Source of the DNA: Eledone cirrhosa
Taxonomy: Eukaryota
Assembly: GCA_964016885.1 (NCBI GenBank)
Contig: OZ024755.1
Coordinates: 682,001 to 746,000, forward strand
DNA length: 64,000 bases
Direction: 5' to 3'
Shown here: positions 1 through 64,000 of the stretch, piece by piece
How positions within the stretch are numbered: position 1 is the stretch's first letter
How the letters are laid out: each line of letters begins with the position of its first letter
Made by a program: the position numbers and the translations under genes
The notes under the pieces: generated by a model
Seen by the model: the letters and a program-made list of their open reading frames with translations, nothing else
What the model was told of the DNA's origin: nothing
Database searches by the model: none

Positions 1-740
1 GGCATTACTGTCAGCAGTGATTTGCGTTGGACAAAGCACGTCTCTAAGATTGTCAAGAAGGCCGAGGGTGTCTTGGCATCACTCAGCAAGACCTTTGTTA
101 GCCGCTCTCCAGCCATCTATTTAAAGCTATATACAGCTATGGTACGACCACACTTGGAATTCGCATCATCAGTCTGGAACCCCTATCTTGCTCAGAACAT
201 TGACCTCCTGGAAACTGTTCAGAGACGTGCAACCAAGCGCATACCCTCCATCAGATATCTATCATACTCTGAACGCCTTGCTTCCCTGGGCATGGATTCA
301 TTGAAGCTCCGACATCTGGTAATGGACTTGGTAAACACCCACAAAGTTATTAACCATCTCGCCAACAACAACCCTGAGCACCTTTTTGATCTCCATGTGT
401 CTAACACACATGGACATGCCTACAAAATCAGAAAACAGCACAGCTCCCATGACTTTCGGAAACATTTTTTCACACTTAGAGTTGCTGAAGCATGGAACAA
501 ACTGCCTGCGTCAGTTGTTAGCTGCCGAGACACTGCATCCTTTAAAACCCTCATGCTTCCCGAAATTTGCCAAAACTACACCTGATGTCCCTCTTCCATA
601 CACATGCACACATGTGTATATCATGACTTATGCACTGTTCATTTTTCTGACGTTTGTACATTACCCTATGTACTATACATACATTTTTGATGAGTTGTAG
701 TGCACCTGAGCACTGTACACAATATTTTCATTATTATTAT
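1..740 (+). mobile_element. CR1-clade LINE 3' fragment (RT C-terminal region, 3'UTR, (TTA)n tail)
   Basis: ORF 22-585 has CR1-type C-terminal motifs (LYTAMVRPHLEFASSVWNPY, LETVQRRATK, FFTLRVAEAWNKLP); 3'UTR ends gcacctgagcactgtacacaat...ttattattat; homologous pieces at 5428, 4823 and 54403. Confidence 0.9.
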
Positions 741-2923
741 ATATATATATATATATACACACATATATTTCCAGTTGGTTATTGGAGTGCCTTTTTAACT
801 CTCAGTGCTGAACACTTCGAAATCATTGACTGAAGTAGATTAATAAATGATTTTGTGCAAAGAACACGACAATACAGTACAACATTGTGCTATGGGAAGC
901 AAGCTTGATGTTTGAAGTTGGCTTGCAGATCAGCCAGCAATAGAAAATCAATTCTATGCTTAAAAACATTATTGGATATATGCTGAGTACATATCAAGAT
1001 TTATTGATGAAGTCGCAGACTTGCACACAAATGATGATGTAAAAAAAAGAATTACAAAAAATATACAAAGATTTTTTTATGGCAAAAACAAAACAAAAAA
1101 AAATGTTTAAAAAAGCCCATAAAAAGAATTGGTATTGGGTGAAGCAATTCTATAAACAGATATTTAAGTGAATACATAAGTAAATAGTTTTCTGACCTCC
1201 AGCTGACTTCTAAACTCATCTACATCATTTCATATTCAATATTAACAACACAAATCTCACCTAAGCCATCCCAATAATCGTATAGTCTACTTCGGCCTAA
1301 GTTCACCAAGGCTTCAGTCTTTTTCTTGGAATTCTCCTCCTGTTCTTCTGTCATCATCATAATTGTTATCACTTTTCTATGTGAACTTCAGTTCTTTCAT
1401 GGATGAATCCCCATCATCATCATCATTTTTCCATGTAGGCTTCAGTTCTTTCATGGATGAATCATCATCACCATTATCATCATCACCATTATCATCATCA
1501 TCATTGTTGTCATCATTTTTCGAACAGTAACATTGACCTTAATGAGATTTAAACCCAAAGGTCAGAAAGCTGGAACAAATATCGTGATCCATTTTATCCA
1601 TGGTCTAATGATTCCACCTAATCAACATTTTTTTTTTTACCAAAAACAAAAAATATGAACACAAAAATAGAAAATAAATGTAAATATAAATAAATTTCTT
1701 CTCTCAAGCATTATGCTTCATAATTAATTTGTATTCAGATAAATTTTTACTAGTTTCAGTCATTGAACTGTCTTCCAGAGATTCAATCAATAATATTGAC
1801 CCCAGCACTTATTTTTACTATATATATATATTTATGTTTCTACCATCAGATACCTAATTGTAATGTTATTAGTATGTTTTTTAGTTTTCCTTCAACAATA
1901 AATATCATTTTCTATACATTATATTCATGGCTGTTAATTTTTCTTAAAGTAAATACATGTAAATAAATACATAGATAAATATGTACTTATATTTAGCAAA
2001 ACATATATACAACATTTATTGTATACTACAAAATATATACTTGTTTAATATCTAGTACATCATTTCTTGCATAATTTACAATGATATATATATACATATA
2101 TATATATATATCATGCTAGCGTGGAAGATGGACGTTAAACGAAGATGATGATGATGATGAGATACACACACATACATTTGTATGTATTTATGTTATATAT
2201 ATAACAAATGTCGAAATATTAAACCATTTGTTTATCTCTTAAAAATCAAATGTCTAAATATGATTTTAAAATGATATTTAGACATATTAACTTATTTGAT
2301 ATTCATAAGCATGAAGAAGTATATATTTATATATTTGCTATATTTATATATCCTATAGAGGTAGTCTATACCACACCACAAAGACATAGCCCTTACATAC
2401 AAATATATAATTCCTAAAGAAACATCATCAAATTTACAATATAAACCAGAATAATTATTATAAATGGGTTTTATCTATATGATTTCCTTGAATACCTTTG
2501 CTAAGTGATTAATGAATCATAAAAATTCAGTCATTCAGGCTACCTTTTGTAAAACTATCAAATTGAGAAGTTGTAAACATAAATCTTATTTATCTATTTC
2601 CTTCTCAGATACGTTTAAACACAAAAATCACATATGTAAAAGATATTCATTCTCCATTGAAAATGTTTGAAACATTATTTCTGAATCACTGTATCTTCTC
2701 TCAGTCTATCTACTTATCTATCTCTCTATCTATCTTCTGTCATATATATATGTAAGTGTGTGTGTTTAATCAGAAGAAAATCATTTGTTCTGATATATGC
2801 TAGTAATAAAAAGAAATAAATAAATAAAAAGGGGGATATCTCCCAAATGTCCTAAAATGTAAAATTGAATGAGGCATGCAGTAGAGAGTTACTCTGATCT
2901 TTAACAAGTGGGTGATAACTCTG

Positions 2924-2954
2924 GACATGTTTCTATCTTACTAAGTATCCTCAG
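2924..2954 (-). ncRNA. Degenerate hammerhead-like core (no convincing stem I)
   Basis: Minus strand reads CTGAGGA-tacttagtaagata-GAAA-CATG-TC; palindromic helix III, imperfect helix II, flanks do not pair. Confidence 0.35.
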
Positions 2955-3169
2955 TGAAGCCTAGAATACTTAACAGTATTTAATATTTCATCAATAGAGC
3001 AGGAAAAAACTGAAACTAGTTAGGGTTGAGTTACATTAGAAAATGTAACTTTATGCATTAAATATTTTCTAGTTGCTATGGGAACAGTATATTTTATTTT
3101 ATTCAATTGACATCCAGTAAATTAAAATTTAGTAAGGTAAGCCACTAACAACGAAGTCCTGACAGTTCA

Positions 3170-3390
3170 TTGTGTCCTTGAGCAAGACATTTTATTTCAC
3201 TTTGCTCCAGTCCACTCAGTTGATATACCTGTTTTTCAAGTGACCAGCCTTGTAGCACCTTGAGAACTCTCTCAGAACTACATTAAGAGAACATGTGTCT
3301 GTGGAATGCTCAGTCATTTGCACATTAATTTCATGAGCAGTCTCTTCCATTGATTGCATCAACTGGAAACTCGTAGAAACTGATAGAGGC
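3170..3390 (+). mobile_element. CORE-type SINE, 5'-truncated
   Basis: gtgtccttgagcaagacattttatttcactttgctccagtccactcag matches the core of the SINE family at 21913. Confidence 0.6.
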
Positions 3391-3501
3391 CCACAGCACA
3401 TAGAAGTCTCTAATCCAGCTTCTTCTCACACCTGTTAGTTGACCTCCAATACTTTCTATTTAGTTTTGGTCATGTCAGGGGTGTAACCATACTCAGCATT
3501 C

Positions 3502-3730
3502 TTAACCCTTTAGCATTTACATTACTCTATATGTACGGTTGTATTTTAGCAGTAAAGGCTTTACCTCCCATAATTATCTCACATAATATCGAATTTATGA
3601 TATTTTGATATTATTTATTTTGAGAATAATACATTACCATCAGTATGAGTGGTCAGTTAAGGCCAGTTTGAACAGAAAGTGGTGAGAGAATTCTGACCGG
3701 ATAAGGCCGGTTTAAATGCTAAAGAGTTAA
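3502..3730. mobile_element. piggyBac-like MITE
   Basis: TTAA on both sides; terminal inverted repeats ccctttagcattta / taaatgctaaagag. Confidence 0.75.
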
Positions 3731-4822
3731 GACAGTAAAAAGAATGTGTTTATTGCCTGAGAAATTTTGCCATTGTTTTCTAATCATTATTTCTACTTAC
3801 AGCATATTATGCAAGTTTGTAACATCATGAATATATTCCAGTTGGCATTGGAAAATGTTCTTATTACCATTTTTTAGGCCAATTACTTGCCAGAAGAAGC
3901 CAGCCTGCTGGGAAGTAACTTTGCTTAGGGACAACAAATTCATTGCTATAAATTCATCATAGTTATTGTGGGTAACTATATCACAATAACTACATCAGGT
4001 AATTTCATCAAAAGATAATTTCATGCCAATTTAATGACATCACAAACACATGCACCATTATTAAATTTATTGTCATACCAAATACATCTTTGGTGAATTC
4101 ATTCTCGTGAACAGCACCAGTACAATGTTATACAATATTTAAAGGTTTTTATTTGCTGAGTAAATACATCACAGTTTTATCAATGATAAACAAAAAATTC
4201 AACATCGAAAAATTATTATTAATATAAAATTTACTCACTTTATGCATGAAAAAACAAATCAAAGTTATTTTAAAGTGTGAGAGACCCAATGACAGAAAAT
4301 AACTTTAATAACAGTTGAACGCTATAGATAATAGTTTAGAAAATTGGGTAAATTACACCTTAGTGGCAGAGAAAAAGGGGACAGAGACACCTAGAAGATA
4401 TTAAACCCCCACATCTCTTGAATACCATGAGGTAAACTAAGGGGTGGGTGGTGCTTCTTCCTGTATATTTTACAGGGTTCAATTCCTCATTAGTGCCTCT
4501 GTCCAATTGTTCCCCAATTAGTGGCTCCTCATGGACCATGATGACCCTTCAAACCCATTGTCAATGGACATAATCTCATGACGATGATGATGATGTGGGG
4601 GAGGAGGAGGAAGGTGTGATGGAGTATGTGAATGATGATGATGATGATAATGATAATGATGAGGAAGAGATGAAGGTGATGGTGATGATGATGGTGGTGA
4701 TGATAAGGAGGAGGAAACAAAACAAAAGACAAAAAAACTCCAATCGCCAAAATATAGAAAGAAAGAAAAGAAAAGAAAAAACACAAATATAAAAATATGA
4801 AACCCCTAAAATGGAGGTATTT

Positions 4823-5146
4823 TAATAATAATAATAATGAAATTATTGTGTACAGTGCTCAGGTGCACTAAACTCATCAAAGGTGCATGTATAGTACATA
4901 GAATAATTGTTTCTACATTTGGCACAAGGCCACCAATTATCCAGTACATTACTGGTACTTTATTTTATCGACCCCGTAAGGATGAAAGGCAAAGTCAACC
5001 TCGGCGAGATTTGAACTCAGATCGTAAAGGGACGTAACTATGCTGGAAAGCATGGCGTCCGACCCTCTACCGATACTGCCAATACTGCCAATATAGTATA
5101 GTACATAGAATAATATACAAATGTCAGGGAAGTGAACAACTTGATA
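4823..5146 (-). mobile_element. CR1 3'UTR fragment interrupted by a SINE
   Basis: Reverse complement of the CR1 3'UTR (tgtgtacagtgctcaggtgcac...) resumes after the SINE at 5096 (gtatagtacatagaataatatacaaatgtcagggaagtgaa). Confidence 0.85.
4902..5092 (-). mobile_element. tRNA-derived SINE family A, nested insertion with 19-bp TSD
   Basis: Reverse complement of the copy at 6066; TSD gtatagtacatagaataat at 4889-4907 and 5096-5114. Confidence 0.9.
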
Positions 5147-5427
5147 TAACAATAGGAAAATATAGTGACTACTTACTAAAGGAAGTTATTGAACAAAATA
5201 GTTTTATTTCTCTTATTGTAATGAATTATTTGTAAAGAGAGGCAAAGAGAGAATTGAAGTGGCTTCCTGGATGAAGTGTTAAATGGTTAAATAATTGTAA
5301 TAAACCTCCGGCAACACAGCAAAGGTATCGAGGCTGGAAAATGACATTGAAATACTTGATTTGATGAAGCTTGAGAGGTTCTCAACATATTCCTGGTCTA
5401 AATGCTGGATAATAGGTTATATACACA

Positions 5428-5802
5428 CGCCAACAACAACCCTGAGTACCTTTTTGATTTCCATGTGTCTAACACACGTGGGCATGTCCACAAAGCCAGA
5501 AAACAGCACAGTTCCCATGACTTTCGGAAACATTTTTTAACGCTCAGAGTTGCTGAAGCATGGAACAAACTACCTGCATCAGTTGTTAGCTGTCGAGACA
5601 CTGCATCCTTTAAAACCTCCATGCTTCCCGAGATTCGCAAATGCTACACCTAATATTCCCCCTCCGTACACACGCACACATGTATATCATGACTCATACA
5701 CTATTCACTTCCCTGACATTTGTACATTATTCTATGTACTATACATACACCTCTGATGAGTTGTAGTGCACCTGAGCACTGTACACAATAATTTCATTAT
5801 AT
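5428..5802 (+). mobile_element. CR1 LINE 3' fragment
   Basis: Closely similar to 360-740 (ANNNPEYLFDFHVSNTRGH...AWNKLP) plus 3'UTR and (TTA)n tail. Confidence 0.9.
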
Positions 5803-6065
5803 TATATATACTTATATACATACAGACATATACACACATACTTATATACATACAGGCATACTTACATACACATACTTATATACATACAGACATACTTGTA
5901 TACACATACTTATATACATACAGACATACTCACATACTCACACACACACAAACACACATACATACACACTGATATACTGACATATACACAATCGACTTTC
6001 CCCTCCCCCCAAAAAATTGCTGGCCTTGAACCTAAATCAGAAACCATTATTATTATTATTATTGA

Positions 6066-6270
6066 AAGGCGGTAGATTGGCAGTATCGGTAGAGGGTCGG
6101 ACGCCATGCTTTCAAGCATAGTTACGTCCCTTTACGATCTGAGTTCAAATCCCGCCGAGGTTGACTTTGCCTTTCATCCTTACGGGGTCGATAAAATAAA
6201 GTACCAGTAATGCACTGGGTAATTGCTGGCCTTGTGCCTAAAGTAGAAACAATTATTATTATTATTATTG
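6066..6270 (+). mobile_element. tRNA-derived SINE family A, full length
   Basis: A-box-like tggcagtatcgg, B-box gagttcaaatcc, core gactttgcctttcatccttacggggtcgataaaataaagtacc, tail gtagaaacaa(tta)n; at least 7 well-conserved copies in the window. Confidence 0.9.
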
Positions 6271-6440
6271 TTTTACTACTATCACTACAAATGTCATCAT
6301 CATCATCATCATCAAACCAACCTGCGTACTTCGTTGAGTGCTCCAATCTGCATACTGAGGTGTCGGTAAACAACCAACATATACTCAAAATTTATATTTA
6401 TATATATATATATATAAGTGATTACACAACAGTTAGTTCA

Positions 6441-6486
6441 CCATATCGAGAACAATTGTTTCACCTTAGAGGATCTTCAGCTCGGA
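6441..6486 (-). ncRNA. Minimal type-I hammerhead ribozyme (left-arm copy)
   Basis: Minus strand: ccgag CTGAAGA t-cct-cta-agg-t GAAA C-AATT-G TT ctcgat. Confidence 0.7.
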
Positions 6487-6534
6487 AGGACAACCATACA
6501 AACAAGGTTGTCCTTCCTGTTCCTATAACCATGT

Positions 6535-6584
6535 CCATTCCGAGCTGAGGATCCGCTAAGGTGAAACAATTGTTCTCGGTATGG
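6535..6584 (+). ncRNA. Minimal type-I hammerhead ribozyme
   Basis: Stem I ccattccgag / ctcggtatgg (9 of 10 pairs), core CTGAGGA (6545-6551), short helix II, GAAA (6563-6566), helix III C-AATT-G with palindromic loop, GUU triplet, predicted cut after 6574. Confidence 0.8.
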
Positions 6585-6607
6585 TGAACTAACTGTTGTG
6601 TAACCAC

Positions 6608-6670
<63 letters not shown>

Positions 6671-6769
6671 TAAATTTTGAGTATATGTTGGTTGTTTACC
6701 GACACCTCAGTATGCAGATTGGAGCACTTGACGAAGTACGCAGGTTGGTTTGTTTACTCCGGAGTAATT

Positions 6770-6931
6770 TAAAATAATTAAGTCAAATATGTAAAATTTG
6801 GCTTCGTTTATTACAAATTATAGATATAGTATATCTATAATTATATATATATATATATAATTATAGATATACTATATCTATAATTTGTAATAAACGAAGC
6901 CAAATTTTACATATTTGACTTAATTATTTTA
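6770..6931. repeat. Perfect ~160-bp palindrome centred on (TA)n
   Basis: taaaataattaagtcaaatatgtaaaatttggcttcg... mirrored by ...cgaagccaaattttacatatttgacttaattatttta. Confidence 0.9.
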
Positions 6932-7799
6932 TATATAAATATATATATATATTTGAATATTATAGATAGATATTTTTTTTAAATGAGGAAGATCATCAAG
7001 TGGTACTGAGAATGATCTGACCCCCCCCCCCTTATATGATTCAGGATTGTTGTTACAGTAAAATGCTGGAAAAGACTTTTAGGAGTTTTCATCAATAGCA
7101 GACTCATGTCAACTGCCAAAAACAGGAAATTTGACAACAGCCAATCCAATCCAAGGTCTTCTCACTCCTGTTGGTGGAACCCCTTCCCTGGTTGACCTCC
7201 ACTGCTTTTTGTTCGGATTTTGTCCTGACCAGACCAGGGTCTGGTGGGGGAATTAAAGACGTTCGATATTTTAAAAAACTTTTGACAGAGCAGAAATGCC
7301 AATATCATTTTGAAAAATAAGTGTTAATCTCAGGTAAAATGCAGATTGTATCTTACCTGAAATTGCCAAATTGATTGCTCAACAGACAAAACCACAATTG
7401 CTGAGATATTGATTCTGTTTTCCAGTAGCTTGATTGTGAAAACTTTATTCGGTGGTGAGGTTGATGGGAAATTATGAAAATTCCTTTTTTTTATTAAAAT
7501 TTGGGAAGAATATTTGATATTTCAGCTAATGTTAAATAGTGTATTTCCAAAAGTATGAACACATCCATGAATGTTGGTTTGTTCATCATTGATAAGGGGG
7601 TATGATAAAGGAAATATTTCACTGTATTTCTGTCTGTGTGTCTCAGCATCTATCTAAGGCTTTTATCATATTTATCTTCAAGTCAATTCAACTTTTTGAT
7701 AACTTTTCCAATACCATCGGAACTTGAATGCATGTAAAAAAAAAAACCCAAAAAAACAATATATCTATATCTATATATATATAATATTAGGTGGTTCAG

Positions 7800-8331
<532 letters not shown>

Positions 8332-8456
8332 CCTGCACAATATACATTCTAAATCTTCTTATTGGAGAAGAAATTTATTTTATGAGAAAAATGATGGAGA
8401 GATCAGGAAAGACGTTCTATTTACATTAGCAAAACATTAAATAAATAAAAAATGAA

Positions 8457-8507
<51 letters not shown>

Positions 8508-8884
8508 AAAATAAATGAATGAATGAATGAATGAATGAATGAATGAATGAATAAATATATATAGTTCAGATCCAAATCCTATTCTGCAGAATTCCTTTAA
8601 GCATAAATCATAATTGTAGAGAATTTATATTTGAAATATTTACTGACATTTAAATGAAAATTTACTGTGGACATTAACACTTCTTTCCTAAAGTATATTA
8701 ATATTAAATATATATATAGATATAATTTATATTAACTAATCACACCACACATGTATACTAAATATATACACATACACACAAATATATACTAAACATATAT
8801 ATACATACACACACTCGTATAGTAAATATACACCCACACACACATAATATATGATTTTCACCACTTATTCTTTATTTGGTTAGT

Positions 8885-8990
8885 TCATGAAAGTTCTTTT
8901 GTCACACATTTTGTGACCTCCTCAAAGACTATCCGTTCTCATCTGTACCTCCTCTTCTTTCTGGTCTTAATCTGTTGCTCTAGCTTGTCT
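8885..8990 (-). mobile_element. Decayed copy of the hammerhead-bearing family seen at 21555-21892
   Basis: aaagttcttttgtcacacattttgtgacctcctcaaagact aligns to aaagttctttcgtcacacattctgtgacctcttcagtgact (21766-21806); core nucleotides are mutated. Confidence 0.6.
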
Positions 8991-9229
8991 TTTTTCTTTT
9001 TTAAATCTTTTCGTTTCCAATAATTTCCTCTAAAATATTTCAGTCTTTATTTGGTAAAATAAGTTGAAAGAACTATTGACAATTATCAATAATAATTCTA
9101 TTGGTTATAGATTATATAATTATATCATTTATATTTCACTCAATCAGTTCTGTCATATTTATTATTACTTAAAATATTTTATGTCTGTTTGTCATTAAAT
9201 TACTCTTTCTCTCTATCTGTCTCTCCATT

Positions 9230-9507
9230 TATGTATATGTGTATAAGTATATACATATATATATGTGTATGAGCGCGTATATATATATATATATGTATGA
9301 GTGTATGTATATATATATATATATGTGTGTACATATATATGTATGTATATACATGCATGTATATATGTGTATGTATGTATGAATATATATATATATATAT
9401 AAATATAAATACATATGTGTGTATGTATATACATGCATGTATATATGTGTATATATATATATATATATATGAATATAAATACATGTGTATGTATATAAAT
9501 GCATGTA

Positions 9508-9542
<35 letters not shown>

Positions 9543-9785
9543 GAATATAAATACATATATGTGTATGTATATATATATATATATATGTATGTATATATAT
9601 ATATATGTGTATGTATATATATATATATATATGAATATAAATACATATATGTGTATATATATATATATATGTATGTATATATATATATATATATATGTGT
9701 ATGTATATATATATATATATATGTGTGTATGTATATTCATATATATGTATATATATATATATATGAATATAAATACATATATGTG

Positions 9786-9833
<48 letters not shown>

Positions 9834-9875
9834 TATAAATACATATATATGTATGTATATATATATATATATGTG

Positions 9876-9913
<38 letters not shown>

Positions 9914-9923
9914 TATAAATACA

Positions 9924-9962
<39 letters not shown>

Positions 9963-9992
9963 ATATATATATATATATATATGTGTATGTAT
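9230..9992. repeat. Compound microsatellite with recurring gaatataaatacatat anchor and variable (TA)n
   Basis: Anchor motif repeated about 8 times between TA tracts. Confidence 0.9.
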
Positions 9993-10230
9993 ATCATCAT
10001 CATCATCATCATCATCAACGTTTAACGTCCGTGTTCCACGCTTGCATGGGTTTGGACGGGGGTAGTCCCACTTGAGGCAAGAGTGATTGTCTTGCTCGCA
10101 TAGGACTGTCTGGCAGGTTTTCTACAGTTGGATGCCCTTCCTAACACCAACCACATTTACAGTGTGGGTCTGGGAGGTTTTTACCGTGTTGCCTACACGG
10201 CCACATTACAGCGTGGACTGTGTGTTTTTT
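9993..10230 (-). mobile_element. RTE family B 3'UTR fragment
   Basis: Reverse complement of ~29720-29950; (CAT)n tail. Confidence 0.9.
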
Positions 10231-10284
10231 TGTATATATATATATATATATGTGTGTATGTATATATATATATATATATGTGTG

Positions 10285-10329
<45 letters not shown>

Positions 10330-10800
10330 ATGTATATATTTGAAAGTAAGAGTTAGAGGGAGAGATCAGACGTTGACTAAAATACCATAAGCAGACAAAG
10401 TAATTCTAATGGGTTATTTCAACTGCAACAGTAGCATTAGATAATAAAATAAAACAACTGCAGTAACAACTGCAGCAGCAACAACAACGTAATGGGGAGT
10501 GGGGAGAGTGTTGGTGGTAAATATAGCAGTAATGGTAGTAGTAGTTTTCTTCCTCTCTATGTAGATTATACTCACTCTCACCATTTACAGCACTAACTTC
10601 CAACAGAAGTTAAACACACATTCTACTATATATATATATATATATAGTACCCATTTATGTGTGTTGTATTGAGGCAAATAAGTTTGTGTCCACTCTCTGA
10701 TTTTTACGTAACCTTACCTATTGAGTACTCAAGGATGCAACTGGTACTAGCAGGGAAACCTTATGCTAGTCCTTTCTTATCATTCACATATATATATATA

Positions 10801-13800
10801 TCATCATCATCATCATCATCATTTTACGTCCGCTTTTCCCTGCTTGCAAGGGTGGGACGGGTCTTATTCAGCACAGCATCTCTCCACTCATCACGGTCCT
10901 TCGTCATCTCCACCGTGAGCTTCAATGATCTGAGGTCTGTTCTCACCACCTCCGCCCATGTTTTTCATGGTCTACCTCTACCACGTCTTCCTTCAACTGG
11001 CATTTCCTGGCACTTCTTCACCCAGCGGTCATCTTCCATGTGCATCACATGTCCATACCACCTCAGTCTCCTCTCCCGTACACTACATTCTATCCCTCTC
11101 AGACACAGTTTCTCTCTCAACACATTTATGCTGGGTCGTTCACGCACATCCAACGGAGCATGCTTGCCTCATTTCTCTTCAGCCGTCGCATATCCTCTGC
11201 AGTTGCTGCCCATGTCTCACTACCATGCAGCATCGCGCTCCTCACACAGGCATCATACAACCGGCCTTTCGTACGCAGGGAGAAACCCTTCTTCGTCAAC
11301 AGAGGAAACAGCTCCCTAAACTTCTTCCAACCCGTCCTTATTCTAGATACTATGGCCTCGGAACACCCTCCTCCCATGCTAATCTGATCTCCTAGGTACC
11401 GGAAGCTATCCACCACTTCTATAGCGCCCTCCTGCATTTGAAAAATGTGTCTATTAATGCGACTTCTACTGTCTAATTTCCTTGTACATCTACTGCATAC
11501 ATATTTTTCCCTACCTGTTAGTTTGTCTGCTATCCCGCTACATCTCTTGTGTACCCAGGATCTGCATTGTGTGCATTTTATAGAATTTATGCCAGTTCCT
11601 TTTCTGCATATCGAACATGGCCATTTCTCTGACGGAATCAGAGTTTTGTGCTCTTTTCTACTCATCAACACTTTTGTCTCAGCTAGGTTCACTCTCAGTC
11701 CTCTTGCTTCCAAACTGCTGTTTCCATAGCCAGAATTTATTCTCTAGCTCCTCTACTGATTCTGCTATAAGAACCAGATCATCAGCATAGAGAAGTTCTC
11801 ATGGACAGCCAGTCTTAAACTCCTCTGTTATGGCTTGGAGGACTATAATGAACAAGAGCGGGCTGAGGACCGAACCTTGATGTACTCCTACTTGTATCTG
11901 GAATTCCTCACTAAACTCCATTCCTACCCTGACTTTACTGAAAGTACCTCTGTACAAAGTTTGCACTGTCCTCACAAGCCATTCCTCAACACCTAGCTTC
12001 CTTAGGGACCACCAGATGACAGATCGGGGTACCCTATCAAAGGCCTTCTCTAGGTCAACAAAGGCTAAGTATAGTGGCTTATTTTTCTCTAAAAACCTCT
12101 CTTGCAATTGTCTCACCAAGAAGAGGGCATCTGTTGTACTCTTCCCAGGCACAAAACCAAACTGCATCTCATCTAGTTTGACTCTTTCTCTAATTAGTTG
12201 TGCTAATATCCTTTCTGCCACTTTCATAACCTGATCCATCAGTTTTATACCCCTATAATTGCTCCTCTCCAAAGCATCCCCTTTAACTTTGTAGCAATTT
12301 ATGAGAATACTGCTGCACCAGTCTTTGGGTATGACCACCATATATAACCTAATTGATGATGCGTGTAACCAGTTTAGTGCCTACATCCCCTGATGCCTTC
12401 AGCATCTCAGCAACTATTCCCGATGGTCCAGCAGCCTTACCATTTTTCATTTCCCTAATCGCCTCTTGGACCCTATATTCATCAATCTCAATAGCTGGTC
12501 CCTCTGTCGGATCTACTAAGAGTAATTTATCTCTCTCCCATTCGTTCTCCACATTCATCAGTCACTCATAATGACATTTCAGGCCTCCTTTTTCTGATCA
12601 TTCGTGACACTAAGTACACCGGCATCATCCCGGACACATTTATCTCCAACAACATCCTGATTTGCATTAACACACTGCCTTGCAATGTGGAACACCGCAC
12701 GCCTCTGATCTTCCCGTCGCAGAACATTGGCAAACCTCCTACTCTCCGCCTCCCTGCGTGCTAAGTACACCTGACATCTAACTTCTCTCTTAGTGGCTGT
12801 ATATTCTTCCCTACTCCCACCCTTTTTCCAAGCCTTCCATGCGAGTCTTTTGTCTCTAATGGCCTTATCTACTGTGCTGTTCCACCACCAGGTCACTCTC
12901 TGTCTGGTTGGAGCTCTGCTCCAGCCACAGGTTTCATCAGTAGCCTGCAGCAAGTTGTCACGTAAGAAATTCCAGTTATTATCTATGTCATATGTCTCTA
13001 AATCGTCTTCTTTTTCGTCATATACATCTTGAAGGGCTTTCCTAAATTTGTATGTTAGTGAAAGGTCTTTTAGCTTCGAGACCTTTCTTCTCCACACCTT
13101 CCTGTATGTCTCATTCCATCTCTTGCTTACTGAGATATCACTAACGACTAACCTATGCTGTGGGGTACATTCTTCCCTGGGGTATGCCTTGGTATTAGAC
13201 ACTATCTGCCTGTCCCGTTGCCTAACTAGTAAGAAGTCAATCTGGCTTATATGCTCACCAGATTTGTAGGTTATTAGGTGATTGGCAGGTTTCTGGAAGT
13301 TTGTGTTGCAAATAGTCAATGTACCTGCATCACAAAATTCAAGAAGTCTCACTCCTTCTTCATTTCTTGAACCGTAACCGTGCCCACCATGTACCCCAGT
13401 GTAATCATCCTGGAGCTGTCCAACATGACCATTGAAGTCTCCTGCTAGCATAACAATGTCTCCGTCCTCTGTCATTGCGGTTGTTTGTAAAAGTTGCTCG
13501 TAAAAGCAGTCTTTCTCATCTTTGCCTAGGCCTGCTTGGAGAGCATAGACCGAGATGATTGTCAGTAGTCTCCTACCTACAACTAATCTAAGCTTAATTA
13601 TTCGATTACTAACTCGAACTACCTCTATTGTCTTATTGATCCATTTCTCAGCCAGGAAAATGCCTACTCCCTCTAACCCATCATCCTAACCTACCCAGAA
13701 TAGCTTATAGCTAAGACGTTTGCCTACGACTAGTCTCGCAGAGCCACCTCTCCATCTCACCTCTTGCACGCAGCACACATCCACATGCCTTCTCTCCAGC

Positions 13801-13847
13801 ATCTCCGCTATTTCAGCAGATCTACCTCTGAGAGTGCCAACATTGTG
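10801..13847 (-). mobile_element. RTE-clade LINE, near-full-length ORF disabled by stops/frameshifts (AP endonuclease + RT + PHD-type finger)
   Basis: Minus strand: NVGTL...CCVQEVRW (endonuclease start), AGDFNGHVG, SQIDFLL, NYRGIKL, QFGFVPG, FVDLEKAFDRV, GVHQGSVLSPLLF, LYADD (~11779), MLHGSETW, RRLRWYGHV; ends in (GAT)n tail at 10801. Confidence 0.95.
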
Positions 13848-13929
13848 TTGCAACTCTGAGATGCGACGTCTTCATATTTTGTTGTTGTTCCTATTTGTTG
13901 CTGTGCTGATAAGCGTTTTGGCATTGATA

Positions 13930-14066
13930 CACTGGTTGGATGCCCTTCCTAACACCAGCGCCACTTTACAGCATGGACTGGGTGCTTTTATTTGTGCCAC
14001 CAGCACTAGAGAGGTTGTCTTACTAGACTCAAGGGCCTTCTCTACTCCCTCCATTTTACAGCATGG
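13930..14066 (-). mobile_element. Diverged fragment of the RTE-associated 3' module (ggatgcccttcctaacacc)
   Basis: Same motif as 10130, 25927 and 31744. Confidence 0.6.
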
Positions 14067-14310
14067 TCATTAAAAAAAAAAAATTAAAAATATTTATTGA
14101 CACGACGCACACACACACACCAACACTCATGCATACAAACCACAAACACGCCACTCACATACCAACACTCATTCATGCATACAAACACACACACCACTCA
14201 CAAACACACACATATATATATATATATATATTACCGGCAGTACTGATACAAATACAAAATCAAAATCATGTCAGCTGTTGACTTTTCCCAGTCCAGTTCA
14301 GTTTTTATAT

Positions 14311-14508
14311 AATAATAATAATAATTGTTTCTACTTTTGGCACAAGGCCATCAATTACCCAGTACATTACTGGTACTTTATTTTATCAACCCCGTAAGGA
14401 TGAAAGGCAAAGTTAACCTCGGCGGGATTTGAACTCAGACCGTAAAGGGACGTAACTATGCTGGAAAGCATGGCGTCCGACTCTCTACCGATACTGCCAA
14501 TCCACACC
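14311..14508 (-). mobile_element. SINE family A
   Basis: Reverse complement of 6066-6270, flanked by (AAT)n on both sides. Confidence 0.9.
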
Positions 14509-15332
14509 ATATAATAATAATAATAATGTTTGCTTTACGCTGGTAATGGTGGTGGTGGTGGTGAATGGTGGTGGATGGTTTCAGTACGGTGATGGTGGTG
14601 GTGGTGGATGGTCAGTGATGGTGGCAGTTGTTGTTGCTGTAGTTGTTATTGTAGTTGCTGCCGCTGTTGCTGTTGTTGTTGTTCTTCATTTTACTGATGC
14701 TGCAGACAATGGTGTTGATGCTGTTATTGTAGTCGCATATATATAAATACATACATACACACACATTCAACACAGACAATGGTGTTGTTGCTGTCGCTGT
14801 TGTTGTTGTAATTTTGAGAGGTCTACGTAAGCATTGATATATATATATATGTATGTAAAATGTAAACAGAAATAACAACACATATACTAATGAACATGTT
14901 TTTACATTAAATACAGAGGGACATCTGTAAATGATAATAACAATATTTAGATATAAATGTACATATCTCTATTGGTCTCATAATTTTTTTTTATTTCCTT
15001 GTGTGTAGCAACACGTGGTTGTGTGTTGCTGCTGACTCTAGCAGAGCCCAAGAAAACATGTCTTGCCCTAACACCCGCCGGGTGTATATATATAAATATA
15101 TACATATCTATATACATATATATATATGTATATATACACTCCTAGTTCCACTCCTGTCTTCAGGTATGGGTACTATTTAAATTCTGCTATTTTCTCTCAT
15201 TTATGAAACTGTTATCAAACATCAAGTTTTATTTCATAGCAAAGTTAATAAATTGAAGTTATTTCATGAGGATGCTAGCGTGGAAGATGGACATTAAACC
15301 ATGATGATATATATATATATATATATATATAC

Positions 15333-15465
15333 TTGGGGAGGGTCATATTTGTGTAATAATATTGCCAGAATTAATAACAGAACATACTCACTGTTTGGTT
15401 GGTTTTCACTTCTGTGTCTTTTATATCGGTTAATTTAATTTATTCGGTCCTCAATGTTACCACTT
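15333..15465. mobile_element. Fragment of the fold-back family at 19636-20344
   Basis: ttggggagggtcatatttg...aatattgccagaattaataacagaaca...tgtttggttggttttc...cggtcctcaatgtt shared with 19702-19835; starts in (TA)n. Confidence 0.8.
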
Positions 15466-15504
15466 CTTAAAACACTGTGTTTCCTTCAATATATATATAT
15501 ATAT

Positions 15505-15925
15505 ATCTTCTTTCGCCCCCTCTGTCAGTTACACTTTCTCTCGACTGGCCTCTTCCTCGCACTTCCACTCACACATTTTCTGCTTCTCCCCTTCTCACTT
15601 TCTCCCGTTTGACCTGAAGTGGGGTCCTTTCTTGCTCACACCTCACTTGCGTCGGACGGTCTGTTTTCTCTCACTCATGAAATCCACACAGCTTAAGCTG
15701 ATCGGATTCCCATGTCCTTGTTTTTTCCTATCTTTGCGCTGCTATCCTTCTATGTTTGTTTACTTGTCCCAATAGCTTTATTTAGCTATTGCTCGCATCA
15801 ACTGGAGGTATATGATTTTTAAAGCGATGAAATACCAATGAAGGTTGGAAAATCACTGATGAAGGACTATTTTTATCATATGTAACCCATGTGCAACCAC
15901 GCAGTATTCATTCTTCTCATGTTAT
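15505..15925 (+). mobile_element. (TA)-flanked Penelope-like remnant with two decayed hammerhead-like motifs
   Basis: Pyrimidine-rich segment; ctgaagt...GAAAtcc-cagcttaagctg-ggaTT (15614-15710) and ctgatgaagg... (15856); both imperfect. Confidence 0.35.
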
Positions 15926-16710
15926 ATATATATGGCCATCAAATACATTCCAATGTTCTTATTCCAGTGAAGTTATTGATGAAACCTTTCATATCAAATT
16001 TCTATGAGGTTTACATCTAAATAAATGATCATACAACACCAACAGTTTATATCTTGCTCCTCACTATACTCTCTAAGATATAATTCAATTTCAGTTAAGT
16101 TTGTCAATCTGTGACAGTACACATGAAAGGAACTAAACTTTCCAAATTGCAGAATCAACAAGTTAAGTTAAAGTCTGTTCATCAGCCCAAAGTACAAAAC
16201 TTTCCCTGGAGAGTACACCAGTCTATCACAGGATTAACTCCCCAGCTACTGCATTTTATCATACCAAATATTTTACAGAGTGTACTAGTTGCAGTTTAAT
16301 ATGCTTATAGAGTGTATTAGCTGAATTTGATCATATTTATTGAGTATACTGTGTGCATTTTATCATATATACATATATATATATCAAAAATTAATTTATA
16401 TATGTAAAAAGTAAAAGGAATTTACAGAGAAAATAACATTAATAAATAATATATTATTTTTCCTTTATTTTCCTTATATCAAGAGATAGACCTCTTCCAG
16501 TTTTGTTCATATAATAATTCAATAGTAGTTTTGATGGAATACAGTCTGTACATACAGGTTAAAAAATATATCATTAATATAGTGAAAAATAACAAGTTTA
16601 GCAATATAATATTAATAAAAGATTTTGTGCATATAATGAGTTGTGAAAATATACATACATTGTGTTAGTGAAAGTGTTCAAGCATATTTGCTTGTTTGGA
16701 AGCAAATATA

Positions 16711-17110
16711 CTGAGCAGGTGGAAAGAAACTATTTTTCTTAATATTGTTAATAAATGTATTAATTATTGGTCGATTTTCATAAAACATGTTTTATTTTGA
16801 ACAGTATAATGGTAGAAGTACAGTATAGTATTAAAATTCTACATAGACACCAGCGTTGTCCACTAGTGTTTTTAATTGTCTGGGTATATCCTTAACTGAC
16901 CTCATCAGGAACTCAGATGCTATGTTGGTCAGTACATGATGAATGTGTTCTTCTGTAACTCACAGTGTGTACAAAATGAGGAGGCGTTCCATTTTGCATG
17001 AATATGAGGCCATTAATGTGGCTCCAAGTAGTCACGGTAGGGCAAAAGTTATAAGTAATTTTCAATAGGGAGTTTCTTTCCACCCACCCTATAAATAACG
17101 ACCAGCAGTA
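16711..17110 (-). mobile_element. Tc1/mariner transposase relic (3' part)
   Basis: Minus strand FMQNGTPPHF resembles the FQQDGAPPH catalytic motif; homologous to 42270-42630. Confidence 0.7.
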
Positions 17111-17769
17111 AAGAGCAAAACCAGATAACATAAATGTTTTTAAATTGGTAGAAATATTGTCTGATTTCATATGTCAATATATCATCCTTACGACTCCTGT
17201 TGGAGTTCCGGCCCCATACAATATGTTAGAAATCTTTCTCTGAATAGGTTGACAAACTGGAGAATACTTTCCACCTTTTCATTAGTCTGTGGCTTTGAAA
17301 AGGATCACAGATACTGCCTGATTAAACTGTAATAACCCCCTTCCAGACCCTAACTTTTTAAAATCTCACAAATTTCACTACATTAAAAGACAAAGTCTTC
17401 AATAGCGTTACAATGACTTAATGAATAATAAGATATTCCAGTCCTGCTGGAGAAAACATCCTCGCTTTGATGACTAACAACATAACAGTATATGAAATAA
17501 TAAAACGGGATAAAGATTATAAACTTATACCATTGGGAATTATAAATTAATCTGAAGACAAACAAGAAACAATGGTTCAGGTTAGAATTTTTGCATCAAT
17601 TAGGTTTTATTTTCTTGATAACATCTGGATGTTTGTCTCAGTATTTTGCACAAATAAGTAGATAAATAGATAAATAGATGACTTCACTGATTAGTATGAG
17701 GAAAATAGTAGTACATTACTATTAGTGTTACCATGGATATTAGGCTTAATAATTCTAACTTATTGGTCA

Positions 17770-17905
17770 TAAGAGAAATCAAATGTAATGTACAGGAGAC
17801 TGTGCTGGTACAGACATGTAATATACATGGATGGGGATTGTTGGGTGAAGAAGTGCCAAGTAATCCCAGTGGAAGGAAGGAAACCACAGAAGAGGAAGAC
17901 CCCAA
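17770..17905 (+). mobile_element. Old RTE 3' fragment
   Basis: RRLCWYRHV...WVKKCQVIPVEGRK resembles the RTE C-terminus. Confidence 0.65.
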
Positions 17906-18174
17906 CAAATTCCTCAGTAGTTATGGGTCCATCTATAATTACATCATCAAAGACAATCCATCTTTTGTCAATGGATTAACAGAACTATTAGAGTTATTGA
18001 TGAAATACCTGCGGTATTTAGTAAGGGACCATTTTACTTGTTTAAATCCTTCGACAGTCTGTACTTTGTCTTTCATCCTTCAGGATCAATATAATAAAGT
18101 GACATTCAAGTACTGGAATCAATTTATTACTCCTATAAATCATCATAATTGAAAACTATGAGAAAATCCCCCAA

Positions 18175-18217
<43 letters not shown>

Positions 18218-18515
18218 TGGCCTTTAGACTCACCTGATCAATGAAACAATTGTTAATACTGTAAATAAAACCCTTTTTGTACAGCCGACCATGTTATTCT
18301 TCACTCTTTCACTACTATATATATATCATCATCACTGTTTAACGTCCATCTCCAAAGCTAGCATGGGTTAGACGGTTTTGTTCCATTTGATGTGAGAATG
18401 GTGATTATAGTGGAGTACTTCAGTACTGCAGTATAAAAGAATGAATTTAAGTTGTTAACCTTGGTCTTTTGTCATATTGTACACTTCTCCCCCCTCCCCT
18501 ATCTCTCTCTCTCTC

Positions 18516-18550
<35 letters not shown>

Positions 18551-18659
18551 AGCATTACATTATTTAATCTCTCCTTCCTTCCCGTGAGGTTTGAAGGAAT
18601 TTATCTTTCTATTTCTAGCAGTTCTAGTGACTGCTCAGTAGTTTAGTGGCTCACTCATT

Positions 18660-19047
18660 GCCTCATGATGGTGATGGTGATGATGGTGATGATGGTGTTG
18701 TTGGTGGTGATGGTGTTGTTGGTGGTGATGAGGATGATGATGATGATGGCGGTGATGATGTTGTTGGCAATGAGAATGACAATGACAGTGACGTCAATAA
18801 CAATGATGATGGCAAAGGTGGTGGTGGTGGATATTAATGGTGCAATAGGTAACAATAACCACCACTACCATCATCGTCACCATCATAAACCTCAGCACCA
18901 TCACCACCACCACCACCTTGACCACCACCACCACCACCACCATCACCATCACCCTCATCATCCTCACCATCACCACCATCACCACCAACATCATCACCAT
19001 CACCACCCTCACCATCATCCTCACCATCATCACCACCACCATCATCA
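18660..19047. repeat. (GAT/GGT)n followed by (CAC/CAT)n trinucleotide repeats
   Basis: Direct reading. Confidence 0.9.
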
Positions 19048-19587
19048 AATATTATACAGTAGTTGTTAACAAAGACTCTAGCTGACACCATTAAGGAAAC
19101 TTCCTCAAAAGAAAGAAAAAAGTCATTTACAGAACAACAACAACAACAGCAACAGAAGAGAACATCTAATGACAATATAGTCTTATTATCTCTCACTCTC
19201 TCCTCCTCTATCCCCCTCTCTCTTCAAGTAGTCTTATTATCTCCCCTTTCTCACCTCTTCCCTATCCTCCTCCCCTCTCTCTCCATCTATATAACACTGT
19301 GTTAATACAAGAGCAGCAAAGATCAATTTGCTGCCAGTCTGCTAGTAGTTCCATATATTCTCTATATGTCAATAAGGATTACCTCCCTTGCCTCTAGCTA
19401 CAATTTCTAATGCATCAAACAACATCTGTGAAACCATTGATTTTTAGCTTGATTTAGCTCGTTTTTTGTGTGTGTGTGTGAGGGGGGGGGGGGTGTTTGT
19501 ATTGTTTTAGATTCTTATTAAACAAAGACTTTTTATTCTGTGTTTTATTTTAGATGGTCTCTCTCTCTCTTTCTCTCTCTGTATACA

Positions 19588-19636
<49 letters not shown>

Positions 19637-19690
19637 CGGCGATGAATTAGTTTTGCGAGGTTTTTTATATGAAATCGTGTGTCGAAACAG

Positions 19691-19980
19691 ATATTGTTAT
19701 ATTTGGGGAGGGTCATATTTGCGTAATATTGCCAGAATTAATAACAGAACACACTCACTGTTTGGTTGGTTTTCGCTTCTCGCTGTCTTTTATATATATA
19801 TATCTGCGATCTAACTTACTCGGTCCTCAATGTTGCCATTGACTGACCGGCGGTCAAAAATAATACAGATACAATATAGACACAAACATATATATAGTTT
19901 ACATAAATCTTTCGTTGCACATCTGCAACATCGTCAGTGGTGTTATATTCATTGTTCCTCCTGTTGTGTTGTATGTCTAC

Positions 19981-20012
<32 letters not shown>

Positions 20013-20344
20013 GTTCAGTCTGTCTCAGACAGACTGAACAAAAAAAAAAATGGCGTAGACATACAACACAACAGGAGGAACAATGAATATAACACCACTG
20101 ACGATGTTGCAGATGTGCAACGAAAGATTTATGTAAACTATATATATGTTTGTGTCTATATTGTATCTGTATTATTTTTGACCGCCGGTCAGTCAATGGC
20201 AACATTGAGGACCGAGTAAGTTAGATCGCAGATATATATATATAAAAGACAGCGAGAAGCGAAAACCAACCAAACAGTGAGTGTGTTCTGTTATTAATTC
20301 TGGCAATATTACGCAAATATGACCCTCCCCAAATATAACAATAT
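19691..20344. mobile_element. ~650-bp near-perfect palindrome (fold-back element) between (TA)n tracts
   Basis: Arms identical except poly-T versus poly-A length; centre gtctgtct-c-agacagac at 20026; mirrored ORFs on both strands in the ORF track. Confidence 0.9.
20096..20133 (+). ncRNA. Hammerhead-like core (mirror copy on the minus strand at ~19901-19938)
   Basis: CTGACGA t-gttgca-gatg-tgcaac GAAA gatt TA; perfect 6-bp helix II, stem I only 2 bp. Confidence 0.55.
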
Positions 20345-20360
20345 ATATATATATATATAT

Positions 20361-20468
20361 GAACCAGTAAGACCCCGACAGCTGAGCTCAAGCCGTTTCG
20401 ACGGCTAATTCTGGACAAAATTAGCCGTCGAAACGGCTTGAGCTCAGCTGTCGGGGTCTTACTGGTTC
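20361..20468. repeat. Perfect 50-bp-arm hairpin containing the 3' half of a hammerhead
   Basis: gaaccagtaagaccccgacagctgagctcaagccgtttcgacggctaatt-ctggacaa-reverse complement; GAAA-cggct-tgagctc-agctg-TC. Confidence 0.85.
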
Positions 20469-20570
20469 CTATTACCCACTCTACTACCTCAAGTATTGAG
20501 TACTTTGGTGCGTTATGGTCCACCTGGTTCCTTACCACATTTCCTTCGTTATATATATATATATATATAT

Positions 20571-21486
20571 TTAATACATTAACAGAGAAATCTTTAAGCA
20601 ATACTCCGACCGGCTTCCGTCTCACTCAACAAACATTAGGATATACCTTAGTATAATCCCAATTATACGTTTGGGGTGCTAACTATACGTATTTTGCGGA
20701 TAGCCAGTTGTATTATTTTATATGAAACATAATTAAAATACATCTCTCTTTCCAAACGATCGTTTCATTATAAGTTTTCTACAAATTGGGAAAATAATGT
20801 CCAGGTTGTGTAGAAGCCTACACTTAGTCCGTAGGAATATATGTAGGTGGGTACTTATAAATCATCAGTTGATGCCCGACAAATATCGATATAAAAAAAA
20901 AAAAAAAAACCTTACCGATATTAATGTTCAGCGATGGTACCCCTCCGTGCCAGAATGACCGCCAAATTTGAAATTCCAGCAGTCTCACAATGAGAAATCT
21001 CACACTGCCATCAAGCGGAAAGGGGAGGTCATTGCAAAACATAAAATAATAAAACAATATGCACGCGGGTCAATTAATTCTTTCAATAATTTTAACCATG
21101 CGTGAAGAACTCAATTGGATATAAACAAATAAATATATGCATGTATTATTTATACACGCATATAGGTATTTTCTTAGGCTAAAAACAGAGATAAGATACC
21201 GGAAGAACAATCAAGATTTCATACAAAGAATAAATACGGAAAGTCATACCTAAAAAGTATCTGGAAATATTCATCCCTGGCCAAATCAAGAGTATAATAT
21301 TTAATACATTAACAGACAAAGCTTTAAGCAATACTCCGACAGACTTCCATCTCACTCAACAAACATTAGGATATACCTTAGTATAATCCCAATTATACGT
21401 TTGGGGTGCTAACTATACGTATTTTGCGGATAGCCAGTTGTATTATTTTATATGAGACATAATTAAAATACATCTCTCTTTCCAAA

Positions 21487-21490
<4 letters not shown>
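20571..21490 (-). mobile_element. 730-bp unit with 190-bp direct terminal repeat and one hammerhead motif (pseudo-LTR / retrozyme-like)
   Basis: 20571-20760 repeated at 21301-21490 (about 6 substitutions); (TA)n on both outer sides. Confidence 0.7.
20751..20872 (-). ncRNA. Type-I hammerhead motif with large helix-II insertion
   Basis: Minus strand: tcaa CTGATGA t-ttataagt-[77 nt]-acttataa-t GAAA C-GATC-G TT tgga; 8-bp helix II, palindromic helix III, stem I 3 of 4 pairs. Confidence 0.6.
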
Positions 21491-21554
<64 letters not shown>

Positions 21555-21892
21555 CGTTTCTGAATTTGTTTAGCAAGATTCTTTATCTTAAAACGTGTGT
21601 TGAAACCGATATTGTTATACTTTGGGAGGGTCATGTTGCCAATAAGAAACACACGCACCAGTTGCTTTCACTTCAATTTATTATAATAAATTTATAGATT
21701 TAGGAATTTATAAATTTCCGGTTGGTTGGTTGATTCCACAACCAGATGGTTGTTTATATATTGTCAAAGTTCTTTCGTCACACATTCTGTGACCTCTTCA
21801 GTGACTGATGATTCTTTTCTTTGTTTTTTTGTGCCTCTCCTTTGTTCTGTCCTACGCCAGCAGATGGCGTAGGACAGAACAAAGGAGAGGCA
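21555..21892. mobile_element. Diverged member of the 19636-20344 family, ending in a 28-bp-arm hairpin
   Basis: Shares gaaac.gatattgttata..tgggagggtcat and ctacgcca; hairpin tgcctctcctttgttctgtcctacgcca-gcaga-tggcgtaggacagaacaaaggagaggca (21832-21892); TA-flanked. Confidence 0.7.
21763..21805 (-). ncRNA. Minimal type-I hammerhead ribozyme motif
   Basis: Minus strand: gtca CTGAAGA g-gtcaca-gaatg-tgtgac GAAA gaac TT tgac; stem I 4 bp, helix II 6 bp. Confidence 0.65.
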
Positions 21893-21912
21893 TATATATA
21901 TATATATATGTG

Positions 21913-22057
21913 AAGGCACATGGCTTAGTGGTTAGAGCATTGGGCTTGCAATCTAAAGGCTGTGAGTTCAATTCTCGGTCGGACCGGGTGATGTGTTGTT
22001 TCCTGAGCAAAACACTTTATTTCACGTTGCTCCAGTTTACTCAGCTGTAGAAATGAG
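21913..22057 (+). mobile_element. tRNA-derived CORE-type SINE (family B)
   Basis: A-box tggcttagtgg, B-box gagttcaattc, CORE-like ctgagcaaaacactttatttcacgttgctccagtttactcagctgtagaaatgag. Confidence 0.8.
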
Positions 22058-22186
22058 ATGAAGAGGCACCTGCCCGCCCAGCCAGTGGGATGGCGTTATC
22101 TTATGGCTCTAATGCTTATACATAAATGCATAAGCATGCATACATACTCACATGTGTGTATGTACACACATGTGTATATATGTTGT

Positions 22187-22310
22187 GAAGGTTCATGGCT
22201 TAGTGGTTAGTGTGTTTGGCTCATGGTTGTAAGATGATGAGTCATGTGTCCCTTATTTCACGTTAGTCCAGTTTACTCAGCAGAAATGAAATGAGTTGTA
22301 CCTGTAAATT
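22187..22310 (+). mobile_element. SINE family B, internally deleted
   Basis: tggcttagtggttag...tatttcacgttagtccagtttactcagc. Confidence 0.6.
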
Positions 22311-22836
22311 AAAGGGCTGATGAAAAAAAACCAGACAGGATGGTCACAGCTGGAATACCTTCAACCATAATTCAGCTTGATCAAGGTTGCTGAGGAGCAA
22401 AACAACAACAACAGCTGCACACATACAGCTTGCTTATTCACTGCATACACACACGTGTGCACATACATGCACAAACGCTTACACATATATCTGAGGACAC
22501 ACACACACGCATACCTAAGGGCATGCATACACACACATATATGTGAATGCACACACAACAAACTGTTCTATTTCTCCTTCTCTCTTCCCCTTCTTTCTCT
22601 CTACCCATTTCTCTCTCTCCTCCCATCTCTCTCTAACTCACCTCACTCTCTATATATGTATATGACAATATATATATATATGTGTATATATATGTGTGTA
22701 ATGTATATATATATGTGTGTATATATATATATGTGTGTATATATATGTGTGTATATATATATATGTGTGTATATATATATATATATGTATATATATATGT
22801 GTAATGTGTATATATATGTGTGTATATATATGTGTA

Positions 22837-22910
<74 letters not shown>

Positions 22911-23576
22911 ATATATATATATATGTATATATATATATACAGTCACTATCCACTAGCTTTCCATTACCAGCACGTATTCTTTTAAGATAACCTTTTATAA
23001 AGTTTCAAAAATAATATTAAGTAATTTATAAGAAATGTCTTTGGTTTGTTTAATTTTTTATCCGAACTAACATAAAAGCTTACACTCTGCTAGCTTCATT
23101 TAGGAAATTTCTTCAAAAAACAACCATGCTAGATTTATCTAATTTCTTATATATATATATATATATAAATATATGTCTGTTTTGTGTGTGCTTGTGCATG
23201 TATGTATACATATATATATGTACACACACATATATGTGTGTGTGTTTTGTGTGTTTGTGCATGTATGTATACATACGTAGACACATACACACATATATAT
23301 ATATAAAGATTAACATCATAAAATGAGACAAAAGAGAAGATTTCCAGCTATTTTAGGGAAATTACTTCTGTCCTTTATTGTCTTTTTATCTTCAAAGGAA
23401 ATTATTTAACAACCAAGAAAAGATTAAAAAAATAAATACTTTAATAAGATTTAAAATATACATAAATAAAATAAGTAGACAATGGACATTAAATCAGTTT
23501 TGGTGTTACTGAAGAGATGAATTAGTAGAATCACAGTCATAGTATATAGCACCTCTTGTCTCTTCCTTCCACCCCT

Positions 23577-23731
23577 CACATCTTAACACTCCACCTCCCA
23601 CATCTTAACACTCCACTCCCCCACATCTTAACACTCCACTTCCCACATCTTAACACTCCACTCCTCACATATTAACACTCCACCCCCCACATCTTAACAC
23701 TCCACCCCCACCCACATCTTAACACTCCACC
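23577..23731. repeat. ~22-bp minisatellite, about 7 copies
   Basis: cacatcttaacactccac(c/t)n units. Confidence 0.9.
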
Positions 23732-23829
23732 TATGTGTGTGTGTGTGTGTGTAAAATATATCTATCTATATATATATATATGTGTGTGTGTATGAAAAAT
23801 ATATATATATATGTGTGTGTGTGTGAAAA

Positions 23830-23863
<34 letters not shown>

Positions 23864-24135
23864 AAAATATATCTCTATATATATGTATATATATGTGTGT
23901 GTGTATTTATATATATATAGATATATATATGGTAATTATTTAATACACCTGAGAGGGAGCAATGACAAATTGAATCTAAACTTAGAACGTTGAGAATAAA
24001 TACAATAAAATATTTATCTGTGACCATTGATTAGACTCGACTGCGAGTTACCCAAACCCATTAATAGATCTCTTCTTTGTAGAGAGAGGGGAGGGGGGAG
24101 ATAAAATACTGAGGATGAGGGAGGTTGAACTTCTT

Positions 24136-24432
24136 ATGTTGTTGGTGTCATTGTTGGTGTTTTCGCTTTTGTTGACATTGTTGGTGTTCTCGCTGTTGTT
24201 GACATTGTTGTTGTTCTCGCTGTTGTTGACATTGTTGTTGTTCTCGCTGTTGTTGACATTGTTGGTGTTCTCGCTGTTGTTGACATTGTTGGTGTTCTCG
24301 CTGTTGTTGACATTGTTGTTGTTCTCGCTGTTGTTGACATTGTTGGTGTTCTCGCTGTTGTTGACATTGTTGGTGTTCTCGCTGTTGTTGACATTGTTGT
24401 TGTTCTCGCTGTTGTTGACATTGTTGGTGTTG
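24136..24432. repeat. 27-bp minisatellite, about 11 copies
   Basis: ttgttg(g/t)tgttctcgctgttgttgaca. Confidence 0.95.
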
Positions 24433-25261
24433 TCTCATAAATTATATAACTTTGGCAGTATGATATAAAAATGTGGTCTTCCACGTATAAAAGGACACAT
24501 TCTGGGGGTTGAGAGATCAACAATGACAACAACAACAACAATGACAGCAACAACAATGACAACAGCAATGACAACAATGACAACAGCAATAACAACAACA
24601 AAACATCAAACAACAACAAAGAAAAGACACCATATAACATATCGATGGTATAACAACAACAATCTTAATAATAACAATAATTATTATTATAATGATGATG
24701 ATGATGGGGTGGTGATGATGGTGGTGATGATGATGATGATGATGGGGTGGTGATGATGATGATACATGTATCAGATAATAAATATAAAATATAGCAAAGG
24801 TTAAAAACTGAAGAAGGAATAGAAATAGAAACACAAAATATAAAAATATAAAAATATAAAAATAGGAAATAAAAACCAAAACAAAGATGGAACGAAGAGA
24901 AGGAAAACATAAGAAAGTTCCAAGTTAGAGGAAAGACTTGTTAATCTATATTGTGTTTTGTATAATATCACCATGTAGCAGGAAAGTTATTTATATACAC
25001 AGCACCTATCGATGTATATATATATATGTGGATATATATATATATGGATGGATGTAATGTGTAGATGTATGTGTGTGTATGTATGCATTTATGTAAGTAT
25101 ATATATATATATACACATTGATAAACACACTCACACACATATTCACATGTATATATGTATATATGTGGTATAGTAATGAAATCATAGATATATATCGTGA
25201 AGAAGCTTGATAAAAATAAACATGATTTCACTTGATCTAAGTACACACACACACACACATA

Positions 25262-25303
<42 letters not shown>

Positions 25304-25837
25304 ATTCTAAAATATAAAATAATAATGCTTATAATATTGGTTGTATCATATTTACTTATATATTTGTCCATATTATTGTTCGTTTTATGTTAGATTATTT
25401 TATTATTATTATGTTAGACTATTTGTATGTAATATTTAATTTTTATTAATTCAACTATAACAATTATTATGTAAAATATATTTATTTAATATTGATTGTT
25501 TTTTGTAGTTGTTTATATTAAAAGTTTGAAAATATTTTTATACATCTTACAATAATATTTATAAGATCATTTATAAAATAACAATTATATAATCTAATTA
25601 CATTACAACGATAATTTATTATTAATATATATCATGTTTAACTAGAGTTATTACAAGCATTGTCTTTAAAAAATATTAAACTAGACCTGAAAAATGCGCA
25701 AGCTCAAAAGAGCCACAGAATGTTATAATAAACCTTCAAAAGTGTGGGACTAGAGTTGTTGCTCAAAAATATTGTAATCATTATCGTATTTTTTATTAAC
25801 CTTGAAAGGATGAAAGGCAAAGTTGTGTGTACTACTA

Positions 25838-26012
25838 ATCATCATCATCATCATTTCCTTTTACGTCCGCTTTTCCCTGCTTGCAAGGGTGGGAGGGGAA
25901 CTGATACTGGCTTGATTTCTACAGCTGGATGCCCTTCCTAACACCAACCTCATTTACAGTGAGTGCTGGGTGCTTTTTTGCCGTGGCAGCTCCACGACCA
26001 TTTTACAGTGGA
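25838..26012 (-). mobile_element. RTE 3' end / 3' module fragment
   Basis: ttttacgtccgcttttccctgcttgcaagggtggga identical to the 3' end of the 10801 element, joined to the module seen at 31150-31240. Confidence 0.8.
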
Positions 26013-26019
26013 ATGATAT

Positions 26020-26181
26020 GAACCCCAGTCCCTATCATCTCATTTCTACAGCTGAGTAAACTGGAGCAATGTGAAATAAAGTGTCTTGCTCAAGGAAACA
26101 ACACACCACCCGGTCTGAGAATTGAACTCACAACCTTTCGATTGCAAGGCCAATGCTCTAACCACTAAGCCATGTGCCTCC
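26020..26181 (-). mobile_element. SINE family B
   Basis: Reverse complement of 21913-22057. Confidence 0.85.
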
Positions 26182-26365
26182 ATAATAATAATTGTTTCTA
26201 CTTTTTGGCACAAGGCCAGCAATTACCCAGTGCATTACTGGTACTTTATTCTATCGACCCCGTATGGATGAAAGGCAAAGTTAACCTCAGCAGGGTTTGA
26301 ACTCAGAACGTAAAGGGTGATAACTTTATGCTGCAAACCATGGTCTCTGAGCCTCTCCTGATACT
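26182..26365 (-). mobile_element. SINE family A
   Basis: Reverse complement of 6066-6270; directly abuts the family B copy. Confidence 0.85.
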
Positions 26366-27067
26366 AATAACAATATAGAAATAACAGATATATAACTTAC
26401 AATAGTGTTGCTGACATGTTCTGCCTTTTAATTTTTTATTTTCTAGTCCCTCTTTCTACCTCTTTTCTTTATATCTCTCTTTTCTTCATCGCTTTCCTCT
26501 CATCTCTTTCTTCTCTCTCTCTTTTCTTCATCTCTTTCCCCTCTCTCTCTTTTCTTCATCGCTTTCCCCTCTCTCTCTTTTCTTCACATCTTCCCTCACC
26601 TTATTTCCCTCTTCCTTCCACCCACCCTCTCTCTCATTCTTTCTTTTATTTTAAATATTTATTTGACCAATCTCTGAATTTATCAGATAACCAACTCTAG
26701 CTGCAGGTTTGTTTAAAGATTTAATGTTCTGAAGGAAATGTTGCTGTCAGGAAAAACATATCACTTCACTGTCCCCACCCCTATACACCCATCACAACAT
26801 ATCCCTTCACCCCACCCCGTCCTACACCCACCACAACATATCACTTTACCCCCACCCCACCCACCACAACATACCTCTTTCCCACCCAACCACTACCTCC
26901 AACACCCCTTCTCTCCCTTTTTTTCTTTCTAAATAAATTAACCAGTGAATATTTTGTTGCATGAAGATACTTTTGGTCAAAAGAAGAAAGACTCTATCTG
27001 TGTAAAGAAGTCCAGAGAAATATCAGATAATGGGACAGACTCATGGAAGATGTTGACCTGTGGTTCC

Positions 27068-27190
27068 CCACCTCAACCTTTTGTGCCACCATGGCCCACC
27101 TTAACCTTTTGTGCCACCATGGCCCACCTCAACCTTTTGGGTCACCATGGCCCACCTCAACCTTTTGGGCCACCATGGTCCACCTCAACA
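27068..27190. repeat. 28-bp minisatellite, about 4 copies
   Basis: ccacctcaaccttttgtgccaccatggc. Confidence 0.9.
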
Positions 27191-27954
27191 TCTTAAAAAT
27201 TGTTATGCCACCCAACACCCCCTTGATATGAAAACAGCGATGATCAACTGCAAAGTGTAAACAAATTGGTGATAGGAGGTGTCCCAGATGTACAGTAATA
27301 TGTGGAGGAGGAGATGAGACAGGTATTTTCTGGCAGTACATGTGCCCCAAGGCGGAAGTCAATGCTTTAGATTGACATTTCATACTACTGAGATTTTAGT
27401 TTTCCATTAGCAAAGGTGTAAAGTAAGTATGGGCAACCTTCCTTCAAGTAATGACCCACATAGAATGTGGCTCATCGTATGGTAAGGGCCACACTACTAA
27501 AAAAATTCAAGGTAATTTTGAAATTAAGGTATGCCATTCAGAAAACCAAGCAAACCACAGTTTGGCTATAATTGATGTAAAGGGATACATTTTTACAACA
27601 ACAACAAAATAATAATAATAAATAAACAAAATTAAGAAAATAAAAACAATAATAATAATAAATAAATAAAATGAATAGAACTAAAAAAAATGCTGTAAAC
27701 GGTGAAACATCAACGTTGTTGTCCAAGAGTGACACAGAAGGAAATGGCAACTTGGTTATTAAGGAATATGGAAAGTGATAGTAATATGTTTGCCAAGATT
27801 TTACATGAAATATTACGGTTTGATTAAACAGAACTATTGATTTCTGATTCTCAGCAAAGTTCCATTCTGCAATAAATGGTGATAAAATCTTTCGGGCTAA
27901 CTAATATCTAATAACTTCAAAGATAATGAAAAATGGAAAATAATTTAAAGGCAA

Positions 27955-28704
27955 TTCACACATACATACACTCACACACACACATGTACACATACACTCA
28001 CATACATACCCTCACACACACACACACACACACACACATGTACACATACATTCACATACATACACAAATACACATACGTACACACACGTACACACACATA
28101 TGCTCACAAACATACACATACGTACATGCACATGCATACACACACATACACTCACATACACTCACAAACATACACACATACGTACACACATACATACACT
28201 CACACATACACATACATACACATACGTACACACACATGAACTCACATACATACACACATACACTCACAAACATACACACACGTACACACACACACACTCA
28301 CATACACATATGTACACACACATACACACATACCTGTGTATACACACACACATGTGTGCATACACAAATAAATATACAGCGACACACCTGTGCGCCCACA
28401 CATTCATACACATGCATCCACATAGACATTAATAGATACAAGCACATGAATTCATGTATGTAATATATATATGTATGTAATATACATATATATATACATA
28501 TATATGTATGTATGTAATATATATATATGTATGTAATATATATATGTATATATATATGTATGTAATATATATATATATATGTATATATATATGTATGTAT
28601 GTAATATATATATGTATATATATATGTATGTATGTAATATATATATATATGTATATATATGTATGTATGTAATATATATATATATATGTATATATATGTA
28701 TGTA

Positions 28705-28736
<32 letters not shown>

Positions 28737-28753
28737 GTATATGTATATATATG

Positions 28754-28808
<55 letters not shown>

Positions 28809-29045
28809 ATATATATATATATGTAATATATATATATATGTAATATATATATATATGTAATATATATATATATATGTAATATATATATATATGTAATATA
28901 TATATATATGTAATATATATATATATGTAATATATATATATATATGTAATATATATATATATGTAATATATATATATATGTAATATATATATATGTAATA
29001 TATATATATATGTAATATATATATATGTAATATATATATCTATAT
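27955..29045. repeat. (CA)-rich then GTAA(TA)n compound microsatellites
   Basis: Direct reading. Confidence 0.9.
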
Positions 29046-29064
29046 TATATATATATATGTATAT

Positions 29065-29950
29065 AGTTCAGAGAACTTATACCACTATTAGCTGCTAAAG
29101 GGTTCTCCCTAAAAATGAAAGGCAGGTTGTACGATGCCTGCATACGAACAGCAATGCTGCATGGCAGTGAGACCTGGGCATTGTGTGCAGAGGATATACG
29201 CAGACTAGAGAGGAACGAAGCTTGCATGCTCCGCTGGATGTGTAACAGTAATATACGTGAACGGCAAAGCATAAACGAACTAAGGAAAAAATTAGAGATA
29301 AGAGGGATCAGATGTTGTTTACTCGAGAGAAGGCTACGTTGGTATGGACACGTGATGAGCATGAAAGTCGATAGCTGTATAACAAAGTGCAGGGCAATAA
29401 AGATAGACGGTAGTCACGGAATAGGCAGACCTAGAAAAACCTGGGACGAGCTGATAAACTCCGACATCACACACTTACACCTCTCCAAGACAATGTCACT
29501 GGACCGAGACCTTTGGCGGTACTCAGTAACAGAGAAGACCCGCCTTACCTAAATATATAGTAAAACCTACTCCAGCCAGTAGGCATCTCTAACAAAATAC
29601 ACCCCGTCCCACCACCACCACCCCCACCCCATCCACACCACCCCGTTCTATGTAAAGTTATGTTGGTGCCGCGCCATCCAGGCCGAAACAAATGAGATCG
29701 TGTAGGTGTCACGACAAAGAAACACAGAGTCCACGCTGTAATGTGGCCGTGTAGGCAACACGGTAAAAACCTCCCAGACCCACACTGTAAATGTGGTTGG
29801 TGTTAGGAAGGGCATCCAACTGTAGAAAACCTGCCAGACAGTCCTATGCGAGCAAGACAATCACTCTTGCCTCAAGTGGGACTACCCCTGTCCAAACCCA
29901 TGCAAGCGTGGAACACGGACGTTAAACGTTGATGATGATGATGATGATGA
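29065..29950 (+). mobile_element. RTE family B 3' fragment (ORF end, 3'UTR, (GAT)n tail)
   Basis: KGRLYDACIRTAMLHGSETW...RRLRWYGHV...GRPRKTW; tail ggacgttaaacgttgatgatg. Confidence 0.92.
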
Positions 29951-30087
29951 TATGTAATATATATATATATATGTATATATGTAATATATATATATATATG
30001 TATATATGTAATATATATATATATGTATATATGTAATATATATATATATGTATATATGTAATATATATATATATATGTATATATGTA

Positions 30088-30155
<68 letters not shown>

Positions 30156-30712
30156 TATCCAATGCATGGCTCTGCCCCAGTTTTCTCTTTATATTAATGA
30201 GTTTTTTTCCCTTATTTCCTTATTAACATCCTTTATAGTTCTAGTGCCTTTCAGTATTTCCAGATTTTCTCTGTCTCATCTTCAGTATGAAGTGGTTATT
30301 AAAGCCACTTGTTATATTTGTATCATTGTATGTAAAAGAGCTAAGAATGATGGAATGCAGCTGTCTTTTAGATGATATTATTATCACAAGATTGGACATG
30401 TTTGACCGTTAATGTCAGGCTTCTGTCTGTAATAAATTATTCCACTCTGTTAATGTCTGCCTCTCCTTGCTAGAATATTCTATCTTTCTCTGTGTTATGT
30501 TGTGTGTTGGATTTTGTCATTAATACGACTTCCATGACCAAAACAACTTATTAAGGTAGCAATAACAAGTGTTACTAATAATTATTCCAGCCTGAAAATA
30601 ACATTTTGGAGAGATCTATCTGTCTGTCTGTCTATCTATCTATATGTCTGTCTATCTATATGTCTAGCTATATGTCTGTCTATCTCTATACCTACCTCTC
30701 TCTCTCTCTTAT

Positions 30713-31343
30713 TATATGGATGTGTAATATACACCAACAGCAAAGCATAAACAAATTGAGAGAGAGACTGAGCATAAGAGGAATCAAATGCAGTGTGCAG
30801 GAGAGGAGGTTTTGTTGGTATGGACATGTGATGCGTATGAAGGATGACAGCGGCATAAAAAGGTGCAGAGAACTAGAAGTCGATGGAAACCGGGGAGTGG
30901 GGAGACCCAAGAAGACCTGGGATGAGGTGATAAAAGCTGACCTTGCCCAATTGCACCTCTCAAAGGCGATGACACACGACCGTGACCTCTGGCGTCACGC
31001 AGTGATACAGAAGACCCGACTTCCCATGGGTACAAACCGAAGCTGAAGCATATAGACAATATGCCCCCACACCCTTCCATTGCAAAGTGAACGTAGAGGC
31101 GCCACGGCTAAAAAGCACCCAGCCCACTCTGTAAAGTGGACGTGTAGGCGCCACGGCAAAAAAGCACCCAGTACTCACTGTAAATGAGGTTGGTGTTAGG
31201 AAGGGCATCCAGCTGTAGAAATCAAGCCAGAATCAGTTCCTTTATGAGCAAGACAAGGTCAGCCGACCAGACACTGCCCACAACAGGACAACCCATCTAA
31301 CCCATGCTATTGTGGAAGAATGGACGTAAAACGGTGATGATGA
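30713..31343 (+). mobile_element. RTE 3' fragment (third subfamily)
   Basis: WMCNI...WYGHVMRM...GRPKKTW; 3'UTR with duplicated aaaagcacccag module; tail ggacgtaaaacggtgatgatg. Confidence 0.88.
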
Positions 31344-31621
31344 TATATATATAATTACAAAATATAATATATTTTCACTGTTATTGTTTATAAAAGTGAT
31401 CAATATTTTTGTACAAAAAATATAAAATATAAAAATTAGTGTAATTAATGTAAATAATGAAGTAATAACAATATTCATTTCAAAATAAATATATATTGTA
31501 TATATATATTATATATATATATATTGTATATATATATTATATATATATATATATTGTATATATATATTATATATATATATATATATTGTATATATATATT
31601 ATATATATATATATTGTATAT

Positions 31622-32597
31622 ATCATCATCATCGTTTAACGTCCATATTCCACGCTTGGATGGGTTTGGACGGGAGTTTTCCCACTTGAGGCAAGAGTGG
31701 TTGTCTTGCTCGCATAGGACTGTCTGGCGGGTTTTCTACAGCTGGATGCCCTTCCTAACACCAACCACATTTACAGTGTGGGGCTGGGAGGTTTTTACCA
31801 TGTTACCTACACGGCCACATTACAGCGTGGACTGTGTGTTTTTTTTGGCGTGACACCTACACGACCTCATTTGTTTCGGCCTGGATGTTGTGGCACCAAC
31901 ATAACTTTACATTGAAAGGGGTGGTGTGGATGGGGTGGGGGTGGTGGGACGGGGGTGTATTTTGTTAGAGGTGCCTACTGACTGTAGTAGATTTTACTTT
32001 GTATTTAGGTAAGGCGGGTCTTCTCTATTACTGAGTACCGCCAAAGATCTCGGTCCAGTGACATTGTCTTGGAGAGGTGTAAGTGTGTGAGGTCGGAATT
32101 TATCAAGTCGTCCCAGGTTTTTCTGGGTCTGCCTACTCCGTGGCTACCGTCTATCTTTATTGCCCTGCACTTTTTTTTTCATGCGCATCACATGACCATA
32201 TCAACGTAGCCTTCTCTCGAGTAAACAACATCTGATCCCTCTTATTTCTAATTTTTTCCTTAGTTCGTTAATGCTTTGCCGTTCACGTATATTACTATTA
32301 CACATCCAGCGGAGCATGCAAGCTTGGTTCCTCTCTAGTCTGCGTATATCCTCTGCACACAATGCCCAGGTCTCACTGCCATGCAACATTGCTGTTCGTA
32401 TGCAGGCATCATACAGCCTGCCTTTCATTTTTAGGGAGAACCCTTTAGCGGCTAATAGTGGTATAAGCTCTCTGAACTTTTTCCATCCAGTTCTGACTCT
32501 AGCTACTGTACTTTCAGAGCACCCTCCCCCACTGCTGATTTTGTCACCCATGTAACGGAAACTGTCCACTATTTCTATAGAACCCTCTGCGCAATTG
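31622..32597 (-). mobile_element. RTE family B 3' fragment, inverted relative to the 29065 copy
   Basis: DSFRYMGDKISSGGGCSE...MLHGSETW...RRLR; 3'UTR is the reverse complement of 29553-29950. Confidence 0.92.
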
Positions 32598-33011
32598 AAA
32601 GAGCTAGCTATTATATATTGTATATATAGTATATATTATATATATATATATATATTGTATATATTGTGTTTAGTGTCTATTATATATATATTGTCCACAC
32701 CTAACTTTAAATTTCATATCTTTTCACAATCACTATTAAGGGTCTGGCTAATGTATAATTATTTGCATATGTGTATACAAATATATATATATATATGTGT
32801 GTGTGTGTGTTTGTGTGTATATATATATATATACACACGCACACACATATATGTGTGTGCGTGTGTATATATATATATACACACACTCACACACACATAC
32901 ATATGTATGTGTGATTTATTTTGTATAGAAATTACTCCTGCCGGACTAGAACTATTTAATTTATTTGAAATCACCAGGAAAGTATTTGCTAACAGGCTGC
33001 TTTCTATATAT

Positions 33012-36000
33012 GCTAAAAATGTTGTTAACAGGGTGTGTTATGCCTGTTAAAAATATTGTTAACAGGGTGTGTTATGCATGTTAAAAATATTGTTAACAGG
33101 GTGTGTTATGCATGTTAAAAATGTTGTTAACAGGGTGTGTTATGCCTGTTAAAAATATTGTTAACAGGGTGTGTTATGCATGTTAAAAATATTGTTAACA
33201 GGGTGTGTTATGCATGTTAAAAATGTTGTTAACAGGGTGTGTTATGCCTGTTAAAAATATTGTTAACAGGGTGTGTTATGCATGTTAAAAATGTTGTTAA
33301 CAGGGTGTGTTATGCCTGTTAAAAATGTTGTTAACAGGGTGTGTTATGCCTGTTAAAAATATTGTTAACAGGGTGTGTTATGCATGTTAAAAATGTTGTT
33401 AACAGGGTGTGTTATGCATGTTAAAAATGTTGTTAACAGGGTGTGTTATGCCTGTTAAAAATATTGTTAACAGGGTGTGTTATGCATGTTAAAAATATTG
33501 TTAACAGGGTGTGTTATGCATGTTAAAAATGTTGTTAACAGGGTGTGTTATGCCTGTTAAAAATGTTGTTAACAGGGTGTGTTATGCATGTTAAAAATAT
33601 TGTTAACAGGGTGTGTTATGCATGTTAAAAATGTTGTTAACAGGGTGTGTTATGCATGTTAAAAATGTTGTTAACAGGGTGTGTTATGCCTGTTAAAAAT
33701 ATTGTTAACAGGGTGTGTTATGCATGTTAAAAATGTTGTTAACAGGGTGTGTTATGCCTGTTAAAAATGTTGTTAACAGGGTGTGTTATGCATGTTAAAA
33801 ATGTTGTTAACAGGGTGTGTTATGCCTGTTAAAAATGTTGTTAACAGGGTGTGTTATGCATGTTAAAAATGTTGTTAACAGGGTGTGTTATGCCTGTTAA
33901 AAATATTGTTAACAGGGTGTGTTATGCATGTTAAAAATGTTGTTAACAGGGTGTGTTATGCCTGTTAAAAATGTTGTTAACAGGGTGTGTTATGCATGTT
34001 AAAAATGTTGTTAACAGGGTGTGTTATGCCTGTTAAAAATGTTGTTAACAGGGTGTGTTATGCATGTTAAAAATGTTGTTAACAGGGTGTGTTATGCCTG
34101 TTAAAAATATTGTTAACAGGGTGTGTTATGCATGTTAAAAATGTTGTTAACAGGGTGTGTTATGCCTGTTAAAAATGTTGTTAACAGGGTGTGTTATGCA
34201 TGTTAAAAATGTTGTTAACAGGGTGTGTTATGCATGTTAAAAATGTTGTTAACAGGGTGTGTTATGCCTGTTAAAAATGTTGTTAACAGGGTGTGTTATG
34301 CATGTTAAAAATGTTGTTAACAGGGTGTGTTATGCCTGTTAAAAATGTTGTTAACAGGGTGTGTTATGCATGTTAAAAATGTTGTTAACAGGGTGTGTTA
34401 TGCCTGTTAAAAATATTGTTAACAGGGTGTGTTATGCATGTTAAAAATGTTGTTAACAGGGTGTGTTATGCCTGTTAAAAATGTTGTTAACAGGGTGTGT
34501 TATGCATGTTAAAAATGTTGTTAACAGGGTGTGTTATGCATGTTAAAAATGTTGTTAACAGGGTGTGTTATGCCTGTTAAAAATATTGTTAACAGGGTGT
34601 GTTATGCATGTTAAAAATGTTGTTAACAGGGTGTGTTATGCCTGTTAAAAATGTTGTTAACAGGGTGTGTTATGCATGTTAAAAATGTTGTTAACAGGGT
34701 GTGTTATGCATGTTAAAAATGTTGTTAACAGGGTGTGTTATGCCTGTTAAAAATATTGTTAACAGGGTGTGTTATGCATGTTAAAAATGTTGTTAACAGG
34801 GTGTGTTATGCCTGTTAAAAATGTTGTTAACAGGGTGTGTTATGCATGTTAAAAATGTTGTTAACAGGGTGTGTTATGCATGTTAAAAATGTTGTTAACA
34901 GGGTGTGTTATGCATGTTAAAAATGTTGTTAACAGGGTGTGTTATGCCTGTTAAAAATATTGTTAACAGGGTGTGTTATGCCTGTTAAAAATGTTGTTAA
35001 CAGGGTGTGTTATGCATGTTAAAAATGTTGTTAACAGGGTGTGTTATGCATGTTAAAAATGTTGTTAACAGGGTGTGTTATGCATGTTAAAAATGTTGTT
35101 AACAGGGTGTGTTATGCCTGTTAAAAATGTTGTTAACAGGGTGTGTTATGCATGTTAAAAATGTTGTTAACAGGGTGTGTTATGCCTGTTAAAAATGTTG
35201 TTAACAGGGTGTGTTATGCCTGTTAAAAATGTTGTTAACAGGGTGTGTTATGCCTGTTAAAAATATTGTTAACAGGGTGTGTTATGCATGTTAAAAATAT
35301 TGTTAACAGGGTGTGTTATGCCTGTTAAAAATATTGTTAACAGGGTGTGTTATGCATGTTAAAAATATTGTTAACAGGGTGTGTTATGCCTGTTAAAAAT
35401 ATTGTTAACAGGGTGTGTTATGCCTGTTAAAAATATTGTTAACAGGGTGTGTTATGCCTGTTAAAAATATTGTTAACAGGGTGTGTTATGCATGTTAAAA
35501 ATATTGTTAACAGGGTGTGTTATGCCTGTTAAAAATATTGTTAACAGGGTGTGTTATGCATGTTAAAAATATTGTTAACAGGGTGTGTTATGCCTGTTAA
35601 AAATATTGTTAACAGGGTGTGTTATGCCTGTTAAAAATATTGTTAACAGGGTGTGTTATGCATGTTAAAAATATTGTTAACAGGGTGTGTTATGCCTGTT
35701 AAAAATATTGTTAACAGGGTGTGTTATGCATGTTAAAAATATTGTTAACAGGGTGTGTTATGCCTGTTAAAAATATTGTTAACAGGGTGTGTTATGCATG
35801 TTAAAAATATTGTTAACAGGGTGTGTTATGCCTGTTAAAAATATTGTTAACAGGGTGTGTTATGCCTGTTAAAAATATTGTTAACAGGGTGTGTTATGCA
35901 TGTTAAAAATATTGTTAACAGGGTGTGTTATGCCTGTTAAAAATATTGTTAACAGGGTGTGTTATGCATGTTAAAAATATTGTTAACAGGGTGTGTTATG

Positions 36001-36152
36001 CCTGTTAAAAATATTGTTAACAGGGTGTGTTATGCATGTTAAAAATATTGTTAACAGGGTGTGTTATGCCTGTTAAAAATATTGTTAACAGGGTGTGTTA
36101 TGCCTGTTAAAAATATTGTTAACAGGGTGTGTTATGCCTGTTAAAAATATTG
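33012..36152. repeat. 34-bp tandem satellite, about 92 copies
   Basis: tgttaaaaat(a/g)ttgttaacagggtgtgttatgc(a/c); period 34 (aacaggg at 33061 and 33095). Confidence 0.97.
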
Positions 36153-36490
36153 CTAGAAAGTCGGGAGGGGTTGTATGTTAAAAATATTGCTAAGAGGATG
36201 GGTTATATATGTTAAAAGTGTTGCTAAGAGGATGGGTTATATATGTTAAAAGTGTTGCTAAGAGGATGGGTTATATATGTTAAAAATATTGCTAAGAGGA
36301 TGGGTTATATCTGTTAAAAGTGTTGCTAACATGATGCGTCTTTTTTTTTTTTGTAAGAAATATTGCTAACAGGGTGGTTTGTAGATGTTAAAAACATTAT
36401 GAACAGGGGGGTTTTTATGTGTAAAAATATTGCTAACAAGATGGTTTTTATATAATTCATGTATTGACTGTTGCTAACAGGGTAGTTTGT
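36153..36490. repeat. Degenerate relatives of the 34-bp unit
   Basis: gttaaaagtgttgctaagaggatgggttatatat and more diverged ttgctaacaggg units. Confidence 0.8.
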
Positions 36491-37029
36491 ATTCTACAAA
36501 TATCTAGTTTGTCTTTCTTACTGGTTGCTCATTTTTCTTTATCCTTTTTTAAAATTCGTTTTATTAATTTATTTATTTAAGCTGATAAGTAAAAGTAAAG
36601 CCAAAGAAAGATTAAAATAAATCAGAATTCAAGATAAAGAAGCAAGAAATAATAATAATGGTAATAATAATAATAATCAGCTACAAGAAAGTTCCAAATT
36701 TTTTCCTTTTTCAAAGAACAGTTAAGTAATTGTCTTCTACCATATTTCTGCTGACAATTCACCATTATTTTCCTTGGCAATCTGTTTATTGATCGGCAAA
36801 TAGTTTTGTTGCTCATCTGTATTTATTTGCGTGTATTGTGTAATCAAAGTCAAAGAATGTTCTGATAGAGAAAAACCTTGATTATTAGTTTTAGAAATAA
36901 AAAAAAAAAAAGACCGAAAAAAAAAACGATAAAAAAAGCCGTTAATCACTGTCAGAAAATGTTCAGTTAAATATGTTGTTAATATTTTATTTATTCTCAG
37001 TGAATTGGCAGTAATTGGTAGAGCACTGG

Positions 37030-37150
37030 ACAACACACTTGCTGTGCAGTATTTAATTATGTCCTTTTACATTCTGATTTCAAATCCTGCCGAGGTTAGC
37101 TTTGTCTTTCATTCTTTCAGGGTTGATAAAATAAATTATCAGTAATACAC
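37030..37150 (+). mobile_element. Old SINE family A copy
   Basis: ttcaaatcctgccgaggttagctttgtctttcattctttcagggttgataaaata. Confidence 0.7.
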
Positions 37151-37229
37151 TGGTGTAGATTTAGCGCCAGAGCGTCTCTGCCAATTTGCCACCTTTTTAT
37201 CAATTGGCCACTTTTTTATCAATGTTCTA

Positions 37230-37556
37230 AAAGATGGAGGAACTGAGGGAGGAACTGGGTATAAAAGGAATTAGAAGGAGTTTGCTGGAAGGAGAGGAGA
37301 CTGCGTTGGTATGGACATGTGATGTGCTTGGATGATGATCGCTGGGTGAAGAAGTGCCAAGTAATCCTAGTGGAAGGAAACCACAGTAGAGAAAGACAAA
37401 GGAAGACTTAAATGGAAGTGATGGGAGCTGATCTCAGATTGCTAAAGCTCATGGAGGAGATGACAAAGGAATGCAACAAGTGGAGAGATGCTGTACTGAG
37501 AAGGACCTGTCCAACCCATGCAAACATGGAACAACGGACTTAAAATGATGATGATG
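37230..37556 (+). mobile_element. Diverged RTE 3' fragment
   Basis: actgcgttggtatggacatgtg (LRWYGHV), tgggtgaagaagtgcc; tail cggacttaaaatgatgatg. Confidence 0.8.
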
Positions 37557-38049
37557 AATATTACATCATCATAAAATTTGTCATCACCAATATCTCCCCT
37601 GACCCTTGCTATGTACAAAAAAAAAACATGCAACATCAATAGCAACAACAACAACATCAATGGCAACAACAATGCCTTGGCAATATTTCTACACTCTACA
37701 TAGTGCCAGATAGATAGACAGTCTCTACACCAATGAAATAATTCAAGCAGCCATGATGGGATTATGGAAATATCAGAATATGTTCCAGTCTTGAGGCAGA
37801 AACTAAAATTCTCTCCAAGCATAACAGTATTGGAACCTCTTGGTGCATGATAATATTTATTACACACATACACACATGCACACTTGCGTACACACATGCA
37901 CACACGCAAATATTCTCACTCTCTATCTAGCTATACCCTTACCTCCTATTTCTCTTATCTATCTACCTACCCCTCTACATCTCTCTCTACATGTATCTAT
38001 CTATCTACTTCTCTTTCAATATATATCTACCTACCTACCTCCATCTTTA

Positions 38050-38083
<34 letters not shown>

Positions 38084-38476
38084 CCTGTCTGTTATACTTG
38101 TCTATCTGTCTGTTATACCTGTCTGTTTACAGTAATATATACAAAACCAAACATACCAGAACATCCTTCTAGACAGAACACAGAAGTTGTTTTCCATTGG
38201 CTGCTCCACAAAAGCATAAAGTTTAAGATTATTAGAAGAGGGAAAAACTATGGCTGAGCTGTTTATAGAAATATTAACAACATAGGATTTTGTCTTTATA
38301 TTTAGGAAGATAAAGGTTGGTGCCTGTGGTCTCTGCAGTCCTTCTAAGACTGGTGAGGCTGTTGTTGTTGTTATTGTTGTCGTTGTTTTATTCCAGGTTA
38401 TGCCTGATTGAACAGTCCTATGATCAAAGCTATTCAAGCGATGATAACCCTATTTCTTCTGGAGGTGTTTTTTACT

Positions 38477-38667
38477 ATTAGGGTCAACTGAAAAGTTTAT
38501 GAAGGAGTGATGCTAGAGCTGTGAAATCTTGCATGCATTAATTTCAACTCTTCTTATTAAATAACTGCATTGTTTCTTTCCAGGTATTATGTTGAAAAAT
38601 AAACCACATTTGGTCATTCCATGAGAGTATCTTGGTCAGCCTATGAACTTTTCAGCTGACCCTTGTA
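38477..38667. mobile_element. mariner-like MITE
   Basis: TIRs agggtcaactgaaaagtt / aacttttcagctgacccttg-TA; second partial copy at 53499. Confidence 0.75.
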
Positions 38668-38841
38668 CATTGAGACTACATTCAATGTGTCCATCCTTTT
38701 TTTAAGATGGTTGGATATGATTTGAATGGATTGTCTTGCAATTTCTAGCAAGTTGAACACCTAGAAGCTCTCTTGTGATGAAATTAGTGTTCAGTCTCTG
38801 TAAAGCTAAACTGTGATATTCTAAAGAAAGGTCTTCAGCAG

Positions 38842-39035
38842 TAATAATTGTTTCTACTTTTGGCACAAGGCCAGCAATTATCCCAATGTATTACTGGTAC
38901 TTTATTTTATCGACCCTGAAAGGATGAAAGGCAAAGTTAACCTCGGCGGGATTTGAACTCAGATCGTAAAGGGAGGTAACTCTATGCTTCAAAGCATGGC
39001 GTCCGACCTTCCACCAATACTGCCGATCCACCGCC
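38842..39035 (-). mobile_element. SINE family A with 16-bp TSD
   Basis: TSD cttcagcagtaataat at 38833-38848 and 39036-39051. Confidence 0.9.
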
Positions 39036-39259
39036 CTTCAGCAGTAATAATGGTATAGAATTTCATTGACAAGATCCCAGACCTCACTCACTTACTAAGT
39101 CGGGATGGAATTTGTGAAATTGGACCAAGGAAGTGATGTTTTCATTGGTCTTTCCATTGCTGATACTATCTACAGGTCACATCTTATCATCATCATCATC
39201 ATCATCATCATCATTTAACATCCATTTTGCATGCTAGCATAGGTTAGACGAGTGTGTCT

Positions 39260-39445
39260 CCTAGTTTCCTTGGCGTGAAGCAACTGAGAGTACAAGACTC
39301 CCCTTCAGGATAGGACGCCAGTCTATCGGAGAGTTAAACCCCCAGCTATTACTGGTACTCACTTTCAGCTGAGTATACTGGAGTAATGTGAAATGAAGAG
39401 TTTTGTTGAAGAACACAACACAGTCCAGGAATGAAACCCACAAGT
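39260..39445 (-). mobile_element. SINE family B variant
   Basis: Reverse complement of the copy at 45030-45262. Confidence 0.7.
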
Positions 39446-40073
39446 TTCAACTGACTCAAGGTTATTGGTAAAGTCATCTGTCCAAGATCATCCTGCAATA
39501 GAATCAAACCCATAGCCTCATTATTACCAGACAAACCTAACTACTCAGTTATTCCTGTATTTACAGAAACACCCTGAAGACAAACTACTGACCCAATATC
39601 TGTTTTATAAATGATGTTCTCTCTCTTTCTCCCCTCCTTCACTCTTTCTTTCTCTCTCACCATTTCTCTCTTCCCTCTCTCTCTCTGTCTTTCTCCCTCT
39701 TCCTCTCTATCTCCCCCCCCTCTCTCTCTATCCCTCTTCCTCCGCCTTTCTCTATTCCCTCTATCTATCCTAACATCATCAGTCACTCTTCTTACTCTAT
39801 CTATTATAAACATATTTTCCATATTTTCTTATTGAGAGATATCTTATTGGTTTATCTATGTAACTGTATGTTCACAGATACATACATATATACACTCATA
39901 TATACACTCATACATACATATATACACTCATATATACACTCATACATATATACACTCATATATATATATACATACACTCATATATACATACATGATTGTC
40001 TATACAATTTGTATGATCTTTATATATGTGTGACTTTGTATACATCATATATATATATATGGAGAGAGAGATA

Positions 40074-40147
<74 letters not shown>

Positions 40148-40419
40148 GCATGCTTATTTTTATTCATTTTTTATCCATATATAATATATATCTCTAGTAT
40201 TTTTCAATATATTATTTCCATATTAGTAAACATGTATTTTTGAGACATTAGTATAGGTTTCAGTGACTTTTGAGAGTTATTTCAGCTCCAAATCATAGAG
40301 CAATCTACCAATGGCCCCATATTTGTTCAGCTTCTTAACAAGAAATTGTCTAATATGCTTCATTGATCATTCCTGCGAAATCAATACTGCCTACTTAGCC
40401 ATGAAGGTGCTTAAGATTT

Positions 40420-41542
40420 CCATGTTGATGGTAGTGGTGGTGATGGAGGTGGTGTAGACATGATGGTAGATATGCGGTGGTGGTTATGGTGATGATGGTG
40501 GTGGTAGTGACAGAGGTTATGGTGCTGATGGTGGTGGAGGTGATGGAGGTGGTGGTGGTGGTGATGGTGGTAATGATGGTGGAGTAGACATGATGGTAGA
40601 TATGCGGTGGTGACAGTGGTGGTGGTGGTTATGGTGATGATGGTGGTGGTAGTGGCAGAGTTTATGGTGGTGGTGGTGGTGGTGGTGGTCGTCGTCGTGG
40701 TGATGGTCGTGGGGTGGTGGTTTTTTTTCACACATTGATTAGTTCCCTGTCATCTTAACTGGTTGGTTAATCATTCAGATAAAGCCAGAGAAGCAGTAAG
40801 GAAAAAGTATTGATGACAACGATGATGGCGTTGGTGGTGGGGGTGTTGGTGGTGGTGGTGTTGGTGGTGGTGGTGGTGGTGTTGGTGGTGGTGGTGTTGG
40901 TGGTGGTGTTGGTGTTGGTGTTGGTGGTTGTGTTGGTGGTGGTGGTGTTGGTGTTGGTGGTGTTGGTGGTGGTGGTGTTGGTGGTGGTGGTGGTGGTGGT
41001 GTTGGTGGTGGTGGTGTTGGTGTTGGTGTTGGTGGTTGTGTTGGTGGTGGTGGTGTTGGTGTTGGTGGTGTTGGTGGTGGTGGTGTTGGTGGTGGTGGTG
41101 GTGGTGGTGGGTGTTGATGGTGGTGGTGTTGGTGGTGGTGGTGGTGGGGGGTTGATGGTGTTGGTGGTGGTGGTGTTGATGGTGGTGGTGTTGGTGGTGG
41201 TGTTGGTGGTGGTGGTGGTGGGGTGATGATGACATTGGTGATGATGATGTTGTTGGTGGTGTTGGTGTTGGTAATGATGATGGTGATGGTGGTGGTGGTG
41301 GTGTTGGTGATGATGATGACGATGATGATGATGATGACGGTGATGTTAATGTTGATGATAATGATAATGGTGGTGATGATGGTGGTATTGTTGTTGATGT
41401 TGATGATGTTGATGATGTTGATGAGGATGGTGATGATGATGATGATGACAACAGAACAACAATAACAACAGTAATAATAATCATAATAATTTCTTTATTG
41501 GTCACATAACAATAACATTAATAGCAATAATGATAAATTTAC

Positions 41543-41574
<32 letters not shown>

Positions 41575-41584
41575 ATACTACTAC

Positions 41585-41677
<93 letters not shown>

Positions 41678-41690
41678 GGATGATGATGAT
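40420..41690. repeat. Trinucleotide repeat field: (GGT)/(GGT+GTT), (GAT), (CTA), (TAA)
   Basis: Direct reading. Confidence 0.9.
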
Positions 41691-41841
41691 ACACAAAAAT
41701 AAATAAATGAATAACTCTAGGAATAAACAAAGGAATTAAGAAGAAGTTTGTTTGGTGAAATTTCTAAGATTGTATTGGATGTTGGCCGATAGATGATCAG
41801 ATCTCCATAGAAACTTCTTGGTAACTATTTTAGTCCTTCAC

Positions 41842-41977
<136 letters not shown>

Positions 41978-42269
41978 CATATATATCTTTATATATTTAT
42001 ATACGTGTGTGTGTATACATGTGTATATATATATACATGTGTATATACATATATATATTTATATATATATATACTTATATACACACACACACATACATAT
42101 GGAAACAATAGAAGGCTTAAAAATGGTGTAGCAAGATTGAAATATAAGAGTTTGTTCCGGAATATCAGATTGAAAGTATTGTCTGTGTCGTTCATATTGG
42201 TACTTACAGTATCTTGGTGCCATTAAAGATATAGATGAGGTGTTTAGTTCATACACAGGGAGGATAGAA

Positions 42270-42630
42270 CCTCCCTATTGAAAATTACCTATACATGAAT
42301 GGCCAGCAAGGAACCCTGGCTTAACGTAGAAGTGGACAAAGGGAGAAGTTTATAGCACAAAACCCAAAACTGTGAGTCAATCGGAGGAAGACATTCATCT
42401 TGTCCTGACCAACATACAGCCTGACTTCCGGATGAGGTCAGTCGAGGATATACTTAGACGATTACAAACACTGGTGGACAACGCTGGTGTCTATGTTGAA
42501 TGTTCATACTATACTGTACTTCTACCATTATACTGTTCAAAATAAAACAGGTTTTATGGACATCGACCAATAATTAATAAATTTATGAACATAAACGTTA
42601 TATAGGGAGCTTCCTTTCATCCACCCTGTA
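42270..42630 (+). mobile_element. Tc1/mariner relic with right terminus
   Basis: EWPARNPGLT resembles WPPRSPDLT; ends ccaccctg-TA; homologous to 16711-17110. Confidence 0.75.
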
Positions 42631-43049
42631 CATTACATAGTTTATCTAACATCTAATTGATATCATGTATGAATTGAAGTTATCTTGAGTAGTTTATTCT
42701 GTAGAACATGGCTAAAGAAGTATTACCATTTCATATCAAATGATTTATAGATAATAACATTGCCTGAAAACTAATTGAAAAAATATCAACGAAATTCTTA
42801 GAAGTAGAGAAGAAAATGATTTAGAGTTGTTCCAATAATAATTCATAGATTTGGAAATAATAAAATGAAACCGAAATAGAAAAATACTAAATCTTTACAT
42901 AATATACACACTACAAAAACATTTATGATGTATAAATATGTATACAGAGTCATATAAATATGTTTTATAGATGTATATTTAGTCTCATGGTGAAATTTCT
43001 GTCTCATGGTTAAATGGAAGCCAAAGTAAATATATGTTTATTAAATATG

Positions 43050-43173
43050 TTGCATATGACTATATATATATATCTATCAATAACTTATTGTATATGACTA
43101 TATATCTACATACCTATCAATAACCTGTTGTATATGATTATATCTACATACCTATCAATAACCTGTTGTATAT

Positions 43174-43251
<78 letters not shown>

Positions 43252-43390
43252 ATAACCTGTTGTATATGACTATATATATATATATATATATATATCAATA
43301 ACCTGTTGTATATGACTATATATACACATATATATCAATAACCTGTGTTGTATATGTCTTTATATACACATATCTATATATAACCTGCCA
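43050..43390. repeat. Compound repeat: tatcaataacctgttgtatatgac + variable (TA)n
   Basis: About 6 anchor copies. Confidence 0.85.
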
Positions 43391-43394
43391 TTTA

Positions 43395-44205
43395 AGTCCT
43401 ACAATTTATGACATAGCTTTACAATTGACAACACAGTCCTACAATTTAAGACATAGCTTTACAATTTAAGACACAGTCCTACAATTTAAGACATAGCTTT
43501 ACAATTTAAGACACAGTCCTACAATTTAAGACACAGTCCTACAATTTAAGACATAGCTTTACAATTTAAGACACAGTCCTACAATTTAAGACACAGTCCT
43601 ACAATTTAAGACATAGCTTTACAATTTAAGACACAGTCCTACAATTTAAGACATAGCTTTACAATTTAAGACACAGTCCTACAATTTAAGACACAGTCCT
43701 ACAATTTAAGACATAGCTTTACAATTTAAGACACAGTCCTACAATTTAAGACACAGTCCTACAATTTAAGACATAGCTTTACAATTTAAGACACAGTCCT
43801 ACAATTTAAGACACAGTCCTACAATTTAAGACATAGCTTTACAATTTAAGACACAGTCCTACAATTTAAGACACAGTCCTACAATTTAAGACATAGCTTT
43901 ACAATTTAAGACACAGTCCTACAATTTAAGACACAGTCCTACAATTTAAGACATAGCTTTACAATTTAAGACACAGTCCTACAATTTAAGACACAGTCCT
44001 ACAATTTAAGACATAGCTTTACAATTTAAGACACAGTCCTACAATTTAAGACACAGTCCTACAATTTAAGACATAGCTTTACAATTTAAGACACAGTCCT
44101 ACAATTTAAGACATAGCTTTACAATTTAAGACACAGTCCTACAATTTAAGACACAGTCCTACAATTTAAGACATAGCTTTACAATTTAAGACAGTCCTAC
44201 AATTT
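43395..44205. repeat. 20-bp satellite with two variants in a higher-order pattern, about 40 units
   Basis: A=acaatttaagacacagtcct, B=acaatttaagacatagcttt; mostly AAB trimers. Confidence 0.97.
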
Positions 44206-44409
44206 CCTGCAACAGTGTATAAATTACACAGAACATTGCTAATGAAGAATGGAGATAATACATTGAAGAGAAACACAAGTAGGAGAATACAATTACATGA
44301 CAAATATGACTAATTAAAATTAACGACATTGTGGAACACATAGCAAGGGAGGTGAACCATGCTGATATGAAAAACTTGCAGTTGTGGGTAACATGGCAGA
44401 GAAATAGCA

Positions 44410-44454
44410 AAGTAGCAGTAGTAGTAATAGCAGTAGCAACACCAGTAGTAGAGC

Positions 44455-44489
<35 letters not shown>

Positions 44490-44502
44490 CAACAGAAGTA
44501 GT

Positions 44503-44567
<65 letters not shown>

Positions 44568-44590
44568 CAGTAGTAATAGTAGTAGTAGCC
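44410..44590. repeat. (TAG)n/(CAG)n microsatellite
   Basis: Direct reading. Confidence 0.95.
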
Positions 44591-45029
44591 GCAGCAAGTT
44601 TGGTAATAAAACAAAAGAATAGCACTCGAAATTACAATTCAAAATTAGGTGCTGGGAAAATAATTACCTAATTTCAATAGTTTGCAATCAATAAATATGC
44701 TTAAGTGGAATTTACACAACAAAATAAATAAATAAGAGACAATGAGAAAGGAAGGCAGTGGTAACAACAACAACAACAAGAATTCTTTCAACAGATCTTT
44801 TGTGTAGTCTTAAGGCCAATTCTGTGGAGAGATTCTGTAGAATTGACAATACTGTATCATTACTGGTATTTATTTTCATAATTAACAGAAATCATTATTT
44901 CAATAAAAGCAATAATAATCATCAATTTATTTGCTGAAAGGGTAACACATGTACGATATTACAAGATGCTATCATATAATGAGATTCAAGTAACAAATAT
45001 CTGTACTGTACAGGAGAAATAGAGCTGTC

Positions 45030-45262
45030 CTGTGGCCTAATGGTTAGGGTGGTGGACTTATGATCCTAGTAGTGTTGGTTTCATTCCTGGACAGGTTGCT
45101 GTGTTGTTGTGTTCTTGAGTAAAACACTTTTCATGCTGCTCCAGTAAACTCAGCTAAGAGTGAGTATCAGCAGTAGTTGGGGAGTTAATCCTGAGATAGA
45201 CTGGCATCCTGTCCAGGGAGAGACTTGTATTCTCAGTTCTTTAACACCAAGGAAACCAGAGA
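45030..45262 (+). mobile_element. SINE family B variant
   Basis: tggcctaatggttag, ggtttcattcc, gtgttcttgagtaaaacact...ctccagtaaactcagct. Confidence 0.75.
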
Positions 45263-47199
45263 TAAGAACCATATTTCTATATATATGTATATATATATAT
45301 ACATATATATATATTTCTAAAAGTTTGTTTGTGTGTGCCTATTTCTCCCCCCACTCCCCCTCTCATTAGTTATGTAACAATCATATGTTCATTTGTTCCC
45401 CCTCCTCCTTCTATTGTTTGTGCTTCACTCCTCTCCCCATTACTCATTCACTCTCATTTATCATCCGTGCCTGAGTTTCAAGTAAAACCACTTGGAAGAA
45501 GGCAACTCTGAAACTATATATTTCTATCGGTATAAAACCTGTGGTTGATATAGTTACATGAGATCAGTGTCTTGTTTGTCACTAAATATTGAACTGTCAG
45601 TACTTATAGAATGGCATACGTGTTCTACAAGTTTAGATCACTGTAATCCAAAGATGTACAGATGTATCATATCAGACAGTAATCATCTGACAAGATGCAA
45701 CAGCATGTATCTATCTATATATGTATATATATATATGTATGTATATGTAGCTATCTATATATGTATGTATATGTATATATATGTATGTATGTATCTATAT
45801 ACATATATGTATGTATATATATATACATATGTATGTTATTCTGGTTTTATTATTTTATAAATTTTCACCAACAGAAAGTTGGTTTCTAACAGAAACAAGA
45901 TTCTTTCATTGGAAGTTAGACATCAATTATGTATATATGTATGTATATATGTATGTACATATGTATGTATATATGTACATATGTATGCATATATGTATGT
46001 ATATATATGTATGCACATATGTGTGTATATATGTATGCACATAGGTGTGTATATATGTATTAAACATCATCATCTGATTTGTAACAGTAAAGTTTATTAT
46101 TAGTTAATAAATGAATTTTGGCAAAACCAGGAAAGATAAGAAAAAAGAGCAATATTCCTTCTGAACGAAATTCTCTAAATTTCCATCTTTAATGATAATG
46201 TCTTATTGGAAATGATGTGTATTTCTATTAATTATGTAGTAGAGGTGAATATTAAACATTTATCAGATTTATTTTGTTATTAAAATTTAGTTAATTGATA
46301 GAATTTAGAAGGAGAAAAAAAATGGTAAGAATATATATAATTTGAGATGTTAACATTTATAACAATTTATATAAATATATCAGAGTTAGAATCATTTTAA
46401 TTTGAATTTTTAATTAATCGAATTTCAATAAATACAATTCTGTATTATTGAAAAAAAAAAAAAAAATAAATAAATAAATAAATAAATAAAAATAAAAAAA
46501 AATAAAAATGGAAAATAGAAAGAAAATTTCCTAGAAATACTTTCATATCGCACTAATTAGAACTAAATAATACACATCATTAATTAGGACTACTCCCATA
46601 CTTCACTAATTAGAAAGACTGATGTGTATTATTTATAATTAGAATTACCTACAAAAATTGCTCGTTATGATTCCATATCTAATTCTTAAATTACATTTAT
46701 ATACTAAAGATATCTCTTGTGGTCTTTAAATTTTATGAGATCAACTTTTCTCAGCTTCTTATTTCCATGTCTCAGTTTTGGCGAACATTTATTCTGAACT
46801 CCATAAAGCAAAAGCTTATACAATATCTGGCTGGCAATATCATCATCACCATCATCATCACTGTAGCAATCATCATCATCATTATCATCAATATAATAGT
46901 CATTACCATCATCATTATTAACATTATAATCATTGTGATCATCATCATCATTATCAACACTATAACCATCAACATCATCATCATTATCAACACTAATGCT
47001 AGCGTGGAAGATGGACGTTAAACGAAGATGATGATGATGATGATAACCATCAACATCATCGTCATCATTAACACTATAATCATTGTGATCATCATCATCA
47101 TCATCCTCAATAGTAGCAGTAGTTGTTGTTTAACCCCAGGTCAACCAGTATTGAGTAGATATGTTATGAAAAACATTCTGGCTGTTGCCATGCAATTTT

Positions 47200-47320
47200 T
47201 TTAGGGGTATCTAGGACTGCCTTACCCATTTTAGGGGTATCTAGGACTGCCTTTCCCTTTTTAGGGGTATCTAGGACTGCCTTACCCATTTTAGGGGTAT
47301 CTAGGACTGCCTTACCCTTT
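47200..47320. repeat. 30-bp minisatellite, about 4 copies
   Basis: ttaggggtatctaggactgccttacccatt. Confidence 0.92.
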
Positions 47321-48837
47321 TTATTGATATATACAATTCCTCTAAAATCTAGCACACGTGTTTGTGTGTATCTATATTGTGGATGTGTGTTTGTGTGTTG
47401 TGGGTGTGTTTGTGTGTATCCATGTATATGTGTGTTTCTGGTTGGTGCGTGTGTCTGTGTGTTTTTATGTATCTGACTGTCTGTGTTTCAGTTTGTTTGT
47501 GTGTATCCAAGTATATGTGTGTGTTTGTATGTGCTCATTTCTATGTGTGTGTGTGCATGTATGTTTGCTTGTATTTGTCTACATATGCATGCAAGTGTGA
47601 GCATATGTGTATTTATATATGTGTATGTGTGTGTGTATATGTGTGCATATTTCTGTATATGTATGTGTGTATGTATATACATGAATACGTTAGCTGTATT
47701 TCTGTTACAAGTTATGGATGACACTACATGTAAAGATATGTGCAAGGAAGCCTGACGGATGTGTTGAAATGAAATAGCAAATGATTCTTTGCAAAAGTTA
47801 TGGAAGCATAAAGGCAAAACAAAACAAAAAGTAACCAAAAACAAACTGGTCAAAATGGTGACCTTAAAAAGAGAATGTGAAGAAGATATTGCAAAGAAAA
47901 AGGTTAATAATAAATCCAATGAAGAAATACATAGAAGGTTTTGACAAATATTTGGCCATTGACCAGAAGGTATGGCACTGTAGCTTCTGTCAGAAAACAT
48001 GGTTTTTTTTTGCTTCAACAATTCTGAAATGGTAAATGGCTGGCATCATCATCATCATCATCATCACTATAACAATCATCACTATAATAGTCATCACCAT
48101 CGTTATCATCACTATAATAGTCATCACCATCATCATCATCATTGCTGTAACAATCATCATTATCGTCATTATCAACACTATAATAATCATCATCATTGTC
48201 ATCATCCTCACCACCTACATCATCATCATCATCATCATCATCATTGTCATCATCATCACCACCTACATCATCATCATCATCATCATCATCATCACCATCC
48301 TAACACATTTTAGTAATGGTTTCTGATTTAAGCACAAGGCCAACAATTTCAGGGGAGTAGAAAGTCGATTACAGGGACCCCAGTGTGTTACTGGTAATTT
48401 ATTTTACACATCGGTACTTTATTTTACACATCGTTGATTTTTGTTTTGCATCGTTTATTTATTTATTTTTCGAGAGTCATTTGAAAAGAGGGTTTTAGCC
48501 CCGAAATATTATGTTGAAATATACTGGGTAAAATATTACTTTGTTTTGTTTTATTTCTCATCTTTTGCCCTTTATATATTTTAACTGCATTGTACCAGCT
48601 TTCTGAAACACTTAGCCATCAATTATTATCTCTCTATATATATAATAAATAAATTATACAATTATCAAAGTTGTGTTCAAGATAATTGTATAATTTATTT
48701 ATTTTCCTGCTCTGTAAAACAACTGATGTTCATACATTGAGCTATTTCTCTTACTAGTAATAAGGTAGTAAGAAATTACTGACCTTCCTGTTTATAGTTG
48801 TTTATACTATATACATAACTATAAATAGTATTATTAT

Positions 48838-48898
<61 letters not shown>

Positions 48899-49169
48899 AT
48901 ATAATCAATATAATATAATATAGCAGTAAAGATTTTTATGATAAATTTAAACTTAAATTTTTATACATGCAAAAAAATATAACGGGGAAAAATATGATGG
49001 TATTGTCTGCAAGAACCAAACCATATATGTATGTGTATGTATGTGTATGTACATATATATATATGTGTGTATGTATATATATATATATATATATATATGC
49101 GTGTGTGTGTGTGTTGTGTGTGTGTGTGTGTGAGTGAGAGAGAGAAAATGATAGAATGTATATGTATAT

Positions 49170-49283
49170 ATAATTGTTTCTACTTTTGGCACAAGGCCAG
49201 CAATTACCCAGTGTATTACTGGTACTCTATTTTATCGACCCCGTAAGGATGAAAGGCAAAGTTAACCTCGGCGGGATTTGAAC
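49170..49283 (-). mobile_element. SINE family A, 5'-truncated at the B box
   Basis: aattgtttctacttttggcacaaggcc...cggcgggatttgaact. Confidence 0.88.
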
Positions 49284-50915
49284 TTGTGTGTAAATGTGTG
49301 TGAGAGAGAGAGTGCATGTGTGTGTGAGAGAAAGTGTTTATGTATGTCTGTGAGAGAGATTGTGTGTGTATGTGTATCTGTTTCTTCTTATACATGAATA
49401 AACTATATAAACACAGCAACTAAACTTTATAGTATTCAGCAATGAAAATACATATACATACATACACATACTTACACATACATATACATCTACATACATA
49501 AAAGCAGAAGAAAAGAGAGAGAAAAAATAATGTTTGTGAGATCTAACATATATTTATCTAACATTTCCACTTCTCAATTTAATAGTTATACTGAGACCTT
49601 TAAAACTATAACGGAATAACAAAGGGTTAAAATTCACCATATGAACCCCTAACACTTCCTATAAAAATTAATGGTATGTTTTTTATTTATGTTTCAAACA
49701 TGTTTTTTGTCCTTATTTTTGATCAAAGACTACTAATAGCTTGTCTACCCGATTCCTGAATGTAGACAGAAATCCTGTCACCTTTTTTTTTTGCTGCTGT
49801 CTTCTTTTTTTTGCTGCTGTCTTTTTTTTTTCTTCAGTATTTTCCTTCCTGAGGAATATATATATACATATACATACACATGTATACATACATATATATA
49901 TATATATACACACACATATATATACATATGTCGGAAATACTTAACACACACACACACAGACATATATATTTATATATATATATATAGTTATATTATATTT
50001 TATCTATGTAATTATCTTCTGACAAAAACAATATAAGAAATATCTATAAAAATATAAAAAGTTCTAAATGAAAGTGATAAATGTTAAGATTAGTCTAAAT
50101 TGATTTTTGTTTTTTTTTACCCCAGCAAAGTAACAAAGTAACTAACCCTTGTACATATTTTGTGAACTGACTATAAAGACTGGAGGATAGGATGGAGATG
50201 GTGTATGTTGATCTTTGCATATACATGCATATATATATATACACACCTATATTTGTATATTTGTGTGTGTGTATGTATATATATATATATATATACATAT
50301 ATATACACACCTATATTTGTATATTTGTGTGTGTGTTTGTATATATATATATATATACACACACATATATACACACCTATAGTTGTATTTTTTGTGTGTG
50401 TATATATATATGTGTGTGTGTTTGATTTCCATTGAAGCCAACAATAAAAATAAGTTTAAGAATATATTTTCAATATGGTTTTTGAATCCCATTTATATAT
50501 AAAGAACTTTAAAATGAAAAATAAAAATAAATAACAAAAATAAAGATAACAAAACAAACAAACAAATAAACAAACAAATAAATAAACAAACAAACAAATA
50601 AATAAACATATAAATAAATAAACATATAAATAAATGAATAATAAATGTTGTTATCTTTGGAACAAACGATGATCTTTATGGTTGGTTAAATCTAGAAAAC
50701 AAACAGCAGAGGAAAAAAAATGGTCGGTGAGAGAAGGAAAAGATAGAACTATGGTAAATAATAGATAAAACGGAGTTGATAAAAAGACTGAAACAGAATT
50801 TTAAATATGTGATAATACATTAGATTTGTGTGGTTTATGTTGGTATTGCGGCATATGTGTGTATATATGTGTATATATGTGTGGGTGTATGGGTATGTAT
50901 GTATGTATGTATGTA

Positions 50916-50972
<57 letters not shown>

Positions 50973-52480
50973 GTATGTATGTATGTATGTGTGTATATAT
51001 ATATATATTTGTGTGTATGTGCATATACATACATAGACACATGCACACACATACACAAACATACATTCACATGTATGTGCATATATATACACATGCAAAC
51101 TGGCACATACACACACATATGAATTAGTGCAGTGTTTGACTTTTCACTAGAAACACAAATGCCTTATCAAACCAGTTTCAATTGAAGAATCAAAATACAG
51201 TAAAAGTTAGCTAGTCTTGCACTGAAAATATCACTACTTTATTATGAAATATTAATAAAGGAAATTACACATAGATGTAAAACTAACACAAACATACTGT
51301 CTTAGAAGAGTTAGAAAAACACCAAAGTTTGGATATTTAAATCTATACCAGTACTCAATTAAATCCACTAATCTCACACCTTACTGAGGGCACCATTACT
51401 TTTACTATGGAACCAGCAGCCCCAGAGAGGTCACCATGTCTTTGAAACAACTGAAGACTTCTTCCAACCCTTTTGGCAAGCTTTCAATGGATGGAAGCTC
51501 TTCCTAACACCAATAATTCTATAGTAGCACCAACATGAGGGAGATTGTCGCTCCTTTATTCAACTGACAATCTGTCTCTACCTTGTGGAGTGGAGAGGGG
51601 ATATAATAAATATAATGCCATGGGTGGAGAGTGGGGTGAATGGACGTCAACATATTATTATTGATTTAAACACAAATGTTTATCTCAGTTAAACAACTTA
51701 GGAAGTGCTGTAACTACAGATTTTGAAAAATGAGATATGGCTCTTTATCAAATTACTTTTATATTTCTTGTCAACAAATTATTTTTTCTTTTAGCAAATA
51801 TTTATTTTTATTTATTTTTTCATTGAAACATTTATTTATTTATTTCTGTGCCAAGGTAAGTTTGACAATATTGAAAACCTAATCATTTATGTTGATAAAT
51901 ATATAATTGATATGAAAAATTAATATGAACTCCTGAGTTAGCGAAGTACCTATTTACTGTTCAGTCTATAAGAGAAAAAGTAGAGTGTATTTGAGAAACC
52001 CAACATATTTGGTATAACTGTAGCTGCCCATCACTGTCTCTCTTCCTTTGCTATCTTCTCTTCCATTCTCTTGTCATCATTTAACCACATAACTTTTAAT
52101 GAACAAAGACAACCTTGAGGACAAATGTGTCTTTGCCAGAGACAAGCAACCTCTCTACTGTTGGCACCACATAAAATGCATCCAGTACACTCTGTAAATA
52201 GATAAGACAAAAGGAGTTATTTGAATACAATTTAATTTATCCATGTATCTCTGCTGAAGAAAAGCATAATCACTTATTTTAAGCCACAGCAACTCACTTT
52301 ACAAGTAGCTTCTGTTTCACTATGAATTGGTCTGTAAATATACTCTCCTGCTTCCATTCCAATGACCTGCTCATAAAATATCTTTAGATATTGTTTTAAT
52401 AACACAACTATCAGTTTTATATTAAGTTAATTATCTAAATAAAGAAATCTCTGAAGTTCTAACGGAGACACTATCTTAGT

Positions 52481-52686
52481 TACTGTATATACTTGAATAT
52501 AAACCGAGGAATATGTGAGCGATGGTTGACTTATATGTGGGGGTCAATATTTTGATGATTATCACCAACTTTAAATTCTATGTAAATAATGTTTGAATTT
52601 AGCCCATTTCTCAGTTCAGACACAAAATAATGGCGACAATTTATATTTATATCAACTTATATTCAAGTATAAGCTTATACACGGTA
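52481..52686. mobile_element. pogo/Tigger-like MITE
   Basis: TA-flanked TIRs tactgtatatacttgaatataa / ttatattcaagtat...acacggta. Confidence 0.6.
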
Positions 52687-53498
52687 TATTTCCATTAGTG
52701 TTTTCATTACTGATAGTATTTATTGGTCACAATTCTTGTCAGAATGATGTGGAATTTGAACTCAGAATGTAGAGTTGGATTAGACACTGCAAGGTATTAT
52801 GCTGAACCCTTTAACAATGACAATTCATTACCTATAAAATTTGACGCAATATCTTTCAAAAAAATCTAAAGCAATATCTTTAAAATAATTTCACTGTAGA
52901 TGTTGAATAAATGGTTTATGATAGCTAAGCTCCTACCTGGGTATTTTATTCTAATTTTGTTATCAGCTACGAGTAGAAGAATTTTTAAAAGAATTTCTGA
53001 TATAAGAGAAAACAAACATAATTCTGAGAGATTTCATATCAATATGACTCTCCATTTCAATATCTTCCATTTATTCCACAATACATGATAATTATCTCAC
53101 ACATTAATATATATTTTTTTTGTTAACTAGGTGGGTGGAACTGAATATTATGAAAGCCCATATTTAAGGGCTTTGTACTGAAATAATGTTTCCTATGATA
53201 ATAACTGAATGATTCAACATTCAGATGTCTCATGCAGCCAGTGATACAAAAGTAGTAAAACTAAAACGAGAAGATGTCTTGAAAAAGGAATAATTTCAAT
53301 ATAAACTGTGATGGCAAATGATTTAGAAATAAAAAATATATATATTACAGAACATTTTTGTTGGATGCTCTAACAATACCGTAATCTAGCCACACATTAT
53401 GTAATGTTGGTTTATGAGTGAAAGATTGCCTTCAGTTATTACAAGAGAGGGGGAGGGGATAAAAGTGAGGCTGTGGAAGAGTTACATGGTTCCATATC

Positions 53499-53605
53499 TA
53501 TGAGGGTAGGCTGGAAAATTCATAGGCTGACTATGAAGGAATGATGCTAGAGCTGTGAAATCTTGCATGCATTAATTTCAACTCTTCTTATTAATAACTG
53601 CATTG
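53499..53605. mobile_element. mariner-like MITE, left part
   Basis: tatgagggtaggctggaaaattcataggctgac...gctagagctgtgaaatcttgcatgcattaatttcaactc shared with 38477. Confidence 0.75.
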
Positions 53606-54204
53606 AACAACACTACTGTTACCACTTTTACCACCACAACTACTATCACTACTCCAACAACATTAACACCACCACTTCCAACACCACCACTATCACCACA
53701 ACAACCACCTACACCACCATTACCACCGCCACTTCCAACACCACCACTATTACCACCACAACAACCACCTACACCACCACTACACCACCACTACCACCAC
53801 CACCACCACTACCACCCATACAACTTTCCTCTCCCTCCATATAGTAATTATAATTTAAGTTTAGTTTGATTATTCCGGATTAAAGATCTTAAAACATCCT
53901 TGCCAGTTATTAAATCTCAGTACATCAGACATTAAACCAATATTCCTATGTGATTGGTGATTGATCTGTATTAGTTTACACGGTACATTGTTGATTAACT
54001 TGATCTTGTAACTTTTTATTGTTTCATCAAAACACCAGCTTTTCTCAACTTTTCAACTTCTCAAATTTTCAAAGAAATTTTTCCCTGAAGTAATTCACTT
54101 ATTATGATTCTTAAAAATATCTATTGATCTTAGCCATTTAAACCAATATAAACTCGATCACCTAATCTTTGCATTCTTTTTCCTTATTTCTACCTATATT
54201 TTTA

Positions 54205-54394
54205 TAATAATAATTGTTTCTACTTTAGGCACAAGGCCAGCAATTACCCAGTGCATTACTGGTACTTTATTTTATCGACCCCGTAAGGATGAAAGGCAAA
54301 GTCAACCTCGGCGGGATTTGAACTCAGATCGTAAAGGGACGTAACTATGCTAGAAAGCATGGCGTCCGACACTCTACCGATACTGCCAATCCAC
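54205..54394 (-). mobile_element. SINE family A inserted at a CR1 tail
   Basis: Flanked both sides by tatttttataataataat. Confidence 0.9.
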
Positions 54395-54402
54395 CTATTT
54401 TT

Positions 54403-54608
54403 ATAATAATAATAATGAAATTATTGTGTACAGTGCTCAGGTGCACTACAACTCGTCAAAGGTGCATATATAGTACATAGAATAGTATACAAATGTCAGG
54501 GAAGTGAATAGTGTATGAGTCATGATATACATGTGTGCGTGTGTATGGAGGGGGAACATTAGGTGTAGTGTTGGCGAATCTCAGGAAACATGGAGGTTTT
54601 AAAGGATC
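54403..54608 (-). mobile_element. CR1 3' fragment
   Basis: Reverse complement of ~5603-5802. Confidence 0.88.
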
Positions 54609-56032
54609 ATTAGAAATACATATTTATTTGAGTGGTGGAGGGGATCACTTGCAACTTTCCTTGTATATTCTGTATATTTAGAACTATATTATCCAATGTG
54701 TACATTCCTTTCTTTAACAAGATTAGAGGGCAATTTTGAGGGAGATTCAGCTACCATTTCTCCATTTTACCCTATCCTCTGTGTTCCCCACCCCACACCT
54801 ATATTAACTCCTTGGTTTTTGTTTCCTCCTCCATCACCTTTAGCCATATCTGTGTGTGTGTGTGTGTATCTATGTGTGTGTGTGTGTCTGTATCTGTGTG
54901 TTATATATGTGTGCATATTTATGTATATGTATGTATATATGTATGTGTTTATCTATGTATATATGTGTGTGTGTCTGTGTGTATATATATATATGTGTGT
55001 GTATGTGTGCATAAGCATACGTTTGTACAGATATATTATATAAATATTAGCAAAGATCTTAAAAGAATTTTTTATTTTTGTTAGAAAAAAGGTCTTTTTA
55101 AAAATGTTATGGAAGCTAAACATAACTGTAATGGCAACAGACTGGTTGATTTCTATTGAAATACATGAGACTACTTCAAAATTGAAGTTGAATTTTTCAT
55201 TCAAAAGTTAATGCTTCCACAAATATGGATAAATCTTTTTACACAGACCTGTGAAAATTGTGTTTTTGATTTCCTAATCAAACTAAATTGAATAATTTTC
55301 ATGGAGAAATAATGAATAAAAGAAATGTTTTATCAAACTCCCTGAAAAAAAACATGAGAAAAAAATATATATCAGATATTAATTCTTACTGCAATCCATT
55401 TGTATTAAAAATTCAATAATTTTTCCATTGGTTTGATATCAACATACCAGAGGCATGATCTGATTTCAACAGAACCAATCAATAGATATCTCTTCGTATA
55501 TCTATTCCCCAATTCTTCGTGAATTTCAATGAATTTATTTAGATGTTTTCAAAAGACTGCAAAGATAAAGAAATTTTATTTGATAAAGGCACACTGGATT
55601 TTTTATATAATAAAATCTAAAAAAAAATCGATCATCTAAATTTTCATTGATTTTTTTATTATTCTTATTCTATTTTTAATCTAAGGAATTGATGCAGTAA
55701 ATAAGTATTCAATTTTCTTTATTAATTTCAAAGATGCTTGACTGATTAACTTTTTCAGTACAAACACACATAGACACTACTAATACACACACACACACAC
55801 ACACACATACTTAATACAGACACATACACATAGATACATGCACATATGAAATTATAGCAATATCAAGTTATAAAATATAAGAACACGAGGTGTATATTAC
55901 TCACACACACACACATATATATATGTGTGTAGTTATCGCTGCAAAGCTATACCAGTGACTCAAGGGCAGGAGTTTTGCGCCTCAGGGATTTTATTCAAAT
56001 CTCTGTATACATTTCTCCCCACCCCCCTCTCT

Positions 56033-56071
<39 letters not shown>

Positions 56072-56519
56072 GGTGGGGGGGGGGAATATATATATGCTCA
56101 TAATACCTTTAAGGATATTGATTTTAATTGTCCTTATCTTTGTATCGTTATTTATAATCTCATCAGTGAAATTAAAAAAACAACTCAAAACTAAACATCG
56201 AAAGATTTAAATCTATTTTTCTCACCTTCGTTTTATTTGTCGTATTTTTACTTACAATATAAAAATATTTGTATTTGAAAAGATAATTATTTAAGAAGTG
56301 ATTGTTTCTTGCTAATAAAAAGGGAGAAATGGGCCTCAGTCAGTTTTAATGAGGAGTGTTTCAGTTTTTCAGGAAAAAAAGTAGTTTACTCATAGAATTG
56401 ATATGTACATGGTTGAATATTCCTGAGACATATCTATCCTTAATGTGATATAATTTGTATCACATATTAAAGTTATATAACCTATTAAAGTTTAAAATAT
56501 CATGAAGAATATCATAAAG

Positions 56520-57047
56520 AACTATCAAAGTTTACTGAGAAACTCTGCAGGAACCCTCCATCATAGAGAGCTATCAAAGTTTACTGAGAAACTCTGCAGG
56601 AACCCTCCATCATAGAGAACTATCAAAGTTTACTGAGAAACTCTGCAGGAACCCTCCATCATAGAGAGCTATCAAAGTTTACTGAGAAACTCTGCAGGAA
56701 CCCTCCATCATAGAGAACTATCAAACTTTACTGAGAAACTCTGCAGGAACCCTCCATCATAGAGAACTATCAAACTTTACTGAGAAACTCTGCAGGAACC
56801 CTCCATCATAGAGAACTATCAAACTTTACTGAGAAACTCTGCAGGAACCCTCCATCATAGAGAACTATCAAACTTTACTGAGAAACTCTGCAGGAACCCT
56901 CCATCATAGAGAGCTATCAAACTTTACTGAGAAACTCTGCAGGAACCCTCCATCATAGAGAACTATCAAACTTTACTGAGAAACTCTGCAGGAACCCTCC
57001 ATCATAGAGAGCTATCAAACTTTACCGAGAAACTCTGCAGGAACCCC
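56520..57047. repeat. 49-bp minisatellite, about 11 copies
   Basis: (a/g)ctatcaaa(g/c)tttactgagaaactctgcaggaaccctccatcatagaga; period 49 (56522, 56571). Confidence 0.97.
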
Positions 57048-57634
57048 CTATTCTTCTGTTTTTCAAGTACCCCAGAAATACTTTAGTGAACTCTTTGAGT
57101 TAGTCTGAAGCCAGGTCAAAGAACATTGGTTTAATCTACTAACATGAACAATCTATAGAACAGGAACAACCCAGAATTTTCTAAAGTATGTTAAAATTGT
57201 TTTTTATATGAAGAACAAGATAAAAAAAATCAATGATAAATCAATACATATGTATGCCACACAAGTGTGATGAGTAGAGTAAAGTGTTTGATTTTATCCT
57301 AATCAGCTGCATCTATTAATAGATCATTAGTTCTGTTAACTTCATGGTAATACTTCTGAAAGGAAGGAATTGGTAAAGTCTTTGGAACATTTTATATAAT
57401 ACCTTGTGGTATTTATTCCTGCTCTCTGCATTTAGAGTTCAAATCTCACCACAGTCAACTTTGCTTTTCATCTTTATAGGATCCCTAAAATACCAGTCAT
57501 GTACTGGGCTCAATTCCTCTCTCTCTCTATCTATCTCTCTATCTCTCACTCTATCTCTCTCTCTCTCTCAGCTAAATTATGGTGTATGAATCGTGATGGG
57601 GGGGGGGTCCACACAGCATCCCTTTCTCCAAAAA

Positions 57635-57730
57635 TGATTCTTGATTTAGGCACAAAGCCAACAAATTTTTTTTGTGGTGGGGAGGGGGAAAGTCGATTAA
57701 ATCAGCCCCAGTGCATTACTGGTACTTCAT
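57635..57730 (-). mobile_element. SINE A-related 3' variant
   Basis: ttaggcacaaagcc...gggggaaagtcgatt...cagtgcattactggtactt; like 5990-6060 and 48315-48400. Confidence 0.6.
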
Positions 57731-59437
57731 GACACTACCAATTTATTAGCATGGTACCTCTTTACAGCTAAATAGACTTGGCCACTGATAATAATTGCTT
57801 CAGTTATGGATACAGTAAGTTATAAACTATTGTCATTGCAGTCAATAGACTAACAGACTGATATCTTGTTGACAAGCCTAATTAGGACTTGCAGGGGTGG
57901 GGGAGGAGAGTAAAAGATTTAAGTTCTAAATCTAGTTGTTGTTTTTTTTTACTTCAATAAGCCAAAAATAAAAAAAATAAAAACTGAATAAATATAATCT
58001 TGAAATCAACTTAGAGAAAATCAAATAATTCAATATATCTCACCAAATTTTGGTAGACCTATAAATTCATTATAGAACCATTGAAATCAATGAATTTTTC
58101 TTTAGCTGCCAATTTCAACTGATGTTATAAAATATAGTAGACTCTTTGACTTCTACAGCTGCAGGCAATGTGTAAAAATTAATGAGTATACTTCAGAAAA
58201 TGGCCTCCAACCATTACATTACATTTTATCTTACTACAGAATGAATTCCATCATTATGTTTTTCTAAATATTTGTTGTTTTTCTTCTTTCTTTTCTTTGT
58301 TCTTTGTTCTTTCTTTGATTCCTTTATTCTTTAAATGGTTTGATTGATTTTTTTTGTTGTTGTTTTGGATTTTCTGTTTCTAAAATATTCTAATTCATTC
58401 GTCGATTAATTTGGCACCAATATTAAGGGTAAAAATATTTCTTTGCGAAAGATCTTAATAAGTAATTTTTATACAAAGATTTACTCCAGGTTTCCACATT
58501 TGTGTCTGTCTAGAATAAATATTCGGTTCTATGTGTGTTTGTATCTTTTGCGGATATCACAAAATTTACTAATTTTTAAAAGAAATAACTCTTCCTCATC
58601 ATCATCATCCTTTTATGTCTGTTTTCCAAGCTGGCATGTGTTGGATGGGTTGTCACAGTCTGAGACTAAACAGGTCAGATGACTGTGTTTTTCTCATACA
58701 CACATTCCAATAACAATCTCTATGGTTGGTATCCACACAGTTTCTACCTCTCAAATTTAACTCATGTAGTTTTGGTTGACTCAAGGCTAAGATGGAATAG
58801 ACTTGTTCAAGGTGTAATACAATGGGATTGAACACAAAACCATACAGTTACATAACAAACCTGTTAACCACACAGCCATACCTAAACCCACACAGTTACA
58901 TAACAAACCTGTTAACCACACAGCCGTACCTAAACCCAAACAGTTATGTAATCCCACACTTCCTCAATACAAAATTGAAGATCAATGTTAATAGTTATTT
59001 GTGTTTGACTTACAGCTATTGAAAATAATTTGAATTTTATTTCTATCAATAACAACTACTTTTCTATGAATTAATGAAAAAGAAATTTTTATTACTAAAT
59101 AACATGGCCAATTAACTGTCATTTAAATTCTTTTACAAAGTGATTTATTAGCCTCTTTCTTAGAGAGCAACTTCTTGATTCCCTTGTGGTAGAGAACAAA
59201 TTAGTAAAATGTCTAATTTATTTTTATCTCTCCTACTTTCTTCAAAAACACCGTTAAATGTTGACGTAGTCTACATCCATGGCTGTTGTTCTCTACATTT
59301 AAAGTTTGATTTTACATCTTCAAAAGGTTGTAAATTTAGTGACGATTTTTTTTTAAAGAAGTATTTGTTAAATAATTAATATGAAGCAAATGTTGAAATA
59401 TTTATAGTCATTAGTTCAATGGTTGCAGAAAAGATGT

Positions 59438-59550
59438 GGAGGTGTGTGGCTTAGTGGTAAGGTTGTTGGACTATCATAATGTTGTTGGTTCAATTCCTGG
59501 ACTGGGTTGGGTTGTGTTCTTCATTTCACATTGCTTCAGTATACTCAGCA
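59438..59550 (+). mobile_element. SINE family B, diverged
   Basis: gtggcttagtggtaagg...ggttcaattcctgg. Confidence 0.65.
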
Positions 59551-60832
59551 TTAGATACAAAACAATAGGCTTCTGATGGCTGAACATTTGGGATCACAAC
59601 TTTAAACAATTTGGGTTGGCCTGATGCTAAATACAACAACTTTTCTTGCAAAGATTTTAACAAAGTTTTTAATCTTTTTGAGTGATTCACCTCTAATGTT
59701 TCAATATATTCACTGACTATTCTCATTTAAGAAATATATTCTGAGAATGACTTAGAAAGCTACAAATATTTCTCAGTGAATAACACCATTTGTAAAAATA
59801 TCTTTGGTATAGTGACAGCAGCAGTAGTAATAGTCTAAATATCTAATTTAATACTCAAGCAACATACCTATTAGATATATATAAATCATAACAATCAAAT
59901 TCCATAAATTTATCAATGTCAGTCCCCAAGATTTATGTTACTAATTCAACCAAATTTGTCTCAATTTGAAGAAACACTTATTGAATATTACATCTACTTC
60001 ATCTTGTCTGAAAATCATAGCCCGTGAAATATGAAATATTCTTTTGGATTCGCTTAAATGGATATTTTAGCTATTGCAATTATTGTGAAACGATATGATG
60101 TATCAAGCTTCATTTTAAATGCTTTACTCTTTAATTATTTATGATCAACTTCAGAGTGAATTGTGTACAGTTTTATATAATCTAATATTCCATTTTCTCT
60201 CTTAACCTTCACAAACACTTGTGTTATTTTCTTTATTGATCGTATTTTACACTTCCATCAGAAAATTGTAGCAGTTCTGGTTTTAATTTCATTAAATGTT
60301 TTCGTGAATAAGTAGAAAACTTGAAATCTCCTTATGTAATAAAATATACTTCTTAGGTGTGTTATTTCACTTATAGGAAATAGAATTTATATATGTATGT
60401 TTATATATATACAAAAGTTATATATGTATGTGTATATATATAAAAGTTATATATGTATTTGTATATATACAAAAGTTACATACGTATTTGTATATACAAA
60501 ATTTACATACGTATTTGTATATATACAAAAGTTACATATTTATATGTATAGATATACACACGTATATACAAAATTATTTACACACACACACATATATATA
60601 TAATAAAAATTCAAGTCATTAGGAATATACTTCACTGCTTTACAATCGTTTCTAGGTGATAATAATACATTGTATGCATATTTTGTTATCGATCTATGTA
60701 AGGTTAGTTACAAAATTTCAAATAAGGAATATATTTACCTACATGTATATCGTCACATATGGATTACATTAAGTTCTTCATGCAGACTAGACCCCACAAC
60801 TAACCGTGGATATTTCTGTGTATATATATATG

Positions 60833-60888
<56 letters not shown>

Positions 60889-61122
60889 TCCCAGTGTAAA
60901 TCAGGAGGTGACCACTGTTAAAAAGGTACTCAATACATTAGTAGAATACAATTAAATGAATACATATATATATATATTATATACGAGATAACAAAGTTTC
61001 ACTTTAGAATGATTTTATTGCACATCGAATGTAACATGTTTCACAGATTGAGATAAAAAAATAATATATATATATAAATTAAAGTATAGAAATTGTTGTG
61101 AGCATGAAGCCAACAGTATTTC

Positions 61123-61159
<37 letters not shown>

Positions 61160-61431
61160 GTGACAGGAGGAAGAGAGTGCAAATAATAAGACAGTGTCTG
61201 TCTCCATGTATCTTATTGATAGTCTCATAATAATATATTCCCGCTTGTTTCTCAAGTTTGTCTTTTTTTTCACAAGTCAGAGATTTTATATTAAATTAAA
61301 AATATAAAAAATATTCTCAAATAATTTTGTCTCAAGTGAACTTTAATGATGTTCGTGATTTGTTAACTTTGGTGTGATATTAACTCTATCATGTTCCGGC
61401 TGCTTGTATATTTAAAACGTACCCTATTGAT

Positions 61432-61592
61432 TGACCTAATGGTTAAGATACTTGACATATGATTGTAATGTTGTTGGTTCAATTCCTGAACAGGCTGTTG
61501 TGTTGTGTTCTTGAGCAAAACACTTTATTTCACGTTGGTTCAGTAGACTCAGCTGAGATGCGTGAGTATCAGCAGTACCACAAGGAAACAAG
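61432..61592 (+). mobile_element. SINE family B
   Basis: ggttcaattcc...gtgttcttgagcaaaacactttatttcacgttgg. Confidence 0.75.
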
Positions 61593-62899
61593 TATTTGAT
61601 GGGTTTATATAATCTTTAGCTCTTAGTAGTATTCTGAAATGGAAGTACTAATTTGCATAAAATTAGCATACATGTTGTTAGTTAATATATGTTAGGTATA
61701 AATTAAATATTTAATTCTTTTCTTACATTTGTACCATATTTTGTTGTCTGAACTTTCCATCTAATCATGTGATACCTCCCACTTCAACTAGTCCCAAACT
61801 CTTACTGTAACTCCCCTACTGTAACTCCCTCTCAAATTTATTCTCTTACTCTCACTCACTTTTATTTCCCTTCTGTTACCACTACTCCCTTTGTTGTTTG
61901 ATAGTCTCTCACTTCCTCAGTATCCTTGTTTGCGTGACAACAAATAAAAAACATTGTAAATTATATGATGTGGCATTTCATTTGTATTCAGATAGCTTTA
62001 ATTATTTTTGTTCTGTGGAGATACATTGTCAGCCATTTGTTTAAATTTATGCACAAAGCTAATGTAGCGCATCAATTTACCTGTCCATATGACAGTTGCT
62101 AACATCATAAAAGCATAAAATGCAATGACAAAATATGCATAAATCTTAGCAGATAAGAGGCAAATATAAATATATTTCCTGAGTTAACTCATTAATTATC
62201 TTTCAGAAAGAACCGAATGTAAGTTTCTTTAGATATATCTTCAAATATATATGACACAGATAAATGAATATCGATGTTTTCACTTATGTAAGACTGTAAC
62301 GAGATAGTTCTGGTTGTAAAACCAAGAAAAATGGGATTTTATCTAGTAACCAGATTGTAACCTACAATTCTGGATTTTAAATCCTACCTGATTTGAATTG
62401 CATATTTCTGACAACAAGGAAAAAAATACAAAATTCACAACAAGACATGAGGTGCAGTCTTGAATATGCAGTGATGCACTAACTACAGGTAATGATTGTA
62501 AGAATGTTTGGTTATTCCAGTGCCTTAGCCTCATTATTGCCCACAACAATGCTATGAGTGTGTTGGTTTGCCTCAAAAGACATGTGTATGGTGTGTGATG
62601 CTGCATGGTAATGAAACATTGGGAAAAAGGAAAGAAGTCAGTTATGAGATTGGACCAAGGAAACTATGTTTAGTTTGGTCTTTCCATAACTAATTCTATC
62701 TGCTGGTTGCAACTCCTGGTAGAAGAGCTACTGCTTTTCCAGTGACAAGAAGTAGGAACCAGAACAGATACGGCAGCTTTTCCAGTGACAGGAGGTAGGA
62801 AACAGTATTGATACAGTAAAGTATCCATCTAATACTTTACCAATTCTGCCAATCCATCATCCATAAACTAGAATTTCATTTATCAACCCCAAAATGAAA

Positions 62900-63000
62900 T
62901 GAAGTGTTTTGCTCAAGAACACAACACACAACCCAGTCCAGGAATCAAACCCACGACTTTATGATCATAAGTCCAACACCCTTACCACTAAGCCATGCAT
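62900..63000 (-). mobile_element. SINE family B
   Basis: aagtgttttgctcaagaacacaacac...ccactaagcca. Confidence 0.75.
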
Positions 63001-63044
63001 GCACCACCACAGAATAAAGTTAAGAAAGCTGCTATTTTTGTCCC

Positions 63045-63260
63045 TCTCTAGATGTTCATGTGCAGTGTATGGTGCATGATGTTGCACAGTAATGAAATAT
63101 TGGCATTTACTGCAGAAGATAGAGAAAAATGACTTGGGCATGATTCTGTGAATGTTTAATGTCAAGTTATATAGAAAACCTGTGTAGAAAGAGAGCAACT
63201 AGATATTAAGTGCAGCGTGCAGTGTGCAGCAATTGATGAGTGCAGAAGGGATAACTGCGC
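63045..63260 (+). mobile_element. Highly decayed RTE ORF fragment
   Basis: atgttgcacagtaatgaaatattggca resembles MLHGSETWA; similar relic at 62570-62625. Confidence 0.5.
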
Positions 63261-64000
63261 TGACAGAAGAAATGACTTTAATGTTAATGGATAAAAATGA
63301 CAGGTAAAAAAGTACTGACAAAAGAAAATAATTGTGTTAGCTGATGATAGAGGAAGGTAGGTGGTGGTGATGTTTATGATGATGATGAACATCATGGTGA
63401 TGATAATGATGAGGAGGAGGAGGATGCTGATAATTATGATATATTTTTAGTTAGTAAATCTCTAGCCAACACAAGAGCAAGAATGAAGTGTTCATTCTAC
63501 TGACATGGCTTAAAAAATGAGGCTTGTTTGCATAATTGCAAACGAATCGAATGTTATTATTAATATTTGAAAAACTCAGATTACATTTTTTAAAAATTAT
63601 TTTTCTCCCTATTTTTAGTTAATGAATCTCTATTTTTCTCCCTATTTAATCTTTGAATGTTTCAATTAACTTTAATAGATTTTGTAAAAAGAAACAAAAT
63701 GGAGTCTTTAAATGTAAACTGGAAAACAATATAAACTTGTTCTTCTGTGTCTCATTATTTCTTCTGTTGTAGTTCCTAGCTGAAAAATTGGTAGATAGAT
63801 AGCAACAACCAGGACTGTATATATATATATTATATATTATATGTTATATATATATATATTGAGAGAAAGAGAGAGAGAGATAGAGAGAGAGAGAGAAAGA
63901 GCGAGGGAGAGAGAGAGAGAGAAAGAGCGAGGGAGAGAGAGAGATGTGTGTGGATGTTTAAACAGTGAATTGTGAATCTCATCAGTTGTCTATTGTTTCA

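What the first reader, a model, noticed from the sequence alone, without database searches (positions are those of the whole stretch)
6313..6931. Double fold-back element with back-to-back hammerhead ribozymes
Seen: a 440-bp inverted repeat whose two arms each carry a complete minimal type-I hammerhead, pointing outward on opposite strands around a central hairpin (ggaaggacaacc...ggttgtccttcc). A second 160-bp palindrome follows at the other end. The arms differ at several sites, so this is unlikely to be a read artefact. Established: minimal hammerheads with a 1-bp helix III and palindromic tetraloop are typical of Penelope-like retroelements and are thought to cleave as dimers (Cervera & De la Pena 2014). 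Inference: a non-coding, ribozyme-processed, snap-back-replicating element; transcription from either direction meets a ribozyme and yields long dsRNA.
Basis: partly seen in the sequence, partly recalled or inferred. Interest (0 to 1): 0.8.

Follow-up and report, generated by a model that had tools for sequence, protein, structure and literature searches.

The report
Head-to-head Penelope-type retroelement stubs
The two mirror-image hammerhead motifs are real, but they are the ends of two truncated copies of a very abundant repeat that likely belongs to the Penelope-like retrotransposons and was likely laid down head to head in a TA microsatellite, a layout already described, in which read-through RNA is predicted to lock both ribozymes off.

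Summary
Observation largely confirmed. 6313-6752 is an imperfect inverted repeat (6 substitutions, a 24-nt deletion, (TA)8 against (TA)28), 6770-6931 a perfect palindrome, and each inner arm has a type-I minimal hammerhead motif. Public runs show that the hammerhead piece (6506-6610) is a very abundant repeat. It ends in microsatellites, continues upstream of the hairpin, and is joined head to head at 11 other listed points, only 4 of which keep both ribozymes. The hairpin loop is family sequence, not a dedicated structure. Either read-through transcript makes the antisense arm first, and the ribozyme fold has probability 0.000. Three other fold-back stubs of different sequence lie in the window. 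Opposite-strand pairs of minimal hammerheads and head-to-head Penelope ends are in print (PMC4209133, PMC3846280, PMC8557442). No RT/endonuclease partner could be tested. Two points stay open: a family-wide U·U closure of a 2-3 bp helix II, and the unidentified 175-bp neighbour whose two fold-backs end 17 nt apart. Verdict: new member of a known kind, low interest.

The parts
6313..6398 (-). B1': inverted copy of neighbour segment B1; joined on the left to a (CAT)n tract
   Evidence: 86 nt, 2 differences from 6667-6752
6399..6415 (.). (TA)8 tract at the 3' end of the left family copy
6416..6504 (-). Family A, left copy: 5'-truncated 3' end of the repeat family. Lacks 24 nt bounded by TTCC, and reaches 9 nt further upstream than the right copy (these 9 nt form the hairpin loop)
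6447..6484 (-). Minimal type-I hammerhead motif (C3 6480, H17 6451; helix I 4 bp, helix II 3 bp plus U·U, helix III palindrome); 5' strand of the distal helix I deleted
6484..6517 (.). Central hairpin = head-to-head junction. Loop 6496-6505, read on the - strand, matches the family's upstream sequence at 6 of 9 positions, and all 3 differences are C>T at CpG
6506..6610 (+). Family A, right copy: 5'-truncated 3' end of a very abundant repeat family
   Evidence: 2695 contigs laid in X1, 11,481 reads in X21; an X4 contig matches 6558-6612 with no difference
6519..6589 (+). Type-I hammerhead motif (C3 6545, H17 6574) with predicted extended helix I (6528-33/6580-85 and 6519-22/6586-89) around a variable bulge 6534-39
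   Evidence: family variants
6611..6666 (.). (TA)28 tract at the 3' end of the right family copy
6667..6752 (.). B1: unidentified neighbour segment; no other copy in the window outside the finding
6753..6769 (.). 17-nt linker holding a perfect 14-bp palindrome (6754-6767); the only part of the central unit that neither outer arm covers
6770..6931 (.). B2 palindrome: 81 of 81 pairs, centred on (TA)9 at 6842-6859, each arm with a 12-bp internal hairpin (6817-6841 in the left arm)

Best explanation
The hammerhead-bearing core (6416-6610) is two 5'-truncated copies of the 3' end of a very abundant repeat family, joined head to head with their 3' ends on (TA)n, and it is likely an ordinary insertion by-product of a Penelope-like retrotransposon rather than an element that replicates in this form. 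Inferred mechanism, from the PLE literature: a GIY-YIG endonuclease nicks AT-rich DNA; the RT copies the element RNA from its 3' end and stops early; a second copy is made in the opposite direction (priming on the other strand, or a template switch) and the two truncated 5' ends are joined. The junction is therefore new at every locus. Here neither arm is a plain copy of the other (the left has 9 extra upstream nt, the right has 24 nt the left lacks), which favours two separate RNA-templated copies or a later deletion. The hammerheads are passengers: the motif is conserved across the family, but at this locus any read-through RNA is predicted to pair sense with antisense arm and give dsRNA, not cleavage. 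The outer arms (B1, B2) are an unidentified neighbour, not the usual continuation of the family, and likely another TA-associated stub that was either folded back already or carried along in the same event.
For:: summed depth in X1 rises from 39,440 (6510-21) to 1,078,927 (6582-93) while the listed single contigs have depth 8-15; in X5 it rises from 76 to about 4,100. Loose ends behind 6609/6611 are (TA)n, (CT)n and mixed sequence, not B1. 2,927 reads (X21) and 16 contigs (X1) continue upstream of 6506 with one consensus. 11 of 12 listed joints are other head-to-head junctions, and 4 of these 11 start upstream of helix I on both arms; no listed variant at 12 core positions, 8 of 38 helix positions and 10 of 25 other positions vary; both variants in the distal 6-bp helix keep the pair; the loop matches family sequence on the - strand (chance 5.5e-5) and at 1 of 10 positions on the + strand. 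P(helix I/II/III) = 0.000 in both read-through transcripts and in the whole element; three other fold-back stubs of different sequence beside (TA)n at 19636-20343 (with a 55-nt one-sided tail), 20361-20535 and 21553-21893. Papers: PMC4209133 reports dual min-HHRs about 100-700 bp apart on opposite strands; PMC3846280 reports head-to-head inverted pLTRs with palindromes at the junction; PMC8557442 describes an inverted 5'-truncated copy at the 5' end and microsatellite bias; PMC11167929 shows a PLE protein cutting and extending both strands at AT-rich DNA, with HHR cleavage not needed in vitro.
Against: No RT or GIY-YIG ORF was linked to the family: no genome is held, and the collection scans gave nothing useful, so PLE membership rests on anatomy. 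Helix II departs from the published consensus: U·U closure and 2-3 bp, where the alignment rows seen close with G-C, A-U or G·U and have 3 bp or more. No 30-40-bp tail separates the two A copies, and no target-site duplication was found at the ends. The reading does not explain why B1 is also mirrored, or why the two outer arms stop 17 nt apart. The depth gradient is from unitigs and RAD reads, and the tool warns it is no copy number. The exact junction is not independently bridged, and the tool skipped 6270-6425.
Confidence: 0.78

Rival explanations
1. The whole 6313-6931 stretch is one insertion: the opened form of a doubly hairpin-closed (dumbbell) intermediate made from a chimeric RNA A-(TA)n-B, cut at the internal 14-bp palindrome and joined to the target.
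For: The two outer arms together mirror all of the central unit except 17 nt, which hold a perfect 14-bp palindrome. Arm divergence in B1 (2 of 86) and B2 (0 of 81) is compatible with one age. PMC8557442 attributes PLE tails to endonuclease resolution of an intermediate, and PMC3846280 notes that 3' self-priming gives tail-to-tail repeats.
Against: Family A is normally not followed by B. The two A arms carry different family alleles at N7, and the left arm has several private changes. A polymerase stalling at the hairpins, or separate events in two (TA)n tracts, would also give close ends. One locus only; B copy number was not measured.
Confidence: 0.12
2. One reading: a self-contained non-coding element that is processed by its two ribozymes and replicates by snap-back.
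For: Both cores are intact and conserved in the family; the central hairpin is stable.
Against: The junction is not fixed and 7 of 11 other listed junctions break a ribozyme; the family extends upstream and ends in microsatellites. The motifs cannot dimerise in cis and are predicted to be locked in both directions. No second copy of the unit in the window.
Confidence: 0.03
3. Assembly or read artefact (fold-back chimera).
For: The B2 arms are identical, and so are the arms at 19695-20340 apart from a homopolymer. No listed piece bridges the junction.
Against: The A and B1 arms differ by substitutions, a microhomology-bounded deletion and a TG/CA pair. The loop is templated family sequence absent from the other arm. 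Head-to-head junctions of this family occur in independent short-read data, including raw reads of another individual.
Confidence: 0.04
4. The palindromes arose at DNA level (cruciform breaks at (TA)n, hairpin capping, fork template switching) after a single A copy had inserted.
For: The B2 palindrome is centred on (TA)n, and B1 flanking sequence is mirrored together with A.
Against: A DNA fold-back of the right arm cannot supply the 9 upstream family nt in the left orientation. Many other family loci have head-to-head junctions inside the element. The process may still account for B1/B2 alone.
Confidence: 0.03

Closest known systems
Minimal hammerheads (min-HHR) in pseudo-LTRs of metazoan Penelope-like elements (Cervera & De la Pena 2014, PMC4209133)
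   Same: Type-I topology, CUGANGA/GAAA/UH core, short helix I, helix III with palindrome, mostly dispersed truncated copies; pairs 100-700 bp apart on opposite strands are explicitly reported.
   Different: Helix II is 2-3 bp with a family-wide U·U (or C·U) closure instead of G10.1-C11.1; helix III has a 4-nt palindromic loop as in canonical metazoan forms; the pair here is only 65 nt apart (C3 to C3); no linked ORF shown.
Insertion unit of endonuclease-bearing PLEs with an inverted pLTR and tail (Arkhipova et al. 2013, PMC3846280; Craig et al. 2021, PMC8557442, Fig. 2 legend)
   Same: 5'-truncated copies, head-to-head inversion with a hairpin at the junction, microsatellite target, no clear TSD.
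   Different: No tail between the two A copies; 86 bp of non-family neighbour is mirrored as well; a second, TA-centred palindrome follows.
PAc (Poseidon of Anolis carolinensis; Frangieh et al. 2024, PMC11167929)
   Same: Provides the inferred chemistry: AT-rich nicking and extension on both strands, internal RT start, HHR protein-assisted and dispensable in vitro.
   Different: PAc is an autonomous element with its ORF starting inside the HHR; nothing of the kind is shown here.
Non-LTR retrozymes (definition in bioRxiv 10.64898/2026.07.22.740005)
   Same: Non-coding, type-I HHR with palindromic helix III, related to PLE ends.
   Different: Retrozymes are head-to-tail tandem units; this family is seen as dispersed truncated copies and head-to-head pairs ending in microsatellites.

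Membership tests
Penelope-like element (EN+) | ORF with telomerase-like RT and GIY-YIG endonuclease | not testable with these tools
   No genome held; no ORF of 120 aa or more near the locus; family seen only about 30 nt further upstream; collection scans empty or chance.
Penelope-like element (EN+) | Type-I hammerhead core with palindromic helix III near the 3' end | tested here: met
   core invariant at the 4% level.
Penelope-like element (EN+) | 5' truncation with a fixed 3' end | tested here: met
   Depth rises towards the 3' end in X1 and X5, 3' ends at 6609-6611 (unitig depth is a rough measure).
Penelope-like element (EN+) | Inverted 5'-truncated copy adjacent head to head, variable junction | tested here: met
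   This locus plus 11 of 12 listed joints.
Penelope-like element (EN+) | Insertion bias to AT-rich or microsatellite DNA | tested here: met
   Both copies end on (TA)n; loose ends are microsatellites.
Penelope-like element (EN+) | Optional 30-40-bp tail on one end; TSD where visible | tested here: inconclusive
   A copies end within 1 nt of each other; no TSD at the ends. Both features are optional or hidden in microsatellites per PMC8557442.
Penelope-like element (EN+) | Direct pLTRs in partial tandem | not testable with these tools
   Needs long copies; none available.
min-HHR consensus (Cervera 2014) | G10.1-C11.1 closing pair, helix II of 3-8 bp | tested here: not met
   U6552 and U6562 show no listed variant in four runs; 2-3 bp stem.
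min-HHR consensus (Cervera 2014) | Self-cleavage as a dimer | not testable with these tools
   Computed only: swapped dimer -18.6 kcal/mol against cofold minimum -29.8; monomer active fold -3.7 against -12.1, and -10.0 against -14.1 with the distal helix.
Non-LTR retrozyme | Two or more head-to-tail tandem units with HHR | tested here: not met
   No direct repeat of A in the window; no go-back joint listed and 3' loose ends are microsatellites.
MITE / foldback DNA transposon | Fixed terminal inverted repeats and constant internal structure, TSD | tested here: not met
   Junction varies between loci; no TSD. Tested for family A only; B not tested.
Naiad PLE (for segment B) | Sequence identity to curated Naiad consensus | tested here: inconclusive
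   Five short exact B motifs were sought in the PMC8557442 supplement: two had no hit, three had one hit each in dissimilar context; exact matching is weak.

The most novel reading that the evidence does not exclude
The 619-nt stretch is a fossil of the PLE integration intermediate: a dumbbell closed by the A hairpin at one end and a (TA)n hairpin at the other, opened at the internal 14-bp palindrome. It carries a hammerhead variant whose 2-3 bp, U·U-closed helix II is held by a very abundant family and may need the distal helix I or the element's protein to fold. If so, arm ends at other loci should cluster at 6752 and 6770, which would make the open question of how PLE inverted structures and tails form directly testable.
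Probability: 0.12. Interest if true: 0.55.

Novelty: new member of a known kind. Interest (0 to 1): 0.2.

Why it matters
As read here it matters little: it adds one more family to a known class and shows that back-to-back hammerheads are a by-product of how these elements insert. Two side values remain. Such stubs are a ready source of near-perfect dsRNA (PMC5625713 links genome-wide dsRNA potential to hyper-editing, high in octopus, and names lizard Penelope as heavily edited). The family-wide U·U, 2-3 bp helix II is also a small natural hammerhead variant that Rfam and descriptors demanding G10.1-C11.1 would miss.

Tried and rejected
Own-genome search: no genome held. Exact 21-nt motif in metagenome and viral contigs: 0 and 0. 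Degenerate hammerhead pattern: 1 metagenome locus, L001, without helix I or III and judged chance; 0 in prokaryote genomes. Rfam: no hammerhead; the miRNA-type hits are generic hairpin matches far below gathering scores. B as coding tail of a PLE ORF: the 36-residue frame gave 1 hit at E 2.4e-4 with 0 matched stretches, a TPR-repeat protein, rejected. B against the rest of the masked window: nothing better than E 0.068. TSD search: only a 5-mer away from the ends. Earlier scan notes by place and by sequence: nothing. Simple copy-back of the right arm as origin of the left arm: rejected because the loop is family sequence in the left orientation. A paper search for twin priming in Penelope elements listed 2 papers that looked off topic from the listing; no claim is made that it is unpublished. 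Supplement file 1 of PMC4209133 could not be searched and bioRxiv supplements are closed; either could hold further helix II variants.

Full report
1. Observation. The window is AT-rich animal DNA full of microsatellites, SINE-like repeats and LINE fragments. From recalled repeat sequences I take it to be an octopus-type genome; no call names it. The inverted repeat 6313-6752 and the palindrome 6770-6931 are present. The arms of the first differ at 6 of 183 aligned columns, by a 24-nt stretch bounded by TTCC that is missing on the left, and by (TA)8 against C(TA)28; the second is perfect over 81 pairs. Both hammerhead motifs pass a relaxed type-I descriptor, with cleavage positions 6574 (+) and 6451 (-) and a palindromic helix III. 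The descriptor gives 3 hits in the window against 0.055 expected, and 0 of 200 shuffles gave a hit with palindromic helix III. Rfam does not see them. Helix II is weak: 2 bp (+) or 3 bp (-), closed by U·U.

2. What it is made of. I laid four public runs on 6270-6612 at 80% likeness (4 of the 23 runs listed; the tool skipped 6270-6425). The piece 6506-6610 (family A) is very abundant: 2,695 contigs in X1 and 11,481 of 12.5 million RAD reads in X21 (another sample of the same species label), with 5 contigs also in a second organism (X4). Summed depth rises from 39,440 at 6510-21 to 1,078,927 at 6582-93 in X1, where the listed single contigs have depth 8-15. The tool warns this is no copy number; I use it only as 'very many' and as a 5'-to-3' gradient. 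Loose ends behind 6609/6611 are (TA)n, (CT)n and mixed sequence, not B1. Loose ends before 6506 (2,927 reads, agreement 0.96; 16 contigs) give one upstream continuation, so the right arm is a truncated copy. Of 12 listed joints, 11 are head-to-head junctions at other positions and 1 is an internal deletion; by my reading of the coordinates, 4 of the 11 begin upstream of helix I on both arms. The window's own junction is not bridged by any of the 21 pieces shown (2,839 hidden), so it is neither confirmed nor denied.

3. The central hairpin. Read on the minus strand, the loop matches the family's upstream sequence at 6 of 9 positions, and all three differences are C>T at CpG (chance 5.5e-5); on the plus strand it matches 1 of 10. 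The hairpin is thus two truncated copies abutting: the left reaches 9 nt further upstream, the right keeps 24 nt that the left lacks. Neither is a plain copy of the other. This also speaks against a read chimera, as does the TG/CA pair in B1.

4. The ribozyme. Among variants listed at 4% or more on the right arm (one row not shown), none falls on 12 core positions including U6552 and U6562, 8 of 38 helix positions vary, and 10 of 25 other positions vary; the core N7 position also varies. Of the 8 helix variants 5 break the pair and 3 keep it; the two in the distal 6-bp stem both keep it. A distal extension of helix I (6528-33/6580-85, 6519-22/6586-89) lowers the active fold from -3.7 to -10.0 kcal/mol against a minimum of -14.1, and the left copy has lost its 5' strand. 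So the motif looks conserved in the family, with a helix II outside the published consensus (CUGANGAH G...C GAAA; rows seen). At this locus the motifs point outward, so a transcript entering from either side makes the antisense arm first. Predicted helix I, II and III probabilities are 0.000 for both read-through RNAs and for the whole element, against 0.23 (plus) and 0.01 (minus) for helix I when an arm is folded alone from the junction. No transcript has two sense copies, so the dimer route needs two molecules; the swapped dimer (-18.6) is less stable than the cofold minimum (-29.8).

5. Surroundings. The same layout, with different sequence, recurs beside (TA)n at 19636-20343 (arms identical but for a homopolymer, hammerhead cores on both arms with broken helix I, 55-nt one-sided tail), 20361-20535 and 21553-21893 (hammerhead at 21801-21767, minus). 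Segment B (6667-6841) has no other copy in the window, no credible protein match and no match to curated Naiad consensus by short motifs. Its copy number was not measured. Its two mirrored parts leave out only 6753-6769, which holds a 14-bp palindrome, so the whole stretch folds as two long hairpins and one small one.

6. Mechanism. Shown: abundance, a common 3' end on microsatellites, upstream continuation, variable head-to-head junctions, loop identity, core conservation. Computed: ribozyme locking. Inferred from the literature: nicking of AT-rich DNA, target-primed reverse transcription from the 3' end, a second opposite copy, and end joining. How B1 came to be mirrored is not resolved: a ready-made palindromic target, a chimeric RNA template and copying into the flank all remain possible.

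7. Literature seen. PMC4209133: parts 1-2 of 4 of the text and part 2 of 3 of supplement 2; it reports opposite-strand dual min-HHRs 100-700 bp apart, a conserved G10.1-C11.1 pair and low dimer activity. PMC3846280: passages and Discussion. PMC8557442: passages, section 15 and supplement searches. PMC11167929: parts 1-2 of 4. bioRxiv 10.64898/2026.07.22.740005: part 1 of 5. PMC5625713 and PMC6962438: passages. Seven paper searches were answered; none of the listings pointed to a description of this family or of a U·U-closed PLE hammerhead, but subscription journals and Repbase/Dfam are not covered, so I make no claim of absence. Earlier AI notes from this scan reached the same class of answer for other genomes; they are not independent evidence.

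8. Verdict. Real sequence, known architecture, a probably undescribed family member. Interest 0.2.

Noticed in passing
window 19636-20343: A second head-to-head fold-back of different sequence between (TA)n tracts, with hammerhead cores on both arms (C3 20098 + and 19937 -, helix I broken) and a 55-nt tail on the left arm only; arms identical apart from a poly(A) length.
   Followed up: partly
window 20361-20535 and 21553-21893: Two more TA-bounded stubs with a long arm and a short fold-back arm. The second carries a min-HHR with a G-C-closed helix II (21801-21767, minus) and shares end sequence with 19643-19719.
   Followed up: partly
window 6496-6505: All 3 CpGs of the unpaired loop are C>T on one strand, while CpGs in the paired A arms are mostly intact; faster decay in loops, arm homogenisation or a subfamily difference.
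   Followed up: no
window 6559, 6566, 6569: A>G variants are more frequent in run X5 (4.3%, 4.2%, 6.9% of depth) than in X1 (0.04%, 0.12%, 0.01%); X21 shows 1.6%, 0.4%, 5.5%. X5 is not on record as RNA and is another sample, so this is only a lead for A-to-I editing.
   Followed up: no
window 6724-6742: B1 on the + strand has a hammerhead-like first half-core (UUGACGAA G) with 15 nt identical to a sea-urchin min-HHR row in the PMC4209133 supplement, but no GAAA follows and the mirrored arm breaks it; may be chance.
   Followed up: partly
window 6579-6594: A 16-nt block just after the ribozyme shows no listed variant on the right arm and holds a branch-point-like CTAAC about 16 nt before the family's 3' end (motif recalled).
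   Followed up: no
window 6064-6251, 4902-5072, 14326-14505, 26182-26365, 38842-39039, 49156-49284, 54204-54395: Copies of one SINE-like family; an octopus SINE by recollection only.
   Followed up: no
window 11126-13685 (minus), 29045-29552, 30582-31046, 32201-32635: Broken LINE ORF2 pieces with APE-endonuclease- and RT-like motifs, RTE-like by recollection.
   Followed up: no
window 32986-36491, 43395-44205, 56528-57046: Minisatellite arrays with periods of about 68 (or 34), 20 and 98 nt.
   Followed up: no

Follow-up and report, generated by a model that had tools for sequence, protein, structure and literature searches.

Four short elements, here called A, B, C and D, alternated with five perfect (TA)n tracts at 19591-21909 of the window, the 64,000-nt stretch of Eledone cirrhosa contig OZ024755.1 that was analysed here (Table 1). 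We think it highly likely that A-D are 5'-truncated pLTR ends of endonuclease-bearing Penelope-like elements (PLEs), which were probably inserted serially into one long TA microsatellite. The cluster is real and non-random, and its likeliest nature is ordinary debris of PLE ends, contributed by three lineages. Reverse transcriptase (RT) and endonuclease (EN) were not recovered, so we infer PLE membership from anatomy, and in truncated copies the missing RT and EN are expected.

The preliminary description of this DNA counted four distinct TA-delimited elements, each non-coding and each with a palindrome or terminal repeat, and took them for a diverse, non-autonomous, Penelope-dependent set. 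The tracts, motifs and repeats were confirmed and an RT or endonuclease ORF was indeed absent, but A and D belong to one lineage and carry a 27-codon ORF start, and only A, B and D are fold-back elements, C being a direct partial tandem. The dependence on PLEs was upheld on anatomical grounds. Non-autonomy was not, because A and D resemble ends left by truncation of a coding element and not stand-alone non-autonomous elements, which leaves C as the only fair candidate of that kind.

Table 1 Coordinates of the TA tracts, elements and motifs of the chain (positions in the window)
Feature	Position	Strand	Detail
(TA)n tract, left border of chain	19591..19635	.	45 nt
Element A, head-to-head inverted pair of pLTR-like ends	19636..20344	.	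near-perfect 709-nt palindrome about 20026
One-sided extension (tail) of A, left arm only	19636..19690	-	55 nt; codons 9-27 of ORF start
27-codon ORF start in A (within P0001), putative	19636..19716	-	truncated at TA tract
TA tract within A arm	19791..19803	.	13 nt; mirror 20232-20244; shorter in relative at 15332
A minimal type I hammerhead, left arm	19902..19939	-	stem I just 2 bp in this copy
A minimal type I hammerhead, right arm	20096..20133	+	core 20098-20104, 6-bp stem II, GAAA 20122-20125
(TA)n tract, A/B boundary	20341..20360	.	20 nt
Element B, 3' half hammerhead with inverted arm folded around stem II	20362..20549	+	~80 nt extra on right arm
(TA)n tract, B/C boundary	20550..20570	.	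21 nt
Element C, 730-nt unit in 1.26 copies	20571..21490	-	direct repeats 20571-20760 / 21301-21490
C hammerhead	20751..20872	-	core 20868-20862, 8-bp stem II, palindromic stem III
(TA)n tract, C/D boundary	21489..21552	.	64 nt
Element D, diverged A relative, pLTR-like end with full tail	21553..21892	-	28-bp inverted arm at 5' end
27-codon ORF start in D (within P0002), putative	21554..21634	-	21/27 residues identical to A
D minimal type I hammerhead	21763..21805	-	stem I 4 bp, stem II 6 bp
(TA)n tract, right border	21892..21909	.	18 nt; tRNA-like repeat starts immediately after

TA tracts and hammerhead motifs at the locus

The chain is non-nested, with four elements in a row joined by microsatellite at one locus. 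Fifty TA-delimited islands of 80-1200 nt were found in the window, and five of these contained a hammerhead core or a 20-nt inverted repeat. Four of the five made up the A-D cluster, and the chance of four out of five being consecutive was ~0.001 (a post hoc value from one window). Of random bases in the window, 0.84% lay no more than 3 nt from the edge of a TA array. Since TA was partly used to set the element boundaries, the independent evidence for (TA)n targeting, which had been proposed from the sequence earlier, comes from the fixed junction of B and the common end of A and D, and both bear the proposal out. Among the rows listed, a fixed point behind 20472 where B joins TA recurred in 81 X1 contigs and 3 X5 contigs, which is the same end as on the left arm of B, while both A and D meet TA at an identical codon. 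Among the listed reads and contigs, none spanned the stretch, so the order of elements in the chain is that of the assembly.

The head of a tRNA-like repeat, presumably a SINE, adjoined the last TA tract (21910-22060, with an Rfam tRNA at 21920-21979), and its best relative at 26036-26182 was without TA flanks. Elsewhere in the window, broken endonuclease and RT frames of a LINE, which we take to be RTE-like by its motifs, were found on the minus strand at 11126-13685, with 3' fragments beside large TA arrays near 29067, 30724 and 32201. Tandem arrays of 34 bp (97.6 copies) and 40/60 bp occupied 33010-36331 and 43395-44205, respectively.

Full CUGANGA...GAAA cores with a stem II and a short stem III were found in both arms of A, in C and in D, and B contained the 3' half only. 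There were four cores in 19636-21892, where 2000 dinucleotide shuffles averaged 0.0105 and none reached three, and seven in the whole window, where 100 shuffles averaged 0.41 and had at most 4; these comparisons are optimistic because the core descriptor was widened after sight of the long stem II of C, and the two A cores are one motif duplicated. When a stem I of 3-4 bp was required, only D passed within the stretch (1 vs 0.002-0.007 by chance). According to the reads, the weak stems I of A and C at this locus are copy-specific damage. Rfam returned no hammerhead at the gathering score in the window and none up to E 10 in 19500-22000, where its many miRNA matches were all sub-threshold hairpin matches. 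A weak core at 2954 was regarded as chance. At 8890-8930 there was a D-like hammerhead in decay, its two core boxes mutated and its stem II retained.

Four sequencing runs were mapped on 20037-21488, comprising the right arm of A together with B and C (D lay outside). This region was covered by 20,565 contigs of X1 and by 410,900 of 12,467,656 X21 records, a depth that is not a copy number, and it was also matched by 95 and 54 contigs in two other organisms. A, B and C appear to be very high-copy families. Pile-ups of read ends were discounted as biology, five of the seven listed sitting at AATT, likely library restriction sites.

Anatomy of the elements

A and D. The arms of A (19691-19998 and 20037-20344) were complementary at 307 of 308 nt, and the palindrome was asymmetric at its T/A run, with 28 T on one side and 11 A on the other. 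The arms of D (21832-21859 and 21865-21892) formed a hairpin complementary at all 28 positions. A and D were alignable end to end, with a score of 81.5 for the 5' part versus a maximum of 58 in 500 shuffles, and their 6-bp stems II differed by two compensatory pair changes. A-D thus comprise three repeat lineages, as A and D form one. Among the rows listed, which for loose ends were 24 of 1090, 93,963 reads clipped behind 20127 supplied A with a D-like stem III and the 3' strand of stem I, and upstream of the A centre 48,371 reads and one X5 contig ran on into AT-rich, non-palindromic sequence, which indicates that this copy of A is 5'-truncated. The two arms of A agreed in read-minority letters (among the variants listed, e.g. 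20146, 20185 and 20216). This is expected if one arm templated the other, and a subfamily or gene conversion would fit equally.

ORF start. Of the 17 base differences between A and D in the 27 codons, 11 fell at third positions (binomial P 0.008), the 21/27 residue identity was reached in 6 of 20,000 randomisations, and eight codon differences were synonymous versus six non-synonymous. The 27-codon start, located downstream of the hammerhead, therefore looks to be under purifying selection in A and D. Ends against TA fell at codon 27 in the left arm of A and in D, at codon 8 in the right arm of A, and at codon 5 in the relative at 15332. This relative, a third A-family end at 15332-15462, was 84% alike and also abutted a TA tract. 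A pLTR that ends within the first ORF codons is a PLE trait seen in both A and D. The searches tied none of the elements to an RT or endonuclease, so the 27 codons are a putative PLE ORF opening.

A profile search with the A/D peptide gave 19 matches, eight of which were short unnamed predicted proteins with a likeness that faded near residue 27. These are probably scattered ends, with no full ORF among them. The other 11, all multi-stretch matches, were set aside as long unrelated repeat proteins, and a metagenome match (L001) was ascribed to chance, as it consisted of 16 residues inside a longer unrelated reading frame. Searches of representative proteins returned just short fragments and unrelated repeat proteins, no full-length partner was found among the longer proteins searched, and the peptide had no match in viral contigs and no usable match in the Atlas. 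No ORF start was found for C and none was demonstrated for B. An RT or GIY-YIG endonuclease ORF was absent from all four copies by the ORF list and Pfam, and three homologue searches of longer proteins recovered no linked RT or endonuclease partner.

B. The arms of B (20362-20410 and 20419-20467) were complementary at 49 of 49 positions. Its half hammerhead consisted of a stem II hairpin (20400-20429), GAAA (20430-20433), a 6-bp stem III and GUC (20450-20452), and the 5' half was never seen in the copy, reads or contigs examined. Among the 40 of 442 variants listed, a G.U pair of this copy read as G-C in 683/781 and 436/457 reads, and a variant at 20383 (736/781 and 426/458 reads) abolished the outermost pair of stem III. 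Recurrent fold-back, as the preliminary description had supposed, was found in the joint rows: eight of the 15 listed, out of 94, were B junctions, connecting 20411-20416 to 20466-20516 with a partner of variable length. We read these as head-to-head joins in which one partner has its break inside the loop of stem II, and a palindrome-internal deletion would look alike.

C. The direct repeats of C, spaced 730 nt, had six differences in 190 nt that favoured no reading frame, and the reading frames of C were without a Pfam match or homologue. Stem II enclosed a branched insert, giving a core-to-GAAA span of 95 nt. Stem I was broken at 20870 in this copy, and the majority letter, found in 138/145 and 346/347 reads among the variants listed, restored a 4-bp stem. 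Contig depth in the repeat was mostly several-fold above that in the interior, as a summed depth that is not a copy number, and the interior was tiled by overlapping diverged contig pieces with all 30 bins covered. By origin, C may be a non-autonomous derivative with an internal deletion that was propagated as one unit. Ribozyme cleavage was not supported as the origin of its 5' end, since the repeat begins at the centre of the stem III palindrome, 4-6 nt upstream of where the cut is predicted. Two overlapping A-rich open stretches within C (21125-21386, plus strand), antisense to the hammerhead, were without Pfam, homologue or Atlas support. To our eye, and as an assumption of ours, they are reminiscent of a PLE N-terminus.

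Other palindromes in the window. A fifth such element at 6417-6610 was a head-to-head pair of minimal hammerheads between TA tracts, with arms differing at 4/71. It sat in a nest at 6315-6750, between the inverted arms of another element (6317-6398 and 6667-6748, two differences in 82). An AT-rich palindrome centred on a TA tract was located at 6816-6920, and a hammerhead core was not detected in it.

Origin of the chain

Several PLE traits came together in A-D. Minimal type I hammerheads were predicted from sequence in the terminal repeats, a tail was found on one end (55 nt in A and ~80 nt in B, versus the 30-40 nt described), and the partial second copy was inverted and 5'-truncated in A, B and D and a direct partial tandem in C. 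The flanks are pure (TA)n, in which a target-site duplication would look no different from the tract itself. We propose that an RT/GIY-YIG protein made elsewhere would nick (TA)n, and that reverse transcription would begin from either of two priming sites within the ORF start, producing a long end (codon 27) or a short end (codons 5-8) whose difference would be the tail. Copying would halt early, near or inside the hammerhead, and the new strand would fold back on a local hairpin and copy itself into the head-to-head arm of A, B and D, while copying across a tandem template would give the direct partial tandem of C. Joining to TA would occur via AT microhomology, and with every insertion the TA tract would be divided, exposing new targets on which a chain could build up. 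The hammerhead need not act for insertion under this scheme, given that the 5' end of C lies upstream of the predicted cut and that insertion in vitro did not require cleavage (PMC11167929). A series of insertions into a single long tract would be enough, with TA extension unneeded, since the window contains TA arrays of 195-596 nt, none belonging to the A-D cluster, against a summed length of 168 nt for the five tracts of the chain.

A stronger version is tentative, and we lean against it. Here several PLE lineages would build SaTar-like, non-nested TA chains in which insertions and TA seeds in the pLTR make landing sites, and C would be a self-standing 730-nt non-autonomous family with a conserved hammerhead and a structured stem II insert of ~80 nt. 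The 13-nt internal TA tracts of A, against the short seed in the copy at 15332, are one hint of TA seeding.

It is rather improbable that A-D are all retrozyme-like, self-standing and non-autonomous parasites of PLEs whose transcription and mobilisation take place as short palindromic units. Such derivatives are known (PMC8557442; bioRxiv 10.64898/2026.07.22.740005), RT and EN were missing nearby, the searches found no full-length ORF, and the diverged contig tiling over all 30 bins means that C at least recurs as a multi-copy sequence. Opposing this, A continues upstream in 48,371 reads and B junctions differ between copies (each among the rows listed), conservation in A and D is of a coding type, and no element is a tandem of at least two hammerhead-bearing units.

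We give very little credence to palindromes having formed after insertion, by repair or slippage at TA cruciforms, or in assembly, instead of by retrotransposition. The 307/308 identity of the A arms would fit such an origin, as would the TA-centred palindrome without a detected hammerhead at ~6816-6920 and the lack of any listed piece that spans the stretch. Yet B-type inverted junctions with differing partner lengths recurred in other contigs and reads (among the rows listed), the 4/71 differences between the arms at 6417-6608 mark that palindrome as old genomic sequence, and only one arm carries a tail, in line with published descriptions of PLEs. Similarly far-fetched is the reading of A-D as TA-targeting MITEs or fold-back DNA transposons like plant SaTar/TAFTA, with the hammerheads as passengers: long inverted arms, TA flanks and non-nested chaining do recall SaTar arrays (PMC5907723), but the arms are unequal and abut centrally, head to head, without a spacer, the C repeats are direct, PLE-type minimal hammerheads occur independently in three lineages, the ORF start is located at the outer end, and variable centres and two alternative 3' ends were partly seen for B among the rows listed.

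The stumps matter mostly for annotation, since they mimic MITEs or microRNA hairpins but are likely PLE ends. They are also abundant, with 3.3% of records in one reduced-representation run falling on 1.45 kb. Should chains recur genome-wide, one could measure with them whether TA microsatellites are lengthened or seeded by PLE insertion in an animal genome rich in microsatellites. The predicted long-stem-II hammerhead of C may be a natural variant of interest.

Comparison with known systems

The preliminary description could not place the TA-targeted palindromic architecture as described, but it was already in PMC3846280, PMC4209133 and PMC8557442, and since head-to-head inversion of copies, palindromic junctions, hammerhead pairs on opposite strands and a preference for (TA)n have each been published, the architecture is known. 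A-D resemble EN+ PLEs in having a pLTR with a hammerhead and the first ORF codons, an optional tail on one arm, a head-to-head 5'-truncated copy with a junction palindrome, a partial direct tandem, and AT-rich or (TA)n targets (PMC3846280, PMC8557442, PMC11167929). The pLTR of Pen2a_Av holds 12 codons, or 22 with the tail, and junction palindromes were interpreted as self-priming, with the head-to-head arrangement commonest (PMC3846280). The tail corresponds in vitro to the gap between two RT start sites (PMC11167929). Inverted 5'-truncated PLE copies have a 30-40-nt tail, and in Penelope-13_HM, where a 5' copy is inverted, both strands carry HHRs (PMC8557442). Unlike the EN+ PLEs described in these papers, A-D are without an RT/EN remnant, have extensions of 55 to ~80 nt, and place three lineages in one TA tract.

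Hydra and Naiad PLEs prefer (TA)n, and one Hydra family is from octopus (PMC8557442). The Hydra clade is like this stretch in its (TA)n target and a hammerhead near the 3' end (PMC8557442), a combination that also occurs in other PLE clades and is thus not diagnostic. The hammerheads of C and 6417-6610, with a U on either side of stem II, a 4-bp palindromic stem III and a stem I of 4-5 bp, matched most File S2 rows of PMC8557442 by eye, whereas the Hydra-1_Obim row was matched by none of the hammerheads in this stretch, again by eye. The stretch also departs from the Hydra clade in the long branched insert in stem II of C and in the G10.1-C11.1 minimal layout of the A/D hammerheads (PMC8557442). 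Marks of the Hydra clade are RWK/DKT motifs in the RT, a CxCX5C linker and an EN without CCHH, and clade assignment needs RT and EN. In Octopus vulgaris, 31 Penelope-like families were recently active, and the accessible part of that report does not mention ribozymes (PMC13282606).

The A/D hammerheads are like the minimal type I hammerheads of metazoan PLEs in their extra nucleotide before stem II and G10.1-C11.1 pair, and further in a 6-bp stem II, a 4-bp stem I, a very short stem III and an occurrence as opposite-strand pairs 100-700 bp apart, which were attributed to truncated PLEs (PMC4209133). The 95-nt core-to-GAAA span of C far exceeds the helices II of 6-8 bp described there (PMC4209133). 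Animal non-LTR retrozymes are like C in being non-coding and PLE-derived with a type I hammerhead, and C is a partial tandem (PMC7229834; bioRxiv 10.64898/2026.07.22.740005). Retrozymes are tandems of ~300-bp monomers with a hammerhead in each, whereas C is a 730-nt unit with one complete hammerhead, and A, B and D are inverted, unlike retrozyme tandems (PMC7229834; bioRxiv 10.64898/2026.07.22.740005). Where a retrozyme has at least two tandem units with complete hammerheads, this copy of C has 1.26 units and one complete hammerhead. Expression as small circular RNA is a further mark of non-LTR retrozymes.

In the openly available papers searched, a multi-family PLE chain in one TA tract was not found. 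The plant MULEs SaTar and TAFTA are like this stretch in that unrelated short elements follow end to end via microsatellite with none interrupting another; SaTar arrays are chained by microsatellite, and TA expansion is described around TAFTA insertions (PMC5907723). SaTar and TAFTA are class II elements, whereas A-D carry hammerheads and PLE-type ends (PMC5907723). In place of the matching TIRs around a spacer and the fixed structure of MITEs and SaTar, A-D have unequal arms, no spacer, variable junctions and, in C, direct repeats. The residual interest of the locus lies in its multi-family chain, known for plant SaTar DNA elements, and in element C.
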